Part shown: positions 1-64,000 of the stretch, one piece after another
Layout of the letters: each line of letters starts with the position of its first letter
Position numbering within the stretch: position 1 is the first letter of the stretch
Virus record (IMG/VR): IMGVR_UViG_3300036819_000331
Span: 1 to 64,000 of that record
Source: a virus
Reading direction: 5' to 3' (one strand)
DNA: 64,000 bases
Program-made: the position numbers and the translations under genes
Notes under the pieces: model-generated
Seen by the model: the letters and a program-made list of their open reading frames with translations, nothing else
Database searches by the model: none
Told to the model about the DNA's origin: nothing

Positions 1-612
1 ATGAAGCCCCTACCAATCACGAAGATCGAATATGGCGAGTTTCAAAAGGCCTACGCCTTCTTGAATGACGAGCTATTCGAGGGCGCTCTTCCTAATATCC
101 TCGTTACGTTGCAGCGGCTTTCCCGAGCGCATGGCTACTTCTCGCCAAATCGATTTAGTAACCGAGAGGCTGACATTTCCGTACACGAAATCGCTCTGAA
201 TCCCGATGGCTTTGTGAACCGGACTGACGAAGAGATCATCTCAACGCTTGCTCACGAAATGGTTCATCTTTGGCAGCATGCATATGGCAAGCCCGGCAGG
301 CGGGGCTATCACAATCTTCAATGGGCCAAAAAGATGAAGGAGGTTGGTCTCCAGCCGTCGGATACCGGCGAGGAGAACGGCAAGGAAACCGGAGAGAGAG
401 TTAGTCACTACATCGTTGGTGGGGGACCGTTTTCCAAGGCGTACAAGAAGCTTGAAGCAAAAGGCATTCAATTGCATTGGCAGTCGATACCGAAACGAGG
501 GGCGGGAAAAACGAAGTTTTCCTGCTCGAATTGTGGGCAGAATGCGTGGGCCAAGCCCGATGCTTGGCTTCTCTGCGGCGCGTGCAATGGGGCGAGGATG
601 AGCGGCAAGTAG
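1..612 (+). CDS. SprT-like zinc metalloprotease with C-terminal zinc ribbon
   Basis: HExxH motif (LAHEMVHLWQH), downstream GYHN, C-terminal CSNC...CGAC; resembles SprT/MprA-type proteins of mobile elements. Confidence 0.8.
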   Translation: MKPLPITKIEYGEFQKAYAFLNDELFEGALPNILVTLQRLSRAHGYFSPNRFSNREADISVHEIALNPDGFVNRTDEEIISTLAHEMVHLWQHAYGKPGRRGYHNLQWAKKMKEVGLQPSDTGEENGKETGERVSHYIVGGGPFSKAYKKLEAKGIQLHWQSIPKRGAGKTKFSCSNCGQNAWAKPDAWLLCGACNGARMSGK

Positions 613-677
613 TAAGCGGGGCGTTGCGGGGCTGCACCCCGCAGAGTGGGGTAGCGGAAGCCCAACGGGCTGAAGCG

Positions 678-706
678 AGGGGAGAGACTTCTCCCCCTTA
701 AAAAAG
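678..706 (-). terminator. Hairpin followed by A-run (intrinsic terminator-like for the minus strand)
   Basis: agggggaga-gact-tctccccct followed by taaaaaa. Confidence 0.4.
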
Positions 707-741
707 CCGCCCAACGCGGCAATCCAAACGAGGCAAAAACC

Positions 742-1356
742 ATGAACGCTACACGTGTCTCCAAACGCGCCGGGCTTAGGTCCGGCATGACTCTAATCGC
801 AATCCTCCTCACCGGCTGCTCCATGGGCAAGAGCGGAGAAACCACCATCACTGTTACCGGAACCCTGAACGGCGGCAACGACCCTCTGGCGATATTCGGC
901 GGCGGCGTACTGCCTGCCGGAACGCCCTACACCCTCGTCTTCACCTTCGACGACACCAAGGGCCAGGACACAGATCCCGGCTGCTCCGGCTCGGGCATCG
1001 GCGGAACGCACGAGGAATCCCCCGGAACGGCCACCCTCACGATCAACGGCAAGAGCTACGACTTCGGCCAGAGTCCGGACGCGACCTCCAAAGCATGGCG
1101 CAAAACCGGCGATGCCTGCTCTGAAATCGGCATGGAGATCGGCGAGGGCCGGTTCCCGTTCTTCAGCACGGTGAGCATCAGGGTGTCCCCGCCACAAGGC
1201 ACCGCTACGCTCACGAGCGATTCCGACTGGCGCTCCCGCCTCTCGGTCGATGACGTCTATGCGCGCAACACCTACAACTCATTCGTCATTCAGAAGGCCG
1301 GAAACTACGCCCGGACGATGAGCTACCTGTCGGTCTCCAGCCTGAAGGTGCGTTGA
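742..1356 (+). CDS. Putative lipoprotein (moron)
   Basis: Hydrophobic N-terminus with lipobox LLTGC; beta-rich body. Confidence 0.55.
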   Translation: MNATRVSKRAGLRSGMTLIAILLTGCSMGKSGETTITVTGTLNGGNDPLAIFGGGVLPAGTPYTLVFTFDDTKGQDTDPGCSGSGIGGTHEESPGTATLTINGKSYDFGQSPDATSKAWRKTGDACSEIGMEIGEGRFPFFSTVSIRVSPPQGTATLTSDSDWRSRLSVDDVYARNTYNSFVIQKAGNYARTMSYLSVSSLKVR

Positions 1357-1685
1357 ATCACCGTTCCCGCTCCTCCGCGCGCTCCCGGCGCTCCTGCATG
1401 AGCCGCTGTGTGTGGAACCCCTCCGATACCAGGGCGGTGGCTACCGAGGCAATGCGGATCCACCGCCACCGCTTCTGCGAGTCCTGCACGATCTCGCCGA
1501 TGATGAGCGGGCTGAGGATGCCCGCCATGCGTATCCAGTGCCCGGCAGAGCCAGCGCCCACCGACGTGTGCACATGGTGAAACGCTGACCGCTCGCGGAG
1601 TTCCGGCGGTTGAAGGGCGTAATCCCGAGGTTGTGGTGCGCGCGGGGGCATTGCCCGCGCAGGTTAGGCATCCACGGCCAGCCCG

Positions 1686-2204
1686 TCAAGCTGGATTTGG
1701 AATGGGCGTAAATTGAAATTTGGCGGGCTTGAGGCCAAGCTTCCACAGCATCATCAGATTGCTGAGATATAGCGTAACCTTCTCTCTATCTGCGCTGATG
1801 ATTGGATTGTCTGGATCTTCAAGATCAACAATTTGCGACGGCCATGAATCGCCGATTTCTAGACTACTGGTAATGGCGTTTAGACGGCTTAAGAGCAGTT
1901 CTCGTCGTGGAAACTCACCGCTTCCGGCGATAGCGGTGAAGCCGCCCTTGCGTTCCCCGAACATCAAGAATAGCGGCAATAGACCCGCGAAGTAAATTTT
2001 CTCAATTGGCTCTATCACGCGGTCGTCGTGGTCTTCATCCCAAATAACCGCGAAGTCGCAAAAGCGGCCATCGCCTAACATATTTCCGTCTTCGTCGCCG
2101 AAGACAACTGCGCGGAAAATTGAATAGTGAGTACCTCGGCCAAGAGTTCCGGTCGGGGTCTGTTCGTCGTGGAGGGTCTGGAAAAATTCGCTGTATTTGC
2201 GCAA
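1686..2204 (-). CDS. Hypothetical protein
   Basis: 172-aa ORF with protein-like composition and lower GC. Confidence 0.55.
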   Translation of the reverse strand: MRKYSEFFQTLHDEQTPTGTLGRGTHYSIFRAVVFGDEDGNMLGDGRFCDFAVIWDEDHDDRVIEPIEKIYFAGLLPLFLMFGERKGGFTAIAGSGEFPRRELLLSRLNAITSSLEIGDSWPSQIVDLEDPDNPIISADREKVTLYLSNLMMLWKLGLKPAKFQFTPIPNPA

Positions 2205-2359
2205 GATGCGCTCCTTTCAAGAGGCAACGGATGCGATTTCGTCGCACGCGCGGATTTTCGTCCGCGCTCCGTTACTACCATCCACAGTCTAACATCCGTG
2301 TCAAATGTTAGGGAAGCTGAGAAGGTTCGGAGTTCGCATATGGTTTCATCAGTCCCCGG

Positions 2360-2551
2360 TCATCTCCATATCTCGGGGTTACAGCGCTTGGCCACTCGAC
2401 CTCCGACGATGTTCTGAAGCGCGTGGATATGGAACGTGAATTCGGCGGCATCGCCAGGATGGCCCTTTGACAATCGACAAAATTCATTCCAAGCATTTGC
2501 CAGATGGGTGAGTACCTCATGCTCCTCTGCGGTGAGTCCGGGTTCTGTCAT
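2360..2551 (-). CDS. Small phage early protein
   Basis: ATGA-coupled to the upstream gene; AWNEF...HIHALQNIV pattern seen in phage hypotheticals. Confidence 0.6.
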   Translation of the reverse strand: MTEPGLTAEEHEVLTHLANAWNEFCRLSKGHPGDAAEFTFHIHALQNIVGGRVAKRCNPEIWR

Positions 2552-2901
2552 CGTGTAGGCTCTTGGGGATTAAGGGCCTTTGCAGCGATGGCCTGCGAGT
2601 GATGTTCATAGTGTTGAGAGGCGATTTTCCCGAGGGCAACTTCCAGCCGCTCAATCTCCACCACCGCCTCCTGCACCAGAGCGATGAGGGCGGCTTCACG
2701 AGGGCGGATATTCCAGGCATTGACAGCGGCTTCCTGCCCACGCTGTTGGCGCGTTTGGAGTCCGCAGTCAAAACATTGCACGGAATAGTTGCCGAAGCCA
2801 TGGGCCGTCAGAGTGTCACGGGCGGCTCCGCACCGTGGGCATGGCTGAAGACCGTGCAGCAGTTGCGTGAGCGCCGCGAGCTTGGTAAGGATGTCGGTCA
2901 C
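2548..2901 (-). CDS. Lar-family restriction alleviation protein
   Basis: LQPCPRCG...YSVQCFDCG...AVNAWNIR pattern typical of the Lar family. Confidence 0.7.
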   Translation of the reverse strand: MTDILTKLAALTQLLHGLQPCPRCGAARDTLTAHGFGNYSVQCFDCGLQTRQQRGQEAAVNAWNIRPREAALIALVQEAVVEIERLEVALGKIASQHYEHHSQAIAAKALNPQEPTR

Positions 2902-2976
2902 TGGAACCCCGTTTTGACACTGGTTGAAACGATCCCGCTCCCGCCTTCACCAAGGATGTAGACTTGTTGCGGGGTT

Positions 2977-3186
2977 TTGGGAGGGGATATGAAGAAAAGC
3001 AGCCTACTTGCCGGTCTGGGCTTTGCGTTTATGGGGACGATGGTTCTGCTCAACAGCCTGGGCAATCCACGGATCGAGGCGGCCCACTTGCATGGCTCCG
3101 ATATCTTGAGACTCGTCGCTTCGGGCGGGTTGTTTGGCGTCGCCATAATGGTGGCGACGGCTTCCAGATGGGCGAGGAAAGAGTAG
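2977..3186 (+). CDS. Small two-TM membrane protein (antisense moron)
   Basis: RBS GGAGGGG before ATG, two hydrophobic segments, TAGACT -10-like box upstream. Confidence 0.55.
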   Translation: MGGDMKKSSLLAGLGFAFMGTMVLLNSLGNPRIEAAHLHGSDILRLVASGGLFGVAIMVATASRWARKE

Positions 3187-3196
3187 GGGGCGTGAG

Positions 3197-5371
3197 TCAT
3201 GCTTCATCCCTGAATTTGACGCCGGCGGCTTTGATGGCAGTTATTACAGCTTTTGCATGTGCTCGATAAAGTGGCCTGAAACCTTTGGCAATGTCCTCGT
3301 CTTTCAGCAGTTCTGACAGGGCATGCTCAGCAATTCTCGCCGCTTCGGCTTGCGTCAGCTTCGGCGCATAGTTGTCTTTGGCGGCTTGCCAGCCAGCCCA
3401 AGCGGCCTGTACGCTGCCGTTAAGGTAAACTCCGTCGCATTTCGATATATGCCTTCCTGCCGGACCGCCGAATTTGTGGTCAACCCAGTCTTCGAATTCC
3501 TCGCGGTCGCTCATTCATCCCTCCAAGACGAAGCAGGAATAGCGGCGATGGCAGCTCTGGCAGTCTCAACGCAATATTCCCAATGAGCCTTTGGTGGGTA
3601 GCCCCCGTCAGTTTCATCAGGGTTGTCGCCAGCAATCGCGCGTGCGACGAGCTCCACCAGTTCGTGCGGGGCCGAATGGGCTGGGGCCGGGGAGACTTTC
3701 ACTCCCAGTTCTTTAGCGGGCCTTTCGGCTTCCTCCTGCGTTTTATCTATATCGCAGGCCACGGCTCCGTGATTCTGTTCAGCGTTGTGCTCGCGGATGA
3801 TGGCGATGGCTCTATCAGCGGGGAAATACTGCTCGCTATTATTTCCGTCCATATGGCCGGTGCGTATCTCTGCGAGCCGGTCAATCAGGGTTTTTGTGGT
3901 CATGATGCTTCCCCCGTGGTTTTCGCGTCCGCTCTCGCGGTAAAGGTCAGCGCATTCTCGACTACCGCCGCGCCGACGTCATCGGTAACATCAAATTTCT
4001 CGCCCGTGACGGTCACAAGGCCATTCTCGATTTTGTAGTGCCGAGTGGCGTACAAGCGCCCACTGAACTTGCTGTAGAAAACGCGGATTGGCCTCTTCAT
4101 ACTCCATCTCCCCCATAAACCGTCACAAAGCAACCCTTCTCCGCATCCCACAAAGGATGCGATCTATCCCCCTCGTCGTAATCCTCGACGCGAACCTCGA
4201 CTCCGGGTGGGATGCCGGTCACGTCCTGCACGAGGCCGCCTTCGACGTGAACGGTGATAGTCTTTTGCGATGCGCTGTTATCAACCAGCGCTTCCCACTC
4301 GACAAGCTGTTCTGGCACTGTAAGGTGGTGATATTCCGCATTATGCTGCTTGCAGTTGTGAATAGCCGCCTTAAGGGAATGCTTAAGGGCGGCATTCTCT
4401 CGGCGCAGCCCGTCCACATACCGCTCATATTCGATGGTTTCTGAGGGGAGGGGCTGGGTCATGATGCACTCCCGCCGGTCTTGTAGTTGGGATTGATAGT
4501 GCGGGCGAGCAGGTCCATCGCGCCATCGGCAAGGATCCGTGCCTTTGACGAGCCTTTCAACCGTTGCGAGCCTTGCAAATAGAGGGCGATTTCCTCAAGC
4601 TTTTCCCGCACGTCCTGAGCGGAGGCCAGAATCTGTCCGGTCATCGGCGGCGCGTCCTCTTCGACGTAGGCGACGGCCTTGCCATCAAGGACTATCGGAC
4701 GGCCATCTTCGTCCGACGAGAATTTGAAATATTGCTCACGCATGATCGCCTCCAGTGCTCGCGGCGAGAGACGAGCGATTCGAGGCGATCGACTCCGATT
4801 GCAGTCTGAGATATGGCCGCAAGACATCAAAGGCAGCGCCGATTACGACGGAGCCAATGTTGCCCTTCTTAACGCCGTTCCGGGTGATGACTTCCGACAC
4901 ATGGTCGTCTATTCGTCGAATTAGTTCGGCCTCGGTGATGCCCTGAGGCTCGTTCGGTGCACCTCCGCTGGCCTTGGCGATGGCGGCGCGGGCATTCAAC
5001 ACGACGGGACATTCACGCTGTACGCCATCAATGCAATCGGCCATATTGAGGTTATGCAACTCTGTCCATTTCACGAAATCAATCAAGGCACTGAGCAGCG
5101 TCTGGTGGCTGTTGCACGCTTGGACGATGAACGCCGCATTCGCCTCGGCCTCTTCGTCATCGCCGCAGTAGCCTATTTCGCAGACCGGGGGCCCATCGCA
5201 GATGCCGTCTTCGTCAACGGGGAAGATCGTATATCCGTCGGTGTCACATAGTTGTGCTGCTACGGAATCGAAGCCATCGCCGTCATATCCCCAAGGCAGA
5301 GGCGTGTGCGTCGTGGCCGAAGATTGTGATTGCGGCTGAAAGGAATCTGTGGAATCAGAATTGGTAGCCAT
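3197..5371 (-). other. Chain of coupled small phage early genes (3197-3514, 3511-3903, 3900-4100, 4097-4462, 4459-4743, 4736-5371)
   Basis: Overlapping starts and stops (mostly ATGA) with GGAG-type RBSs; HTPLPW motif in the last ORF is typical of phage early proteins. Confidence 0.7.
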
Positions 5372-5508
5372 AAACGTACATCCTTACGTTGGTGGTTAGA
5401 GGGGCCAGTGAGTGTGGAAGCTTGCTGGCCCTTCGCGCATTTAATGGGAAGACTCCGGTTCGGTCAACACGAAAGTGAAGGGGTGACCCGAAGGCCACCC
5501 CAACCCGG

Positions 5509-5841
5509 TTACTTCTTGCCATCCTTCTTGAAGCTCGGCTTCCGGTACGTCAGGGTGTGGCCCTTCTCGACCCCGGATTTCACCAGCTTGTACGAGCCCG
5601 GCGCAAGACTCGGTTCCTCGAAGGCGATGGAAACGTAGTGCCCGCGGTCGTCCTCGTAATCCCAGGCGACGCCGATGTCCTTGCTGCCGGAGCTGACGAC
5701 GTAATCCGGGTGGTTGTCCTTTTCCTTGTCCTCGACGCGGACCAGTTGGACGGGTGCCTTGATGGCGAGAGTATCGAGCTTGCCCGTGTAGCCGGTTTCG
5801 GTGGATTGGAACGAACCTATGATGAGAGCTGATTTCTTCAT
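5509..5841 (-). CDS. DUF736 family protein
   Basis: IGSF..TETGYTGKLDTL...HPDYVV...IGVAW...YVSIAFEEPS; RBS AGGAGA. Confidence 0.8.
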   Translation of the reverse strand: MKKSALIIGSFQSTETGYTGKLDTLAIKAPVQLVRVEDKEKDNHPDYVVSSGSKDIGVAWDYEDDRGHYVSIAFEEPSLAPGSYKLVKSGVEKGHTLTYRKPSFKKDGKK

Positions 5842-5872
5842 GACTTTCTCCTTTTGTTGTTTGAAGCCGCGA

Positions 5873-6040
5873 CATGCTGCTTCTTGACGGCGAACGTCAG
5901 GCGCGCGGAATAGCGAAGCCGGTCATAGAACTTTGGAGCGCAGCGACCGCGAGGAATCGACCGAAGGGAGAGGGGAAATGTTCGTCATTGGCCGGAGAGC
6001 GACGCGCGCATAGTCGCCGGCATAAAAAGGAGCAGGCATG
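5873..6040 (-). promoter_or_regulatory. Long nested stem-loop upstream of DUF736 (Frpo/ssi-like candidate)
   Basis: Nested complementary arms tgcttctt/aaggagca, cggcga/tcgccg, gcgcgc, ccggtca/tggccgg; contains GAGCGCAGCGA. Confidence 0.5.
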
Positions 6041-6179
6041 GACTTGCGGCGGAATGCGAAAGGGGAGGGTGAAGATCAGCGCTTGAATCGGTGTTCAAAA
6101 TCGGCCGGAAACACGGTGGGGGCTGCGATGACCGCCTATATCCGAATGGATGTAAAATTGACTGAATGGAGAATAGCCC

Positions 6180-7043
6180 ATGTCGCCTAGGGCGCGAGAA
6201 CCGCTAGACATACAGGATTATCTAGAAGCCAGCAGTGATGCCTCATCCCGAACGCGTGCGGCGCTGCTGGCCCTGATTGTTGCCAGTATCGTTGCTTTTG
6301 CTGCCGTTCTGCACACGATGCAAGGGAGATGGATGCATGAACGAATTCTCGCTGCGCAAAATATTCGGAGCAGCTACGTCGCCAAGGAGCTCGGCCCGTA
6401 CCCAGAGCGCAGAGGATTGAGCGCGGACGAATACGGTGAAAGAGTAAGGCATTACGAGCATCGATACCTTGGTCTCTGCGACGCGTTGGTGAAGACGGAT
6501 ATCGAGAATTTCATCGTGAGCGCTCCATTCATCGGTTTTACTTTTGACGTAAATGATCTGGATGTCTTAGGGGCGGTCGGCTTGTTCGTTGTTCTATTAG
6601 TCTATCGGTTCTTTTTAGCGAGGGAGCTTGAAAACTTAAAATTGTCTTTTAGGGCAGCTAAGGCTCTTGGGATGGCTGAGCTGGACAAATTCTATATTTT
6701 GTTGTCAATGCGGCAGGTATTTACGACGCCGCAATCCGACTTCAAATCACCATCGCGCTTTCGTAGCATCACACATAAGATACTTATTTGGATGCCGGTT
6801 GCCGTACTCGGAGTAATAGAGTACGACGACTGCATAAGTTTTGATATCGGTGCTGACATTAATAACATCCACTCCGTCACCGGTGTTTCCTGCGGCGCGC
6901 TCGGCCTGATCTTTTCCATCTGGATTTCTAGCGCGGTGACCGCCCGCCTCTTTCAGATGGACAAAATTTGGCTGGATTGTAGACATGAGATCGAAGCGTG
7001 GAAAAAGGCTCAGAGCCCGGCGGCTAAGAGCCAGCATCATTGA
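6180..7043 (+). CDS. Multi-pass membrane protein (moron)
   Basis: 287-aa ORF with about four hydrophobic segments; lower GC. Confidence 0.6.
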   Translation: MSPRAREPLDIQDYLEASSDASSRTRAALLALIVASIVAFAAVLHTMQGRWMHERILAAQNIRSSYVAKELGPYPERRGLSADEYGERVRHYEHRYLGLCDALVKTDIENFIVSAPFIGFTFDVNDLDVLGAVGLFVVLLVYRFFLARELENLKLSFRAAKALGMAELDKFYILLSMRQVFTTPQSDFKSPSRFRSITHKILIWMPVAVLGVIEYDDCISFDIGADINNIHSVTGVSCGALGLIFSIWISSAVTARLFQMDKIWLDCRHEIEAWKKAQSPAAKSQHH

Positions 7044-7142
7044 GAGTAATCCATTTGCAGTTCGGCACAAGACCGCACTTATGTATCAACCACACCTCCC
7101 CTCCCATAGCCCCACGCCCCTGATGCCGGTAGTGTGAGGGGA

Positions 7143-7574
7143 ATGGCAGATCCGCACGTTATCACCGCCTTGCTGAGAAAGTACACGGAAATCCTGACGC
7201 TGCTGCGGGCGAAGGACGCCGAGGCCGCTGAGCTGCGAGCGCAGCTGCTGGTGCTATCCAAGGCCATCAGCATCTACAAACCCGGCTTCGATGCCTCAGA
7301 GATATTCCCCAAGCGCAGCCACAAGCACAACCTTCACTTTCCGCGCGGTATGTTCTACCGGGTGGTGATGGACATCCTGCGGGAAGCGGACAGGCCGCTA
7401 TCGGCAGGAGAGCTGGCGCGGGCCGCACTGGAGCGTCAGGGAGCGCCGACGGATGCCGCGACGGTCAACCAGTTCCGGCAGACGCTCAACGGGGCGTTGG
7501 TGAAGTATGCGCGGGACGGGCGGATTGTGCGGCGTGAGGGCGAGAGGCCTCAGCGGTGGGAATTGGTGAGGTAG
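7143..7574 (+). CDS. Hypothetical protein with winged-HTH-like C-terminus
   Basis: MADPHVITAL...ILREADRPLSAGELA pattern; first gene inside the left IR. Confidence 0.6.
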   Translation: MADPHVITALLRKYTEILTLLRAKDAEAAELRAQLLVLSKAISIYKPGFDASEIFPKRSHKHNLHFPRGMFYRVVMDILREADRPLSAGELARAALERQGAPTDAATVNQFRQTLNGALVKYARDGRIVRREGERPQRWELVR

Positions 7575-7725
7575 CGTGTGGATCGGCAGAAATCGGCTCC
7601 TACGCTCATTATGTCTCTTCCCTGCAACGCCGACTTGGTATATATTCCTGACCCCGATTTTAAGTTGTCAACGTAAAAGACACAACTTATAGTATTCGGG
7701 CAACACTTTTTCAGGAGGCGTTTCT

Positions 7726-7980
7726 ATGAGCACACCATCCACTATCGTTGTTGATGTGACAGTTCACCAGAATTGGTATGTTGCCACCAGTAGAAGTCTG
7801 GCTGGATTATTCGTGGCCGACCCCACCATGTTTGGGCTGTTACAGGAAATCCCCGAAGTTATCAAAATGCTGATAAAGACGAAATACGGCAAAGACGTTG
7901 AAGTGGCGGAAGCAAGGGAATTAGACAGCACAGACGTTTTCCCAATCACTTATGCTGCGATAACAAAGTGCGCCGCATAG
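7726..7980 (+). CDS. HicB/DUF1902-like antitoxin
   Basis: WYVATSRSLAGLFV...LLQEIPEVIKML pattern; RBS AGGAGG. Confidence 0.55.
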   Translation: MSTPSTIVVDVTVHQNWYVATSRSLAGLFVADPTMFGLLQEIPEVIKMLIKTKYGKDVEVAEARELDSTDVFPITYAAITKCAA

Positions 7981-7989
7981 GAGGCACCC

Positions 7990-8271
7990 ATGCTGATGCG
8001 TCCCGTCGAAGAACTAGAAGAAATTTTGCAGAAGCTTGGATTTCAGGAAACTGGCAAGAAAACTGGTAAACACAAAGAATGGATCGACCCAAGCGGCGAG
8101 CCATTTTCCGTGCCGACTGTGCGGGAAGTGCCAGAGGCGGTATTTGTGTGTTGCGTTGAAGTCGCAACCCGCCTTTACAAAACGGAGCAGGAGCGAGTTC
8201 ATCAGAAGCTCTATAACCTCACCCATAAAGATAGTGCGGCATTGAAGCTGGTCGATCCTAAGAAGGACTAA
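7990..8271 (+). CDS. HicA-like mRNA interferase
   Basis: LEEILQKLGFQE..KTGKHKEW.DPSG..FSVP dsRBD-like pattern; adjacent to the HicB-like gene. Confidence 0.5.
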   Translation: MLMRPVEELEEILQKLGFQETGKKTGKHKEWIDPSGEPFSVPTVREVPEAVFVCCVEVATRLYKTEQERVHQKLYNLTHKDSAALKLVDPKKD

Positions 8272-9224
8272 GCCGCCCTCTGCCAATACCCTTTCCAAAC
8301 CCGCGACACTGGCGAGTTGAGCGCCGCATTCGCCACCTTCAGGTACTGCTCCCCGTTGCTGATGCGGCGGTTGTCCTCCCTCCACGCCATCTCAGCGGCG
8401 TAGCTCCCGAGGTACGGGCCGGAGATTACGTGATGCACTCCGATCTCCGCGCGGCGCAGGCGGGAGAAGTAGGACTCCGCCTGATTGGTGCATGCGCCAC
8501 CGGCGCTATAGGCCTCGCTGTGGTTGATGCGCTTCGTGAGATAGCGGGCATGCAGCGCATCCCAGGCCGGGGCCTCGTCGGCATAGACCGTTGCGCCGTT
8601 CGTCACGTGCGCCTGTATCGCGGGAAGGGATGCCGCCTCGCTCGTGAAGACGAACGGCAGCGTCCTGCCGCCCCTCTGGCGCATGACGACGACCACGCGG
8701 CGCTTGCCAGAGCGGTTCTGGAGCAGGCGCAAGTCCTTCCGGTCTTCCTTGCGGTTCGCGGGCTTCACATGGCCGCCGAAGTATGCGCCGTCCACTTCCA
8801 CCTCGCCGGTCAAAGGCTCCGGCTTCTTCCCGGCCAGCGCTTCGCGGATTTTATGGGAGAGAACGAAGGCGGTCTTATACTGCACGTCCAGGTCGCGGCT
8901 CAACTGCAAGGCGCTATGCCCCTTCGCGCCGTTCACGAAGATGGCGATGGCCGCGAGGATGTCCCGCAGCGGCAGCTTGTGGCTGGCGAAGATGGTGCCG
9001 GTCGTGACGCTGAACTGCTTGTTGCAGCCCTTGCACTTGAATATTGACCGGGCCTTGTACTGGTAGACCGCCGCGCAGGCGCAGCGCGGGCAGACCGGAG
9101 CGCCGTTCGTATCGGACCAGCGCAGGGCCCTGAATGCCTCAAACGCCTCCTGCTCGCTCAGTCGCATCACTTTTGCGAGGCTGAGTGTCCGGGCCTTGGA
9201 CGAAAGGAGGAAGTGTTGGGTCAT
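8268..9224 (-). CDS. IS1595-family (ISXO2-like) DDE transposase
   Basis: Zn ribbon CPRC...CKGC, HTH, VEVDGAYFGG, VYADE, INHS, TNQAESYF. Confidence 0.95.
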   Translation of the reverse strand: MTQHFLLSSKARTLSLAKVMRLSEQEAFEAFRALRWSDTNGAPVCPRCACAAVYQYKARSIFKCKGCNKQFSVTTGTIFASHKLPLRDILAAIAIFVNGAKGHSALQLSRDLDVQYKTAFVLSHKIREALAGKKPEPLTGEVEVDGAYFGGHVKPANRKEDRKDLRLLQNRSGKRRVVVVMRQRGGRTLPFVFTSEAASLPAIQAHVTNGATVYADEAPAWDALHARYLTKRINHSEAYSAGGACTNQAESYFSRLRRAEIGVHHVISGPYLGSYAAEMAWREDNRRISNGEQYLKVANAALNSPVSRVWKGYWQRAA

Positions 9225-9340
9225 TGATTGTTACATTCGCTATGTTGTTAGCGAATATGCTAATCTTTTCATTCTTCTTGTCAACGGAAAAATGTCATAT
9301 ATGCTATCTGAATAGCGCATTAAACATCGGTATGCGGAAA

Positions 9341-9586
9341 ATGACGGCCAAACTGGACGAAACCCATTGGGCGGAGCGGGCGAAGCGGCTCCTAAAGGCC
9401 GAGTTGAAACTGGCCGATGTAACTTATGAGGATTTGGCGGCCAAGCTCACGGCGCTGGGCGTGCCGGAGTCGAAGGCATCCGTTGCCAGCAAGATTAGCC
9501 GGGGAGCATTTCCCGCCAGCTTCTTCCTTGCCGCGCTTCACGTAATAGGTCGCAAGACGATAGCTATTGAAGACATCCAATCATGA
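9341..9586 (+). CDS. DUF6471-like HTH protein
   Basis: LLKAELKLADVTYEDLAAKL...ASKISRGAFPASFF; divergent from the transposase. Confidence 0.75.
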   Translation: MTAKLDETHWAERAKRLLKAELKLADVTYEDLAAKLTALGVPESKASVASKISRGAFPASFFLAALHVIGRKTIAIEDIQS

Positions 9587-11244
9587 CCAACCACCTCTTC
9601 TACGGCGACAACCTGACTGTCCTGCGCGAGCATATCAAGGATGAGACTGTCGATCTCGTCTATCTCGACCCGCCATTCAACAGCCAGGCGAATTACAATA
9701 TCCTGTTTAAATCCCCGGCGGGGATTCAATCGCAGGCGCAGATCGAAGCTTTTGAGGATACCTGGCACTGGAACCAGCATGCGGAACAGGCCTTCGATGA
9801 GGTGATGAGTAGCGGTAATAGCGATGTCGCTGAAATGCTCCGCGCCATGCGCTCATTCTTGAAAGAGAACGACATGATGGCCTATCTCACTATGATGGCC
9901 GTCAGGCTGCTGGAACTCCATCGTGTGCTCAAGCCCACCGGCAGCCTCTACTTGCACTGCGATCCGACGGCCAGCCACTACCTCAAAACGCTAATGGATG
10001 CCGTGTTTGGCGCAACTAACTTCAGAAGTGAACTTATCTGGAAAAGGACAGGCGCACATTCCGCCGCTGATCGGTGGGGCGACATTCACGATACAATCCT
10101 TTATTACACGAAATCCGATGATCGGACATGGAATGAAATTCTACTGCCTCATAGCGGTGAATACTCGGCACGGTATAAGAACGTTGGTAAAGGCGGAGAA
10201 CTATGGGCGGACGACAATTTGACGGCTCCGGGAGTGCGCCACGGCGATTCCGGCGCTGTCTGGCGAGGCTATGATCCGACTGCAAAGGGAGTGCATTGGA
10301 AAGCTAACCTCAAAACTGTGGAGCGTTTGGTAGGAACCGATAAGGCCAAAGAACTACCAACTACGCAAAAGCTGGATTTACTAGACGAAAATGGATTTAT
10401 CCATTGGCCAAAATCGCGTAGCGGCGACGGCGAAGGATTTCCGCGATTCAAGCGATACCTGAGCGAGGGAGTTGCGGTACAGGATGTTATAATGGACATT
10501 CCTCCACTTAACTCGCAGGCGCAGGAACGTCTTGGTTATCCTACTCAAAAGCCGTTAGCGTTGCTTGAGCGAATTCTTAAAGTCAGCTCGAATGAGGATG
10601 ATGTAGTCCTCGATCCATTCTGCGGCTGCGGCACCACAATCCATGCCGCACAGAAACTCCGCCGCAAATGGATCGGCATCGACATCACCCACCTCGCAAT
10701 ATCTCTTATTGAAAAGCGCCTCAAGGATGCCTTCCCCGGCATCGAGTTCAAGGTACACGGCACGCCCAAAGACCTTGACGGTGCCCGCGCGCTGGCGGAA
10801 CAGGACAAGTACCAGTTCCAGTGGTGGGCGGTATCGCTGGTGAACGCCGTACCGTATGGCGGCAAGAAGAAGGGCGCGGATTCCGGCATCGACGGCTTCA
10901 TTTACTTTAAGCCGGACGGCAAGACCACGGAGAAGGCCATCGTGTCCGTGAAGGGCGGCGGCAATGTCGGCGTGCCGATGATCCGCGACATGGGGCATGT
11001 GGTTGACCGGGAGAAGGCTAAAATCGGCGTGTTCATCACGCTGGCGGAGCCTACCAAGCCCATGCAGACAGAGGCCGTGAAGGCGGGCTATTACGAAACG
11101 CCGTACGGCAAATACCAGAAGCTTCAGATACTCACGATTGAGGAGCTATTTGCGGGCAAGAAGCCGAACATTCCGCTTGTCGATTCATCTGCCTTCAAGA
11201 AGGCCGGGAAGGAAGACATGAGCAAGCAGGATTCGCTGTTCTAA
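9583..11244 (+). CDS. N6/N4 DNA methyltransferase fused to an Mrr-like restriction endonuclease domain
   Basis: DPPF motif IV, YPTQKP, DPFCGCGTT motif I (beta class); C-terminal GADSGIDG...VSVKGG. Confidence 0.9.
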   Translation: MTNHLFYGDNLTVLREHIKDETVDLVYLDPPFNSQANYNILFKSPAGIQSQAQIEAFEDTWHWNQHAEQAFDEVMSSGNSDVAEMLRAMRSFLKENDMMAYLTMMAVRLLELHRVLKPTGSLYLHCDPTASHYLKTLMDAVFGATNFRSELIWKRTGAHSAADRWGDIHDTILYYTKSDDRTWNEILLPHSGEYSARYKNVGKGGELWADDNLTAPGVRHGDSGAVWRGYDPTAKGVHWKANLKTVERLVGTDKAKELPTTQKLDLLDENGFIHWPKSRSGDGEGFPRFKRYLSEGVAVQDVIMDIPPLNSQAQERLGYPTQKPLALLERILKVSSNEDDVVLDPFCGCGTTIHAAQKLRRKWIGIDITHLAISLIEKRLKDAFPGIEFKVHGTPKDLDGARALAEQDKYQFQWWAVSLVNAVPYGGKKKGADSGIDGFIYFKPDGKTTEKAIVSVKGGGNVGVPMIRDMGHVVDREKAKIGVFITLAEPTKPMQTEAVKAGYYETPYGKYQKLQILTIEELFAGKKPNIPLVDSSAFKKAGKEDMSKQDSLF

Positions 11245-11305
11245 TCCGGCTTGTTTTTGATTCTGATGGAACTATTATGGCCCATTGCACACAAAGAGGC
11301 CTTCC

Positions 11306-11710
11306 ATGCCAGAAGAGAAGCCGTGGAAACGGCTACTAGTATTTGTGAAGTTCGGCGATGCCAGCGCTCCTTCCTCAGATCGCCCGAACGAGTGGAACTT
11401 CTATGGGAATGTAGAGGCCGTTCTGCGCCTGGAAGACGCATTGCTGGATGTGAAGAATTCCAGCTGCAAGCAGGCGATGCGCTCCGATGACGGCAAAATG
11501 GTCTGTTACATATTGCGCTGCTATTATGAATCGACGATCATTCAGCAAATGCTCGAATATCCTGAGAGTATGCATGCGTTCCGGCGAGGCAGCAGGAGCT
11601 ACAAGGGTGATGTGCTAAGGGCGGGCGACAGAATGCTTATAGCAGAAATCACTGGGGATTATGCGTTTCGCGCGATGCCTGAAGCGCGTGATGTTTTCGC
11701 ATTTCGCTAA
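11306..11710 (+). CDS. Hypothetical passenger protein
   Basis: ORF inside the right IR. Confidence 0.45.
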   Translation: MPEEKPWKRLLVFVKFGDASAPSSDRPNEWNFYGNVEAVLRLEDALLDVKNSSCKQAMRSDDGKMVCYILRCYYESTIIQQMLEYPESMHAFRRGSRSYKGDVLRAGDRMLIAEITGDYAFRAMPEARDVFAFR

Positions 11711-11927
11711 GGCGCTTATCAAGGGTCTCGTTTAACCGCTTGCAATAGTACTTGTGTCCGACGCCCGCTAACCATAAGAGTAGCCGGGAAGGCAAGAGCA
11801 AAAGTCGAAAGTGGGAACTCTCCCCCATCTCCCCTCCAAGGTGTGGCTGCTACATGATTGCGTTCTTCCCCTTATTTACCCCCACTGCGTCTCATAAGCA
11901 AGCGCATTTTGCTGGTCGTGGCCCGGC

Positions 11928-12353
11928 TTAGCCGCCGCTCACTTCCCCGCCCATGGCCGTGGTGGTGCCACGCTTCCTTCTTGCCGAGCCGCTTTTCTTC
12001 TTCGCCGCCCACCGCTTCTTCAGCGCCGCGACGATGTTCGCCTTCCCGGCGGCACTGAGCTTCCGCTTTTTCTTGGCACCCTTGACCGCTTTGGGTGCCG
12101 GAGCCGTTTTCGCAGCGGGCGCAGTTTCACCGCGCACCTTAGCCCACCGACGCTGCTGGCCTTCGCGCATGCGCTTCAAAGCGGCGGCGCTGACTTTACG
12201 CTTCGGCTTGGCTGTCTTAGCGTGAGCGGCGGGGGCGGCAGGTTCGCCCTTCAGCATGGCGCGCAACTCCGCAATCTGTGCGTCGATCTTCAATTTCTGA
12301 GCCTCGAAGCCAGTGATAGCGGCCTCGATGATTTCATTCGTGAGTGTGGGCAA
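11928..12353 (-). CDS. Basic Lys/Ala-rich putative nucleoid protein (Acidobacteria-type)
   Basis: IIEAAITGFEAQKLKIDAQIAELR and repeated KRKxSAA...RRWA motifs. Confidence 0.7.
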   Translation of the reverse strand: MPTLTNEIIEAAITGFEAQKLKIDAQIAELRAMLKGEPAAPAAHAKTAKPKRKVSAAALKRMREGQQRRWAKVRGETAPAAKTAPAPKAVKGAKKKRKLSAAGKANIVAALKKRWAAKKKSGSARRKRGTTTAMGGEVSGG

Positions 12354-12767
12354 TTCTGCGATTCTCCCTTTGCTCTCAAGCGTAGCATTGCTCGGAGCAG
12401 CCGCGGTAAGGGCAAGACACAGGAAGTCGTGTCCAGTGTGATCCCCGCCATTGGGTGAACTGTGGTGGCACGCATGGGGGTGCCTGCGGGTATTCGGCAG
12501 AGGGTAGTGAAACCATTACCCTCAAAAGGGGATAAGGAAACCCTCAGATGGTGGCTTGAGGAAAATCTGGGGAACATTCAGAATGTAACCCATGACGAAG
12601 ATCGGCGAGCAAATTCCCCCTTCACGCCATTATCAGGCGTGCCCCAAGATTGAAAAGCGGAGCGAACCGGTGCTCTCCGATGAATTCCTGGAGCATATCC
12701 GTCAGTTGCGCGCGAAATCGGCGGCGGTGCGTCAAAGAGCGGCGGTTATCGCCAGGGCGCTGGCAGG

Positions 12768-13040
12768 ATGATGCAGATGGAACTCGCCGACATCCGGGAC
12801 ATCGAACTGCTGACCGAGACATATAAGAAGAAGCGCGACCCGCGCCCGGTCATGACGAAGAACGCTGCGCCAGGACGGTATGAAGCGCCGCGTCATAAGA
12901 GCCGCCGGTGTGAGTGTGGAACCTGCGGCACATGCAGGGACAACGCTCGGTGGGAGCGGATCTTTACCGAGAAGTTCGCCGATCCGGCATATTATGGCGG
13001 GCTTGCCATCCGCCACGAATCTCCCATTCACCGTATCTGA
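12768..13040 (+). CDS. Cys-cluster hypothetical protein (Solibacter/Bryobacteraceae-type)
   Basis: CECGTCGTCRDNARWERIFTEKFADPAYY motif. Confidence 0.6.
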   Translation: MMQMELADIRDIELLTETYKKKRDPRPVMTKNAAPGRYEAPRHKSRRCECGTCGTCRDNARWERIFTEKFADPAYYGGLAIRHESPIHRI

Positions 13041-13209
13041 ATTTTCCCTCCAAATTATTGTCCTATCCCCCTCACTCGCGGGGATGCTTTCTGCTATCGA
13101 TTGGTGATCTAATCAGATCAACTATAGTAAGCATTCTTCGGGATGGCGGGCTCTGCTGCTGGACTGATAGCTCCGGGGGCAACCCGCTGCCGCGAATCGG
13201 GGAGGATAT

Positions 13210-13398
13210 ATGCAGTCCCTGGGTTCATCTTCGATCAATTCGGTGTGGCGTGAGAAGCTGGCAGAAGCTGAACGCCGATACCACGAAAACCGAACGCCTG
13301 AAAACCGGGTCGAATTCCGCCGGGTTCTCGGAATCTTCTCTGCACTGGTCATGCGCGGAGTGCAGCCACCGGCAATGGTTACGGCGGCCAGCGAATAA
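13210..13398 (+). CDS. Small hypothetical protein
   Basis: Strong RBS GGAGGA. Confidence 0.45.
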   Translation: MQSLGSSSINSVWREKLAEAERRYHENRTPENRVEFRRVLGIFSALVMRGVQPPAMVTAASE

Positions 13399-13403
13399 GG
13401 GGG

Positions 13404-13676
13404 CTAAACGCCACCCGACGCAGACACCCAGCCTGTCCCACCACACGCGATACAGCGCAGTTCACTTATCGCATGGTTTGGCGGGCACGGTTTTCCGCTC
13501 CCGGCGCAAGAACCGCATAACTTCCAATCGGTTTTACCAATTGCATTCCTATAGACGCCACGGCAGCGCTTTCCATTCTTCGGGGTCCGCCTGCACTGCT
13601 GATTAATACTGAGCAGATCGTAACGCAAGTCTCCGCAACGGCTACAGGCCGCAACGGGTTTTGGTTTTCGCTCCAT
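13404..13676 (-). CDS. Cys-rich zinc-finger protein
   Basis: CSRCG, CGSCAGSG and CIACGGTG motifs (DnaJ-zinc-like). Confidence 0.5.
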   Translation of the reverse strand: MERKPKPVAACSRCGDLRYDLLSINQQCRRTPKNGKRCRGVYRNAIGKTDWKLCGSCAGSGKPCPPNHAISELRCIACGGTGWVSASGGV

Positions 13677-13800
13677 GAGCTTTCTTGCAATACGGCGGTG
13701 TGAGCCAGCGTCATCATGTTCCGGTGCGTGGCTCGGGCCGTACTATATCAGGTTTCTGGACGCGATGTTATTGCAGCCCCATCTCAGGCCGTTACGAGAC

Positions 13801-16800
13801 TTACAAAGCAAACGTGGTGGGGTGTGCATTTAACTTCCCCACGAAGCCAGCCATGATCGGTTTTTCAGTCGCTTCGGAATTCTCGGCAACTACCTGCGCC
13901 TCATGCTTATCCAAATCGAGCGCAGCATTGAGCTGCGCCTGCTTGCCGAGTAATTCCTTTAACCGCGCTTCATGCTCAAACTTCCGGTCTAGCTGCCCCT
14001 TGTAATCCGCCAATGCCTTTTCCTGCCGCTCGATCTCACGCTGCTCTTCCTCGGCCTTACGATCAAGGCCCCGAAGTACGCTATCGATGCTTGCGATTGT
14101 TCCCTGTGGGCTTGCCGGATTGAGATTGGCCTGATACGTTTCCTTGCCCCGGACGAACAGATCGGGCTCGCCGTCCTTATAGGCACTTCCCCGGCTGAGG
14201 ATCTCGAAGCCCTTGTAATGGCCGCGCACCTTCAGCGTCTTATCGTCCTTCCATGACATGACGACTGTGTTCAGGGCATTACCGGCGTTCTCGCGCGCAC
14301 CCTTACCTGAGAATTCCCGATTGCCAACCTTCATCGTGAATTCTTCTTCCCCGTGGGCATCCCGCGTGACGATATCGGATGTGAGGGCCGCGTGGTACTT
14401 CCGGTCGCGCTCAATCCGCTCCGGGAGTGCCTTCAGTTCCCAGCGGATATTGTGCTGCTGGTTGATATGGGAGGCGCGGAGCTGGTCGAGCTTGCGGATT
14501 TCGGTATCGACCTTGACCTTTTCCATTACCGCCGGGTTGCCTGAAGCAATCGCCTTGATCTCCGCATAGGTGAGCGCGCCGCCTTCGAGGTCTTCTGCCT
14601 GGCGAACGGTCACGCTACCGTTCATTACCTGATTGATAAACCTCGCTTTATTTTCCAAACATTGCCACATATATGCATCGAAACTGCCTTCGGTGACGTA
14701 GCGGTGGATGTGGACGCTGGGGTTCTCATTGCCCTGCCGAAGTATCCTGCCTTCACGTTGCTCAATGTCGCGCGGCCTCCATGGCGCGTCGAGATGATGA
14801 AGGGCCACGAGCCTTTTCTGGACGTTCGTCCCGGCGCCCATTTTCTCGGTGGACCCAAGAAGGATACGGACTCGCCCGGCATTGACAGAGTCGAACAGCG
14901 TCTTCTTCTGAATATCCGTGTCGGCATCATGGATATAGGCGATCTCCTTCTCGGGAATGCCGCGCTCAAGCAACTTGCCGCGGATTTCATCATAGACGTT
15001 GAACTTATCGGGGTTGGGTGTCGAGACGTCGCAGAACACCAGCTGCGTGGTGCGTTTGTCTTTCCCCTGCTCCCACGTGCGGTAAACCTGCTCCACGGCG
15101 CGGCTCAGCTTGGTATCGCCTTCGGTCTCCGCATAGGGGTTTACCAACCGCATATCCAGCGCGGCCTTCCGGCCGTCGCCGGTAATCTTCAGCATGTTGT
15201 CCCGGCGGGGATCAACGCCGCCGCCTTTTAGCTTCTGTGCGCGTTCCACCAGCGTCCCGACAAACTCTTTCAGTTCGGGTGATGCCGGCGATGCCATGAT
15301 GTGCGGTTTTCCTCCGTCGATCTCCGGCCGCGGCAGGTGCAGCATGTCCGCCGTCTGTACATCCGCGAAGCTGCGGAACATCGAGAGCAGCTCGGGCAGG
15401 TTGACGAATTTCGCGAACCGGGTATGCATTCTGTACCCGGAGCCGTCCGGTGCAAGTTCGAGCGCGGTCACGGCCTCCCCGAAGTTGGCTGCCCATGCGT
15501 CGAAGTGCTCCACGCCTGCGGCGGCGAGCGACAACGGCGCGAGGTAGCGCTGAAGCGTGTACATCTCGGCCATGGTGTTCGATATCGGCGTGCCGGTCGC
15601 GAAGACCGTACCGCCGCCATGCTCGGCGAGGTATTGCGTCTTCAGGTACATGTCGAGGGCGCGGTTGCTTTCGGTATTCGGCAAACCGGCGATTCGGTTC
15701 ATTTTACTTACGAATCCGAGGTTCTTAAAAAGATCCGACTCATCACAGAAAATTCTATCCACGCCCAGTTGCTCGAAGCTCACGGCATCATCCTTCCGCT
15801 CGCGGTCCGCGCGCTCCTTGAGCTTCGTGGTGAGGCGCTTCTTTGCTTTTTCCAGTTCCTTCACGATGCGCCGGTTGTCGCCTTTCTCGGCTTTCGCCTC
15901 ATAAATCGCCGCTTCGAGCTGGTCCACCTGCTTGTCCACGAAGTGTTTGAAGGTCTCATCGGAGACGGGGAGCTTTTCAAATGAGCTGTGCGAGACGATG
16001 ACGGCGTCGTAATTGCCAGTCGCAATGCGCGCCATAGCCTTCTGCCGATTGCCTCCTGCAAAGGCATCCTTTCCTGCGACGAAGATGTTCGCCTGAGGGT
16101 ATAGCGCGAGGAACGCCGCGCCCCACTGCTCGACCAGATGGTTGGGAACGACGATCATCGGTTTGTGCGCGAGGCCGAGGCGCTTCAGTTCCATGGTGGC
16201 GGCGGCCATGATCGCCGTCTTTCCGGCACCGACGCAATGTGCCAGCAAGGTATTGTCGTTCTGAAGAATCCTCCAGACCGCGTCTTTCTGATGCTTGTCG
16301 AGATCATTCTTCCTCAGCATTGAGCGGTTCATGCCGGGAAACGTCAGGTGTGAGCCGTCGTAAGTCCGCAGGCGGATATTGTTGAAAGTGTCGTTGTAAG
16401 AGCGCGCAAGCCTGTGCGCGCGATTCTCGTCCTGCCAAATCCACTCGCTGAATTTGTCTTTCAGCTTCTGCTGTGCTTCCCGAGCGGCGATGGTCTCTTG
16501 TTGGTTCACCACGCGGCTGTCATCCGGCATCACGTCGTAAATCGTAGGCGTGCGGCCGTTGAGGGCATCATCGATAAGGCTGATTGCTGTTGCGCGCGGA
16601 ACGCCGTGGGTGGTGGTGTTGGCAACGCTGTATTTTGCCTCGTAGTCGGCATCGACCGCCCAACTGGCGATGGCACCGGAGTGGCTTACTCTGATGCCGG
16701 GGACAGAGACTCCCAGCGTCTCGCTGATGAAATCCCGAACGTCAGCCGCCGGTATCCATGACGATCCGAGCCGGGCGCTGATGTCTCCGGGCAGGAGATC

Positions 16801-19080
16801 GGCGGGCTGAACGGCTTTCAGCGCCTCGACATTGTGACTGTAGGACCGGTCGAGCGCCGCTGCGGCTTCGGCCGTTTTCAGCTTGGCCCTGACATTGCCG
16901 CTCAGGTAGCGGTCGGCGGTTTCCCAATCACCTTCGGGGTTGCGGTACACCATGCCGTCGAGTTCCTGCTGCATCTGCCTTGCGGTGCGGCCAGTAAGCG
17001 ACGCCATGCGCGTCCAGTCGATGCCGCCGGTTTCATTGAGGGAGATCGCCAGCGCCTCAGCAGCGGTGTCCACATGCTCTGTCGGTTTATGCTTCTCCAG
17101 CGTGCGCCGCTCGAAGATGGCAGTCTTAGTTGCGCGCTTATGCTCGGCGTCGTAATTCTCAAGGGAGAGGAGGAGGGGCTGATCGGGATCTCCGCTAAAG
17201 GCCCGGAGGTTCTCACGAGAGGAGAGGGGGCCGTTATTGCGTGCGAAGCGGTCGTAAATCTGATTGAGGAGTTGCCTGGCTTCCGTGATGCTGTGTTCCG
17301 GGGAGTCTTCCAGCTGCGTTCGAAACACCAGACGGACGGCATCGCGAACCGCCATCATTCCCCTGACTCGCTCGGCGGCGGAAGATGAAAGGGACGTGGG
17401 CTCGAAGCTGTCGCCGTTGCGGGTGACGATAGCCCCGTCTCGGATCGCATAGGCTCCGTCCTTGATACCGGTGAAGGCCTCGGCATCGAGGATTTGCTTC
17501 GGGGGCGGGCGCTCGCGGTCCCTCGGGACATATGCGCCGTCGGGCAGCCTGTGGATGGCGCGCGCAAGCAGCTCCGGCGTGAGCAGTCCCTCCAGTGTCG
17601 GCTCTGCGCCGCGGTACATCGTGCCTACGAGCTTCATCTTGCCGAGCATCATCTCGGGGTGGTGTGCGAAGTATTCGTTTACAGCGATCGGGCCATCCGG
17701 GCTATCGATAGTTTCAAGGTGCTGCCACGCCTCTCCTGAAGGTTGTGCGCCGGGCGCACGCTTGCGAAGGAACAGGATATCGGTGGTGACCTCCGTGCCG
17801 GCGTTGACTTTGAACGCGGTATTGGGAAGTCGGATTGCGCCAAGCAGGTCCGCCTGCTCGCCCAGGTGCCGCCGAATGGTGTCGTTCTCTTTATCCATGG
17901 TGTAGCGGCTGGTGATCAGCGCCATGACACCGCCGGGCCGGGTTTTTTCCAGCGACTTGGCGAAGAAATAATCGTGGATCGCCCGCGTGAGACCGTGCTT
18001 CATCTTCGGGTCGTGGACAGCGTAATCGCCGAATGGCACATTGCCAACAACAGCGTCGAAGAAATTGTCCGGCAGAGGCGTTTCCTCGAAGCCCTTCTGA
18101 AATATCGAAGAATCCGGATAGAGCTTTTTCGCGATGCGGGCGGTGATGGAATCAAGTTCCACGCCGGTCCGGTGACCGCCTGCCATTGACTCGGGCATGA
18201 GGCCGAAGAAATTCCCTACCCCCATCGCTGGTTCCAGAATCTGCGCTCCGTTCCCGACCCCCATGCGCTGCAGACCGTCCCAGATCGCGGAGATGACCAC
18301 GGGCGACGTGAAATGCGCGTTGGGTGTGGAAGCGCGCGCAGCTTCGTATTCGTCGTCCGTGAGGATCTTGCGCAGCTCTTCGGCCGGTTTGTCCCACTCC
18401 TCACGGCGACGGTAATTCGATTCGAATATGCCGGGCATGCCGCCCCATCCCACATATCGTGCGAGGACGCCTTTCTCTGTCTCGGTAGCGTCGCGGTTTT
18501 CGGCTTCGAGCGCCTTCAGGAGCCTGATGGCTTCGATGTTCCCGCGCGCCTTCTCATGGAGGCTACCCACCCCGATTCTGTGCTCTGAGGTGATTCGGAA
18601 ATCGCGGGAGGGCTGCTCGGGCTCGTCGATGACGACTCTTCCGGCGGCAGGAACTCGTCCAGCGCCAGCTCCCACGCCTTGTGATATTCCAGTTTCCGCA
18701 CCGATACCAGCTCGTACAGGAAGCTGCTGAATTGCTCCGCCGTCTGCTCCAGCTCCGTCTCCAGCCGGTTTTGCAGCAGGAGTTGCCGGAACATAGTCGG
18801 GTGGTAAGTCTCCCAGTGCACCAAAATCAAGCTGCTCAGGCGGTCGCGGTCGGGCATGATGTTCCCCGGATTTACGCACCGGCGCAACTGGTGCGGGTGT
18901 ATCTATAGGAGCTTCGGAGAAAAGATCAAGCTGGTTTCGGTAGTCGTAAGGGACTGCCGTCTTGGGCTTGGGATTCTTGAACCATGTCGGCAATGCCATG
19001 ATCTCTCTCGTGCTGGTTGCGCTGGAGAGTGTATGAATATTGCGCGCATTTGCAAGCCCCGGACTTCGGTTTGCGGACAT
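13801..19080 (-). CDS. Large DNA methyltransferase-SNF2 helicase fusion (DarB-like, conjugative-element type)
   Basis: ILEPAMGVGNF and GNVPF (MTase); AHCVGAGKT, DESD, ATGTP, GTNVQ, PWRPRDIEQREGRILRQGN (SF2 motifs); RBS AAGGAGG before ATG 19080. Confidence 0.9.
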   Translation of the reverse strand: MSANRSPGLANARNIHTLSSATSTREIMALPTWFKNPKPKTAVPYDYRNQLDLFSEAPIDTPAPVAPVRKSGEHHARPRPPEQLDFGALGDLPPDYVPATPAAKPAGDGAGADGGAIQQLPVRAGIGAETGISQGVGAGAGRVPAAGRVVIDEPEQPSRDFRITSEHRIGVGSLHEKARGNIEAIRLLKALEAENRDATETEKGVLARYVGWGGMPGIFESNYRRREEWDKPAEELRKILTDDEYEAARASTPNAHFTSPVVISAIWDGLQRMGVGNGAQILEPAMGVGNFFGLMPESMAGGHRTGVELDSITARIAKKLYPDSSIFQKGFEETPLPDNFFDAVVGNVPFGDYAVHDPKMKHGLTRAIHDYFFAKSLEKTRPGGVMALITSRYTMDKENDTIRRHLGEQADLLGAIRLPNTAFKVNAGTEVTTDILFLRKRAPGAQPSGEAWQHLETIDSPDGPIAVNEYFAHHPEMMLGKMKLVGTMYRGAEPTLEGLLTPELLARAIHRLPDGAYVPRDRERPPPKQILDAEAFTGIKDGAYAIRDGAIVTRNGDSFEPTSLSSSAAERVRGMMAVRDAVRLVFRTQLEDSPEHSITEARQLLNQIYDRFARNNGPLSSRENLRAFSGDPDQPLLLSLENYDAEHKRATKTAIFERRTLEKHKPTEHVDTAAEALAISLNETGGIDWTRMASLTGRTARQMQQELDGMVYRNPEGDWETADRYLSGNVRAKLKTAEAAAALDRSYSHNVEALKAVQPADLLPGDISARLGSSWIPAADVRDFISETLGVSVPGIRVSHSGAIASWAVDADYEAKYSVANTTTHGVPRATAISLIDDALNGRTPTIYDVMPDDSRVVNQQETIAAREAQQKLKDKFSEWIWQDENRAHRLARSYNDTFNNIRLRTYDGSHLTFPGMNRSMLRKNDLDKHQKDAVWRILQNDNTLLAHCVGAGKTAIMAAATMELKRLGLAHKPMIVVPNHLVEQWGAAFLALYPQANIFVAGKDAFAGGNRQKAMARIATGNYDAVIVSHSSFEKLPVSDETFKHFVDKQVDQLEAAIYEAKAEKGDNRRIVKELEKAKKRLTTKLKERADRERKDDAVSFEQLGVDRIFCDESDLFKNLGFVSKMNRIAGLPNTESNRALDMYLKTQYLAEHGGGTVFATGTPISNTMAEMYTLQRYLAPLSLAAAGVEHFDAWAANFGEAVTALELAPDGSGYRMHTRFAKFVNLPELLSMFRSFADVQTADMLHLPRPEIDGGKPHIMASPASPELKEFVGTLVERAQKLKGGGVDPRRDNMLKITGDGRKAALDMRLVNPYAETEGDTKLSRAVEQVYRTWEQGKDKRTTQLVFCDVSTPNPDKFNVYDEIRGKLLERGIPEKEIAYIHDADTDIQKKTLFDSVNAGRVRILLGSTEKMGAGTNVQKRLVALHHLDAPWRPRDIEQREGRILRQGNENPSVHIHRYVTEGSFDAYMWQCLENKARFINQVMNGSVTVRQAEDLEGGALTYAEIKAIASGNPAVMEKVKVDTEIRKLDQLRASHINQQHNIRWELKALPERIERDRKYHAALTSDIVTRDAHGEEEFTMKVGNREFSGKGARENAGNALNTVVMSWKDDKTLKVRGHYKGFEILSRGSAYKDGEPDLFVRGKETYQANLNPASPQGTIASIDSVLRGLDRKAEEEQREIERQEKALADYKGQLDRKFEHEARLKELLGKQAQLNAALDLDKHEAQVVAENSEATEKPIMAGFVGKLNAHPTTFAL
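18516..18857 (-). CDS. Overprinted TnpV-like protein in an alternative frame of the helicase 5' region
   Basis: GGGGA RBS; amphipathic HWETYHPTMFRQL...LETELEQTAEQ...AWELALDEFL pattern. Confidence 0.55.
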   Translation of the reverse strand: MPDRDRLSSLILVHWETYHPTMFRQLLLQNRLETELEQTAEQFSSFLYELVSVRKLEYHKAWELALDEFLPPEESSSTSPSSPPAISESPQSTESGWVASMRRRAGTSKPSGS

Positions 19081-19132
19081 GGCCGTTGCCTCCTTACTGC
19101 GTTGTGGCAAGGCCAACACAGCCTCGCTTCAG

Positions 19133-19246
19133 GCGCATGGAAAGCGGGCAGGAGCGGAGCGCGTCATAGGCTCGGAGACTTCTCGGTTACTTGGTGCGGA
19201 AGTCGAGAACCGTCCTTGACGCGCGAGCACGGACCGCTATGCGCCC
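19133..19246 (-). promoter_or_regulatory. Long nested stem-loop upstream of the helicase-methylase
   Basis: Arms ggcgcat/atgcgcc, agcgg/ccgct, gcgcgtca/tgacgcgc, ttctcg/cgagaa. Confidence 0.5.
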
Positions 19247-19271
19247 ACTGAAGCGAAGGCAGAGGATAGGG

Positions 19272-20744
19272 CTAATTCCCCACCGCCAGATAAAGCGTCT
19301 GCGTACCGCTGAATCCTCCAAGGGTGAACGTCACCGGCACGAAGTCGCTGGCCGCCACATTGGGAACCACCACGTTGAACTGATAGAGCCCGACATAGCC
19401 CGGAGCCAGACCCTGATAGGAAAGCACTGCGGGCATCCCGCCAATCGAGAGCTGAAGGGAATCTGCCAGCATATTGCTCTGCTCCGCTATCTGCCCTGCC
19501 GGGATACTCGGCGTCACGGGCCCAAAGCCGACGCCATACAGGATGATGGTTTGCCCCGGCGTAACGCGCTGGGAAGGAACGCCCGAGAGCGTTCCGGGCG
19601 GCAGAACGTAGGTAGCCTCGTCCGTAAAGAGTGCAACGAGATACTGCTTTCCACTGACCACGAAAGACGACGGCGCCAGAAATCCGGGCTCGGTGGCATT
19701 GACCGTAATCGGGAAGTTGGCGCTGGTTTCCTGCCCACTCGAGACCGTTATCTGTTGCTGGCCGGGAGTGATATTCGACGGCACCTGTACGTTGACCTGC
19801 GTCTGGCTTACATAGTCGATAAATGCTGGTATGCCGCCGATCATCACCGTCGTCCCGCTGAGGGAAGTCGGGGCATTCACTCCGTTGAAGTCGGCGGCGG
19901 TCCATGAGCGTGTCGTGGATCCGAGGTTCGATCCGTAGATCTCAACCCATGATCCCGGCGCGATGGATGAAAATCCACCGAATCCGCTGGCGCTGATAAT
20001 TCCGCTGAATGCCGGGACGGATTTGCACTCCCCGGCGCTTCCGGCGTTGTAGATCGATAGCAGTTCGGTCGCGGACAGTGCGCGGTTAAACGCCTGCACC
20101 TCGTCAATCACGCCGTTCCACGTCCTGGGGAAATTGGGGAAGAGACTACCCGAGCCCCCAAAATACCATCCTGTGGAGGAATAGGAGACTGTCGTTGTTT
20201 GGGCCAGAGAGGCCTCAAGCACGCCGTCGACAAATAATCGAAACGCCGCGCCATCGTAGGTCGCGGCTACGGAGTAAAAGCTGCCCGGTGCGAATGTGTC
20301 CTTGGACGTTACATACCCCGCGGATGTGGTGATGTTGCCGAAAATGAAAACAAAGCGATCCGTCATAGCGCTCCAAGTAACGGAGACTGAATCGGTGTAC
20401 TGATTGACATTGTTGGCGACGATGAGGCTTCCGAAGGTGTCGTCATTCGGACCGGCCCCCTCCGGCTTAACCCACGCCGCCCACGTAAATTGCTGGTTGG
20501 CGAGGCTGGCCGCCGAAGGAATGAGAACGTACCCCTTCGGCGTGAACGTCATTCCGTCGAGCACCTCGCCGGGAACAAGGCTCACTCCGGTGACCGTTGA
20601 AGGGTTGTTTCCGCCGACAAGGTCGTTTTCGTTGGTATCGCCGGTCCACCAGCCGACGAGACCGGAGGGCGGAGCAAGGCAACCTGAGGCGGCCATAGCC
20701 GGGAAAGTTGCCAGTAGAAGAAGCGGGAGAATCTTGATCGCCAT
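19272..20744 (-). CDS. Secreted LamG/concanavalin-like protein with Solibacter-type C-terminal domain (TIGR03437-like)
   Basis: Signal peptide; CLAPPSGLVGWW...GVIDEVQAFNRALS (LamG); IAPGSWVEIYGSNL...YVSQTQVNVQVP...GLAPGYVGLYQFNVVVP. Confidence 0.85.
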   Translation of the reverse strand: MAIKILPLLLLATFPAMAASGCLAPPSGLVGWWTGDTNENDLVGGNNPSTVTGVSLVPGEVLDGMTFTPKGYVLIPSAASLANQQFTWAAWVKPEGAGPNDDTFGSLIVANNVNQYTDSVSVTWSAMTDRFVFIFGNITTSAGYVTSKDTFAPGSFYSVAATYDGAAFRLFVDGVLEASLAQTTTVSYSSTGWYFGGSGSLFPNFPRTWNGVIDEVQAFNRALSATELLSIYNAGSAGECKSVPAFSGIISASGFGGFSSIAPGSWVEIYGSNLGSTTRSWTAADFNGVNAPTSLSGTTVMIGGIPAFIDYVSQTQVNVQVPSNITPGQQQITVSSGQETSANFPITVNATEPGFLAPSSFVVSGKQYLVALFTDEATYVLPPGTLSGVPSQRVTPGQTIILYGVGFGPVTPSIPAGQIAEQSNMLADSLQLSIGGMPAVLSYQGLAPGYVGLYQFNVVVPNVAASDFVPVTFTLGGFSGTQTLYLAVGN

Positions 20745-20837
20745 GGATCGGATCATCCCACAAGTGGCCTTAAAACGGCAACTATTAGCCGCATATAGGC
20801 CTAAGCGCTTCATTTATTTGAGCTTAGGCCGCCAGAC

Positions 20838-21095
20838 GTGGTAGCTTTTCGCTTGATCGTCATAACGGGCAGGCACATACGGGCGGCAAGGGCGCTCTTG
20901 GGGTGGGCGCAAAGTGAGCTTGCACGAAAGTCCAAAGTGGCCCTTCGGACAATTCGCAGGATGGAGGGCTTCGACGATGCCGTGGGCGCGCGAACGGACA
21001 CCTTGACGAAAATCGTAACGACGCTGGAAAAGGCTGGTATCGAATTCTTCGATGATGCAGGCCCAGGTGTGAAGCTGCGTCAATCAAAGAAGTAG
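20838..21095 (+). CDS. XRE-family HTH regulator
   Basis: IRAARALLGWAQSELA...LEKAGIEFF..GPGVKLR; 9-bp inverted repeat ggcctaagc/gcttaggcc at 20798-20830 upstream. Confidence 0.85.
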   Translation: MVAFRLIVITGRHIRAARALLGWAQSELARKSKVALRTIRRMEGFDDAVGARTDTLTKIVTTLEKAGIEFFDDAGPGVKLRQSKK

Positions 21096-21179
21096 TGCCA
21101 TAGCGTCATGGCACGCCGTCATGACAAAAAAGGAGCCGCCAGTTCCCCCAGCGGCCCCCTCTGCGGTTCCGCCTCGTGA

Positions 21180-21536
21180 TTAGCGGCCGCGCCGCTGCCG
21201 TTTCTCTTCCTGAAGCTCGATGATGCGCGTGGCGGCGGTGTCGGCGACCTTCGCGAGCGCAAGCACGTCACCGGGGCCGTAGCTGTGCGATGTCTGCCAC
21301 TGGTTGTCCTTATCGAGGTAGCGGCGCTGGAACGTCACGTTGAAGAAATCGCCCTTCTCCGTGGGGTTATTCCAGATTGTCGCTTCGACGCCCTGGTAGC
21401 GGACGTTTCCGACGGGTTTGCTGCCGGGCTTCTGGTCTGTGTTTTCGTCGCCGGTATCGGCGCGCTGAGCGTTGCTTACCATGTTTTCCTCCATTGGGTT
21501 GTTGTTGGCGGGCGCATTATAGGAGGGGAGATACAA
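21180..21536 (-). CDS. Conserved mobile-element protein (possibly ssDNA-binding)
   Basis: VEATIWNN..KGDFFNVTFQRRYLDKDNQWQTSHSY pattern; true start may be 21482. Confidence 0.6.
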   Translation of the reverse strand: MYLPSYNAPANNNPMEENMVSNAQRADTGDENTDQKPGSKPVGNVRYQGVEATIWNNPTEKGDFFNVTFQRRYLDKDNQWQTSHSYGPGDVLALAKVADTAATRIIELQEEKRQRRGR

Positions 21537-21590
21537 CTTGCAAGGGTGTTCTAGGGAAGATTAATGAGGCGAGCGCGAAACACTGTGGGG

Positions 21591-22316
21591 CTACTGCATT
21601 ATACGGATAATTTCCGAAAGCAATAGGTCAAGGCCATGTGAGAAGTTCGCTTGCTGAGCTGCCGGGAGCGATTCTTGCTTACGAATCTGCCCGTGGAGGT
21701 GAAGGTCTGCAATCTTCCTGGCGGACGTTTCCATGCCCTGCATCGTTTCTTTAAAGGAACGCGGGCACGGATACTGGGCCACGAGGTTGGGAAAGTCCTT
21801 CATTCCGAATATCGGTGGGACGTGGTCAAGGATGGCCCTCGTGGTCATTATAGTCGCGAGAAAACAACCGTTGCCGTAGACAGTATTTAGCTCTTCGCAA
21901 AGGCGAACCAGTTTTGAGAAATCGAACTGCCCCGATTTCAGGGCTAGGAGGCCGTCGATGCGGCTTTGAGCAATGACCGTAAATCCCGAGGTGGCGACGG
22001 GCTTCTCCGGAAGCACTGGGGGCGGCGACAACGCAGAGAACAGCTGATTGAGCTTCGCGATATCGATGCTGCCGTTCATGGTCCTCAGAGCGCCTGAAAA
22101 CATGATAGGCTTCGTGAACATCGAGTTGGCTCTTGCCTCCGCATTCGATGCCCAATTAGAGACATTTATCGAATGCTGAAGCGCCATATGCGGCCCTTGC
22201 GCTCCTTGGCTATACTTAATGACAATAGCTTGGCCCGCGGCAATCAGATTAGCGACGATCTGAAGGGCCGTTGCGGTCGGAATATTTAATGGCGGTAAGG
22301 GTTGATCGGGCCACAT
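21591..22316 (-). CDS. Hypothetical protein with HEPN/Abi-like C-terminal domain
   Basis: LVRLCEELN...RAILDHVPPIFG...RKIADLHLH. Confidence 0.5.
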   Translation of the reverse strand: MWPDQPLPPLNIPTATALQIVANLIAAGQAIVIKYSQGAQGPHMALQHSINVSNWASNAEARANSMFTKPIMFSGALRTMNGSIDIAKLNQLFSALSPPPVLPEKPVATSGFTVIAQSRIDGLLALKSGQFDFSKLVRLCEELNTVYGNGCFLATIMTTRAILDHVPPIFGMKDFPNLVAQYPCPRSFKETMQGMETSARKIADLHLHGQIRKQESLPAAQQANFSHGLDLLLSEIIRIMQ

Positions 22317-22454
22317 TCACCGCTAACATAGCACGGGATCGCGCCCTCGACGCTTAAGCCCGACTCTTACTCCGGCCCCAATTCCGCGCCACCGCCGCAG
22401 CCGCGTTCTCGACCGTGATCCGGGCGTATCCCCCATATGGTCAGAAACACGGTC

Positions 22455-22781
22455 CTAAGCGGTGAGGGGCGGTTCAGCCGCAATACGGTTCCAATTAAGC
22501 GGCGCGAAGTCGTCCTCAACATATCCCCGCTCGTCAACGATCCATGCCAGTTTACGGATTGCCTCGGCGGGGGTCTTTCCTTCGGCCTTCATGAGCTTTC
22601 CCTTTGCTTCAACTGCGACGGCGTTTCCAGCAATGGCATAGCCGTGTTCATCGAAGCCGGCGGCAAGGTCGCGGAGGGCATCACCCGCTGAGACCCCGAA
22701 GCCGCCGAGTCCGACTACCAGGTCTGGGCCGATCATTGCACCCATCATATTCCCCTCGCGGAATACTTCGATTCGCCTCAT
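22455..22781 (-). CDS. Hypothetical protein with two HicB-like motifs
   Basis: GFGVSAGDALRDL and AEGKTPAEAIRKL. Confidence 0.4.
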   Translation of the reverse strand: MRRIEVFREGNMMGAMIGPDLVVGLGGFGVSAGDALRDLAAGFDEHGYAIAGNAVAVEAKGKLMKAEGKTPAEAIRKLAWIVDERGYVEDDFAPLNWNRIAAEPPLTA

Positions 22782-22804
22782 CTCCGTATTTTCGCAGGGA
22801 AGTT

Positions 22805-24604
22805 CTAAGCGCGGCTGCGCCCGCGGTTTCTGTCGACAAACTCTGCCGCATTCCGGGCCGTCACCAGAGGATAGCCAATATCGCCCCGCTCAACATTCTT
22901 TCGGGCTTTTTCGCTTACCTCTTCCAGCTTCGCCGCAGTGTCCTCGATGGAATGTCCACCGGTTATGCTGATCATGCAATATGACAGGTCTGCGTGGCTG
23001 CGATCGGGCGATCCGTCCTTCTTCTTGCGGGACCGCAGAAGGCAAATGTCGTAGGACGGCCACGGGTGAATCTCCCCAAGATTCACGGAAACACGCCGGG
23101 GGGCTTTGCGGCCGATATTGATGTCGGTCGCAAGAGGGCGCTCGGCCTCCGCCAGCAAGCCCAACTCCGCCAATCGTTCCGCCGTCATCGCGCGTCCCGG
23201 CACGCCGTACACAATGCCCACTGTCGGGTACTCCGGCGCATATTTCACCTTGAAGTTGGCCGTCCCCGCAAGCCTTACCGCACCCGACGCCGATTTATCG
23301 ACATCTCCCACGGCCTTCCTCACCCGCCGGATGAATCCTTTGCTTTCTGCCTTTTCCACACCGGACACCGCAAGCCACGCCTGATGATTGCCAGGGCTGG
23401 TGGCAACCATGAGGAAAGCAGCCGGGCGGACTCGGTCCAGTTGCTCCGCGCTGAGATCGTCGAGCTGGACGAACACCACATCCGGTCCGGTCGGCCTGAC
23501 GATCAGATTCTCACCGGCCATGACGGTTTCACCGCTCGCGAGCTTATGCGGGTTTCGGGCGGCGGCAGTCCGAACCATCGCCGGGAGCTTGTCGCGCAGC
23601 TCAACGGCGGAATACGTTTTGCCCCAAATCAGTTTCTGCTCCACGTCGAGCTTCGTGACGACGAATGAGCGCGCGCCGACGCTTGTAAAGAGATCCAGCA
23701 TGCGTTCGGCTTCTTTGATGTTCGACGGCATCGGCATACCTCCTGATTTCTCAACCCCTCGCCCAGCCATGGGGGTTGAGAAAGCAGGAATACTGGGCAA
23801 TTCGCCCTCTGACAAGTGTGACGTAAACGCGCTTCCGTGGTTTCGCGGTTGCGTCAATGCGTCATTGCGCTCAAGGGCCACGTCTTCATCGTGCGCGAGC
23901 GTCATTGCGTCCATGCGCGCATCCGTGGCACGGCGCAATAGCGCAGACTGAATCGAGCTGGCGTACCAGCGAAATCCTGATGGGGTGCGGATGTCCATGG
24001 CGTTGATATGCATGGCGATATCGCGCAGGCTGGCACCCTCTGCCCGAAGCCGCCGCATCAGGGCCAGAGTATTCTCCGCCGGGTGGAGTTTTTCGCGAAG
24101 TTCCGCGGCGCGCGCACGCGCCTCGGCAAGCTTGGGGCCGCCCAGCTTGTGATACGTTCGCCCGGCCTTGCTCACCCGATATCCGTGGGTGGCGAGATCC
24201 CGCTTGGCCTGAGACAACGCCTCCCTGATTCGCAGCGAAATAGTCTCCCGCTCGTGCTGCGCGAAGGCGGCCAACAGGTGCAGCATCAGCTTGGTCGCAT
24301 GCGGGTTGTCGCAGCAGACGAACTCGACACCGCTCTCCATCAGGTCGGCGATGAACGCGACATTGCGGCTCAGGCGGTCCAGCTTGGCGATAACGAGCTT
24401 CGCCTTGCGCTTCTTGCACAATTCGAGTGCCGCCAGAAGCTGCGGACGGTTCTTGTGGCGCTTCCCGCTCTCGACCTCCGTAAACTCAGCCAGAAGCGGA
24501 TCGTTGCCAATAAAGCGCAGCACAACCTCTTTCTGGGCCGCGAGCCCCAATCCGCTTTCACCCTGTTGCGAAGTTGAGACACGGTAATACCCGACATGCA
24601 GCAT
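22805..24604 (-). CDS. Serine recombinase fused in frame to a RepB-type DNA primase domain
   Basis: YYRVST..QGESGLGLAAQ, LVIAKLDRLSR (serine recombinase); VQLDDL, TSPGNHQAW, VRLAGTANFK, DRSHAD (RepB'/AEP primase with helical bundle). Confidence 0.85.
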   Translation of the reverse strand: MLHVGYYRVSTSQQGESGLGLAAQKEVVLRFIGNDPLLAEFTEVESGKRHKNRPQLLAALELCKKRKAKLVIAKLDRLSRNVAFIADLMESGVEFVCCDNPHATKLMLHLLAAFAQHERETISLRIREALSQAKRDLATHGYRVSKAGRTYHKLGGPKLAEARARAAELREKLHPAENTLALMRRLRAEGASLRDIAMHINAMDIRTPSGFRWYASSIQSALLRRATDARMDAMTLAHDEDVALERNDALTQPRNHGSAFTSHLSEGELPSIPAFSTPMAGRGVEKSGGMPMPSNIKEAERMLDLFTSVGARSFVVTKLDVEQKLIWGKTYSAVELRDKLPAMVRTAAARNPHKLASGETVMAGENLIVRPTGPDVVFVQLDDLSAEQLDRVRPAAFLMVATSPGNHQAWLAVSGVEKAESKGFIRRVRKAVGDVDKSASGAVRLAGTANFKVKYAPEYPTVGIVYGVPGRAMTAERLAELGLLAEAERPLATDINIGRKAPRRVSVNLGEIHPWPSYDICLLRSRKKKDGSPDRSHADLSYCMISITGGHSIEDTAAKLEEVSEKARKNVERGDIGYPLVTARNAAEFVDRNRGRSRA

Positions 24605-24614
24605 CGTCCCGCTC

Positions 24615-24696
24615 CAAAACACCTGTTTTGAGCAGTACAGCATGAAGAAGCGTTCAACTCAATGTTGAACGAACGAAATTCGGCCGTATAATTTCG
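24615..24696. promoter_or_regulatory. Three inverted repeats upstream of the recombinase (res-like site)
   Basis: caaaaca-N2-tgttttg, cgttcaac-N5-gttgaacg, cgaaatt-N9-aatttcg. Confidence 0.45.
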
Positions 24697-24710
24697 CGCG
24701 CGTGGATTGA

Positions 24711-25205
24711 TTAATCGCCGCTTGTCTGCTCCGGCTCTTTCAGTTGAGAGGCCGCATATTTGACCCGGAACCGAAGCCACTGCTTCAACTCTTTTATCTC
24801 ATACCACGTTTGGCCTAACAGCGATGTCTTGTCGGAACTATGCACATCAATAATGGCAACATCCGCAGCGAGCGGGGACCTCGGGAATACTCGATGAAAC
24901 AAAAATATTTGCGGAGTGCCTTCGGTCTCGCTGGACAGCACGGTGTTTTGCCTAATGTAATCAGTGATGCACTGGACGAGAGATCGCGCGAAAGCCTCGG
25001 GGCTCGGCATGTTAGTCGGCCATTCAATCGTAAGATCAGCATCCTCAAACCGAACAGCCTTTGAGAATCGGTCACCCAATGCCGCTAACGTGGCATCTGT
25101 ATCAGCAATCGGTACGAGTTTGACGGTCGGCAGCGCCGCTATAAGTGTTCTCTCATAGGCAAGATGCACTTTCTTGTAAAACGCAGACAACTCAGAATCG
25201 GTCAT
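24711..25205 (-). CDS. Hypothetical protein (apparently leaderless moron)
   Basis: TACACT 7 nt before ATG. Confidence 0.55.
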   Translation of the reverse strand: MTDSELSAFYKKVHLAYERTLIAALPTVKLVPIADTDATLAALGDRFSKAVRFEDADLTIEWPTNMPSPEAFARSLVQCITDYIRQNTVLSSETEGTPQIFLFHRVFPRSPLAADVAIIDVHSSDKTSLLGQTWYEIKELKQWLRFRVKYAASQLKEPEQTSGD

Positions 25206-25286
25206 TAATAACAGTGTAGCTGGAATATGGCCATGCCGCAGAGGAAATTCAGTCGTTGCGCCCAGCCCACTTTTGGGAAGTGAAGG

Positions 25287-25718
25287 TTACGAGTCCCGTC
25301 GCACCCGGATAACGACGGTTGGTGTATCCCTCTCGTAACCAGCCAGCTTCTCGTACATCTTTTTGAGCACTTGAAAAAGCATATCTGGCGTTCTTGCCTT
25401 CTCTACATAGCTTTCGACGATGTACTTTTCCGGCAGATTAGAGAATTGATGGACCTTGGCGTCTTCTAGGGCATATCCGGATGCCAGAACCTTCTTGTTC
25501 TTAACGATGCGGATCAACTGATCCTTCTTAACTACATTGTGCCTCTTATTCCCCCGAGAGCTGCGGAACAGCGTGAAAACCTTGCCCACAGGCGTGTCAA
25601 CCGCATACTTGCTGCTCACATTGTGAGGTTGCGACATAAGATTCACGTTACAGGTTTGCGCTAGTTCGCGCAATTTAACCGAAGTTAGCAGTGCTATCGG
25701 GTAATGTGCGATGGTCAC
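25287..25718 (-). CDS. Possible ASCH/PUA-like protein
   Basis: Weak pattern ...LFQVLKKMY...TVVIRV; internal start at 25637 with TAACGT box. Confidence 0.4.
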   Translation of the reverse strand: MTIAHYPIALLTSVKLRELAQTCNVNLMSQPHNVSSKYAVDTPVGKVFTLFRSSRGNKRHNVVKKDQLIRIVKNKKVLASGYALEDAKVHQFSNLPEKYIVESYVEKARTPDMLFQVLKKMYEKLAGYERDTPTVVIRVRRDS

Positions 25719-25981
25719 AGTAAAGCCATTTGTGAGTTGTCTATGGCGGGAAGCATAGGAGGGAGCGCCGTTGCCGGACAGCGGTCAAAAAATCCCCTGT
25801 CCATTGCCAGCTGGTCACGGGCCGGGTGGATCAGTGTCTTGGCTCCGAAGTTCGCCGTGTGGCCAGAAGGTCGGCGCACGCGGCAGTAATGGCCGATCTT
25901 CGCCTCGCATTTCGGACATTGCACCTCAAGCGCAGGATCGCGAGTCCATTCTTGACCACAGGCATTGCAGGAGACGGTCAT
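25715..25981 (-). CDS. Zinc-finger phage protein
   Basis: CNACG, CPKC..C, H motifs; ATGA-coupled. Confidence 0.6.
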   Translation of the reverse strand: MTVSCNACGQEWTRDPALEVQCPKCEAKIGHYCRVRRPSGHTANFGAKTLIHPARDQLAMDRGFFDRCPATALPPMLPAIDNSQMALL

Positions 25982-26622
25982 GTCTGGTTTTCCTTCCGCC
26001 GTTTCAGGGCCGCACCCTTTGCCTGCTTCAGCTTCGCGAGCGTCAGCAGTACCGGTCGCACTTCCTCCGGAGACTCGTCGTAACCCCGCGACCACCTGCC
26101 GTTAAGGTGCGGCAGCTCCCCGCGGGATATAAGCTGCCAGTTCAGCGGGTCGGCGTTCTGCCGGTTTCCATCCAGGCACTTCAGGCACATTCCCTCGGGG
26201 ATGGGCCCGTTCTTGTTCTCCCACAGGTATTTGTGCTTCAGGACATAGCGCCGCTCGAAGCCGGTGTGCGGATCCGTCTCCTCGATGCTGATATACAGAT
26301 AGCCATCCTCGTGCAGCCTTTCGTGCCCCGCGTATTTTATGTTGTGGGGGTGCTGGCCCTTCTTGAACTGCGTTGCGGCGCTGTTAGCGTTGTAGGGCAT
26401 CTTTTTGCCCTTGTTCCACGACACGCCGCCGGGCTTCAGGCGCCCGTCGCGGCCGGTGAGCCATCCCTTGCGCTTGCAAAGGCCGACATAGTTGTCGATC
26501 GATACGTCGCTGCGGCCAAACTCAGCGCAGAAGGCCGCGTGCGCCTCGGCGCGCGACGTGGTGCAGTTCGCCTTTATCCAGGCAAGCTCCTCCGCGCTGT
26601 AGTGTATGACCTTGCGCATCAT
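25978..26622 (-). CDS. HNH endonuclease (HNH_3-like)
   Basis: KHKYLWE..NGPIPEGM..LDGNRQN..N..LISR. Confidence 0.8.
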   Translation of the reverse strand: MMRKVIHYSAEELAWIKANCTTSRAEAHAAFCAEFGRSDVSIDNYVGLCKRKGWLTGRDGRLKPGGVSWNKGKKMPYNANSAATQFKKGQHPHNIKYAGHERLHEDGYLYISIEETDPHTGFERRYVLKHKYLWENKNGPIPEGMCLKCLDGNRQNADPLNWQLISRGELPHLNGRWSRGYDESPEEVRPVLLTLAKLKQAKGAALKRRKENQT

Positions 26623-26972
26623 TTCTTCTCCCCCGTCGTCCCGACGACGGCCATGGGCGGCGCGGGTTTCTTCTTCGGGACAGCCTCGATGCGGGGTTCG
26701 TTCCTGGGCTGGGCATCCGGGATAGGTTCCATGGCGGCCGATTTGTTTTCGATGAGCGGAAGCATCTTCTCGTAGTTGCCGCCGTACTCCGCTGTAAGCT
26801 TCGCGGCATTCAGCGCGACGGTGGCGTTGTCGATGATTTGCTCGCTGACTTTCACGATGGCATTGGTGCGGGCGGTCTCTCGCTCCATCTGCTCGTCGGT
26901 CAGATCCTCCTCGCCCAACCGCTCCAATTGAGCAAATAGGTGGTTGTTTAAATCAAGCAGCTTGTTTTTCAT
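26619..26972 (-). CDS. Conserved phage protein
   Basis: MKNKLLDLNNHLFAQLERL pattern, often found next to this HNH type. Confidence 0.7.
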   Translation of the reverse strand: MKNKLLDLNNHLFAQLERLGEEDLTDEQMERETARTNAIVKVSEQIIDNATVALNAAKLTAEYGGNYEKMLPLIENKSAAMEPIPDAQPRNEPRIEAVPKKKPAPPMAVVGTTGEKK

Positions 26973-27034
26973 AAACACTCTCGTCGTTGGTTGGCCCGTG
27001 GGCCGCCCCCGCGTGAGAGCGGCCCGGTTGATGA

Positions 27035-28948
27035 TTAAGCAGCTTTCTTCTTCGCCTTCGCGGGCTTCTTTTCCGGTGCCGTGAACGCCATGCCGTCCGG
27101 TAGCCAAGTACGGAGCTTCTGCTCGGTCTCCTTGTTTCCGGAGAATTTCTTCGGGTCGGCGAATGCCCGATCCAGCTCCTTCACGATGTCCCCCTTCTTG
27201 GCGCTGGCCCATTTTTCAGCCCAGGCCTTCGAGAAGATGGTCTTTCCGATATCGAGCAACTGGTCCTTGGTAATGCGCCCGAGATAGTTTTCAGCGGTGG
27301 GCCGCCAGAATTCCGTCACTTGTGCCTCCGTAGCCCCGAGGGCCGATTCGAGCGCGTTTTTCTGCGCCAGCTGCGATTGAAGCGTGCCCGCCACGCAATA
27401 GGCGAGGATCGCGAGCTTCTGCGCCTGCGTCAGCTCGCGGAATTCCTCAAACTTCGCGGATTCGGTCTTTTCCTTGAGCCAATCCAGCGCCAGCTGCTCG
27501 TGGCAATGGAGCAACATCTTCCCGGCGGCAGTATTCTTGGCGTCCGCCACCATGTCGGTCCTGAAGTGATTCCGCGAGAAACTGACGTCCGGCCCGGTAT
27601 GGATGTGGCTGCTGGTGAACTTGTCGATGGCAGCCTTGAATGCCAACAGGTCGAAGGTGACTTCGGGATCTGAGGCAAGCACAGCCTGCACAATCTGTAG
27701 GCGGTGCTGCTTCAGGGAGTCGATGATGGACTGCGAGAAACCCTTTTCCTTCGGCTTGGCGCCCTTACCGGCGTCGTCTTCCAACTCATCGCCATCGACG
27801 CCCGAAATATGCGCCGCGTCCTGCTTGCGCACCAACCCCAGCGTCACCGCGAAGTCGCCACCATGATCGATGGCGATGTACGCCCCGGCATGTTTTTTCT
27901 CTTCCGGGTCGAAAATGACGTATTTCTTTATCTCCTCGTCCGCCTCATTTACCTGCTCCTGAAGCTCGTCCCGCTTCGTGCAGGTGTCCTCGTAGGCTGG
28001 ATCTTCGTCGTCGATGTCCATCCATTTCTCGTCAATGGCCTCGTATTCCGCGCTGAGTTTCGCATATTTTTCCGCCAGTTTCTTCGGGGCGTTGATCGGC
28101 TTTGGCTCGATGCGGCCCATCTTTCCGGTATATTGCCAGTCGCGCTCAAGTGCCGTCTCCGCCCATGCCCAGCCGTCGGCCTTGAGCTTTTCGGCTTCGG
28201 CGGCGAGCTTGTCCTGAGCCAGTTGCTGCAGCAACGCGCCGTCGTCGAAGAACTTCTCCTTACCGAAGAGGTCGGCGGTTACTGTCCCGCCAGCTTTCTG
28301 GTAGGCGGCGATTCCCACGAACTTGCCGAGCTTGCTTTCAGTGCCGGGCTTTTCCTGGGTGATGAGGCTGCGAATATGATGCGTATTCATATACCGGCCC
28401 TCCGCCTTGAAGATCTTGCGCTGCAGCTCATGGTCATCAGTGATGGTGAAGGCCTGGGCACAGTCGAGGGACATCTTGTCCTCGCGGTAGGCCTGAAACA
28501 CCTCCGGTGCCAGCCGCGCCAGTTTCATGCGCTGCTGGACGCGCTTCTCGGTTACGCCGAACCGCTTGGCGATCGCCGCGGGCTTCATCCCGGCATCCGC
28601 TAAGGCGGCGAAGGCCTCGAATTCGTCGGCGGGGTGCATGGCATCCCTCACGATGTTTGCGGCGAGGCTTAATTCCGATGCGTTCGCATCGCCCGCCAGC
28701 TCGCAGGATATCTTGTGGTCCTTGGGCAGTTTCCCGTCTTTCTGCAATCCTTGCAGTGCCGTGAGGCGACGGCCGCCGTCCACTACGTCGTAACTGCCGT
28801 CTTCGGCCTTCGTCACGAGGGGCGGTTGCAGAAGCCCGTGGCTGAGGATGGATGCCTTCAGCTCCTCCAGGGAGCTTTTGTCGTGGGACTTGCGGACGTT
28901 GTGGGGAGACACTTTCAGTTGGTCGAGGGAGATGTAAACAGCAGACAT
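27035..28948 (-). CDS. ParB/RepB/Spo0J-family protein (long plasmid/ICE type)
   Basis: NVRK...LKASILSHGLLQP...VVDGGRRLTAL...NIVRDAMHPADEFEAF; WRPTAENYLGRITK. Confidence 0.9.
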   Translation of the reverse strand: MSAVYISLDQLKVSPHNVRKSHDKSSLEELKASILSHGLLQPPLVTKAEDGSYDVVDGGRRLTALQGLQKDGKLPKDHKISCELAGDANASELSLAANIVRDAMHPADEFEAFAALADAGMKPAAIAKRFGVTEKRVQQRMKLARLAPEVFQAYREDKMSLDCAQAFTITDDHELQRKIFKAEGRYMNTHHIRSLITQEKPGTESKLGKFVGIAAYQKAGGTVTADLFGKEKFFDDGALLQQLAQDKLAAEAEKLKADGWAWAETALERDWQYTGKMGRIEPKPINAPKKLAEKYAKLSAEYEAIDEKWMDIDDEDPAYEDTCTKRDELQEQVNEADEEIKKYVIFDPEEKKHAGAYIAIDHGGDFAVTLGLVRKQDAAHISGVDGDELEDDAGKGAKPKEKGFSQSIIDSLKQHRLQIVQAVLASDPEVTFDLLAFKAAIDKFTSSHIHTGPDVSFSRNHFRTDMVADAKNTAAGKMLLHCHEQLALDWLKEKTESAKFEEFRELTQAQKLAILAYCVAGTLQSQLAQKNALESALGATEAQVTEFWRPTAENYLGRITKDQLLDIGKTIFSKAWAEKWASAKKGDIVKELDRAFADPKKFSGNKETEQKLRTWLPDGMAFTAPEKKPAKAKKKAA

Positions 28949-29002
28949 GGACGGCTCCTATTGTGAAGGTTTACGGGTGAAGGGGTTTTCTAGGTGTCAA
29001 AC

Positions 29003-29560
29003 TCACGACGCGCCTGCCAAGGCGAGAATTGCCGATACGGAATTATCGCGATGATCATCGAGCGAGTGCGGATAAGGGCTGTCGTCCTCATGTCGCCACC
29101 GGCAGTCAAAGGTGAGTTTCGGGAACATCTCGACCATCTTGTGCAGCAGGGGTATCGGGGCGTCCCAGGCAGTGTTGAAGGTGATTTCGGTATATCCATA
29201 CTCAACCGACGCGTCGTCGATATCGACGCTGCAGGCATTCCACTTCGTGCCCCAATTCTGGATAGACCAGCTATACCAGTCGCGGTGGCCAATGGCCGCC
29301 AGTTCGGCTTCTTCCTCGGCCGTGAAAAGCCGAGTCTGTTCGGGCGAATCCTTTTCCCACTCCTTGACGACGTACCAGGATTTAACCGCCACGCCGTTGA
29401 TGGTGGTGTGGCCGGAAGCGGTGTGTTTCAGGATCTCGGGCATCGGCGCGATGCGGTTGAAATCGAAGAGTTCGTCTTCCCACTTCACGGCTTTCAAGAA
29501 AGCCCTAATGTCGGCCCGCTCGCCTTCGATGTAGATGCGGTTTGATGTCCAGTTCGGCAT
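29003..29560 (-). CDS. YubB/DUF1281-like protein
   Basis: MPNWTSNRI...DWYSWSIQNWGTKWN...FNTAWDAP. Confidence 0.75.
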   Translation of the reverse strand: MPNWTSNRIYIEGERADIRAFLKAVKWEDELFDFNRIAPMPEILKHTASGHTTINGVAVKSWYVVKEWEKDSPEQTRLFTAEEEAELAAIGHRDWYSWSIQNWGTKWNACSVDIDDASVEYGYTEITFNTAWDAPIPLLHKMVEMFPKLTFDCRWRHEDDSPYPHSLDDHRDNSVSAILALAGAS

Positions 29561-29595
29561 ATGCACGCTCCTTCAGTTAGAGGTTGTTGGCGAGT

Positions 29596-29716
29596 GACAA
29601 AGGGCAGGGCGGCGCGCTGCCGCAACATGAGTTCGCGGGGACCCGGCTGCAGGAGCGAAGCGACGAAGCTGGGCGGAACGAATTTGCGGCGAGGGTGCGG
29701 CGTCCCTGCCAGTCAC
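29596..29716 (-). promoter_or_regulatory. Long nested stem-loop upstream of YubB-ParB
   Basis: Arms tgac/gtca, ggcaggg/ccctgcc, gccgcaa/ttgcggc, cccggct/agctggg; loop contains GAGCGAAGCGA. Confidence 0.5.
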
Positions 29717-29761
29717 GGAGAGCCAACAACGGAAGGGGGTTACGGAAAATGCGTGACTCGG

Positions 29762-30040
29762 CTAAATGCCGGGCTCCTGCCCATACTCCCGCTCGTACCA
29801 CTCCTCGAACTGGTCCGGCTTCTGTGCCTGATAACGACACACAGTCCAAAAGAGATATAGCCCCAAACCGGACAGGAATACCGAGCTTGGCCAGTTGCCT
29901 CCCCCGGAGACGAAGGATACGAAATCGAAGGACAAATCGATGACGGCCACAATCATGATGGCGAACCACAGGAATATGGCGACGTAAACCAGAGAATGCG
30001 TAAATCTGCGCTTCATCATCTCGGCTCGGCTCGGGTACAT
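29762..30040 (-). CDS. Small membrane protein (apparently leaderless moron)
   Basis: Two TM segments; TAGAAT 8 nt before ATG. Confidence 0.55.
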   Translation of the reverse strand: MYPSRAEMMKRRFTHSLVYVAIFLWFAIMIVAVIDLSFDFVSFVSGGGNWPSSVFLSGLGLYLFWTVCRYQAQKPDQFEEWYEREYGQEPGI

Positions 30041-30110
30041 TTCCGATCATTCTACGTCCAGTCGCTGGGAGATTTCCATCCACCCCTGCCGATAGGTATG
30101 CTGGGATACA

Positions 30111-30623
30111 GTGAGCCTGCTGGAAATAATCGTGGCGATTGCGACGAGCGTTGCTGGAACGATCATTTACGCTACGGTCGGTGGCGGATACCGGCGCTTG
30201 TTTGGCCAGCAAATCTACATTACTGAGCCGCAGGAAAACGGGTTTCTCGCCCCTGCCGAGTCCCGTCGGGGCACGTCTGCTCATGCGGTTTCCGGAACCC
30301 TGAAACATCTCCCCAAGGGCCACGCCGTATGGCTTATCGTCATCGACGAGAAAAAGGGAAAGCATTGGCCACAGGGGTTCGAGCGCGTGGAATATCACGA
30401 GGCGACAGGAACATGGAGTGGGTACATAACGGCGGACGGGTGGCACCAGGTGACCGTCACGGCGGTCGTGGCTCCTCCGACCACGCAGGAGTATTTCAAC
30501 TATTTTCAGCGCGTCGGGGGAATGACCAAGCACGAGCCGCTGCTGAGCATTCCGTCCGAATGCAAACGACGGCATAGCATTCATGTCAAGGTTCCTCCGA
30601 CTCAGCCGAAGCAGGGTTCCTAG
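30111..30623 (+). CDS. Membrane-anchored hypothetical protein (antisense moron)
   Basis: N-terminal TM segment; TATGCT 8 nt before GTG. Confidence 0.6.
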   Translation: MSLLEIIVAIATSVAGTIIYATVGGGYRRLFGQQIYITEPQENGFLAPAESRRGTSAHAVSGTLKHLPKGHAVWLIVIDEKKGKHWPQGFERVEYHEATGTWSGYITADGWHQVTVTAVVAPPTTQEYFNYFQRVGGMTKHEPLLSIPSECKRRHSIHVKVPPTQPKQGS

Positions 30624-30625
30624 CG

Positions 30626-30808
30626 TCATATAAGACCCCGTTCCTGCGCCAGCCATTCCGGCATCTGCATCACCTTCTCGCTCGCGCACCACTCCGCCTG
30701 CGACTTGGGAAGCCATGTGCTCTTGCTGCCATCGAAGAATTGGTATGCCTTCTCCGTTTCGTGGCGAAGTTCCCCGGCGATTTCGATGATGTCGTGATTC
30801 TTTTTCAT
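30626..30808 (-). CDS. Small phage protein
   Basis: HETEKAY..DG...WLPKSQ...MPEWLA.ERGLI pattern. Confidence 0.7.
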   Translation of the reverse strand: MKKNHDIIEIAGELRHETEKAYQFFDGSKSTWLPKSQAEWCASEKVMQMPEWLAQERGLI

Positions 30809-30861
30809 AGGTGAGCCTCAGATAGCGTAGTCGTGAAGTGCCCTGATAACCTTGAAGCCAT

Positions 30862-31392
30862 ATGGCAAGAATGAAGGTGACGGCCGTTACCGATGCGCAC
30901 GCATGCGCGTTTCTCGGATTCGCAAAGCAATATCAAAAGGCCGGTAACCTTTTGTTTGATCGGCACGACCAAATGCTGGGCAATCCGGCATACTTCCTGT
31001 ATGCGCATACGATTGAGCTCGCCTTGAAGGCTTTTCTCCGAGCCGCGGGCCTTCCCATTGTCACGGATAAGAAGAGGAAGAGTCATCATATAACGGGGTT
31101 GTATGAAGAATGCCATGCTCTCGGACTTAGAATTGGCCCCCAAGACCGTTTCGATATTCGCAACGTTATCGTATTGCTCGAAGGCGCAAATCAAGATCAG
31201 GGCCTTCGATACGCGCGGGGGAAAAGCGCCAGTTTTCCTGATCTGTCGTGGACTCGGGAGGCAGTCGAGAGTCTGCTGGGTGCGGTTGAGCCGAGCGTGA
31301 AGAAGAAGATGGAAAGTGATGGCATTGTCCCAGCCACCCCGGCGAGGTTCGATTTCGTCTTCAGTACGCCGACGAGGAAGACCAAAGCTTAA
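30862..31392 (+). CDS. HEPN-like protein (antisense moron)
   Basis: YFLYAHTIELALKAFL...HHITGLY...LRY. Confidence 0.6.
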   Translation: MARMKVTAVTDAHACAFLGFAKQYQKAGNLLFDRHDQMLGNPAYFLYAHTIELALKAFLRAAGLPIVTDKKRKSHHITGLYEECHALGLRIGPQDRFDIRNVIVLLEGANQDQGLRYARGKSASFPDLSWTREAVESLLGAVEPSVKKKMESDGIVPATPARFDFVFSTPTRKTKA

Positions 31393-31412
31393 GTGCGATG
31401 TCGCGAGGTTGC

Positions 31413-32088
31413 TCATGCCGTCAACTCCTTTCGCATTTGGCCCATGACTGTAGGGTGGCATGCAATATACGGTCTGCGCGTTAGCGGGTCAGTGATCATC
31501 AGCATCTCCCTCCATACCGGTCGGGCGCAGTCTCGCACTCTTTTCATAAGCTTCTTGATAAGCCGCTTTGAGCGATTGCGAGAAAGGGGAGGAAGCTCGA
31601 TGGCCATATAGTTCGGCTCCAAGTAAGGACTCGGATAAACCGGGATTCCGTTCGCTGGAGCGCGCCGGGAGTGATTCCGGGGCCGAAGGGCAGAGGATCG
31701 AGGAAGTTCATTCAGCAAGCCCTTTCCATTTGCGCCAGCGGTCAAGGAAATAAGCCTTCGCGCTCGCGGTGGGTATCTTCTCAAGGCAGGCTGTCGAGCG
31801 CAATTCGCGAAAAGCCTGAGTGATGTCATCCCAGAGTTGGCCGAACGGCGGCCATTGGCCGTCACAGGAGAGCCCGCGACGAATGTTATTGCAATCTAGG
31901 CATGTGTGGTACGAGTCCATCTCGCCTTCCCATTTTCCGGAGAAATAATGGTATTGCTGTCCTGGCAAAATGGGCCGGTGGCACTCATAGCATTTATGCT
32001 GCTTCCGTGCGCGGCGGATGGCCTCCGACTGAAATTCGTAGGCTCCGTCATAGTCCCCGCCACCTATGCAGACTCCGCACCCGGTCAT
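31413..32088 (-). other. Small phage early genes (31413-31607, 31708-32088)
   Basis: Second ORF has RARKQHKCYEC...CLDC zinc motif and an ATGA overlap. Confidence 0.6.
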
Positions 32089-32759
32089 GCCGCTTCCCCA
32101 CGCAACGCCTTCACCAGATACGGGTCCAACTCCGGCTGCCCCAACAGCCACCGCTTGTAATCGGCGGGAATATCCTTGATGGTCGCGCCCTTGTGCTTGC
32201 CGAACGTCATCACCGTGGGAATGCGCGCCAGCTCGCTCCGCATCCATATGCGCTCCCAGGTGAGCGGCCCGGCGGAATCCACCATCCGAGGAATCAGGTG
32301 GGACAGGATGATGTGGCAGTTGTAAACGTCCACATCGGCAGAATGCGCCCCTTTAAGCAATTCGCGGGCTTGCTGGCGGGCGACATGATAGAGAACCGCC
32401 GATTGCGAATAGCTGTCAAGCCCCGGAAAGAAATGCCGAGAGAGCGCCAGCACGCATATGCGCCGGATCTCCGGCTGGCCGATTACCTTCCAGTCGTAAT
32501 CGACGTTGTAGCCGACCAGATACTCTGTGCCCGGCGGTAACGCGAACTCGGTGTATGGCGGGCAGTCCGACAAGTCCTCGTCCATGATGTGATGGGTAGC
32601 CAGCGCCCCGAGGGATATCGGCTTACCAGGGTTATAGCGCTGGAGGAACGAGCCCTCCGGCCTCAGGGTATTCGGATCAGGGACCTTGATCCATGCGGCC
32701 TCGATGAGTCTCGGTTCGACTAATGAAGTTGCCTCCGTATCGAATAAAACTGCGGTCAT
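32085..32759 (-). CDS. DEDDh 3'-5' exonuclease (exonuclease X-like)
   Basis: FDTEAT, VGYNVDYD, AHSADVD, C-terminal MTFGKHKG..IKDIPADY. Confidence 0.85.
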   Translation of the reverse strand: MTAVLFDTEATSLVEPRLIEAAWIKVPDPNTLRPEGSFLQRYNPGKPISLGALATHHIMDEDLSDCPPYTEFALPPGTEYLVGYNVDYDWKVIGQPEIRRICVLALSRHFFPGLDSYSQSAVLYHVARQQARELLKGAHSADVDVYNCHIILSHLIPRMVDSAGPLTWERIWMRSELARIPTVMTFGKHKGATIKDIPADYKRWLLGQPELDPYLVKALRGEAA

Positions 32760-32803
32760 GTGCTGCTCTGCTGCTGGGGGTTTAAATTAGGGGGTTGGCG
32801 GGA

Positions 32804-33489
32804 TTACTGTGAAGGAGTATCCTCCAGTTTGGTCATCGGAGGCAATGGGGCTGGATACCACTTAACCGGCTTGAGAATGGCCGGTATCATCTTCCGGTAG
32901 TTCAAAATCATGTGCGCCGGTATGCCGCTGGCATCGTTGTTTCTATTGTCGAGGTCGGGCTCTACCCAGAAAATCGCGTAATCAGGTGCGTTTTCCATGC
33001 CCTGCCATTCCACCGTCTTTTCGCCAGCTTCCAACGCCACCTCAAGCATTAAAGCAATGCGACCACCGACCATCTCCAGCACCGGATGGAGGGCGATGAT
33101 CGCCATTTCCGCAGCTGGTAGAAAGTAGCGCGCCTTTTTCTTCCTCGCAAAGCCAGCATCATTTAAATCCTTGATGGCGTCCATCACATTACGACGCTTG
33201 TCAGAACTCTCCGTCATGCCGCCGTCTCCGGCTTCAGATCCTTCTTGTGAACCAGCATGTCCAGCCGTAGACGTTCCGGGTTCTTGAAGTCTGCCGGAAT
33301 ATGGCATGGCAACCGGGTTGTTACCCCGTCCCTATTGACGCAACGCTTGTGGAGAGCGAACAGAAACACCTCCTTGCCGGGACTTTTCTCGGCGAGTTGC
33401 TTCATATTCCACAATGCCGCATCAAACGTCGCGTGAATAACATCGGGCGTGCCGCCGCCTTCCACGAAAATCATGTAACCCTTGGCCAT
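32804..33489 (-). other. Two coupled hypothetical genes (32804-33217, 33214-33489)
   Basis: ATGA overlap and RBS AAGGAG. Confidence 0.55.
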
Positions 33490-33523
33490 AAATACTCCTT
33501 CGATGGTGGTTGATGGATTTCGA

Positions 33524-34603
33524 TTAAGCTGCCGCCCCGTCTTTCGAACCGCTAAAGAGCTTCTTGCCGGACGGCTTCTGCTCTTCAGGTGCCGGAAGTG
33601 AAATCCCCAGCGCCTCGATCTTCGTCACCTCCAGTGCCATTCCTTTCTCCCTCATGGCCTCGACCACCATGACCCCGGAAGAACCGAGGAACACGGCGGG
33701 GCGCTCCTCCGCCGGATACGCAGTGAGGACGGCGATCAGTTCCGCGGCTGCGGCCTTCACGCCAGCAGCGGTGGTGATGGTGTGTTTGGAGATATCGAAG
33801 GTGGGGAGCGGGGCGGGTTTCGGGTCGGTGGGCTTCACCTCGGGTGGGGAGGTGTCGCCGGCGGCCTGGTCGATGACCTCGCCGGTTTCGGCATCGAAGG
33901 TTTCATTGGGCGCCGCTTTCGGCTGCGGCTTCGACGCCCTGATCTGGTTGTTGATGTCGTCCAGCGCCGAGGCGGCCGAGGAATTCGTTACGTCCACGGC
34001 ATTGTCGGGTCCAATGCCGAAAGAGCGGTCCTCCATTTCCTCCTTCGTATAAACGCCCATCAGTATGTCCGGGCAGTAGAGCCGGGCCCATGCGCGCGTG
34101 GCGAAATACCCGAGCTGCTGCTTCGGCTGCTGCTTCCACAGCGGGGAATTGCGAGTGATGATAGGTTTTAACTCAGCTTCGAACACCGCAGGCTCGTCCT
34201 CGCCCACGAAGGTTGCGCTCACCTTGCATTTGAGGTTTTCGCCCTCGCCGCTCCATTCCAGCTTCGGCCGGGCCTTGAGCGGCGCGCGCGAAAGGATGAT
34301 GGCGTTCACCAGTTGCGCCTCATAAGCCATCCCGTCATTGACGAAATAGGTCTTCTGCGCCACTGAGAACGGATCCATCTCCCAGCGCATCGACTGCAGT
34401 AGGACCGCGAGGCAATCGGCCTGCTTCTGGCGGAGGTGCTTCGGGACGAAATTGGACAGCGCCATGAAGTGCGAGAACTTCTCGAGTTCCGCGAAATTGT
34501 TGAACGCTAGCTTCATCCCGCCAACATGCTCCACGGCGGCGAGCTGGACCTGCTGGAATTCCTTCTTGGGCATGGTTTCGTCGGTAACGGTGGGCGTATT
34601 CAT
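33524..34603 (-). CDS. recT: RecT-family ssDNA annealing protein
   Basis: VPKHLR..ADCLAV...MDPFSVAQKT..YEAQLVNA...SPLWK..PKQQLGY..RAWARLYCPDILMGVY. Confidence 0.85.
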   Translation of the reverse strand: MNTPTVTDETMPKKEFQQVQLAAVEHVGGMKLAFNNFAELEKFSHFMALSNFVPKHLRQKQADCLAVLLQSMRWEMDPFSVAQKTYFVNDGMAYEAQLVNAIILSRAPLKARPKLEWSGEGENLKCKVSATFVGEDEPAVFEAELKPIITRNSPLWKQQPKQQLGYFATRAWARLYCPDILMGVYTKEEMEDRSFGIGPDNAVDVTNSSAASALDDINNQIRASKPQPKAAPNETFDAETGEVIDQAAGDTSPPEVKPTDPKPAPLPTFDISKHTITTAAGVKAAAAELIAVLTAYPAEERPAVFLGSSGVMVVEAMREKGMALEVTKIEALGISLPAPEEQKPSGKKLFSGSKDGAAA

Positions 34604-34625
34604 GGCATTTCTCCTTTGTTGTTGG

Positions 34626-35477
34626 TTAAGAGGCGTTTAGCTGGCGCTGCGCCCAGACGGGCAGATTCAGCGGGACGAGCGAAATATCCGGATAGCCGGG
34701 ATATTCGTTGCTCTTCCTGCATTCGGCGTAGGTGGTAAGGTTCTTCAGGTATTCGATGCGACCCAGCTTGAGGAAGTCCGGCTGGGAGACATACACGCAG
34801 GCGCAGTACGGCGGTTCCTTCTCGACGGCGACGAAAGCGAAGCCCACGGGCTCGCGTCCGAACACCTGCCGATACGCCTCCATGTAGAAGGCGGCCTGCA
34901 CGTGATACCGGTGGTCGATGGCGAGCTTCTCGAAGATCTCGGGCTTGGCGCAGCGGGTCGATTTTAGATCCACAATCAGGCCGTCCTCGCGCAGCCAATC
35001 GAAGCGCGCGCGGCAGTCCATGCCGGTTTCGACATCGTTCCAAAGCGCCGTGACTTCTGCCCGTCCCTTATCCCGCTGCAGGATGAACCGCGCGGCCGCG
35101 TGGTCCTCGACGGATTTGGCCATCGCATTCGCCATTTCCATCTGATCTGCGCTGAGTATGGCCTTTCCGCGGTGGATGATGCGGAACTCCTCTTTCTGAT
35201 CCTCGATCGAGCGACCACACTCCTTTTTGGTCGGCCAGGAGTCGGGCAGTTTGACGATCTCCGTCTCGACCTTTTCCGGCTCCAGAATCATCGTATGAAA
35301 CGCGCTGCCGAACACGAGCGCAGGCGTTTCATCGGTCGGATTCTCCATGAACCATTTGAAATGTGCCGGGCTTTGGGCAATTCTGTCCAAGCCGCTCTTG
35401 CTGACAAACTGCTGTTTCATCTCCGTGGAGTGATACAGCTCGTTGGGCATGTCGTAGATAAGACGGGGGAGAATCAT
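34626..35477 (-). CDS. RecE-like PD-(D/E)xK exonuclease (DUF3799)
   Basis: SKSGLD...FGSAFH...CRARFD..IVDLKST...YHVQAAFY; adjacent to recT. Confidence 0.85.
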   Translation of the reverse strand: MILPRLIYDMPNELYHSTEMKQQFVSKSGLDRIAQSPAHFKWFMENPTDETPALVFGSAFHTMILEPEKVETEIVKLPDSWPTKKECGRSIEDQKEEFRIIHRGKAILSADQMEMANAMAKSVEDHAAARFILQRDKGRAEVTALWNDVETGMDCRARFDWLREDGLIVDLKSTRCAKPEIFEKLAIDHRYHVQAAFYMEAYRQVFGREPVGFAFVAVEKEPPYCACVYVSQPDFLKLGRIEYLKNLTTYAECRKSNEYPGYPDISLVPLNLPVWAQRQLNAS

Positions 35478-38143
35478 AGCAGGGGTTCCTGAGGGATGAG
35501 GGTGTTGTTTCCGCCTTCGTAGATTACTTTAAACATGGCCACGCGAATTACATTGGAACGGCCAGCGAGATCCCCCATGCGCGCGCGTGCGGCATCCAGA
35601 GTAAGAAGCGGGCCTTCCATGACAAGCGGCCCTTCTTCCTTCCACTCGGCCATGACGCCGTATTTTTTGGGTTCGTCGTTCATGGCGCTCTCCGACCAAA
35701 GATCCCGGTCAAATGCACAAGCCCCAGCCTCATCCGCAGGGCAAACCGCCTGCGCGCTAGCTTCGCGTCTATCGCGTCGAGCCGTTCCATCAGATCCGCA
35801 TCCGCGATGTCATCCCCGAGGATTTCGAGCTGCATCACCGCGCGTTCGAGCGATTGCAGAGCAATGGTCTTGCGCTGCTCCACCGTCACGTCATGACGCA
35901 GTGACACGACGCGCTCATGCCTGATCCGCTCGGCGCGCACCTCAGCGGCGCACTCGTCGAAGCCGGTCCAGAAATCGCTTAGCAAGTCCTTCATACCCCC
36001 TCCTCGCCCGCGAGGGCCTTGGCAAGATTACGGATTGCGCCGCGCATTGCAGGGGAAAGCCTTGCCAGAATACGGACGGTCTCAAGGCGCATGCGCTCGC
36101 TCATGTCGGTGGCGGGTTTTTCCGGCGCAGGAGCATCATCGGCGCAGGCTTCGTTAATGAGTTGCTGGCACGTCGTACCGAGTTCCGAAGCAATCTTTAC
36201 GAGGGTTTCCACGGATATCCTGTTGATTCCCCTTTCGTATTTCTGCTGTTGCTGAAATGTCACACCCAGCTTGTCGCCAACGGCCTGCTGCGAGAGGCCA
36301 GCCGCGACACGTCGCGCGCGCACGGCAGCACCGAGCCGTTTATTGAAGGGGGTGGGGTCGGAAGTGGTCATAGTCATTCTCCATGGCTGTCGGGTTGGCG
36401 GGATTCGTAGTCGATGGGCTTTATGCAATCGTCGAGCTTTGCGCCTTCTACGAGCGGGGCCACGATCTTCATGCGCCTAGGCTTGCTCGCCATGTAGCGT
36501 TCACCGGTGCTGACGATCTCGCGCTGCTCCCACTCGCGCCAGCAATCGGGGCAACGACCGTTCTCATCGAGCGGAGCATGGGGGCACATCGGGCATGTGG
36601 CGGGTTCCGTCATATGCTCTTCCCTCCAGACTTGACCACCAGCACCGCAACCGCTGGCATAGCCACGAGGAAGCTGATGGTTGCTCCCGCGAGGAATGCA
36701 ATGGCGTGGTCGGCGCGGGCGGGATCTTTGTGGTCGGGCATCATGGCTTGCGCCTCCGTAATCCCAGAATTCGTAGAATCCATCCCGCATAGACCAGTGG
36801 CCAAAGGAACAGGATTCCGATCAACGTTTCTGCATCCTCTATCTGGGCCGGGACTGCGCGTGCAGCCGCCGACATAGTAGCCAGAGAGCCGCAGGCCCAC
36901 AGCAGAATAATCAGTGAAATGCTCATACCCGCTGCGCCCCCTTACACTGATTTCTCCACCAGGCCGCGAACCCCCCGACATAAACCACCGCGGTCCACCA
37001 TGGCGATATGCCGATCTGATTGCAGAGCTTCGTCATCTCAATGAAGATGGCGAACGCGAGGGCGATGGAGCCGTTCACGAGGGCGAGGATTTTCATTGCA
37101 TCGCGGATCATGATTGCCCCCAACCCAAAGCCAAGCCAATAAACACGAACGCGGCGATGCCCGTGAAGAGAGCCGCGGTCCCGAGAAGGCCCTGCGCCAG
37201 CTCGCGCCACGAAGGCGGCTCGGATAGGTCGAGTAAATATTGGATGGCGTTACGCATAAGGCTTCTCCTCTTCAAAGTCGGTGTGCTCCAAGTCATCGAA
37301 GGGCATAAGCGCCCGTTCCCCGTTACCGCACCAGTTGCACGGTCCTGAGCAGGTGCCGGTGACGTTCCCGGGCCACGGCGTCCCGGCGTCGGCGCTGCAT
37401 TCGCGGCAAATATCAGCCAGCATGGGCGGCCTCCTTCTCGGCAATTTGAAACGTCATCCCGATCCGGTTGATGTGGGCAACGATGCGCTGAGCGCCTTCA
37501 CCGGAAAGCACCGACGGCATTCCTTCGGTCCGCAGCGCGCGCTCCAGGCCGGTGAGGAATCCCCGCTGGAACTTCGGGTCTTTGAAATCCTCGGTCATCT
37601 GCCCAATCAGCCGCGTCATGTCGCCGCCGACCTGGATCTCCAGCAGCGCGTCATGCAGGGCCTCGACGATGCGCAGCAGTTTTGCGGTTTCGAGGCTCAT
37701 GCGGCGGCTCCCCTGATGAAGGTTGCGGCGATTCGGCGGATTTCGCACCAGTCGTGGCCGGGGTCGGTCTTTTCGCCGAGCTTGATGTAAGGTTCGAGAC
37801 CCGCAGGCTCGACGCCTTTATCGGACATGACCATGAAAAAACAGGACACGTCATGGGACGCGGTGGTGGCGCCGCTCGTGAATTCCGCGCGGTACGTTTC
37901 TTTGGTGGACCGGATGCGTTTGAGGTATTTCATGCGTCAGGCCCTCCCTTCCGGTGGGGTGAAGCTGCTCCATTCGCGATGCCCGGCGATGGCCTTGCCG
38001 TCCACTCCCGCGCGCGCAGCTACGCGGGCGAGGCTTTCCATGATTTCCGGGGTTTCATCGGCGAGGCTGTGCGTGTGCTCCTGCAGGGCGTGATGCGAGG
38101 GGCGGTTTAGCCAGGCGTGGAGGAGATGGGTGAGGGACTGCAT
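35474..38143 (-). other. Cluster of small coupled phage early genes, several membrane or Cys-rich
   Basis: Repeated ATGA overlaps (35474, 35680, 35991, 36374, 36610, 36923, 37108, 37697). Confidence 0.6.
35991..36377 (-). CDS. XRE-family HTH regulator
   Basis: GLSQQAVGDKLGVTFQQQQKYERGINRIS. Confidence 0.85.
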   Translation of the reverse strand: MTMTTSDPTPFNKRLGAAVRARRVAAGLSQQAVGDKLGVTFQQQQKYERGINRISVETLVKIASELGTTCQQLINEACADDAPAPEKPATDMSERMRLETVRILARLSPAMRGAIRNLAKALAGEEGV

Positions 38144-38161
38144 GGGAACTGCTCCTGCGGG

Positions 38162-39511
38162 TTAATACTGGATGCGGATGTGGGGGATCTCGCCTTTGGC
38201 GATGGCCTCGACAATACGTCGGGCGAGCGCCTCTTCGGCAACTTCGGCAAACTCATCTTCGCCGCTGACGATTACGGCTCTCAGGAGGCCGTCAACGACC
38301 TCTCCGTTGATCTTTGCGCGGTGTTTCTCGTTAGCCTCGCGTTTGGCTGCGGCTTCAGCCTCCGCCCGCTTTTCAGCCGCAATCCGGTCGCGTTCGCGCT
38401 TCGCCGCGGCTTCCTCGGCTGCTTTCTGGGCAGTTGCCGCCTTCTCCGCCGCGATTCGCGCGTTCTCTTTGGCCTCTGCCTGCGCCGCAACCCGGTCTTT
38501 CTCTGCCTGCGCAGCCCGTGCTTCAGCCTCTTCCTTCTCACGCTTCGCCTTGGCCTCGCGCGCCGCGCCTTCATCGGCCTCGCGTTTTGCCTTGGCTTCG
38601 GCGGCATCCTTCTCGCGCTGAAGGCGCTGACGTTCTGCTTCAGCCTTGGCCTTTTCCGCGGCCACGCGGGCGGCTTCGTTTTCTGCGGCCTTTCGCGCTT
38701 CTTCCTCAGCCAGGAAGCGAGCCTGTTCCGCGGCAGCCCGGGCAATCTTTTCCTCGTGCTCGCGCTGCTTGCGTTCCTCTTCCTCTTTCCGGAGGCGGGC
38801 AAGCTCGGCCTGCTCGGCATCGTCCTTCTGGCGTTTGACGACGGCTGCGGCTATGCTGTCGGTGGCCTGCTCAAGCACCAGCTTTGCTTTGGCGGAAAAC
38901 TCTTGCCAGTCAGTCTTGTCCTCCAACATCTCCCGGAGCCGCCGGTTTATCTGCTCGATGGGAGCAGTCTGCCAGTGGACGGCTACATCCGCGACATATT
39001 GGGCAATCTGAGCGAGGCGAGCCTCATGGGCCGCGACGCGGTCCTTTTCCCGGTTTTCCCAGTCGGTCAGGGGTTGCCGGATTTCCTTCTGCAGGGCCTC
39101 CAGCCGCTCCCATGCGCGGGCACGCTCAAGGTCAACCTTCTTCGCCTGGTCTTTCCAACCGGCAACGAGGTCCTTCCCTGCCTTGTCGAGGGCGGTCTTG
39201 GATTTCGCGATCTTATAGGCAAGCGAGGCAAGATCATCGCGGCCCTTGGCCGTGGAAATATCGACGGCGATGGAGCGGGTTTCCTTCTCTATGCGGTCGA
39301 GAATGGGGTCGAGGCCGTTGGCCGTGAAGATCTGTACGGGGTTGATGGCCTTCGATACGACCAGTTCGAGGCCGCTCAGGGCGTGAGCCCGCGCTTCGGA
39401 CCTGTCCTCGGCTTCTGCCATGGCGCGAGACTCTGCGCCCTCGCGTGAGCGGCCTGCGCTTTCGATTGCGTCCATCGTGGCATCGTCGGAAGAGTGAGCA
39501 AGCTTAGACAT
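38162..39511 (-). CDS. Phage coiled-coil (TolA-like, Ala/Glu/Arg-rich) protein
   Basis: DISTAKGRDDLASLAYKIAKSKTALDKAGKDL...IAKGEIPHIRIQY. Confidence 0.75.
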   Translation of the reverse strand: MSKLAHSSDDATMDAIESAGRSREGAESRAMAEAEDRSEARAHALSGLELVVSKAINPVQIFTANGLDPILDRIEKETRSIAVDISTAKGRDDLASLAYKIAKSKTALDKAGKDLVAGWKDQAKKVDLERARAWERLEALQKEIRQPLTDWENREKDRVAAHEARLAQIAQYVADVAVHWQTAPIEQINRRLREMLEDKTDWQEFSAKAKLVLEQATDSIAAAVVKRQKDDAEQAELARLRKEEEERKQREHEEKIARAAAEQARFLAEEEARKAAENEAARVAAEKAKAEAERQRLQREKDAAEAKAKREADEGAAREAKAKREKEEAEARAAQAEKDRVAAQAEAKENARIAAEKAATAQKAAEEAAAKRERDRIAAEKRAEAEAAAKREANEKHRAKINGEVVDGLLRAVIVSGEDEFAEVAEEALARRIVEAIAKGEIPHIRIQY

Positions 39512-40032
39512 AGGCGAGCCTTTCTGATTTAAGTTCGTCAATCTTGGCGTCCGTCGCCTCATCACTGGCCACATTCTCGTGGTACTCCTCGGAGAATTCC
39601 GCAGTGAGGTCGATCTTGTTGGCATCCGTGACGGCAACCGTGAATGCGTAGGTGCTCGCATACTGTTCCGCCGCATCCGCAGCCTCCGCACGGTCGGTAT
39701 GCACCCTGTCGTGGGCTTCGGGGCCGAAGAACCCGTTGTGGATGTTGATATAGAGGGTGGTATTTTTCATGATGTTCCCCCTACTTCCCGCGAGAGTCTA
39801 AAGCGTCCCAGACAGAATGGGACTTCGCCTGCGCCAGCTGCGTCTCCGCCTCCCTGCGGCGGGTGCGGTGCAGCTCGGGGTGCATCTGCTTGGCGAAGTG
39901 CGTGTAGGCGTTGAAGGCCTCCTCGTCAACGCTGGCGATGCCGTCATCGATGCCTTTCAGATAGAGAGAACTGCCGCCTACTGCCATGAGGCAGAGGGCG
40001 ATTAGGGAGAGTTTGGCTTTGAGATAGTTCAT
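39504..40032 (-). other. First two genes of the leftward operon (39504-39770, 39781-40032)
   Basis: Directly downstream of the left operators. Confidence 0.55.
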
Positions 40033-40065
40033 GGTGGGCCTCACTGGTAAGTTGTGAGGCACAAT

Positions 40066-40115
40066 GTTGCACATTCTGAAACATCGCGCAATCAGAAAGT
40101 TTCATAAAATGAAAC
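40066..40115. promoter_or_regulatory. OL-like operators (two copies)
   Basis: gttgca-cattc-tgaaac (40066-40082) and gtttca-taaaa-tgaaac (40099-40115). Confidence 0.75.
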
Positions 40116-40217
40116 ATCCAAGTAACCCAAAGACTTACTCGGGTGGTCTTGTTGGCAGGCAATGAGATTGAGGGCGAATAAGTGCCGATCAGAAGGGCAA
40201 GGAGCGCATGGAGGGCG

Positions 40218-40367
40218 CTATGCGTCGTTGTCGTCGGAGGGCACCATGTTGGCCTGCCGATTCCACTCGATCAGAATCGTGAGCATAGTGACGAACAGAA
40301 GGTAAAGTACAAACGCGCCCAGGAGGCTGGCGGCGGCGAACTTCACGATTGCGGCAAGGAACGCCAT
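40218..40367 (-). CDS. 49-aa single-TM protein downstream of cI
   Basis: MAFLAAIVKFAAASLLGAFVLYLLFVTMLTILIEW...; starts 2 nt after the cI stop. Confidence 0.5.
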   Translation of the reverse strand: MAFLAAIVKFAAASLLGAFVLYLLFVTMLTILIEWNRQANMVPSDDNDA

Positions 40368-40369
40368 GA

Positions 40370-41017
40370 CTATGACCGACTTCTTACAAATGGCTTAATA
40401 AAGATCACTGGAGCACACCACGCCAGCTCGACGTCGGTTATAGTGTCCATGTTATAGCTCTGCAAGTCGAATCTGCCGTGGGTCTGCCCCTTGCGGACCA
40501 TCTTCAGAAGCGTGCGGCCGTCCCTCATCTGCACAACGCAAAGGCTGGCCAAGCAGTGGTCCGGCGCTCCGCCGTCATATCGCTGCGCATAGTAGACGAC
40601 GGTCCCCTCGGGCATGAACGGGAGCATCGAATTGCCTTTCACCCGGAGGGCCACGATGCCGGTTGAAAAGATGCCGGGCGGCGCTTCCACCCACTCGCAG
40701 TTGATGTATTCCTCATCGGCGGGATCAATCACCTTCGGCATAAGGGGCAGATCGTCCAGCGGGTAAACCTCGCCGCCAGCGCCGACCTCCCCGACGATTG
40801 GGATTCGCAAATCGTTCAGCAGCTCCGAAGGAGTCCAGCCGAATTTTCCGCCAAGCTTGCGCATCCATTCCTCATTCATTCCAATCTTGCCCGCTTCGAG
40901 TTTGGAAATATGCCCACGGTTCGTATTGGTTGCGTCGGCAATATCCTGCTGGGTCAAGCCCAGCGCAGTTCTCAGATGCAGCAAGTTGTTTGTATAAGGC
41001 CCTCTTGTCTTTGCCAT
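40370..41017 (-). CDS. cI: CI-like repressor (XRE HTH + S24 peptidase)
   Basis: LTQQDIADA...ISKLE; VGEVGAG; LRVKGNSM; LLK. Confidence 0.9.
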   Translation of the reverse strand: MAKTRGPYTNNLLHLRTALGLTQQDIADATNTNRGHISKLEAGKIGMNEEWMRKLGGKFGWTPSELLNDLRIPIVGEVGAGGEVYPLDDLPLMPKVIDPADEEYINCEWVEAPPGIFSTGIVALRVKGNSMLPFMPEGTVVYYAQRYDGGAPDHCLASLCVVQMRDGRTLLKMVRKGQTHGRFDLQSYNMDTITDVELAWCAPVIFIKPFVRSRS

Positions 41018-41027
41018 GCGCGGCAAG

Positions 41028-41101
41028 GTTTCACTTTCCGCAACATTATTACAGTGCATAGATTGAAACATTTTCTTGACTGAGGTTGCAAATTATGAAA
41101 C
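41028..41101. promoter_or_regulatory. OR-like operators (three copies) with a TTGACT -35-like box
   Basis: gtttca-N5-cgcaac (41028), agtgca-N5-tgaaac (41053), gttgca-N5-tgaaac (41085); TTGACT at 41076. Confidence 0.75.
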
Positions 41102-41111
41102 ATCAATACCC

Positions 41112-41342
41112 ATGAAGCTGAGAACTTGGATGGACGAGCGAAAGAAGACGCAGGCGGACCTTGCGGAAGCCATCGGCCGCAACAAAACGCGTGCAAATCG
41201 AATCTACAATGGCGCCATACCGAATGAACAGGAAATGCCCATGATCGAAGCTTGGACGCAAGGGCTCGTCCAGCCGAATGATTTCTTTGCGCGCGTCGTT
41301 CCAGAAAGTGCTGTCGGCGGGGTGGGTCATTGCAATGCCTAA
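41112..41342 (+). CDS. cro: Cro-like repressor
   Basis: MKLRTWM..TQADLAEAIG...IEAWTQGLVQPNDF; divergent from cI. Confidence 0.8.
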   Translation: MKLRTWMDERKKTQADLAEAIGRNKTRANRIYNGAIPNEQEMPMIEAWTQGLVQPNDFFARVVPESAVGGVGHCNA

Positions 41343-41417
41343 TAAATGGTTAAGTAGAGGGTTTGTCTCTTAACGAACGTCCCAAAATGGTGCAACAAAA
41401 AAAAGTGTGAAGGTTTT

Positions 41418-42008
41418 ATGACGGGCGGCTTAGAAGAATTCCAAACGAGAGCGACAATTCGACGCCATAAGAAGCCGCCCTTGGTTATCCGGCAAGTGAC
41501 ACAATGGAACCAGCGCTTCGGAGTCGTATATTTCCTGCGCGAATCCTCAATCGGTCTGATAAAGATCGGCTTCACCAGCGGTGATCCACAAAAGAGGCTG
41601 GTGAACGTCGCCAACGCTCTGAAGGCAACGGTTAAATGGGTAGGCTATTTCCGCGCGCAGGCCGTCGAAGAGATCGCCGCGCATCAGCGGTTTCGCCATC
41701 TTCATGTTCGCAACGAGTGGTTTCGTCCCGAGGCAGAATTGCTGAAGTGGATGGAAGAAATGAGCCCGATATTTGATGAGGCGTCCGCGCTGGATGAGCT
41801 TTTTGATCTCGCTCTGATTGCCCGTGTGAAAGCCATCACGGCGCGTCAACATCAAGGCAGAATCGATTTTCACGGCCTCATGCGGAACGTCGATTACCTC
41901 GACTTTATTTTCTGGCTGTGTCGGCGACGAATACCCTCTGCGGAACTTCTGAATGAGGTGCGCGCGACACTTCGGAAACTGGACTCCCAGGAAAGGGCCG
42001 CCGCATGA
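41418..42008 (+). CDS. GIY-YIG/T5orf172-like protein
   Basis: VYFL..LIKIGFT..PQKRL...EIAAHQRF..VRNEWF. Confidence 0.75.
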   Translation: MTGGLEEFQTRATIRRHKKPPLVIRQVTQWNQRFGVVYFLRESSIGLIKIGFTSGDPQKRLVNVANALKATVKWVGYFRAQAVEEIAAHQRFRHLHVRNEWFRPEAELLKWMEEMSPIFDEASALDELFDLALIARVKAITARQHQGRIDFHGLMRNVDYLDFIFWLCRRRIPSAELLNEVRATLRKLDSQERAAA

Positions 42009-42502
42009 CCCAAACCCCTCCCTCTCCCCAAACCCCTCCCGCTACTGCCCCCCACCGTGCTTCCTCTGATGCTGCTGATAAGCTGCGGGCAATGGCGGAA
42101 GAGGACGGTGCAAAATGCACCATCAGAATCGGCGACGGCCCGGAGATTCCGTTCGATCAAGCTGGTGAGCAGAAGCTGAAGGATCATTTCGAGAAAGCTC
42201 TGGGTGCCCAAAGCCGCGCTTCCACGCCGCGTACCGGCGGCATCGCAGCCGACCAGCTCCGGTCTGTAATCGAGCGCCTTGAGCGGCTCCATGAGGAAAA
42301 AGCCGGTATCGCCAGCGATATCAAAGACCTCTTTGCGGAAGCAAAAGGTAATGGTCTGGATGTCCCGACGCTGAGGAAGATTCTCAAGCTCCGCGCGATG
42401 GACGCCGCGGAGCGGGATGAGGCGGAGCATTTGCTGCATACCTACTGCGTTGCTTTAGGCCTGCAGCCAGATTTATTCGAAACACACGCAGAGGGGGATT
42501 AA
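42005..42502 (+). CDS. GapR/DUF2312-family nucleoid protein with N-terminal extension
   Basis: AADQLRSVIERLERLHEEK..IASDIKDLFAEAKGNGLD. Confidence 0.85.
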   Translation: MTQTPPSPQTPPATAPHRASSDAADKLRAMAEEDGAKCTIRIGDGPEIPFDQAGEQKLKDHFEKALGAQSRASTPRTGGIAADQLRSVIERLERLHEEKAGIASDIKDLFAEAKGNGLDVPTLRKILKLRAMDAAERDEAEHLLHTYCVALGLQPDLFETHAEGD

Positions 42503-42717
42503 CCGCGATGTAAGCGCGGGCGCAAGTCATGGCGATGTGGGCCTTCACCTGGGCGGCACATCGGAACCGACAAGAGTAGGGCTAGACAGCGGCGTAATGG
42601 ATACAGCGGGTCGGGCTTGCAGGTGGGCGCATTCCCCATAGATGTTCGTGCCGTGCCTACCCACCTCAACCGGGATTGTCCCAATGAAACGTCACCATTC
42701 AAATTTGGAGAAAGCCA

Positions 42718-42983
42718 TGTCCGCACTCGTAGACGCCCTTACCGCCCTCGGCCAGCAGATCGCTGCCCTCAACCCCACCGCCAACGCCGCCCATCTCGCC
42801 ACCATCGATGCCCACCTGACGAAGCTCGACACGGAGGAAGGTGCCGACGAAGCCACCATCGCCGATACAACGGCGGCGCTGAATGCATTCGTGACCGCCG
42901 CCAAGGGCACGTCCTCGGCGTCGGGCGCGAGTTCCGCGAGCGGCACTTCCTCCGCGTCCGGTGCGGCTGCGGCGAAGAGCTGA
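42718..42983 (+). CDS. Ala/Ser-rich small hypothetical protein
   Basis: RBS GGAGA; coiled-coil followed by a low-complexity tail. Confidence 0.5.
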
Positions 42984-43296
42984 TGAATTCCCGAAAGGGA
43001 AACGTGCCTATGGCGCTTCTGGGGATACGGCTACCGCTGACAGCCTAAACAGCATCGCTGAGTCGGCGGAGTGAGTCGGATAGAACGAAGAAGGCTCCCA
43101 CAGAAGCGCCGCCAAGATAGCAGATAGGCCCCAGGCCATTTAGTCCTGCTATGCCCGCGTCGAGGCCAGAGACGCCGGAGACCAAGCGCCGTAATGCTGG
43201 CCGGTAGCCTCGCCGGTAAAGGGAAGGGCGGTCCTGCTAGCGGGCCGCTCTTCCGGGCCGCGTGCCTACCAACCCCAAACCGAAAGGAGTCTGCCC

Positions 43297-43611
43297 ATGG
43301 ATTTCGGAGAAGCAATTAGAACGTTGAAGGCTGGGAAGCGTGTCGCGCGTGCTGGCTGGAACGGCAAAGGCATGTTCTTGTATTACGTGCCGGCAGCCAG
43401 CTATCCGGCTCAGACGGATGTGGCGAAGGAATACTGGAAAGACAAGGCCACGTCTTTCACCGAAACCAACGTCCCCAAGGTTCCCTACGTGGCCTATATC
43501 GCCATGAAAACCGCACAGGAAAATGTGGTGCCTTGGCTTGCCAGCCAGACTGACGTCCTCGCAGAAGATTGGGAAACCGTGGAGGGCGCGGCGGCGATGA
43601 AAGCCGCATAA
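43297..43611 (+). CDS. DUF2829 / Tad2-like anti-defence nucleotide sponge
   Basis: MDFGEAI..LKAGKRVARAGWNGKGMFL...VPWLASQTDVLAEDW; RBS AAGGAG. Confidence 0.85.
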   Translation: MDFGEAIRTLKAGKRVARAGWNGKGMFLYYVPAASYPAQTDVAKEYWKDKATSFTETNVPKVPYVAYIAMKTAQENVVPWLASQTDVLAEDWETVEGAAAMKAA

Positions 43612-43827
43612 CGAATACCCCCAGAGGGAGGTCTGGTACGGCTCGCAAGGCCCCCAGCACCTTTTAGGAACGGTTCTACCGTAGGTCTTCAGGACGCCTC
43701 CCGCACTACACGTGCCCACCCAAGAGACGCCTTCAACAGTCTCGCCCAGAACGAAGACAACGGGCCCACGCCATCCCGGCGATAGATCGGGAGGCGCGGG
43801 AAGTGACAACCAACAGGGAGCGTGCCC

Positions 43828-44360
43828 ATGGAAATGACCATGTATGAGGAGGCGATCTTCGGCAGAGCCGCGGCTGCGCGCCCTCCACAACCGAACGTAA
43901 TCAAGCTGGCGGTCGATGCGATAGGCCGAGAACACTACCGGCACGATTGGCGCGGCCATTGGATATGGGAAATGGGCCGCTGGACCGGCCCGCTCAGGCT
44001 CGAAGGGCTGATGCGCGCGGCGAATGCGCGCCTGAAGGAGCGGGGAGAGCCGCAGATCACCACCAACCCGATTTGGGAGGTGTAGCCATGTCATTTAAAA
44101 GTGAAAATCACGCCCTTAAGCGCCTCTCATCAATCACGTGGAAACCCGACAACGACGGCTTCCTCACGATGGACGGATACTTTACGCCCGCCGGTGCCCG
44201 CACATTGCTGAGCCAGCTTGGAGAGGAAGGCCGCGATGCCCTCGGGCTGGTGTTCATAGCCCACCACAGCAAGGCGATGATGCGGCGGAGCCAGGCGGAG
44301 CGGATTTTTGAGATCGAGGGCCTGCCGCTGAATATTCAGGAACGGGTGAGGGCTCTATGA
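43828..44360 (+). other. Two small hypothetical genes (about 43828-44085 and 44088-44360)
   Basis: RBS-preceded ORFs within the operon. Confidence 0.5.
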
Positions 44361-44713
44361 ATCAGTACGTCATCGAAATCCCAGACTGGCTCCCCACTCC
44401 ACTGAATAAGCTGATGGGCAACTGGCGGCAGTCGGCAAAGCTGAAGAAGCAGGACCGCGAAATGATATGGGCGTACAGCAGACTCGCCAAGGTGCCGTAT
44501 GAGCGGATCAAGCGCAGCGTCGAGTTGATCATCACGCTGGAACCGGCGCAGCGGGCGGTCGATCCGGACAGCTACCAAAAATCGGTAGGCGACGCCCTGG
44601 TGAATAGCTACGCGCTCTGGAATGACAGCCACCTGTGGGTGGAGTGGCTTCCCATAAAGTTTGAGCGCGGCGCGCGAAGGAACACCCGGATTCTGCTGAG
44701 GGATATCGCATGA
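44357..44713 (+). CDS. RusA-like Holliday junction resolvase
   Basis: DPDSYQKSVGDALV...NDS motif. Confidence 0.7.
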   Translation: MNQYVIEIPDWLPTPLNKLMGNWRQSAKLKKQDREMIWAYSRLAKVPYERIKRSVELIITLEPAQRAVDPDSYQKSVGDALVNSYALWNDSHLWVEWLPIKFERGARRNTRILLRDIA

Positions 44714-45108
44714 TCACCCCAGTCCGCATCCAGCGCAAGCGCACCCGCGGCTTCAACCTTCAGGCCGAGAGCCACGCCGTCAACGGATTGCCTTGTGTCA
44801 GCGTGACTCGCCCCAGCCGGTGGGGCAATCCTTTCGATTTCCGCCGGTTTGGCCGCGAACTCTCGCTCGCGCTTTTCCGAAACACGCTCCGGGGCTTCTG
44901 GAGTCCCGGCCTGGTCGTCGATGTCTCCGATGAGATATGCGATCTCTGCTACACAGCCCATCACAGGTTCCTGAAGGGCCTCGGCGCGCATCCGCTGGAG
45001 ATTATAGGCACGGAGTTGGGCGGCAGGAACCTGGGCTGCTTTTGCCCGATGGACGTTTCTTGCCACGCGGATATCGAACTCGAGTTCGCGAACAGGTGGG
45101 CAGCATGA
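44710..45108 (+). CDS. DUF4326 protein
   Basis: RIQRKRTRG..VTRPSRWGNPF...LGGRNLGCFC..CHAD. Confidence 0.8.
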   Translation: MITPVRIQRKRTRGFNLQAESHAVNGLPCVSVTRPSRWGNPFDFRRFGRELSLALFRNTLRGFWSPGLVVDVSDEICDLCYTAHHRFLKGLGAHPLEIIGTELGGRNLGCFCPMDVSCHADIELEFANRWAA

Positions 45109-45304
45109 AACACAAAGTCCTCCCATTCGCCACGTCCCTTGAAAGCACGCAGTTCGCGCTGGAGCAGCTTCTGAAGCGGTTCTGCAAATTGGAGACCGCG
45201 CATAACGCCAACGGCAAGGAACTGAAGGAGGCCAGGATTCAGCTGAACCTTCAGGGCATGGAAATAAAACGCCTGCGCGAGCGGGTGGAACGGAGGGACG
45301 CGGA

Positions 45305-46156
45305 ATGAAACCAACCAAGGAGGAACTTATGGGTGCAAAACACGCGGGGGGGGGCGACATGGTTAGCCAGCTTGGCCCGAAACCGGAATTGAAGTGGCTC
45401 GCGCTCGAAAAGCTTTACGTGGACAGCCGCTACCAGCGGAACACGAAGTCGCGCGCCAGCGAGAAGAACCTCGACTATCTGAAATCCAGTTTCTCCTGGT
45501 CGCACTGCGGCGCTCTTATAGTCTGCTATGTGCCGGCGGAGAAGAAGTTCGCGGTCATCGACGGACAGCATCGCCTGCAGGCCGCGATGGCGCGAAAGGA
45601 CATCGAAGCGCTTCCGTGCCTTGTGGTCAGCGGGCTGGACTTCGAGAAGCAGGCGAAGAGTTTTGTCGCCATCAATACCAAGCGCGTACAGCTGAACTCC
45701 CTCGCCGCGTTTCATGCGGCAGTGGCATCCGGCGACAAAACAGCCGCCACGCTGAAAGACATTCTCGACGAGTGTGACATTGAAATCCCGCTTTCGCCGG
45801 TGATGAGGGGAGAAACGGGTCCCCGGCAGATGCAGTCGCCTGGAACGTTGGCGGCTCTCGTCGGGAAATATACCGGCAAACAAATCTGTTGGACACTCAA
45901 GATCATTCCCGAGGCATACGGCGAACAGAAGGGCCGTATGCGGGCGCTCCTCATCAAGGCATTGGTAACCTTCGCGAAATACACACCAGACATCGATCAG
46001 AAGCGCATGGTGAAAGTGCTTTCGGCGATCGATCCGTTGCAACTCGAAATCGATGCGCGAGCCTATGTGAGCATTTCCGGCGGGACAACGGTCGCCGCGG
46101 CCGTGCAAGCAATTGATCGGCTCTACCGTAACGCTGGGAGGAAAAACGCAGCATGA
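45305..46156 (+). CDS. ParB N-terminal domain protein (DUF6551-like)
   Basis: VDSRYQR...VIDGQHRL.AA...QAKSFVAIN. Confidence 0.8.
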   Translation: MKPTKEELMGAKHAGGGDMVSQLGPKPELKWLALEKLYVDSRYQRNTKSRASEKNLDYLKSSFSWSHCGALIVCYVPAEKKFAVIDGQHRLQAAMARKDIEALPCLVVSGLDFEKQAKSFVAINTKRVQLNSLAAFHAAVASGDKTAATLKDILDECDIEIPLSPVMRGETGPRQMQSPGTLAALVGKYTGKQICWTLKIIPEAYGEQKGRMRALLIKALVTFAKYTPDIDQKRMVKVLSAIDPLQLEIDARAYVSISGGTTVAAAVQAIDRLYRNAGRKNAA

Positions 46157-47191
46157 GCGATGTGGAGGGTCTGATAACGGCACTTGGCAATGAAGGCGCC
46201 AGCGCGGCGACAATCACCGATGAGCTGAACCGCCGGGGCTTCTGCGACCGCCGGAAGATGCCATTCACGCGGGAGACCGTTGAGAGCTATCTGCGGATGC
46301 TCGGTATCGGCCCATCCCTCCCTTTTCCCGCTCTCGAACTCTCGACCCCGGAACCTTCTTCCCCAACTGAAGCGCCCCCCGCGGTGTTTCACGATCCACT
46401 GAAGAAGCTGCAAGCCGAGGCCTATCAGGCTGGCGAAGACCTACCTCCTGCCGAGCCACTTTCCATCAACAGCAAAGAAGGGGCACCGCTGGGCGAGCCG
46501 CGCTATCACCCCGGCGTTCTTGGGCAGTGGCCTACGGGCATAAATTACGGCGGCGATAATTGCTACCCCGACGCGCCTCCTTACAACTACACCCATCCCG
46601 GCCGGTACTGCGGCAGCGATCTGCGCGGTGGAAGCAGCGCCTCTCAAGCTCTCATGGGAGGACACTGATGCCCCCCACCGTGTTTCCCGCAACGCGATCA
46701 GCCGACTGGTACCGGACCCACCTCTTCGTGGCACAGGCCTCTCCCACGGTATGGAGCGCCGAGAAAGCCCGCATCCGCACCCTCGAATGGAAACGGCCCG
46801 CGAAGATTCGCATCACCGCCTGCATGCTGTGCTGCACCCGCCCGATTGACGCCATAACCATCCCGCAGGGCGATACCTACCTGCTGGAACGCCTCGGCCT
46901 CACCCACCTGGGCGACACAAAGAACCGGAAGCTGGCGCAGCAACTTCGGGAGTTCCCATGACCGCGAAAATTCTGTCCATAAGCTCCGTCCCCCGCAGCG
47001 CCGCCCACCAATGGAAGGAAGAGGCTGTGCTCGAAGGCTTCCTGAAGGCCCTGAAAGCCCTCACCGCACTCAAGCCATGCAGCACGCGCGAGACCATATC
47101 CGCACTGGAGAACTGGGCCGCGAGCGGGATGCTGAGCGAGGCGGAGGTTGCGGCGTTGATGGAATTTCACGGTTGGGAGCGCGGGTCATGA
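46153..47191 (+). other. Coupled hypothetical genes (46153-46668, 46668-46961, 46958-47191)
   Basis: ATGA/TGATG overlaps. Confidence 0.55.
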
Positions 47192-47670
47192 AAGCACTCA
47201 GCATCGGCCAGAAGCATGGCAACGATCAAGACCGCAACGGAGTACCATCAGCGAATGGAGACGACAAGCCAGTGAGAGTATCGAGGCACGCACAAGAGAT
47301 CATCAACATGAAAATCGAGCCGGACGAGATAGTCTCGCTGGTGCAGGAGATGGCCAAGCGCCACGACGAAGGTAAACCCACAGGCTGGGAAGCCGGCGCA
47401 ATCATCCTTGCCCGCCTATATCCCGGACGCCCCGCAAGGGCGCATTGCATCTCGGAGCGCATGCAATGCCTTGCTGAGATGGCAAAAGATGTGCGTATGC
47501 GCGGTTGGAGCTTTGAGGGCCCGGAGGATGGCTGCCTGATCACGAATGAGGCGGTATTCCGCGGTGCGGCCTTGTGCCCGATGCGCGCCGGTCAGAATCG
47601 GGTGCGCTTCGATCCGGATGAGTTTTTCGCCATTGTCCTTGCAGAGACGCCGTCGGAGGGAAAAGCATGA
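47188..47670 (+). CDS. Hypothetical protein; N-terminus looks like an ASCH-gene remnant fused to a moron
   Basis: Starts MKALSIGQ, then unrelated sequence; internal ATG at 47308. Confidence 0.45.
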   Translation: MKALSIGQKHGNDQDRNGVPSANGDDKPVRVSRHAQEIINMKIEPDEIVSLVQEMAKRHDEGKPTGWEAGAIILARLYPGRPARAHCISERMQCLAEMAKDVRMRGWSFEGPEDGCLITNEAVFRGAALCPMRAGQNRVRFDPDEFFAIVLAETPSEGKA

Positions 47671-47725
47671 GGTTGCCCGCAATGCATATTTGCACCACAC
47701 GGTATGGCGTTGGAGGCGCAGCGCC

Positions 47726-48568
47726 ATGAGCAAAATATTCCGGTTCGATTGCTATCCCCACGACTGGCTGCTCGATACCTCCCGCCTGACTCCTGAAGAT
47801 CGCGGCATCTATGTCCAGATCGTCATGCTTATTTACGCGCGCGGCGGCCACATCGACAATGACCCGAAGTGGATTTCCGGCTCCTGCAATTGCTCGTCCC
47901 GGTTGGTGTCAGCGTCCATTTCGCGGCTTGTTGAGATGGACTTCATCCAACTTTCAGCCGGCAAAATCACCCAGAAACGTGTCCAACGTGAGCTGAACAC
48001 CAAGCGAGCGCAGATTGAAAGCGGTGCGAACGGTGGCCGGAAGACAGCCGAAAATAAGCCAGAAACCAGTAAAGACAATGGCATAACACCAAGGATCGAG
48101 ACCTCCGACCCACCCAGCTCTAACCCTACCCCTAATCCTATCCCTAACCCTATAAGTAATCCCCCTGTGTCCCCCACAGAATCGGGATTCAGTTTTCTCG
48201 ACCGCTCGCGACTCGACCCTGTAATTCCCGCGGAGTGGCTGGCAGTGTGCCGGGGCGAGATGGGCTGGCCGGAAAACATCGCCATGGACATCTGGACGAA
48301 ATTCAGCGGCCACCAGGGGCGGAAGGTCGGGCATGCCGCGCTGAAGACCAGCGAGGAATGGGGCGCGGAGTGGCGGACGTGGTACCGGAAGGAAAACATC
48401 CCCGCGCAGAGGCTTAAGGCTGCTGCGGCGGTTGAGACTGCGGTGCCGCGCACGCCGGAGGAACAGGCCAAATACGACGCCGAGCAACGCTCCTGGCATC
48501 TCAAGATGGGAAAGCAGCACCCGGTCTACAACCCTGAAGGCAAGACCGTCCTGGAGGCCAACACATGA
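47726..48568 (+). CDS. YdaU/DUF1376-family replication initiator
   Basis: YPHDWLLDTSRLTPEDRGIYVQI...QKRVQREL; Pro/Asn repeat linker. Confidence 0.8.
   Translation: MSKIFRFDCYPHDWLLDTSRLTPEDRGIYVQIVMLIYARGGHIDNDPKWISGSCNCSSRLVSASISRLVEMDFIQLSAGKITQKRVQRELNTKRAQIESGANGGRKTAENKPETSKDNGITPRIETSDPPSSNPTPNPIPNPISNPPVSPTESGFSFLDRSRLDPVIPAEWLAVCRGEMGWPENIAMDIWTKFSGHQGRKVGHAALKTSEEWGAEWRTWYRKENIPAQRLKAAAAVETAVPRTPEEQAKYDAEQRSWHLKMGKQHPVYNPEGKTVLEANT
48121..48163 (+). repeat. 12-bp imperfect tandem repeats within the initiator gene
   Basis: taaccctacccc / taatcctatccc / taaccctataag / taatccc. Confidence 0.6.
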
Positions 48569-48686
48569 CAGCCCAGCTCGCAGGTGGCGTGAAAAATAAC
48601 AGCGGGCAGCACGGGCGGTGGGGTTCTTTTCGCACTTACCTTCCCTGCCGTGACCGTGCATTTAACCCTCAACGAATGGTAGTTGT

Positions 48687-48926
48687 ATGTCTGTCTTGCA
48701 GCTTTTGAGAATCTTGTGGTGGGGGCTGGACACCACCCTAAGTTTTGGAGCGGTGCCATTGTGGCTGCTGACCGGGCGAGAAGTTTACAACGGCCTGATT
48801 GCGACTGGGTACTCGTTAGCGGTATGCGGCGGTTTTGCATGCTTCGTGACGGCATGGTTCGTGCTTATCGGGATTTGCAAGAGGACCGCCGAGCGGAGTG
48901 AATTATGGAGCGCTGGGAATGTCTGA
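48687..48926 (+). CDS. Small membrane protein
   Basis: Two hydrophobic segments. Confidence 0.4.
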   Translation: MSVLQLLRILWWGLDTTLSFGAVPLWLLTGREVYNGLIATGYSLAVCGGFACFVTAWFVLIGICKRTAERSELWSAGNV

Positions 48927-49314
48927 TGCGCTCTTCCGCCAATGGGTCCAAACCCTCCCATCCTGCCTCGACGGAAAGTCATTTTCCGAATGGATCCCCA
49001 CCATCGGGGAGTGGCGAAACCTCGCGTGCCATATCCGCCGCGCCGGGCGTTCGGGAATTGGCTTCAAGGAGGCCTACGCCGTCGTCCCGATGACTGACGG
49101 GCAGCATCGATATCAACATCAGCACGGCGAACTCGCCTGCCTCCGCAAATTCACTCGCGATCCCCAGCTCATCTGCACGCTCGACAATGCCTCGCCGTTT
49201 GAGGCGGAGCGTCTGGCGGGTGAGTGGTTCGATGCGCAGGTGGAGAAGTACCGGGCGATGTGGCGGCGCATGGTTCAAAACGGGGAATTACCTTTAACCG
49301 CAGGGAAATGCTAA
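48898..49314 (+). CDS. DUF968/HNH-like phage protein
   Basis: ACHIRR...GIGFK..AVVPM..QHRYQHQHGE. Confidence 0.55.
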   Translation: MNYGALGMSDALFRQWVQTLPSCLDGKSFSEWIPTIGEWRNLACHIRRAGRSGIGFKEAYAVVPMTDGQHRYQHQHGELACLRKFTRDPQLICTLDNASPFEAERLAGEWFDAQVEKYRAMWRRMVQNGELPLTAGKC

Positions 49315-49889
49315 TGAACAACAAAAAAGGAGACACCACCATGCAGGCAGCGCCAGTCGAGGATACCGGATTCATCGACATGAGGGAGCAGCTGGCACCC
49401 AAGCAGGTGAAGGCGTATGTCGAGCACCAGCGGGAGCGGGGCCATGTCGAATTCAATAACGGCTCCATCCTCGTGAAGAGCCGTCACCCGCTCGACCAGT
49501 GCCTGCGGCGGGGCATCATCGAGGCCCACCACCATGACAGCGGCAAGCGCATCATGACGATCCGGGACTGCGCGTTCTCCCGCACGTCCGGCCGCATCTA
49601 CAATGACCTCGGGCAGGGCGATAGTGGCATCGATGCCATGACGCTGTTCACGGAGGCCAGCCGGGCGATGATGAAGCTCGGCAACCCGAAGTTCGGCGGC
49701 CTCTGGGGTCTCATCAAAATCGTGTGCTTCAGCGAGCCGGATATCGATGGGAACTTCTTCAGCGAGGCGGAATACTCAGCGCTCTACGGGCTCGGGCCGA
49801 ATATTCAGAACGCGTTTGAGGAGTTGGATAAGGCGTTGGGGGAGGCGAGGGAGGCGATAAAAACGCGTCTCACGAATTCGCAGCGGTAG
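49314..49889 (+). CDS. Putative late transcription regulator (Q-position gene)
   Basis: Last gene of the early-right operon; LDQCLRRGIIEAHHHDSG pattern; call is mainly positional. Confidence 0.4.
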   Translation: MNNKKGDTTMQAAPVEDTGFIDMREQLAPKQVKAYVEHQRERGHVEFNNGSILVKSRHPLDQCLRRGIIEAHHHDSGKRIMTIRDCAFSRTSGRIYNDLGQGDSGIDAMTLFTEASRAMMKLGNPKFGGLWGLIKIVCFSEPDIDGNFFSEAEYSALYGLGPNIQNAFEELDKALGEAREAIKTRLTNSQR

Positions 49890-51123
49890 TATTTTTCGGG
49901 GGACGTGGCATGCCGCATTGTTCGCACACCTTGGCGAAAAAGGGTTCCATGGCGGCGAGTGGGTCTTCGCCGACGCGATAATCCCCCTCGACCTCGATGA
50001 GATCGCTGGCACACGGACCAACCGGGCGCGCGAAGTTGGAGAAGCCCATTGAGCGACCTCGCACACCCTCAAATCCGGCAATCCAATGAAAAGGCCCTGG
50101 AATACCAAAGCGATCACGCAGGAACTCGGCACCTCGCAACAGACTGTTCGAAAAACCAGACTCATCAAGCAGGATAAGCTTTGGTAGGTTCTGCAAGGGA
50201 AAGGTGTCTATCAGCCACAATTCGCCATCAATAAACATAAAGACAACCGCAGGCGCGAGATTAGAGTCCAGAACGGGTGCTAGGCCCGCGCCATCCGCGC
50301 CTCGCAAGTCAAAACTGCTTGTGTAGCCGTTATACAGCGGCAGCGTGGATAAATCTTTAACCTGTTTCCTGATAGCAATGACATTAAACGGCTCCGTTGG
50401 GGGCGTTTGAGGAATAACCCTGAGCCAGAAGGCGGCTCCGTCAGACAGTAATGCCTCAGATTCAGGCCTCCCGTTCAGACTGGCGATGGGATGCTTATAA
50501 AATCCGATTGGCTCCCCCTTGGCACGGAACCTCGCCCTACCATCTAGCGGGCGTCGGTACTCCCGTGGTTTAACTGGCGCGAGGCTTGACTTGTAGGTCT
50601 CGGCTGCGAGGATTTGTCTAATCTCGATTTCGAGAACTTTCGAGAGGTGCTCGCGCTGGGCTTTTCGTTCGTCGTCGGACGCTCCATCTGGTACGTCGTA
50701 TGGAGACGGGAATGCGTGATGCGCAAGGTCGAACGGCATCGTTGCCCTGTTGGGTTTTCCGTACGCCGTATTCATCACGGGGACAATCCTGCTGTGCCCC
50801 AAACTCTTAAGGGCATACCCGTATTCGATCAGCACATTAGGGTTCGGAGTCGGCTCGCCATTCTTGCGTTCAGCGACGAACGTCAAGTCAGGAACGAAAA
50901 TGGCGGCTCGATCGATCTTGCCAAGGATCGTATCGAATATGGGCGGAGATCCGGGAACCCCCTTAATGTCCTTATCAAGAACCAGTTCGTGAGGGCGCTC
51001 ATCGATAGTAAGTTCCTTCGAAATTCGTTCCAGAGCGGACTTGAGCGCTCGTTCTATGAGGTTGCGCCCTTCCTTCGTCGGCCTATCCGATTGCCACGAG
51101 AAGAAAACCGTTGCGGTGCTCAT
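49870..51123 (-). CDS. TIR/nucleoside-deoxyribosyltransferase-like domain protein (candidate defence moron)
   Basis: VFFSWQSD...ILGKIDRAAIFVPDLT...PNPNVLIEYGYA...MPFDL. Confidence 0.65.
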   Translation of the reverse strand: MSTATVFFSWQSDRPTKEGRNLIERALKSALERISKELTIDERPHELVLDKDIKGVPGSPPIFDTILGKIDRAAIFVPDLTFVAERKNGEPTPNPNVLIEYGYALKSLGHSRIVPVMNTAYGKPNRATMPFDLAHHAFPSPYDVPDGASDDERKAQREHLSKVLEIEIRQILAAETYKSSLAPVKPREYRRPLDGRARFRAKGEPIGFYKHPIASLNGRPESEALLSDGAAFWLRVIPQTPPTEPFNVIAIRKQVKDLSTLPLYNGYTSSFDLRGADGAGLAPVLDSNLAPAVVFMFIDGELWLIDTFPLQNLPKLILLDESGFSNSLLRGAEFLRDRFGIPGPFHWIAGFEGVRGRSMGFSNFARPVGPCASDLIEVEGDYRVGEDPLAAMEPFFAKVCEQCGMPRPPKNTTAANS

Positions 51124-51130
51124 TAGTTCG

Positions 51131-51412
51131 TCAATCAGTAGTTATGGTATCGCGATATACAGTGAAGGCCAGGTCAAAGATTTCCTCGGCAATCGCAGTC
51201 AATTCCGGTCGCCGAACTCCGTCGAGATTCTCCAAGGCTTTGTTGATCCGCACAAGTCGCTCGCGGTATTGCGGCGGCGATGTTTCGCCAAGCGGAAGAA
51301 GGGTGATTTTCGCTCCGAGGAGCCGCGACTTGAGCTTTTCATCAATCGTGGCGAGGAGTTTGCATGCGCTGTAACAACGCTCCGCTACCGACAGATCTGC
51401 ATTTCTGGCCAT
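51131..51412 (-). CDS. Hypothetical protein, apparently leaderless, upstream of the TIR-like gene
   Basis: TAGAAT 6 nt before ATG; 7-nt gap to the next gene. Confidence 0.5.
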   Translation of the reverse strand: MARNADLSVAERCYSACKLLATIDEKLKSRLLGAKITLLPLGETSPPQYRERLVRINKALENLDGVRRPELTAIAEEIFDLAFTVYRDTITTD

Positions 51413-51895
51413 GGTCGAATTCTACCCCAGAGTAGGAAGAATAAGGAGGCCACGCTTTTGGGCTTGCGTTTTTCTAATATTCGTGTAAATTGCAAATCGT
51501 TGACACGCCCTTTTTGTCTCTAGCGTTTGGAGCGCATGAATTCGCAGAAACGCTTGGCCTTCCGATCTTCAACCGTATCTTTTCCCACCGAAATCGACGC
51601 CGGTTCGTGCCAGGCGGCCCGTATTGAGGCCGCGATGTCGAAGCCTGTCCTCCGTGTTGCCGTAACGCCGGAATGGCTGGCGGAGAATGCGGTGAAGCAG
51701 CTGGCGTATGAGGAGAAGTTCCGCGCGTGGCGTAAGCTGCATCCGTCGCGTAATACGACTCAATAGCAATTTTCACGGGGACGGCACAATCCGCAAGGAC
51801 GCGTGCGCGGGGTGAGAAAACCCTGAGTAATCGTCCCCACTAAACATGCCCCGCGGGTGAGCGGGGATTTTCATTTTCAACTGACGTTCGAGTTT

Positions 51896-52396
51896 ATGGG
51901 TAGGAAAGCGCCGAAGAAGCTGGTGAAGTTCAGCTCCGAACTCGGCGAGTTGATCTGTTCGCTGCTGGCCGAAGGACAGAGTCTGCGGAAGATTTGCTCA
52001 ATCGATAGCATGCCGCGAGTATCGACGGTGATGTATTGGTTGGCGAAAGGCGCGGCGAAGACAAAGCCATTCGACGCATTCCTTGAGCAATACGCGATCG
52101 CGCGCGAGGCTCAGGCTCAGGTTTACGTCGATCAGATCATCGATATTGCCGATGATGACGAGGGTGATTTCGGCTTCAAGTCGGAAGATACCGAAGAGGG
52201 CGCGAGCGGCAAGCCCGTCGTCCTAATTGACAACGTTCATCGGGCGAAACTGCGGGTTGACGCCCGCAAATGGATTGCCTCGAAGCTTCTTCCGAAGAAG
52301 TACGGCGAGAAGATTCAGCAGGAACACAGCACCAAAGACGATAAGCCCATACCGATATTCACGCTCAACATCGGCCAGAAGACGCCCGATGCATGA
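51896..52396 (+). CDS. terS: Terminase small subunit (Sf6-like)
   Basis: ICSLLAEGQSLRKIC..MP...RAKLRVDARKWIASKLLPKKYGEK. Confidence 0.9.
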   Translation: MGRKAPKKLVKFSSELGELICSLLAEGQSLRKICSIDSMPRVSTVMYWLAKGAAKTKPFDAFLEQYAIAREAQAQVYVDQIIDIADDDEGDFGFKSEDTEEGASGKPVVLIDNVHRAKLRVDARKWIASKLLPKKYGEKIQQEHSTKDDKPIPIFTLNIGQKTPDA

Positions 52397-53640
52397 ACAT
52401 CCAGTACCAACGGCCGCCGCTGTATCCCAAGCAACTCGCCGCCATCTTCCATGACAAGCGATACGGTTTCATAGAAGCGAGTACCAAGGCCGGCAAGACC
52501 GTCGGAAACATGGCGTGGATTCTGGAAAAGACCCTTATCGGATCCAAGCCGAATCAGAACCGCTGGTGGGTCGCTCCTGTATACGGTCAGGCGGAAATTG
52601 CCTACACGCGCATGAAGCATGGCCTTCCGAAGGGCATATTTGATGCGCACGATACGAAGCTTCGCCTCTCGTTCATCAACGGCGCAAATATCTGGTTCAA
52701 GTCCGGCGAAAAGCCCGACAACCTCTACGGCGACGACGTTTACGATGTCGTCATCGACGAAGCGAGCAGGCTGCGCGAGGAAGCTTATACTGCGATCCGA
52801 AGCACGCTTACCGCGACGCGCGGTGCGCTCAGGGCCATAGGCAACGTCAAGGGACGTAAGAACTGGTTCTACCGCCTCTGCCGAAAAGCCCAGGCGGGCG
52901 ATCCGACAATGGAGTACCACAAACTCACCGCATATGACGCGGTCGAGGGTGGCGTCCTGGCGGCGGAGGAAATCGAATCCGCGAAGCGGGAGTTGCCGGA
53001 GAATGTCTTCCGGGAGCTTTACCTTGCCGAGCCTTCAGATGATGGCGGCAACCCGTTCGGCATCGCAGCGATTCAGGCGTGCGTTAAGCCGCTTTCGACC
53101 TTACCCGCAGTCTCCTGGGGCTGGGATTTAGCAAAATCCTACGACTGGTGCGTCGGAATCGGCCTCGACAGGAACAGCGACACTTGCCGGTTCGAACGTT
53201 TCCAAAAGCCTTGGCAGGACACGATTTCCTACATAAGGAATGTTACCGGCAATGTCCCGGCGCTTGTGGACAGTACCGGAGTCGGTGACCCGGTGCTTGA
53301 GGCTCTCCAGGCAAACGGCGGCAACAATTTCGAAGGCTTCAAGTTCTCGCAGCTGAGCAAACAGCAGCTCATGGAAGGGCTGGCGGTCGCGATACAGCAA
53401 AAGCACGTCGGCTACCCGGCTGGCGTCATTGTCTCCGAGCTTGAACAGTTCGAATACGAATATACGCGCACCGGAGTACGTTATAGCGCCCCGGAAGGAT
53501 TTCACGATGACTGCGTATGCGGTCTCGCCCTCGCGGTGCGCAGAAAGACAATTCCGCTGCCCGGCGCTGGCTGGCTCGCCTACGCCGAGTCGCAGGCCGT
53601 CGAAGCGCAGAAAGCCGCAGAGAAAGCCAAACACCCTTAA
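52393..53640 (+). CDS. terL: Terminase large subunit
   Basis: ASTKAGKT Walker A, VVIDEA Walker B, WDLAK..D, HDDCV nuclease motifs. Confidence 0.9.
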   Translation: MNIQYQRPPLYPKQLAAIFHDKRYGFIEASTKAGKTVGNMAWILEKTLIGSKPNQNRWWVAPVYGQAEIAYTRMKHGLPKGIFDAHDTKLRLSFINGANIWFKSGEKPDNLYGDDVYDVVIDEASRLREEAYTAIRSTLTATRGALRAIGNVKGRKNWFYRLCRKAQAGDPTMEYHKLTAYDAVEGGVLAAEEIESAKRELPENVFRELYLAEPSDDGGNPFGIAAIQACVKPLSTLPAVSWGWDLAKSYDWCVGIGLDRNSDTCRFERFQKPWQDTISYIRNVTGNVPALVDSTGVGDPVLEALQANGGNNFEGFKFSQLSKQQLMEGLAVAIQQKHVGYPAGVIVSELEQFEYEYTRTGVRYSAPEGFHDDCVCGLALAVRRKTIPLPGAGWLAYAESQAVEAQKAAEKAKHP

Positions 53641-53658
53641 CCCATCACAGGAGTTCTT

Positions 53659-54360
53659 ATGACCACCTATTCGATGCTCGCCCCCGCGGCCAAGGCCGGA
53701 TTTACCCAGCAATGCGCGTCCAGTACCACGTATACCGCCGATGCTTATGGCTTCATCACTGGAATCGCCCTGGCCGATGTCGGCGACCTCTATAAAGGAG
53801 GCTGCATCCCGCTGGGCCAGTCCGGCGTGCGCAGCACGTTCAGCCAGACCGTCGATCCCAGTATCAGCAACGACAACACCCAGGACTTCGGCATCGGTTC
53901 GGAATGGTTCAACACCACGACCGGCCTGATGTGGCGCTGCCAGTCCGCTGCGACCGGAGCGGCGGTGTGGTTGCCGCAGGTTTCGTCCGGCGTGCTCGTG
54001 GGTCGCCTTATCGGCGCGAACATGAACGTCACGACCGACCAGGCCATCAACATGACGGGCTGGACGGCGCTCAACAAATTCCGTCTGACCAAGGTAACGG
54101 TGAAAAACGCCAGCGTCTCGCTCACGACGGCAGCGGGCGGCATCTACACCGCTGTAAGCAAGGGCGGTACGGCCTATGTGGCATCGGGTCAGGCCTATAG
54201 CGCGCTGACCGGCGCAACGCTGGCGCTCGACCTTACCATCGCCACAACTCCCGGCGTCACGCCTCTTGCGGCGGCCAGCCAGCTTTATCTGGCGCTGAGC
54301 ACCGCGCAGGGCAGCGCAGCAACGGCAGACGTATATTTGTTCGGCGACGCCTACGTGTAA
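53659..54360 (+). CDS. Putative virion structural/decoration protein
   Basis: Thr/Ala/Gly-rich beta composition; DPSISND..DFGIGSEWFNTTT motif; RBS AGGAG. Confidence 0.55.
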   Translation: MTTYSMLAPAAKAGFTQQCASSTTYTADAYGFITGIALADVGDLYKGGCIPLGQSGVRSTFSQTVDPSISNDNTQDFGIGSEWFNTTTGLMWRCQSAATGAAVWLPQVSSGVLVGRLIGANMNVTTDQAINMTGWTALNKFRLTKVTVKNASVSLTTAAGGIYTAVSKGGTAYVASGQAYSALTGATLALDLTIATTPGVTPLAAASQLYLALSTAQGSAATADVYLFGDAYV

Positions 54361-54387
54361 AACTGAGGCCAGTAGCGAGAGTTTGCA

Positions 54388-55956
54388 ATGCCGGAGGGAG
54401 GAAAGGTTACGCCGATCTCCCCCGGCGTCGTTGCGCGCGTGACGCGTGCGGCACGATACGTCATCACTGGAAACGCCGACGGATGGTTCCCCGCAGGCCA
54501 GCCGCTCACTCCCCAGGCTCCTCCGGAAGTCCGGGGCCGCCAGTTCGACTACCCGACCTACGTCAATACGACCTATACGCCGCGCGCGGGCGAGCCGATA
54601 TCCTTCCAGGATTTGCGCGGCCTCGCCGATAACTGCGACATCCTCAGCTCTGCCATCGAAACCCGCAAGGACCAGATGGAAGCGCTGGAATGGAATATCC
54701 GCATCAAGGCGGACGACAACAACAAGCGTACGACCGCAACGGCAGAGCAGCAGAAGCGCATCGACGCCATCACCGATTTCCTCCAGTACCCCGACAAGAT
54801 CAACAGCTGGGAGCAGTGGCAGCGCCAGCTCCTCGACGACATGTTCGTCATCGATGCGCCGTGCCTCTACAAGCGCAAGGACCGCAAGGGGCGTCTCTAC
54901 GGACTCGAAATCATCGACGGCGCGAGCATCAAGATTCTGATTGACGACTCCGGCCGCAGGCCGCTTCCGCCCGATCCGGCCTACCAGCAAATCATCAAGG
55001 GCATGCCGGCGACCAACTACACCAGCGACGAGCTGCTGTATTGGATGCACAATCCCCGCAGCCATAAGGTCTATGGCCGCTCGCACGTCGAGCAGGTCAT
55101 CCTGACTGTGAATACGCTGATCCGCCGGGCGCTGTTCCAACTTGAATATTACAAGGAAGGCAGCCAGCCCGACGCATTCTTGGGACTGCCGAAGGAATGG
55201 AATAGCGAGCAGATCATCGCCTTCCAGAAGAATTTCGACGCCATGATGGCGGGCAACCTCGCCATGCGGCGCCGCCTGAAGTTCATGCCCGGTGAGTTCA
55301 AGTACCAGGAGACGAAAGCCCCGCAGCTCAAAGACGAATACGACGAGTGGCTGGCGCGCATCATCTGCTACGTGTTTTCCCTTGCGCCGACGCCGTTCAT
55401 CAAGCAGATGAACAGGGCGACGGCGGAATCATCGCATGATGCCGCGCTGGAAGAGGGCTTGGCACCGCTCCAGAAATGGATGCGCAAGAACGTAAACCGC
55501 GTAATCGCCGTAGATTTTGATTCCTCCGATCTCGAGTTCGCTTACGTTGATGACCGAGAACAGGACCCGCTGCAGGCGGCCCAGATCAACCAGATCTACG
55601 TCCAGGCCGGAATAATGTCGGTCGATGAGACGCGTGAGAATATCGGCTTAGTGCCGCTCGGTGGCGCTGCCGCTGTGGCAATGCCGCTCACAGCGACCGG
55701 GTTCGTCGCACCGAAAACTCCCGAAGAGCAGCAGGCAGATGCCGACGCTCAGACGCAAGCAATGCAGGCAGCTGCGGAGGCGCGCGCCAAAGCTGGGCAG
55801 AACGGAGCGCAGTCGAACGGTAATCAAAACGACCCGAAACACGGTGGGGGCGATGCGCCTCCTAGTAAGGATACGGACGACGCGAAGAAAGCAGCTCCTG
55901 CCAACTTAAAAAAAAAGCCCAACCCATATCTCCTCATGACCGGGCGCAGGCATTAA
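54388..55956 (+). CDS. Portal protein
   Basis: SAIETRKDQ...AYQQI...YGRSHVEQ...ARIICYVF..P..MNRATAE; located after terL. Confidence 0.85.
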   Translation: MPEGGKVTPISPGVVARVTRAARYVITGNADGWFPAGQPLTPQAPPEVRGRQFDYPTYVNTTYTPRAGEPISFQDLRGLADNCDILSSAIETRKDQMEALEWNIRIKADDNNKRTTATAEQQKRIDAITDFLQYPDKINSWEQWQRQLLDDMFVIDAPCLYKRKDRKGRLYGLEIIDGASIKILIDDSGRRPLPPDPAYQQIIKGMPATNYTSDELLYWMHNPRSHKVYGRSHVEQVILTVNTLIRRALFQLEYYKEGSQPDAFLGLPKEWNSEQIIAFQKNFDAMMAGNLAMRRRLKFMPGEFKYQETKAPQLKDEYDEWLARIICYVFSLAPTPFIKQMNRATAESSHDAALEEGLAPLQKWMRKNVNRVIAVDFDSSDLEFAYVDDREQDPLQAAQINQIYVQAGIMSVDETRENIGLVPLGGAAAVAMPLTATGFVAPKTPEEQQADADAQTQAMQAAAEARAKAGQNGAQSNGNQNDPKHGGGDAPPSKDTDDAKKAAPANLKKKPNPYLLMTGRRH

Positions 55957-56678
55957 AGTCCCGCGCGGCCATAAAGAGGCTCGCTGGGAAGGTTTTGGCG
56001 AAAACCGCCAGTTCGGTAGCCCGGCAGCTTAATACAGCGCTGGGCAAGCTCGCCAAGGCCGATGATGCCGACGACCAGTCGGATGGAATCGTAAGCGAAC
56101 TCGACCTCAATCTGCTGACGGGCCTCTCGGCAGTGCATCCGTGGCTGGAGGACGTGGCGGCGGATCGAGCCGGTGATGAGTTGCTATCGCTTGGGATCTC
56201 CGAGGATACAGATTTCTTCAGCCACGCAAATACGCGCGCGGCAGATTACGCCAAAGACCGCAGCGCTGATCTGGTCACCCAGATCGACGAATCCACGCGC
56301 GACATGCTCCGCCGGAAGATCGCCGACGGTATCGCCGCGGGTGCGATGCGGGAAGACATCATCGATTCCATCATGGACTCGGATATCTTCAGCGAGTCGC
56401 GCGCCACGCTAATCGCTGATACCGAAGTCGCGATGGCGAACGGGCAGGGGGGGCTTGCCGGTTACAAGGAAGCCAAAGCCGCGGGCGTGAAGTTGAAGAA
56501 GGTCTGGGTGTGCGATTCTGATCCGTGTCCTATCTGCGAAGAAAATGAAAACGCGGGCGAAATAGACGTTTCAGATTCCTTCCCAAGTGGCGATGATGCT
56601 GAAATCGCTCACATTAATTGCCTGTGTCACACAGAATCCGTGGTCGAGGATGACAAGGAAGAGGATGACGACGAATGA
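55908..56678 (+). CDS. MuF/gp7-like head morphogenesis domain (possibly reached by -1 frameshift)
   Basis: RATLIADTEV...KKVW..CPIC..N...HINCLC; frame is open from 55869 through the A9G run. Confidence 0.8.
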   Translation, partial: KKKAQPISPHDRAQALKSRAAIKRLAGKVLAKTASSVARQLNTALGKLAKADDADDQSDGIVSELDLNLLTGLSAVHPWLEDVAADRAGDELLSLGISEDTDFFSHANTRAADYAKDRSADLVTQIDESTRDMLRRKIADGIAAGAMREDIIDSIMDSDIFSESRATLIADTEVAMANGQGGLAGYKEAKAAGVKLKKVWVCDSDPCPICEENENAGEIDVSDSFPSGDDAEIAHINCLCHTESVVEDDKEEDDDE

Positions 56679-56851
56679 CGATACTCCAAGCCATCAGCCT
56701 CCTCAACGGCACGGTGCCGAATGGCCTCGTGGCTGTGCAGCGCGTCATGCTGATGAACGGCATCGTCGATGCGGCACGCAACGGCGATAAGGATGCCCGG
56801 CAGTTCATCGACCTTTGCGCCCTGAACGTCGCAACAGCAACAAGACACTAA
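56675..56851 (+). CDS. 58-aa hypothetical protein
   Basis: ATGA-coupled to the MuF stop. Confidence 0.45.
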   Translation: MTILQAISLLNGTVPNGLVAVQRVMLMNGIVDAARNGDKDARQFIDLCALNVATATRH

Positions 56852-56926
56852 CGACCACCCATTGTTTGGTCACTGGCCGCTCTTAACCGGACGGCCCATT
56901 TTTCACCCCTATCTTGAGCACCACCC

Positions 56927-59236
56927 ATGTCCGAGCTTCGGCTATTCGTTCCCATTGGGAAAGTCGATGCCGCGAAGCGCCTTGTGTATGGGACGTTGAC
57001 GGCGGAGACGCCTGACAAAAGCGGCGAAATTTTTGATTACGCCAGCGGTAAGCCCGCGGTGCAGGCCTGGTCCGATGAGATTAAGGCGGCCACGAAGGGC
57101 AAGTCCCTCGGCAACGTGCGCGCGATGCACGACAAGATCGCTGCTGGTAAGTTCACCGATATTGTCTACGACGACGAGAACAAGCGCATTGAGGGCGCGG
57201 CGAAGATCATCGACGACGCCGAATGGGAAAAGGTCGTCGAAGGCGTTTACACCGGGTTTTCAATCGGGGGATCGTATACCAAGCGTTGGCAGGACAAAGA
57301 CAATCCCAGCCTCTGGCGCTTCACGCCCGAACTGAGCGAAATCTCGCTCGTCGATAACCCCTGCGTCCCCACCGCGACCTTCGAATACATCAAAGCCGAC
57401 GGCTCGCGCGAAATGCGCAAATTCATCACCCATTCACACAAAGAGGATTCTATGGACCCCAAGGCACTCGCTGCCGCCAAAGAGGCGCTGGCAAAAGGCA
57501 CCGCGACGGATGAGCAGAAAACGTTGCTGGCAAAAGAAACCGCCGAGCTGCTGAGAGCCGCGCAGGAAGCTGATGCCAAAGGTGAGGCCACCGATGACCA
57601 GAAGGCTCTCGTGAAAGCCGCGGCCGATGAAGCCGCGAAGGTCGTGCTGGTAAAGGACGGCAAGCCGGTGAAGCCCAAGACCGCGCCTGTGCAGGATAAC
57701 GCGTGGATCGCCCCGACCGACGGCTCCCGCCACGCCACGAAGCGGGAAGCGGAGATCCACGAATTACACCTCGAAAAACAGGCCGAGCTCGCGCCTGGCC
57801 TCGCCCAGATGGACGCCCTGCTGAAAGGTGCCAAGACGCCCGCCGAGGATGAGGACGAAGACGCCGAAGGCGACGACGAGGACGCCAAGGCCAAAAAGAA
57901 GGAGCGCCGCGAGAAAAAGGCCAAGGAGAAGGCCGAAAAGGACGACGCCGAGATGGCGGCGAAGGCCAAGGAAAAAGAGGAGGCCGACAAGGCCGCTGCG
58001 GACGAACTGGCGAAGAAGGCCAAAGAGCAAGCTGATGCGGCTGCCACGCTCGGCAAAAAGGATTACTCCGATAAGGAGCGCAAGGAAATGGCCGACAAAG
58101 GTGAGGCCATGGCCGGCGGCGAGTTCCCAATCAAAACGAAGAAGGATGTCGAGGACGCCGTCAAAGATTGGGGCCGCGCAGGATCGAAACCGGACGTAAA
58201 AGCCCATATCATCGCCCGGGCAAAGGCTATCGGCGCTGAGGACGCGCTGCCTGACGGCTGGATAAAGAAGGATAAGAAGGAAAAAGCGACACCGACCGGC
58301 AAGCTCGAAAAGGGCCTGCATCAGGTGGGCTGGCTCGCGCGCATGCTCGATGAGTTGAACCAGTTCAAGGGCTGCGTGGCAATGGAGCAGTATTTCGAGG
58401 GCGACACCGATAGCGAGTTGCCCGCGAAGCTCAAGTCGCTCGTCTCCGAAATGTGCGAGTTGCTGGTGACCCTCGTGCAGGAAGAGACCGAGGAATTGAC
58501 CGAAGGTGACGACGACGATGTCGAGATCCTCGAAATGGCCGCCGGTCTTCCCGCCGGTCATCCCGAAGCGATCGCGAAGGCCGCGCGCGCCAAGGCCGAG
58601 CCGCTGGTGAAGTCGGACAGCAAGAAGGATTCCGAGTTCGGTGCTCAGCTGGTCAAATTCGCCGAAGCGCTTGAAAAAGCCGGTGCTCGTCATAGCAAGG
58701 CCGATGCGGAGCGCGTGCAGGCGCTGCATGACCATGCGGCTGATGTCGTGAAATGCTTCGGAGCAATGGCCGAGAAATGCACCGACATGCACAAGGCGTC
58801 AGGAGAGGCGAAGAATACCGCCATCGATCTCGGTGCCAAAGGCGACCGCTACGAAGGCGAAGACGACACCGCAAACAAGAGCGCCGCGAAAATGAGCAAG
58901 CTGCTCGATGCGCTTCAGGCTGAGCGGGATAACGGCGCTGCGACAGCGAAGGTCCTGACCAGCACCTATGAACGACTTGAGAAGGCCATCCCCCTGATTG
59001 AAGGCCTTCAGAAGCAGAATGCGGAATTCGTTTCGAGAATTGAACACCTGGAATCGCAGCCTGCTGCGCCCAAGGGCAATGTGAGGACGATTTCCAAAGC
59101 TCAGGATAACGGTGATGCCGGTGGCGAAACCGAGGCTGAGTATCAGGCGAAGCTGGCGAAAATGAGTCCTGTGGAGAAGTCGCGCGAACTGATGAAGCTC
59201 GCGATGGCCAACCCTCAGGAATTGCAGCGCCTGTAG
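56927..59236 (+). CDS. XkdF-like prohead protease fused to a long scaffold region
   Basis: KVDAAKRLVYG..PDKSGE...VRAMH...YTGFSIGG...EISLVDNPC; charged coiled-coil C-terminus. Confidence 0.85.
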   Translation: MSELRLFVPIGKVDAAKRLVYGTLTAETPDKSGEIFDYASGKPAVQAWSDEIKAATKGKSLGNVRAMHDKIAAGKFTDIVYDDENKRIEGAAKIIDDAEWEKVVEGVYTGFSIGGSYTKRWQDKDNPSLWRFTPELSEISLVDNPCVPTATFEYIKADGSREMRKFITHSHKEDSMDPKALAAAKEALAKGTATDEQKTLLAKETAELLRAAQEADAKGEATDDQKALVKAAADEAAKVVLVKDGKPVKPKTAPVQDNAWIAPTDGSRHATKREAEIHELHLEKQAELAPGLAQMDALLKGAKTPAEDEDEDAEGDDEDAKAKKKERREKKAKEKAEKDDAEMAAKAKEKEEADKAAADELAKKAKEQADAAATLGKKDYSDKERKEMADKGEAMAGGEFPIKTKKDVEDAVKDWGRAGSKPDVKAHIIARAKAIGAEDALPDGWIKKDKKEKATPTGKLEKGLHQVGWLARMLDELNQFKGCVAMEQYFEGDTDSELPAKLKSLVSEMCELLVTLVQEETEELTEGDDDDVEILEMAAGLPAGHPEAIAKAARAKAEPLVKSDSKKDSEFGAQLVKFAEALEKAGARHSKADAERVQALHDHAADVVKCFGAMAEKCTDMHKASGEAKNTAIDLGAKGDRYEGEDDTANKSAAKMSKLLDALQAERDNGAATAKVLTSTYERLEKAIPLIEGLQKQNAEFVSRIEHLESQPAAPKGNVRTISKAQDNGDAGGETEAEYQAKLAKMSPVEKSRELMKLAMANPQELQRL

Positions 59237-59283
59237 CTATCCCTCCCTATTCCCATTAACCAATTCAATTTTTGAGGCTTTTT

Positions 59284-60813
59284 ATGCTCAGTCCCACGGC
59301 GGAAACCCTCGCGCTTACGCGCCAGGCACTCGCCAACAAAATGACGAAAGAGGAGGCCCTTGCAAAGGGCGTCACCGTCAGTACCGGCTTGGTCTATTAC
59401 GACCTGCAGGCTCCCGCAAAGAACCTGTACCCGGTAATCACTCCCCTGCGCAACGCCATTCCGCGCGTCGGCCGCCCGATCGGGTACGGCGACTCCGCGA
59501 AGTGGAAGCAGATCGCGGCAATCACTGGCTCCGGTTACGACGCGATGGGCTGGGTCCCGGAGGGCCAGCGCTCGGGCACGATGTCCTACAGCGCAACGCT
59601 CAAGTCTTCCACCTACATGACGCTGGGTGAAGAAGACTACGCGACCTACGAGGCCATCTCTGCCGGCGAAGGCTTCGAGAACGTCGAGTCCACCGACAGC
59701 TTGCGCACGCTGCAGAAAATGATGCTCAAGGAAGAGTCCGCTCTTCTGGGTGGCAACGGCGGCGGTGTCCAGCTCGGCACTCCCACGGCTCCTACCCTCG
59801 CTGCTGCGGGTTCTGGCGCAACGCTTCCTGCCCTGACGTACTCCGTAATCGCAGTGGCACTGACCTATGAGGGCTGGCGCAATGCGACTCTGGCGGCTGG
59901 CGTTGCAACCACCAAGACCATCACCGGTGCTGACGGCGGAACCTTCGTGCTGAACGGCGGCTCTTCCAATAAATCCGCCAGCACCACTCAGGCCATAACC
60001 CTCGGCCAGACGCTTTCCGCTACCGTTCCCGCAATCCAGGGCGCGGTTGCTTATGCGTGGTTCGTTGGTGCGGTCGGCAGCGAGACGCTGCAGGCGATCA
60101 CCAACATCAACAGCACGACCTTCGCGGCTCCGCTTACCGCTGGCCGTCAGGCTGCTACCGCCGTAACCGCCGACAGCTCGTCCAACCCCGGCCTGGCCTA
60201 CGACGGCCTGATGACACAGGCGTTCAATACGAACAACCTCGCCTACGTCAACATCATGGCCACCGGCACTGCCGGCACGGGCACGCCGCTTACTGCGTCG
60301 GGCCGCGGCTCGGTGGTTGAGATCGACAACATGCTTCGCAGCATGTGGGACAACTACCGCCTCAGTCCCTCGGTTCTCTACGTCAACAGCCAGGAGCTCA
60401 TCAACATCACCAATAAGGTGCTGGGAACTGGTACGAGCTCGCTGCTGCGCTACGACGCCCCGGCAAACGGCGGCATGGCATCTCCCATCGCAAGCGGTGT
60501 CATCGAATGGTACTTCAATCCCTTCGGCGGCGCCAATGCGGACGACGGCAGCACTGGCGGCGTAAAGATGCCGATCCGGGTGCATCCGAACGTTCCGCCC
60601 GGCACCATCGTTGCCTGGACCAAGGAGCTGCCCGCCTGGTATCAGAACAATGAGGTCCCGAACGTCGCGGAGGTCATCGCGCGCAAGGATTACTACCGCA
60701 TTGACTGGCCGCCCCGCACCCGCAAGCGCGAGTACGGCGTGTATGCCGAGACGACACTCGCGGTCTATGCAACTTTCGGCCTCGGGATCATTACGAACAT
60801 CGCCAATGGTTAA
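59284..60813 (+). CDS. Major capsid protein with internal beta-rich insertion
   Basis: YDLQAPAKNLYPVITPLRNAIPRV...RIDWP..YGVY...IITNIANG; located after the protease. Confidence 0.8.
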   Translation: MLSPTAETLALTRQALANKMTKEEALAKGVTVSTGLVYYDLQAPAKNLYPVITPLRNAIPRVGRPIGYGDSAKWKQIAAITGSGYDAMGWVPEGQRSGTMSYSATLKSSTYMTLGEEDYATYEAISAGEGFENVESTDSLRTLQKMMLKEESALLGGNGGGVQLGTPTAPTLAAAGSGATLPALTYSVIAVALTYEGWRNATLAAGVATTKTITGADGGTFVLNGGSSNKSASTTQAITLGQTLSATVPAIQGAVAYAWFVGAVGSETLQAITNINSTTFAAPLTAGRQAATAVTADSSSNPGLAYDGLMTQAFNTNNLAYVNIMATGTAGTGTPLTASGRGSVVEIDNMLRSMWDNYRLSPSVLYVNSQELINITNKVLGTGTSSLLRYDAPANGGMASPIASGVIEWYFNPFGGANADDGSTGGVKMPIRVHPNVPPGTIVAWTKELPAWYQNNEVPNVAEVIARKDYYRIDWPPRTRKREYGVYAETTLAVYATFGLGIITNIANG

Positions 60814-60896
60814 CAAGTAGTTAACGACGTGCCTGTCAGTGCCCATCTCTTCGGGGGTGGGCACGCACAGATTCATCGCTGACCCAAGGAGTTCCT

Positions 60897-61169
60897 ATGG
60901 CTGAAAACCTGATTACCATGCAGCACGTCTCGAAAGGACCCGCTGCCTTCACCCACGCCCATGTGGCCGTCGAATCCGATGAGGACGGCATCATCGCCAT
61001 CCCGGCTGAATTCACGACACAGGCGAAGGCGCATGGCTTCACGGCCATTGCCTCGAAACCCGCTCCCAAGCCGCTGGCCAAGGACGCGGGTGGCGCGAAG
61101 GGCGGTGACAAGAAGAAACCCGGCGACGCAGAGGACGCGGGTGGCGCGAAGGGCGGTGACGGCAAGTAA
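60897..61169 (+). CDS. Small head-associated protein
   Basis: RBS AAGGAG; contains a 29-bp direct repeat (61081-61109, 61132-61160). Confidence 0.55.
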   Translation: MAENLITMQHVSKGPAAFTHAHVAVESDEDGIIAIPAEFTTQAKAHGFTAIASKPAPKPLAKDAGGAKGGDKKKPGDAEDAGGAKGGDGK

Positions 61170-61983
61170 TCAGCTCACTACGCTGGCGAACGTCAAAGCG
61201 TGGGCGGGTGTCACCACCTCCAGCGATGACACGCTGCTGAACCGCCTGATCGCATCTGCAAGCCGCTTCATCCTCTCCTACCTCCAGCGGCCGACGCTCT
61301 TCGAGTACGTCTTCACCGACGTCTATGACGGCGTCGGCCAGCGGCAGCAAATTCTGCGGCACTGGCCGGTGCTTTCTATCGCGACGCTGCTCATTGGGAA
61401 CCAGACGATCCCAGCCGCACCATCGCCTTTCACCGGCTACGGCTGTGGATACGTCCTCGACCCGTGGGACGGCTTTCCTCCCGGCAGGCCGCAGGCGCTC
61501 TCACTGCGCGGCCATGAATTCTGGCGCGGATACAGCAATGTCGAGGTGACCTACACAGCCGGTTTCGTCGTGCAGAACGAGGCGCAGACCGTTCCAACCA
61601 CGCCGTATCAGGTGACAGTAAACGCTCCGAACGGCAACTGGGCTGTCGATCAGGGTGTTACCTATGCGAATGGCACGCCATTGACGCCTGTGGCGAGCGC
61701 TCCTTCGGTCGGCCAATATATCGCGCCGACGTCGACGAACGCCTTCTACCAATTCGCCGCGGCCGACGCGAACGCCTCGGTGCTCATCTCCTACAGCTAC
61801 ATCCCCGCCGACATCGAGCAGGCCTGTATCGAGATGGTCAGTGAGCGCTACAAGTACAAAGACCGCATTGGCCAGGTGAGTAAGAGCCTCGGCGGGCAGG
61901 AGACAGTATCGTTCAGCCAGAAGAACATGCCGGATTTCATTACGACGCTGTTGCAGCCGTACCGGCGCGTCATCCTCGTCTAA
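61156..61983 (+). CDS. Head-tail adaptor/connector (gp6-like) with inserted domain
   Basis: LTTLANVKAW..DDTLLNRLIASAS...PADIEQACIEMV...LQPYRR. Confidence 0.8.
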   Translation: MTASNQLTTLANVKAWAGVTTSSDDTLLNRLIASASRFILSYLQRPTLFEYVFTDVYDGVGQRQQILRHWPVLSIATLLIGNQTIPAAPSPFTGYGCGYVLDPWDGFPPGRPQALSLRGHEFWRGYSNVEVTYTAGFVVQNEAQTVPTTPYQVTVNAPNGNWAVDQGVTYANGTPLTPVASAPSVGQYIAPTSTNAFYQFAAADANASVLISYSYIPADIEQACIEMVSERYKYKDRIGQVSKSLGGQETVSFSQKNMPDFITTLLQPYRRVILV

Positions 61984-61995
61984 CGGAGAGTTCCG

Positions 61996-62469
61996 GTGAT
62001 CTCAATCGCAGTTGATGACCGTGTCATCATGGCGCGGCTTGCGGCGATGCCGGATAAGCTCCGCGCGCGATTGCTGAAGACCACCTATGCCCTCGCCGAA
62101 AAGCTTAAGAGTAAGGTCCAGCAAAACCTGACGAACCGGCTGCTGAAGATTCAGACCGGTAAGTTGGTGCGCAGCATCTTCGAGCAGGTCACGAACGGGA
62201 CAAACGAAGTTGCCGGGCGCGTGTTTTCGAGCGGGCTGCCCTATGCGGCCATCCAGGAGTTCGGCGGTCAAACGAAAGCCCATATCATCGAAGCGAAGAA
62301 CGGCAAGGCCCTCATGTTCAACATGGGTGGAAAGGCTGTCTTCTTCAAACGGGTGCATCATCCCGGCTCGAACATCAAGGGCGCACATTACATGGGCGAG
62401 GCCTTCAAGGAAATGACGCCGGAAATTCAGGCGAGCTATGAACAGGCGGTGAGCCAGGGGACGAAATAG
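61996..62469 (+). CDS. HK97 gp10-like neck/tail completion protein
   Basis: TGKLVRSI...YAAIQEFGG...VHHPG. Confidence 0.75.
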   Translation: MISIAVDDRVIMARLAAMPDKLRARLLKTTYALAEKLKSKVQQNLTNRLLKIQTGKLVRSIFEQVTNGTNEVAGRVFSSGLPYAAIQEFGGQTKAHIIEAKNGKALMFNMGGKAVFFKRVHHPGSNIKGAHYMGEAFKEMTPEIQASYEQAVSQGTK

Positions 62470-62904
62470 ATGGCGGCCACACGCGAGCAAATAATGCAGG
62501 CGCTGTTTGCGCTCGTGTCCGGGTCCGCGTCCTTCATCACGGCATCGCGCCGCCTCCGGCTCTGGACGGATGTTCCCGCTTCGGAGCGCCCGGCCATCTT
62601 CCAGTATGAGCGGGATGACACCTACACGCTGGGCCAGCAGTACACGCAACGCGTCGAAATGAACGTCGATCTGTACATCTACACAGCACCCGGCAATGAC
62701 AGCGGCGTGATACCAATCTCGATCCTCAACCCGCTGGTCGACGCGGTAGACGCAGCCCTTAAGCCCAGCATCGTGACGCGCAGGCAGACGCTTGGCGGCC
62801 TGGTGTCGCATTGCTACATCGACGGCAAAATTATGAAAGACCCCGGCGACATCGACGGCGACGGAATCGCGGTCATTCCGGTGAAAATCCTCGCGACGGT
62901 TTAA
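62470..62904 (+). CDS. Tail terminator-like protein
   Basis: REQIMQAL...QTLGGLVSHC; located before the tube gene. Confidence 0.65.
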   Translation: MAATREQIMQALFALVSGSASFITASRRLRLWTDVPASERPAIFQYERDDTYTLGQQYTQRVEMNVDLYIYTAPGNDSGVIPISILNPLVDAVDAALKPSIVTRRQTLGGLVSHCYIDGKIMKDPGDIDGDGIAVIPVKILATV

Positions 62905-62933
62905 CCCTTCTTCCTTTTTAAGGAGTATCCCTC

Positions 62934-63698
62934 ATGACGGCTAATAATCCTCCCGGCCTTGGCTTTAACTCTGGCTGGGCGTTCCAGATCGACGGCGACA
63001 CTGTGCCGACTCCCACGCAATTCAAGATTCTCCAGAGCGCTTCGCTAGATTTCAAGAGCACGACGAAAGATCTCTTTGGACAAAACATTTTTCCCGTTGC
63101 GGTTGGGCGGTCACAGATAAAGACCGAGGGCAAGCTCAAGTTCGCCGATTATCAGGGCCGATATATCAGGGATTTCGTTGGGGCTCCCAATAACTCGCTA
63201 ATGGTCGCAGGCCAGACGCTTGTGGCCCTCAACGAGGCGGGCACTGTCGGCACCAGCCCATTCACGTATCAGACAACGAACCATACGACTCAGGTTCTCG
63301 ACCTCGGCGTGGTGTATGCGACCACGGGCATTCCGCTCACCCTAGTCGCTTCTTCGCCGACACAGGGCCAGTATTCGGTTTCCGCTGGCACCTACACCTT
63401 CAACTCCGCAGATTCCGGCGTGTCTGTCTATGTGTCCTACACCTACACGGTATCGACCGCGGGCGACAGCGTGACCATCAGCAATACGCAGGCGGGCGCG
63501 GCAAACTCGTTCCAGACCGTATTTGGCGCGGGTTACAACGGGCTCCAGACCAACTTCATCCTCAACGCCTGCATCCCCACGGACCTTAAGATCGCCGACT
63601 TCAAGATAGGCGATTTCTCCATGCCCGAATTGGGATTCAGCGCGGTCTGCAATGCGGCCGGGGTGCTCGGAACGATCAGCGTGCCCGTCACCAGCTAA
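62934..63698 (+). CDS. Major tail tube protein
   Basis: LQSASLDFKSTTKDLFGQNIFPVAVGR; position; beta-rich. Confidence 0.7.
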   Translation: MTANNPPGLGFNSGWAFQIDGDTVPTPTQFKILQSASLDFKSTTKDLFGQNIFPVAVGRSQIKTEGKLKFADYQGRYIRDFVGAPNNSLMVAGQTLVALNEAGTVGTSPFTYQTTNHTTQVLDLGVVYATTGIPLTLVASSPTQGQYSVSAGTYTFNSADSGVSVYVSYTYTVSTAGDSVTISNTQAGAANSFQTVFGAGYNGLQTNFILNACIPTDLKIADFKIGDFSMPELGFSAVCNAAGVLGTISVPVTS

Positions 63699-63702
63699 GG
63701 TT

Positions 63703-64000
63703 ATGCCTGATATTTCTCCCGAGGAGCTGGCGCGCCAGAAAGCGATTATCGAGGCCCGCCTCAGGGATGAGCGCGTCCTGATCTTCACAAACCTGATGAA
63801 CGGCGTTCCGGACTGGAAGGTGGCGGAGCAGTTTCATAAAAGCGTGCCGGACATCATGCAGATATTCCGGTTCATCCTGCGTAAAATCAGGAGCCGCAGG
63901 CTTGAGCGGATGGAACCACCTATCATCGGCGATTCCATCGCGGAGATACGCAGGCAGCGCATCACCGTGCTGTCGATACTGCCGAAGCTGAATCTGGACA
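63703..64000 (+). CDS. Partial ORF running off the window
   Basis: MPDISPEELARQK..., open to the window end. Confidence 0.5.
   Translation, partial: MPDISPEELARQKAIIEARLRDERVLIFTNLMNGVPDWKVAEQFHKSVPDIMQIFRFILRKIRSRRLERMEPPIIGDSIAEIRRQRITVLSILPKLNLD

What the first reader, a model, noticed from the sequence alone, without database searches (positions are those of the whole stretch)
22805..24604. Serine recombinase-RepB primase fusion with internal RBS and hairpin
Seen: one frame joins a serine recombinase to a RepB'-like primase. An internal AGGAGGT RBS precedes MPMPSNIKE (ATG about 23737). Directly upstream of that RBS is a perfect 12-bp inverted repeat, tttctcaacccc-N13-ggggttgagaaa (23747-23783). 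Established: RSF1010 RepB' is made both alone and fused to the MobA relaxase, and primes at ssi hairpins. Inference: an analogous two-product design in which a recombinase replaces the relaxase, possibly coupling excision/resolution to priming of a small integrative element. The hairpin could be its priming site.
Basis: partly seen in the sequence, partly recalled or inferred. Interest (0 to 1): 0.7.

Follow-up and report, generated by a model that had tools for sequence, protein, structure and literature searches.

The report
Recombinase–primase fusion hiding an inner gene
A mobile element in a soil bacterium joins a serine recombinase to a RepB'-like DNA primase in one reading frame, and the floppy linker between them still carries the primase gene's own start signals, so the cell probably makes both the fused protein and a free primase.

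Summary
The ORF, both domains, the perfect 12-bp inverted repeat (23747-23783), AGGAGG (23739-23744) and the two ATGs (23737, 23731) are all present.

The fusion is not a one-off. 52 protein clusters carry both Pfam domains, and 41 of 41 fused proteins examined keep a Met at the internal start.

The 65-residue linker is predicted to be disordered. Its amino acids vary, but its synonymous sites are the most conserved in the gene. At DNA level it reads as a promoter-like TTGnnn-17-TATTCC, a covarying hairpin whose arms pair an anti-SD with the SD, then the SD and ATG.

Stand-alone primases of the same family start at that Met, behind an equivalent SD-sequestering hairpin. One related genome has TGA where fused relatives have GGA, which splits the gene at exactly that point.

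Best reading: a nested two-product gene, analogous to RSF1010 MobA/RepB', with the hairpin acting as an mRNA translational element rather than a priming site.

The recombinase is probably not the integrase. The gene lies inside a 107.5-kb element integrated in tRNA-Ser, which has its own tyrosine integrase and 69-bp att repeats.

I found no paper describing this architecture. No expression data exist.

The parts
22805..24604 (-). Fused gene: serine recombinase, linker, RepB'-like primase. 599 aa from M14; the frame is open from 24643.
23924..24598 (-). Recombinase module (res 16-240): catalytic domain with the RVS motif (S23) and D89/R90/R93, the E-helix, and a small helical DNA-binding domain. 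No zinc ribbon or coiled coil.
   Evidence: Pfam; invariant residues; AlphaFold; Foldseek hits to resolvases and serine integrases
23732..23923 (-). Linker (res 241-304). Predicted disordered and variable in length and residues, but kept open in frame. Its 3' half is under nucleotide-level constraint.
   Evidence: pLDDT <50. Same-codon fraction 0.71 against a mean of 0.43 (maximum 0.61 over 497 control blocks). 0 in-frame stops in the six fused genes (one, the TGA at the SD, in split L244), against 0-6 in the other frames.
23787..23824 (-). Promoter-like block inside the ORF: ACGTC (23824-23820), TTGTCA (23815-23810), a 17-nt spacer, TATTCC (23792-23787). It encodes the conserved 'TSxL' and 'IP'.
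   Evidence: The same arrangement with exactly 17-nt spacing is present in 12 of 14 related leaders, including a non-coding one (L170:390-475). The sigma-70 scan does not call it because the last base of the -10 is C.
23741..23789 (-). Leader hairpin. Core 12-bp inverted repeat 23747-23783. The outer helix UCCUG:CAGGA pairs an anti-SD with the SD. The apical loop is CAUGGCUGGGCGA.
   Evidence: RNAalifold gives 15 pairs, 10 of them compensatory. 91% paired against 75% shuffled, 0/500. CM R1 scores 77 bits and finds a single copy.
23739..23744 (-). Internal Shine-Dalgarno AGGAGG
23729..23737 (-). Internal start codons M303 (1 nt after the SD) and M305 (7 nt after the SD, the likely start). The product would be about 308 aa.
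   Evidence: A Met at this position in 41/41 fused proteins. Stand-alone primases start here. TGA split in G307.
23144..23719 (-). Primase catalytic (AEP) domain, res 309-500. D395/D396, Q421, D449 and R457 align with RepB' D77/D78, the motif II Gln, D134 and R145.
   Evidence: roles of the residues from PMC8567376 and PMC5862659
22823..23053 (-). Helix-bundle domain, res 531-607, after a second disordered linker (504-522), as in RepB'
24619..24705 (-). Conserved non-coding block upstream of the fused gene. It contains the inverted repeat CGTTCAAC-N5-GTTGAACG and, on the + strand, TTGAAC-16-TATAAT (24665-24692). Candidate control region or res-like site.
   Evidence: Found before every fused gene and nowhere else in the genome or in the other loci

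Best explanation
The gene encodes a resolvase-type serine recombinase fused through a disordered linker to a catalytically intact RepB'-like primase (catalytic domain plus helix bundle).

The linker is the primase cistron's own 5' control region read in frame. It holds a promoter-like TTGnnn-17-TATTCC, a stem-loop whose 5' arm (anti-SD) pairs with the Shine-Dalgarno sequence, then AGGAGG and ATG.

Two proteins are therefore probably made: a fusion of about 66 kDa and a free primase of about 34 kDa starting at M305. This is the design of RSF1010 MobA/RepB', with a recombinase in place of the relaxase. The hairpin acts on the mRNA to limit or couple internal initiation. It could be opened by ribosomes translating the recombinase part, by processing, or by a protein.

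The recombinase is most likely a resolvase-like accessory enzyme of the 107.5-kb element, not its integrase.

Shown: the architecture, conservation of the fusion, nucleotide-level constraint, hairpin covariation, homology of the internal start to stand-alone starts, and the element's boundaries. Inferred: that both products are made, that the hairpin acts as RNA, and the role of the recombinase.
For: - Conserved fusion: 52 clusters carry PF00239 and PF16793 together at 39-64% identity. 0 in-frame stops in the linkers of the six fused genes (one, the TGA at the SD, in split L244), against 0-6 in the other frames.
- Internal start: a Met in 41/41 fused proteins, 8-9 residues (some also 11) before the RML motif, preceded by EG/GG codons that spell the SD.
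- Stand-alone relatives: 72 of 80 primase loci are stand-alone. Several begin at exactly the homologous Met. They have their own SD-sequestering hairpin behind TTGCAT-17-TATCGT.
- Natural split: G307 has GAA TGA ATG where fused relatives have GAA GGA ATG.
- Synonymous constraint peaks in the linker: 0.71 against 0.43, above all 497 control blocks. The loop GGGCGA is kept even in L164, where a 1-nt indel shifts the frame.
- Hairpin: 10 of 15 pairs compensatory; 91% paired against 75% shuffled and 50-57% slid. The U.G wobbles in the anti-SD:SD helix work only on the sense strand.
- Tree: the fused state sits in two well-supported clades with stand-alone forms nested inside; at least 5 changes are forced. 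The primase cistron therefore survives gain or loss of the recombinase.
- Model: the linker 241-305 is disordered and the primase domain starts at 309.
- Element: 69-bp direct repeats at the tRNA-Ser 3' end, and a tyrosine integrase 80 nt from one repeat.
Against: - No expression data of any kind; no RNA run holds the locus.
- TATTCC lacks the conserved final T of a -10 box and is not called by the promoter scan. It also overlaps the hairpin's outer arm, so pairing alone could explain its conservation.
- In the fused-type leaders the antisense strand folds slightly better than the sense strand, so an antisense or DNA role is not excluded.
- The conserved apical loop has no explanation in a purely translational model.
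- DNA was available for only about 13 fused-type leaders, several of them closely related.
- No recombination site was identified.
Confidence: 0.62

Rival explanations
1. The hairpin is a DNA single-strand initiation (ssi) site at which the RepB'-like primase primes replication.
For: RepB' primes at hairpin-containing ssiA/ssiB (PMC8567376). The primase residues are intact. The apical loop CGCnGGGCGA is conserved at nucleotide level without a translational reason. In fused-type leaders the antisense strand folds at least as well as the sense strand.
Against: - The hairpin's 3' arm always ends in the SD, a fixed distance from the start codon, in every clade, although the stem sequences differ.
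- U.G wobbles would be A.C mismatches on the other strand.
- There is one copy in 104 kb of the element, whereas RSF1010 has two on opposite strands.
- The stem of 15-19 bp with a 12-16-nt loop is much larger than the 21-nt ssiA hairpin.
Confidence: 0.12
2. Only the fusion protein is made. The SD, ATG and hairpin are decaying relics of a recent fusion.
For: No expression data. Internal SD-like sequences can persist for a while after a fusion.
Against: The features are kept in 41/41 fused proteins down to about 40% identity and in two separate clades. Synonymous sites there are the most constrained in the gene. Covariation shows ongoing selection for pairing. The split form in G307 implies that the internal start is used.
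Confidence: 0.13
3. The recombinase moiety is the element's integrase/excisionase, coupling excision to priming.
For: A serine recombinase with an intact active site. NCBIfam's nearest models are XisF and Ccr. Gene-neighbourhood links between serine recombinases and primase-polymerases are known in SCCmec-like elements (PMC2579912, PMC7581432).
Against: - The element is bounded by 69-bp repeats of the tRNA-Ser 3' end, with a tyrosine integrase next to one repeat.
- The fused gene lies about 36 kb inside.
- It lacks the zinc ribbon and coiled coil of large serine integrases; PF07508 is partial and below cut-off.
- The conserved downstream genes show it is internal in related elements too.
Confidence: 0.08
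4. The hairpin is an RNase III-type processing site that cuts the primase mRNA out of the operon transcript. This is a variant of the main model.
For: Processing at such a site would free the SD.
Against: Stand-alone genes carry the hairpin at the very 5' end of a transcript with its own promoter-like motif, where nothing needs to be cut off. The stems are shorter than two helical turns in several members.
Confidence: 0.1

Closest known systems
RSF1010/R1162 mobA/repB: MobA-RepB fusion and RepB' from an in-frame internal start
   Same: A RepB'-type primase (catalytic domain, flexible linker, helix bundle; conserved DD, Q, D and R) forms the C-terminal part of a longer DNA-processing protein, with an in-frame internal SD and ATG at the domain boundary (PMC2200642, PMC8567376).
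   Different: The N-terminal partner is a serine recombinase, not an HUH relaxase. Sequence identity to RepB' is only about 20%. The host is a 107.5-kb integrated element of a soil bacterium, not an IncQ plasmid. The two products have not been demonstrated here.
RepB' family of AEP primases (Kazlauskas et al. 2018, PMC5862659)
   Same: Motif I DD, Gln instead of His in motif II, motif III Asp and motif IV Arg; associated with mobile elements.
   Different: That survey names the primase+PriCT-1 and MobA+primase organisations and mentions no recombinase fusion. The family here has no match in 50,697 phage records and only weak matches to IncQ-like plasmids.
Small serine recombinases (resolvase/invertase family) of phages and plasmids
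   Same: Catalytic domain, E-helix and a short C-terminal DNA-binding domain. 45-58% identical stand-alone relatives are widespread, including in viral contigs.
   Different: No res, hix or att site was identified. It is fused to a primase. Identity to any annotated phage recombinase is 37% or less.
SD-sequestering leader hairpins and translational coupling in replication genes (IncB/IncI repA/repZ; T4 gp43 and gp32 operators); from general knowledge
   Same: A stem-loop occludes the RBS of a replication protein gene. Upstream translation or protein binding decides whether the RBS opens.
   Different: Here the leader lies inside an ORF and is itself translated as a protein linker. No antisense RNA, pseudoknot or binding protein has been identified.
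SCCmec Ccr recombinases with the adjacent CCPol/primase-helicase operon (PMC7581432, PMC2579912)
   Same: A serine recombinase and a primase cooperate on one mobile element.
   Different: In SCCmec they are separate genes, the primase family differs, and the Ccr proteins are large serine recombinases that do the integration.

Membership tests
Serine recombinase (Pfam Resolvase, PF00239) | Profile match above the curated cut-off | tested here: met
   90.4 bits against 23.3, residues 17-148
Serine recombinase (Pfam Resolvase, PF00239) | Catalytic Ser in the YxRVS motif, the conserved Asp/Arg cluster and the E-helix | tested here: met
   S23 in YYRVS. D89 is nearly invariant; R90 and R93 are invariant in 35 homologues. 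Long helix 118-153.
Serine recombinase (Pfam Resolvase, PF00239) | Recombination between defined sites | not testable with these tools
   No site identified. The repeat search gave only chance-level pairs. The candidate block 24619-24705 is single-copy.
Large serine recombinase / phage serine integrase | Full recombinase domain, zinc-ribbon domain and coiled coil C-terminal to the E-helix | tested here: not met
   PF07508 matches only profile positions 10-51, at 18.7 bits against a cut-off of 21.1. About 85 helical residues are followed by a disordered linker and the primase.
RepB'-like AEP primase (PF16793) | Profile match above the curated cut-off, and fold like RepB' | tested here: met
   25.3 bits against 24.3. 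3H20 E 4e-10; 3H25_A TM 0.70, rmsd 3.6.
RepB'-like AEP primase (PF16793) | Catalytic D77, D78, D134 and R145, and the motif II Gln | tested here: met
   D395, D396, D449, R457 and Q421 align with them and are invariant or nearly so (PMC8567376, PMC5862659)
RepB'-like AEP primase (PF16793) | C-terminal helix-bundle domain, required for primer synthesis | tested here: met
   Helices 531-607 at pLDDT >90 after a flexible linker. The match to full-length 3H20 covers 327 columns.
RepB'-like AEP primase (PF16793) | Primer synthesis on a specific ssDNA site | not testable with these tools
   Needs biochemistry
MobA/RepB'-type nested two-product gene | In-frame internal SD and start codon at the boundary of the primase domain | tested here: met
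   AGGAGG, 7 nt, then ATG (M305). The domain starts at residue 309. Conserved in 41/41.
MobA/RepB'-type nested two-product gene | Both the long and the short protein are produced | not testable with these tools
   No RNA or protein data
MobA/RepB'-type nested two-product gene | The N-terminal partner is an HUH relaxase | tested here: not met
   The partner is a serine recombinase
IncQ ssiA/ssiB priming sites | 40-nt site with a 21-nt hairpin, present as two copies on opposite strands of the origin | tested here: not met
   One copy in window+L001+L002. The stem-loop spans about 49 nt. Description of ssi from PMC8567376.

The most novel reading that the evidence does not exclude
The conserved apical loop (CGC-n-GGGCGA) of the leader hairpin is the primase's own recognition element. 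The free primase would bind its mRNA leader to shut off its own translation, and the same sequence as ssDNA could serve as its priming site. Meanwhile the recombinase moiety would tether the fused form to the conserved res-like block upstream (24619-24705). One gene would then couple initiation of replication, copy control and dimer resolution of a 107-kb hybrid element carrying phage and conjugation genes.
Probability: 0.1. Interest if true: 0.8.

Novelty: new variant of a known kind. Interest (0 to 1): 0.55.

Why it matters
This adds a new partner, a site-specific recombinase, to the few known cases in which a plasmid-type AEP primase is made both free and fused to a DNA-processing enzyme.

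It is also an unusually clear case of a protein linker whose sequence is dictated by nucleic-acid signals: a promoter-like motif, an RBS-occluding hairpin, the SD and the start codon. Such regions mislead both gene callers and disorder predictors.

The family is common in mobile elements of soil and peat Acidobacteriota-like bacteria, whose replication biology is almost unknown. The prediction can be tested directly with one tagged construct.

Tried and rejected
Only one clade-B-type leader (L170:390-475) was seen.
- The GTDB genome scan and the IMG/VR scan with the full alignment returned only loci with one of the two domains.
- The primase has no match in INPHARED phages and only weak matches in PLSDB.
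- Rfam: nothing above threshold for the hairpin.
- The sigma-70 scan does not call the internal promoter-like site.
- The search for repeats that could be recombination sites (12-42 kb) gave only chance-level pairs.
- There is no second copy of the hairpin or of the upstream block.
- The idea that the fused gene sits at the prophage end in the int position was rejected. Downstream genes (118-aa protein, HTH, LamG/TIG, 1772-aa methylase-helicase) are syntenic in related elements, and the real ends were found.
- The 714-aa open frame around the primase in G016 (L257) is a GC-rich spurious frame, not another fusion.

Full report
**Observation.** The minus-strand ORF 22805..24643 (612 aa, P0001) most likely starts at M14 (24604).

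- Pfam finds Resolvase (17-148, E 1.5e-25), a partial Recombinase domain below cut-off, and RepB_primase (370-468, 25.3 bits against 24.3).
- The C-terminal 310 aa match RSF1010 RepB' in the PDB by sequence (E about 2e-5).
- The inverted repeat tttctcaacccc-N13-ggggttgagaaa is at 23747-23783. It is unique, with none expected by chance.
- It is followed by tc-AGGAGG-t-ATG-ccg-ATG. M303 is at 23737 and M305 at 23731.
- The RNA folds at -34.3 kcal/mol, z = -3.9.

**Is the fusion real?** 52 clusters at 90% identity carry both Pfam domains, at 39-64% identity to the query and mostly from soil and peat metagenomes.

- In seven genes with DNA, the linker has no in-frame stop in the six fused genes (split L244 has one, the TGA described below), but 0-3 and 0-6 stops in the other two frames.
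- An AlphaFold model built with 35 homologues gives four parts: a recombinase module (16-240), a disordered linker (241-305, pLDDT <50), a primase catalytic domain (309-500, pLDDT >90), and a second short linker followed by a helix bundle (531-607). The last three parts are the architecture of RepB'.
- Foldseek ranks RepB' first (3H20 E 4e-10; 3H25_A TM 0.70), followed by serine integrases and resolvases.
- S23, R90 and R93 of the recombinase are conserved, with D89 nearly invariant. So are D395/D396, Q421, D449 and R457 of the primase, which correspond to RepB' D77/D78, the motif II Gln, D134 and R145 (PMC8567376, PMC5862659).
- The recombinase lacks the zinc ribbon and coiled coil of large serine integrases.

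**The linker is a gene-control region read as protein.** A metagenome scan with a primase-only alignment returned 80 loci. Of these, 72 have a stand-alone primase in an open frame of mostly 300-350 aa, 6 are fused, and a few are frameshifted or cut fused forms.

- Several stand-alone proteins begin at exactly the Met that is internal in the fusions.
- All 41 fused proteins that could be anchored have a Met 8-9 residues (some also 11) before the invariant RML motif, preceded by EG/GG codons that spell the SD.
- At DNA level every fused-type leader has the same layout: ACGTC, TTGnnn, exactly 17 nt, TA(T/C)(T/C)CC, a stem-loop, AGGAGG or GAAGGAG, then ATG (12 of 14 leaders).
- The layout is also present in the non-coding leader L170:390-475, in front of a second, stand-alone primase.
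- The conserved protein motifs of the linker (TSxL, IP-S, AGR, EG, M) are translations of these signals.
- The loop sequence GGGCGA is kept even in L164, where a 1-nt indel puts it in another frame.
- Among codon pairs with the same amino acid, 71% are the same codon in residues 266-304. The rest of the gene averages 43%, and none of 497 equally long control blocks exceeds 61%. Amino-acid identity is lowest in the same stretch.

**The hairpin.**

- RNAalifold on 13 fused-type leaders predicts 15 pairs, 10 of them with compensatory changes.
- 91% of cells are paired, against 75% in shuffles (0/500) and 50-57% when the partner is slid. 35 cells show double changes, against 10 expected.
- The outer helix pairs CCUUCU-like anti-SD with the SD and contains U.G wobbles. 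These would be A.C mismatches on the other strand.
- Stand-alone primase genes of the other clades carry a different but equivalent hairpin (CUCCUUUC...GAAAGGGG-AGGGG, GTG start). It sits directly behind TTGCAT-17-TATCGT and has U.G pairs in 20-24 of 27 sequences.
- The sense strand is the more stable in 51 of 69 leaders. In the fused-type subgroup the antisense strand is slightly better.
- The covariance model finds one copy in 104 kb of the element, and Rfam has no such family.

Four things argue for an mRNA element that occludes the RBS and against an ssi site: the fixed register with SD and start codon, the wobble pairs, the single copy, and the size. The ssiA hairpin is 21 nt and comes with a partner, ssiB, on the other strand (PMC8567376). 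The conserved apical loop remains unexplained, so a protein-binding role is left open.

**Natural experiments.**

- A genome of the same family (G307, L244) has ...GCAGAA TGA ATG TTT ATG CCG where fused relatives read GAA GGA ATG. The recombinase ORF therefore stops one codon before the internal start, and the primase must be made from it.
- On a tree of 95 primase domains the fused state occupies two well-supported clades. Clade A has 26 fused and 5 stand-alone members, including the window; clade B has 14 fused. Stand-alone clades separate them, and at least 5 changes are forced.
- The primase cistron thus persists while the recombinase part comes and goes.

**Where the gene sits.** The neighbours are phage early genes on the same strand: a PD-(D/E)XK exonuclease, RecT, a long ParB-like protein, HNH and a zinc-finger protein. 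There is a LexA/cI-like repressor at 40370-41071, and terminase, portal and tail genes lie to the right.

- Downstream of the fused gene are a 118-aa protein, an oppositely oriented HTH, a LamG/TIG protein and a 1772-aa methylase-helicase. These are syntenic in related fused and stand-alone loci, so the gene is internal to the element.
- Left of the window lie a TrwC relaxase, a coupling protein and a tyrosine integrase.
- A perfect 69-bp direct repeat of the 3' end of tRNA-Ser(GCU) occurs at contig positions 18349-18417 and 125860-125928, 80 nt from the integrase. There is no third copy, and GC content drops between the repeats.
- The element is therefore 107.5 kb, integrated by a tyrosine integrase. 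The serine recombinase is probably a resolvase-like accessory enzyme.
- An 85-nt block upstream of the fused gene (24619-24705) holds the inverted repeat CGTTCAAC-N5-GTTGAACG and an opposite-strand TTGAAC-16-TATAAT. It is conserved before all fused genes and occurs once in the genome. It is a candidate control or res-like site, untested.

**Comparison with what is known.** The closest functional analogue is RSF1010 mobA/repB, where the primase exists fused to the relaxase and free as RepB' (PMC2200642, PMC8567376).

- The 2018 survey of AEP primases names the primase+PriCT-1 and MobA+primase organisations for the RepB' family.
- Four full-text searches found no description of a recombinase-primase fusion.
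- Links between serine recombinases and primase-polymerases at the gene-neighbourhood level are known for SCCmec-like elements (PMC2579912, PMC7581432).
I did not test it.

**Verdict.** The two-product idea is well supported by comparative evidence but unproven. The priming-site and small-integrative-element ideas are not supported. This is a new variant of a known design, and a new domain architecture for the RepB' family.

Noticed in passing
contig positions C50:18349-125928 (window -11311 to 96268; loci L273, L001, L002): A 107.5-kb island bounded by perfect 69-bp repeats of the tRNA-Ser(GCU) 3' end. It carries a tyrosine integrase, a TrwC relaxase and a coupling protein, as well as a full set of phage head and tail genes. 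It is either a phage/mobilizable-element hybrid or two elements fused without an internal att.
   Followed up: partly
window 24619-24705: An 85-nt non-coding block conserved before every fused gene, single-copy in the genome. It contains the inverted repeat CGTTCAAC-N5-GTTGAACG and a strong opposite-strand promoter match, TTGAAC-16-TATAAT (24665-24692). Possible res-like site or divergent promoter.
   Followed up: partly
window 40066-40118 and 41085-41104: Three copies of GTTTCAnAAnATGAAACATC flank the LexA/cI-like repressor gene (40370-41071). They are likely operator sites.
   Followed up: no
L170:382-1302 and L170:6065-7075: One metagenome contig carries two paralogous RepB'-like primase genes from different clades, each behind the same type of leader hairpin.
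   Followed up: partly
window 13801-19119 (-) and L163:13971-19289: A 1772-aa methyltransferase-helicase protein of identical length is a conserved downstream neighbour in a related element. It may be a DarB-like anti-restriction protein.
   Followed up: no
window 19272-21536: A conserved module follows the primase gene in both fused and stand-alone loci: a 118-aa protein, an oppositely oriented HTH gene and a LamG/TIG surface-type protein.
   Followed up: partly
L244 (G307:C536:2839-6706): Natural split form: TGA replaces GGA one codon before the internal ATG, so the recombinase and the primase are separate, abutting genes.
   Followed up: yes

Follow-up and report, generated by a model that had tools for sequence, protein, structure and literature searches.

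A stop-free antisense frame across a backward HEPN-like gene, joined at both ends to the operon of a candidate temperate element

How can an operon whose genes are chained by stop-start overlaps accommodate an accessory gene that lies backwards within it? The question is raised by a locus in a window of 64,000 nt, the whole stretch of DNA that was analysed (positions 1 to 64,000 of the IMG/VR record IMGVR_UViG_3300036819_000331), in which a HEPN-like gene on the plus strand sits inside a minus-strand operon and is crossed, on the operon strand, by an open reading frame that we call the bridge. The organism is known from a soil metagenome assembly, and fragments identical to the source DNA, together with looser relatives, are present in a second soil sample. 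An earlier note on this DNA had described the bridge and proposed that antisense cargo is retained only when such a frame keeps ribosomes moving through the operon. We compared the locus with its relatives, and the results suggest a weaker form of that proposal, in which selection would tend to keep the reverse frame readable where the gene lies in a coupled operon.

The bridge and the genes around it

The bridge occupies 30805..31416 on the minus strand and consists of 203 codons. Its ATG (31416-31414) overlaps the TGA of the upstream gene, gene A (31415-31413), as ATGA at 31413..31416, and a Shine-Dalgarno sequence, AAGGAG (31425..31430; CTCCTT on the plus strand), lies 8 nt before that ATG, within the last codons of gene A. 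At the other end, the TGA of the bridge (30807-30805) overlaps the ATG of the downstream gene, gene C (30808-30806), at 30805..30808. The bridge is joined to operon genes at both ends, by ATGA each, and 4-nt overlaps are the norm in the operon around it. It runs in the codon-aligned antisense frame of the HEPN-like gene, of which it is the exact codon-by-codon reverse complement across the entire 30862-31392, and has 8 codons of its own outside that gene at the 5' end and 19 at the 3' end. The frame is open because the HEPN-like gene is without any TTA, CTA or TCA codon; the first ATG of the open frame lies at 31461, which gives a longer version of the ORF. The earlier note was right about the start, the ribosome-binding site, the length and the two overlaps, and the codon register that it reported is exact. 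Among the loci examined, exact coupling at both ends was found in the window only. A hairpin resembling a terminator, at 30934-30954 of the operon strand, was not conserved in relatives, Rfam, promoter and terminator scans gave nothing above chance, and codon-usage scoring did not distinguish the strands in the bridge region.

The three genes that the bridge adjoins or crosses (gene A, the HEPN-like gene and gene C) are real. Gene A (31413..31711, minus strand) encodes a conserved phage protein of ~100 aa with four homologues of ~100 aa, all of which stop at the same residue, although a search with its profile found no match in 400 genomes of the order or in viral contigs. In the present assembly, it is frameshifted near 31644-31660, its first 18 residues being in the frame of ATG 31711 and the remainder in the frame ending at TGA 31413. 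The ATG 31711 overlaps, as ATGA, the stop of the preceding gene, which is phrog_7314-like (31708..32247, minus strand) and the protein of which had no match in viral contigs. Because of the frameshift, the relay of ribosomes from further upstream may be broken, and an internal ATG of gene A at 31607, preceded by GGAG, could yield a 64-aa product. Gene C (30626..30808, minus strand), a 60-aa operon gene with a match to phrog_8389, shares 70% identity with a gene in locus L039 and 40-51% with genes of four viral contigs.

For the crossed gene itself (P0001, 176 aa, 30862..31392, plus strand), the protein collection contains 35 homologues that share 37-67% identity with it, and the genome and metagenome collections contain 25 and 166 related loci, respectively. 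The window protein had no Pfam match at E <= 0.01, whereas PF05168 was found as a precomputed match in two distant homologues, P0033 and P0036. AF2 models the window protein as a bundle of five helices (pLDDT 74.5, pTM 0.72), for which the top PDB matches by Foldseek were the HEPN proteins 1wol, 4nqf, 1o3u, 1ufb and 2hsb, with a probability of ~1, TM values of 0.4-0.65 and modest E-values of 3e-3 to 6e-2. The canonical Rx4-6H motif (R.{4,6}H) is absent from P0001, which has RKSHH (Rx3H) at residues 72-76, with H75 invariant in the family. Judged from the predicted fold, the name "HEPN-like" used in the earlier note appears fair for this gene, nuclease activity not being implied.

The gene also has the character of a moron, being sporadic among relatives (that of the clade described below occurs in 5 of 400 genomes of the host family), deviating in composition (GC 0.53 and GC3 0.59, against a GC of ~0.59 in its neighbours) and placed in diverse contexts. 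Lambdoid morons are independently transcribed accessory genes between phage genes, with their own promoter and terminator, and classical morons do not require a readable opposite strand. The HEPN-like gene resembles them as an accessory gene of lower GC with a sporadic distribution and varied contexts, and may differ from them, as a consensus scan confined to sigma-70-type sites detected no promoter or terminator for it. Its conserved leader (30825..30861, plus strand; ..ccctgataaccttgaag..) is a relic of the 3' end of another gene, W1, and this relic sits ~25 nt upstream of the HEPN-like ATG.

The earlier note had listed two further frames as similar bridges, and the two fared differently. 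W1 (30111..30623, plus strand) is a real second backward gene, and in L039, L028 and L031 the HEPN-like gene is immediately preceded by W1 or its remnant. The stop-free operon-strand frame at 29577..30629 (minus strand), which starts on the gene C stop by ATGA, does cross W1 in register; the probability of an open frame across W1 is 0.1-0.4, and that of the 178 further codons that are also open is ~0.007-0.11. In contrast, the minus-strand frame at 2898-3200 is most likely an ordinary operon gene and its plus-strand partner, with a TTG start, a shadow, as judged from 11 homologue clusters of 87-165 aa, four of which are 100 aa at 80-100% identity. A PHROG search did not decide the real strand at 2898-3200, and the homologue search did.

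Depletion of antisense-stop codons

The codons TTA, CTA and TCA in the sense gene, which read as stops on the bridge strand, are referred to as antisense-stop codons. The most probable of the rival explanations is that the bridge is a shadow ORF, open by codon bias and luck, with ends that are relics of operon joints from the insertion and with nothing selecting it. We regard this as unlikely; the earlier note had raised it in its caveat that the frame is often stop-poor in GC-rich DNA. For the window gene alone, the probability of an open frame ranged from 0.27 at host-wide codon rates to 0.014 at the rates of distant homologues. When host genes are cut into windows of 176 codons, 41% are open in register, as are 20 of 106 antisense singletons of the host genome (19%), although none of the 106 is coupled at both ends, the gene calls for the control sets being crude. 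The frameshift in gene A also counts in favour of an unselected frame.

What this explanation does not account for is the codon usage of the relatives, in which the depletion exceeds that of a shadow. Ten non-redundant close homologues have 5 antisense-stop codons among 255 leucine and serine codons, compared with 169 among 1121 in 39 distant homologues (Fisher 6e-11), whereas the use of control A-ending codons is 0.20 and 0.19, respectively. Each of the three codons is used about ten-fold less in the close group (CTA, TTA and TCA at 0.011, 0.011 and 0.014) than in the distant one (0.097, 0.051 and 0.158). GTA, GCA, CCA, ACA, GGA, CGA, AGA, AAA and GAA are used similarly in both groups, and ATA and CAA are, if anything, commoner in the clade than in the distant homologues. 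The depletion is also specific to the frame: in the ten close homologues, the two remaining antisense frames contain 33 and 59 stops.

The close group was initially cut at 54% identity post hoc and was then redefined by phylogeny, which places the window gene within a supported clade of 11 members (99/95) with stop counts of 0, 0, 1, 0, 0, 1, 2, 1, 0, 0 and 1. The sister of this clade has 3 stops, and the homologues outside the clade have 0-10, mostly 3-10. The 6 antisense stops of the clade fall below every one of these expectations, which are 19 when derived from flanking genes at the clade loci, 26 when the flanking genes are matched for A3 and 42 when out-clade homologues are used, with Poisson P values for the depletion of 4e-4 to 4e-12 across the flanking and out-clade nulls; over seven deep lineages, 2 stops were observed against 12-27 expected. 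The result is less striking against host-wide codon rates, at P = 0.016 only, which is again in keeping with an unselected frame. Host genes with matching A-ending usage are open in register in 1-5% of cases, a set that may be biased against open genes; because it may disfavour them, an extra scoring that ignores six codons was used. At fourfold sites, the comparison of the window gene with the other members gives 0.26-0.43, against 0.27 expected, which is near saturation and indicates that the missing stop codons are not simply inherited.

The state of having no reverse stop therefore seems, from these comparisons, to be conserved beyond codon usage while not being universal. The earlier note had looked to relatives with stops in the bridge frame as evidence against a bridge; five of the 11 members carry one or two, but the clade total remains far below the 19-42 expected. 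Selection, beyond GC bias, appears to keep the bridge frame open. Shadow ORFs and long antisense overlapping genes have been discussed for GC-rich bacteria, antisense genes of EHEC among them, and the papers concerned argue for functional proteins (10.1101/2021.02.09.430400; PMC9927249, PMC6294744). The bridge shares with them the form of a long ORF antisense to an annotated gene, in a frame that codon bias tends to leave open. It differs in that the depletion concerns a single clade and three particular codons and goes beyond composition, and in being chained to its neighbours with a product that looks unconstrained.

Ends, product and contexts of the frame

The two joints of the bridge may have a simple origin. 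The distant viral contig L126 contains a homologue of gene C but lacks a backward gene, and ATGA joints link its helicase gene to gene C and gene C to the gene that follows. Gene C has a conserved MKK start, which gives ATGAAA, so any ORF that arrives in that frame stops there. In L039, the ATGA with which the gene preceding gene C terminates begins ATGAGCAAGAAC (MSKNHDII), and the window bridge begins ATGAGCAAC; its start, ATGAGCAA..., resembles the gene C start of L039. The bridge start thus looks like a relic of a gene-C-type start and not a new one, and the coupling signals would require no de novo design. A start resembling that of gene C and a stop built into ATGAAA are what would be expected if the ends were left from the insertion and nothing selected the frame. 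A target-site duplication of ATGA as the source of both joints was also considered, for which 4 nt are shared and at most 6 of 9.

The bridge-start position holds ATGAGC in L005, L035 and L039 and GTGAG(C/T/G) in L031, L028 and L004. An RTGA overlap with a convergent upstream gene is present in the window, L039, L004, L028 and L031, and the upstream genes are non-homologous (gene A, a 76-aa gene, a DUF3846 gene, a 77-aa gene and a 41-aa ORF). By rough estimate, this recurrence of the upstream-end overlap exceeds chance at ~1e-3. The earlier note had asked how often both ends would be coupled by chance: besides the absence of such a case among the 106 host singletons, which speaks against a mere shadow, the arrangement of the window would arise without selection at rough odds of 0.2-2%, when relic joints, a 1-in-3 frame match and an open frame are taken together.

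If the open frame is selected, it could be for its product. The antisense ORF would then be a second true gene, for example, encoding a partner or antidote of the HEPN-like protein, which we consider improbable. The frame is kept open across a deep clade and moves with the gene into many contexts, an SD-like GGAG stands 7-12 nt before the start in the window, L028, L005, L031 and L035, and the start recurs as RTGAG(C/T), all of which would suit a gene. However, the antisense ORFs start at a distance of 9-60 nt past the HEPN stop and run on for 9-405 nt past the HEPN start, and an alignment of the 3' flanks indicated that homology between loci ceases at the HEPN stop codon, save a short GGCATGAGCA motif, so the starts lie in unrelated flanks. 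The C-terminal tails of 3-135 codons are likewise unrelated between loci. The bridge protein matched no Pfam or PHROG family, and its AF2 model, built from a shallow alignment of seven antisense translations, has no confident fold (pLDDT 36.8, pTM 0.28), as would also be the case for a frame open by luck. Across six deep lineages, identity is 62% for the sense proteins and 0.36 for the antisense translations, the latter slightly above the 0.31 of a null in which synonymous codons are permuted gene by gene (z = 6 pooled). This excess favours a true gene in sign but is small and fits residual shared ancestry. In these sequences, we did not find the conserved ends and purifying selection that would mark an antisense overlapping protein-coding gene. 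The bridge peptide is barely constrained, and it is hence the translation itself that seems to be selected.

The contexts of the clade members bear on the stronger claim of the earlier note, that the gene is retained only when bridged. The HEPN-like gene stands beside phage-like genes in the window, L004 and L039. Its neighbours elsewhere include glutamate dehydrogenase (L002), a beta-lactamase-like gene (L003), a malonate decarboxylase fragment within which the gene lies (L030), a cyclase (L031), a PAS protein (L028) and an IS200 transposase (L032). Remnants of gene C lie upstream of it in L003 and L032 and, with the W1 remnants, suggest that several of the non-phage copies descend from a window-like arrangement. 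In L031, L032 and L028, the open frames adjoin co-directional or host genes and have nothing to bridge, another point that an unselected frame would explain, and L003, which is flanked by opposite-strand genes, carries a stop. The claim in that form did not hold, since stops are found in nearly half of the clade (5/11 members), L003 included, and open copies also lie beside co-directional or host genes. A DNA search of 300 genomes of the host family found no related prophage. The data fit a stop-free property that would be selected in coupled operons and would decay slowly elsewhere, without amounting to proof.

A frame that stays open with nothing behind it could alternatively serve silencing, in that antisense translation would carry RNA polymerase over the backward gene and its promoter and, while the operon is being expressed, would turn off a defence gene that may be toxic. 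It would suit this idea that a convergent gene lies 6-170 nt from the HEPN-like stop in 8 of 12 clade loci, with a 4-nt overlap in five, that the frame is open without a following same-strand gene in L028, L004 and L031, and that no terminator-like site was found between gene A and the HEPN-like gene. We nevertheless consider it quite improbable, since the HEPN-like protein is without the canonical motif and its toxicity is only presumed, and since the idea gives no reason why the window bridge should meet gene C in an exact ATGA. Finally, avoidance of UUA, CUA and UCA in the HEPN-like mRNA itself (e.g., owing to scarce or attacked tRNAs), with the open antisense frame as a by-product, would give the same codon-phase-specific depletion, but is very improbable, because the avoided codons are the exact reverse complements of the stops out of ~14 A-ending codons, the flanking genes at the clade loci use TTA/CTA/TCA at 6-8%, and no known mechanism singles out these three.

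A pass-through frame and its possible meaning

Translational coupling through 4-nt ATGA/GTGA stop-start overlaps is well known in bacterial operons, in which untranslated stretches invite premature, Rho-dependent termination. The bridge has the same 4-nt overlaps and would answer the same threat from an untranslated stretch; what is known for ordinary same-strand genes would here extend across a backward gene, a use of which the searched literature gave no instance. We give an even chance to the reading that the bridge is a pass-through, or "ambigrammatic", frame held open by selection. A mobile HEPN-like gene lies backwards, flanked by two genes of what would be the tightly coupled early operon of a temperate element. 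Ribosomes ending gene A would restart at the overlapping ATG, aided by AAGGAG, read the codon-aligned antisense frame of the backward gene, terminate on the gene C ATGA and be able to restart there. The avoidance of TTA, CTA and TCA by the HEPN-like gene would maintain the open frame, and the selected trait would be the passage of ribosomes rather than the protein of 203 aa. The early transcript would probably benefit by remaining under ribosomes over 0.6 kb that would otherwise go untranslated, so that Rho-dependent termination would be avoided and expression of gene C and of the genes following it maintained. In this account we infer translation of the bridge, Rho as the threat and downstream expression as the benefit, and Rho polarity like that of E. 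coli is presumed for the acidobacterial host.

The closest parallel is found in ambigrammatic narnaviruses, in which a reverse ORF extends over the RdRp gene and translation itself has been proposed as the function (PMC6884476, PMC8316113, PMC8155312). In both cases, a frame -0 reverse ORF covers a whole conserved gene, the same three codons are avoided and conservation of the reverse product as a protein is apparently lacking. A frame that stays open while its protein is not conserved would be predicted if translation itself matters, as in the published narnavirus reading. The narnaviruses are ~3-kb RNA viruses of eukaryotes in which ribosomes are thought to protect the RNA, whereas the bridge belongs to a bacterial DNA element, lies within an operon, is ATGA-joined to real genes at both ends and is suspected to counter Rho polarity. 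Gene 10/olg1 of Pseudomonas phage Fc02 provides a parallel among DNA phages, in that a lytic-operon gene is antisense to an accessory exclusion gene expressed in the lysogen; both overlapping genes have reported exclusion activity, and its abstract describes no stop-codon purge or pass-through role (PMC9936078). The literature that we searched contained no paper on such bridges in DNA phages, a blank that is not proof of absence.

That backward cargo in temperate-element operons is in general under lasting selection to be ambigrammatic, with a trait that moves with the cargo and decays slowly outside operons, is a tentative extension to which we give somewhat less than an even chance. If it is true, the orientation of genes in phage operons would not be free, because a backward accessory gene would have to forgo three codons, and the purge of antisense stops would provide a sequence-only test for cargo that has lived in translated operons, as well as a way to study, in uncultured hosts, Rho polarity and the coupling of transcription to translation. 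It would also give the ambigrammatic RNA viruses a counterpart in bacterial DNA. For annotators, long coupled ORFs of the bridge type would then be neither plain artefacts nor ordinary genes. Should the ambigrammatic reading of the cargo be correct, the locus would represent a general design rule of phage genomes, seen here in an element of Acidobacteriota, and such frames would be a steady supply of translated, unconstrained peptides.

Other frames on the operon strand of the window

A second stop-free frame was observed on the operon strand at window positions 29577-30629, comprising 351 codons and coupled by ATGA (a 4-nt stop-start overlap) to the stop of gene C, the 60-aa minus-strand gene downstream of the bridge (30626-30808). 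This frame crosses W1, a second backward gene on the + strand, in register and then continues for another 178 codons, which include a candidate gene (29762-30040) that uses a different frame. For the third bridge proposed in the earlier note, at 2898-3200, 11 homologue clusters of matching length were found; it is probably a normal gene in the coupled chain 3514 > 3200 > 2901.

Genes adjoining the bridge

Gene A, which encodes a conserved phage protein of ~100 aa upstream of the bridge on the minus strand (31413-31711), exhibited a frame switch at window positions 31644-31660 compared with its four homologues, the N-terminal 18 residues being in the frame of ATG 31711. The switch may be genuine or may have arisen as an error in the assembly.

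On a viral contig (L128:3914-4645), gene C is interrupted in frame by an insert of ~170 aa, bounded by gene C residues 1-19 (95% identical) and 37-60, the whole forming one 243-aa ORF. By eye, the insert resembles an HNH endonuclease. Gene C also has more distant relatives, with different flanks, in a second metagenome run from soil (X2).

The HEPN-like gene in other settings and its apparent pairing with W1

Short contigs identical to the HEPN-like gene and a neighbouring gene (window 30897-31267 and 31912-32193) were also observed in X2. At L030:4355-4945, a malonate decarboxylase alpha gene fragment (profile positions 53-170 of 546) abuts the HEPN-like gene, and its frame continues into the antisense frame of the latter, the in-register frame on the opposite strand; therefore, this copy of the cargo appears to have inserted within a gene of the host. 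At L031:4567-4692, a hydrophobic 41-codon ORF has two couplings, by ATGA with a 73-aa gene and by GTGA with the antisense frame. The homologous locus L028 is without this ORF, its 77-aa gene being joined directly to the antisense frame.

W1 (window 30111-30623) encodes a 170-aa protein with a hydrophobic N-terminus. In the window, the opposite-strand gene C stands between W1 and the HEPN-like gene. W1 or its remnant was found directly upstream of the HEPN-like gene at three other loci (L039:3-251, L028:915-1273, and L031:3836-3979), and the two genes look like a two-gene unit.
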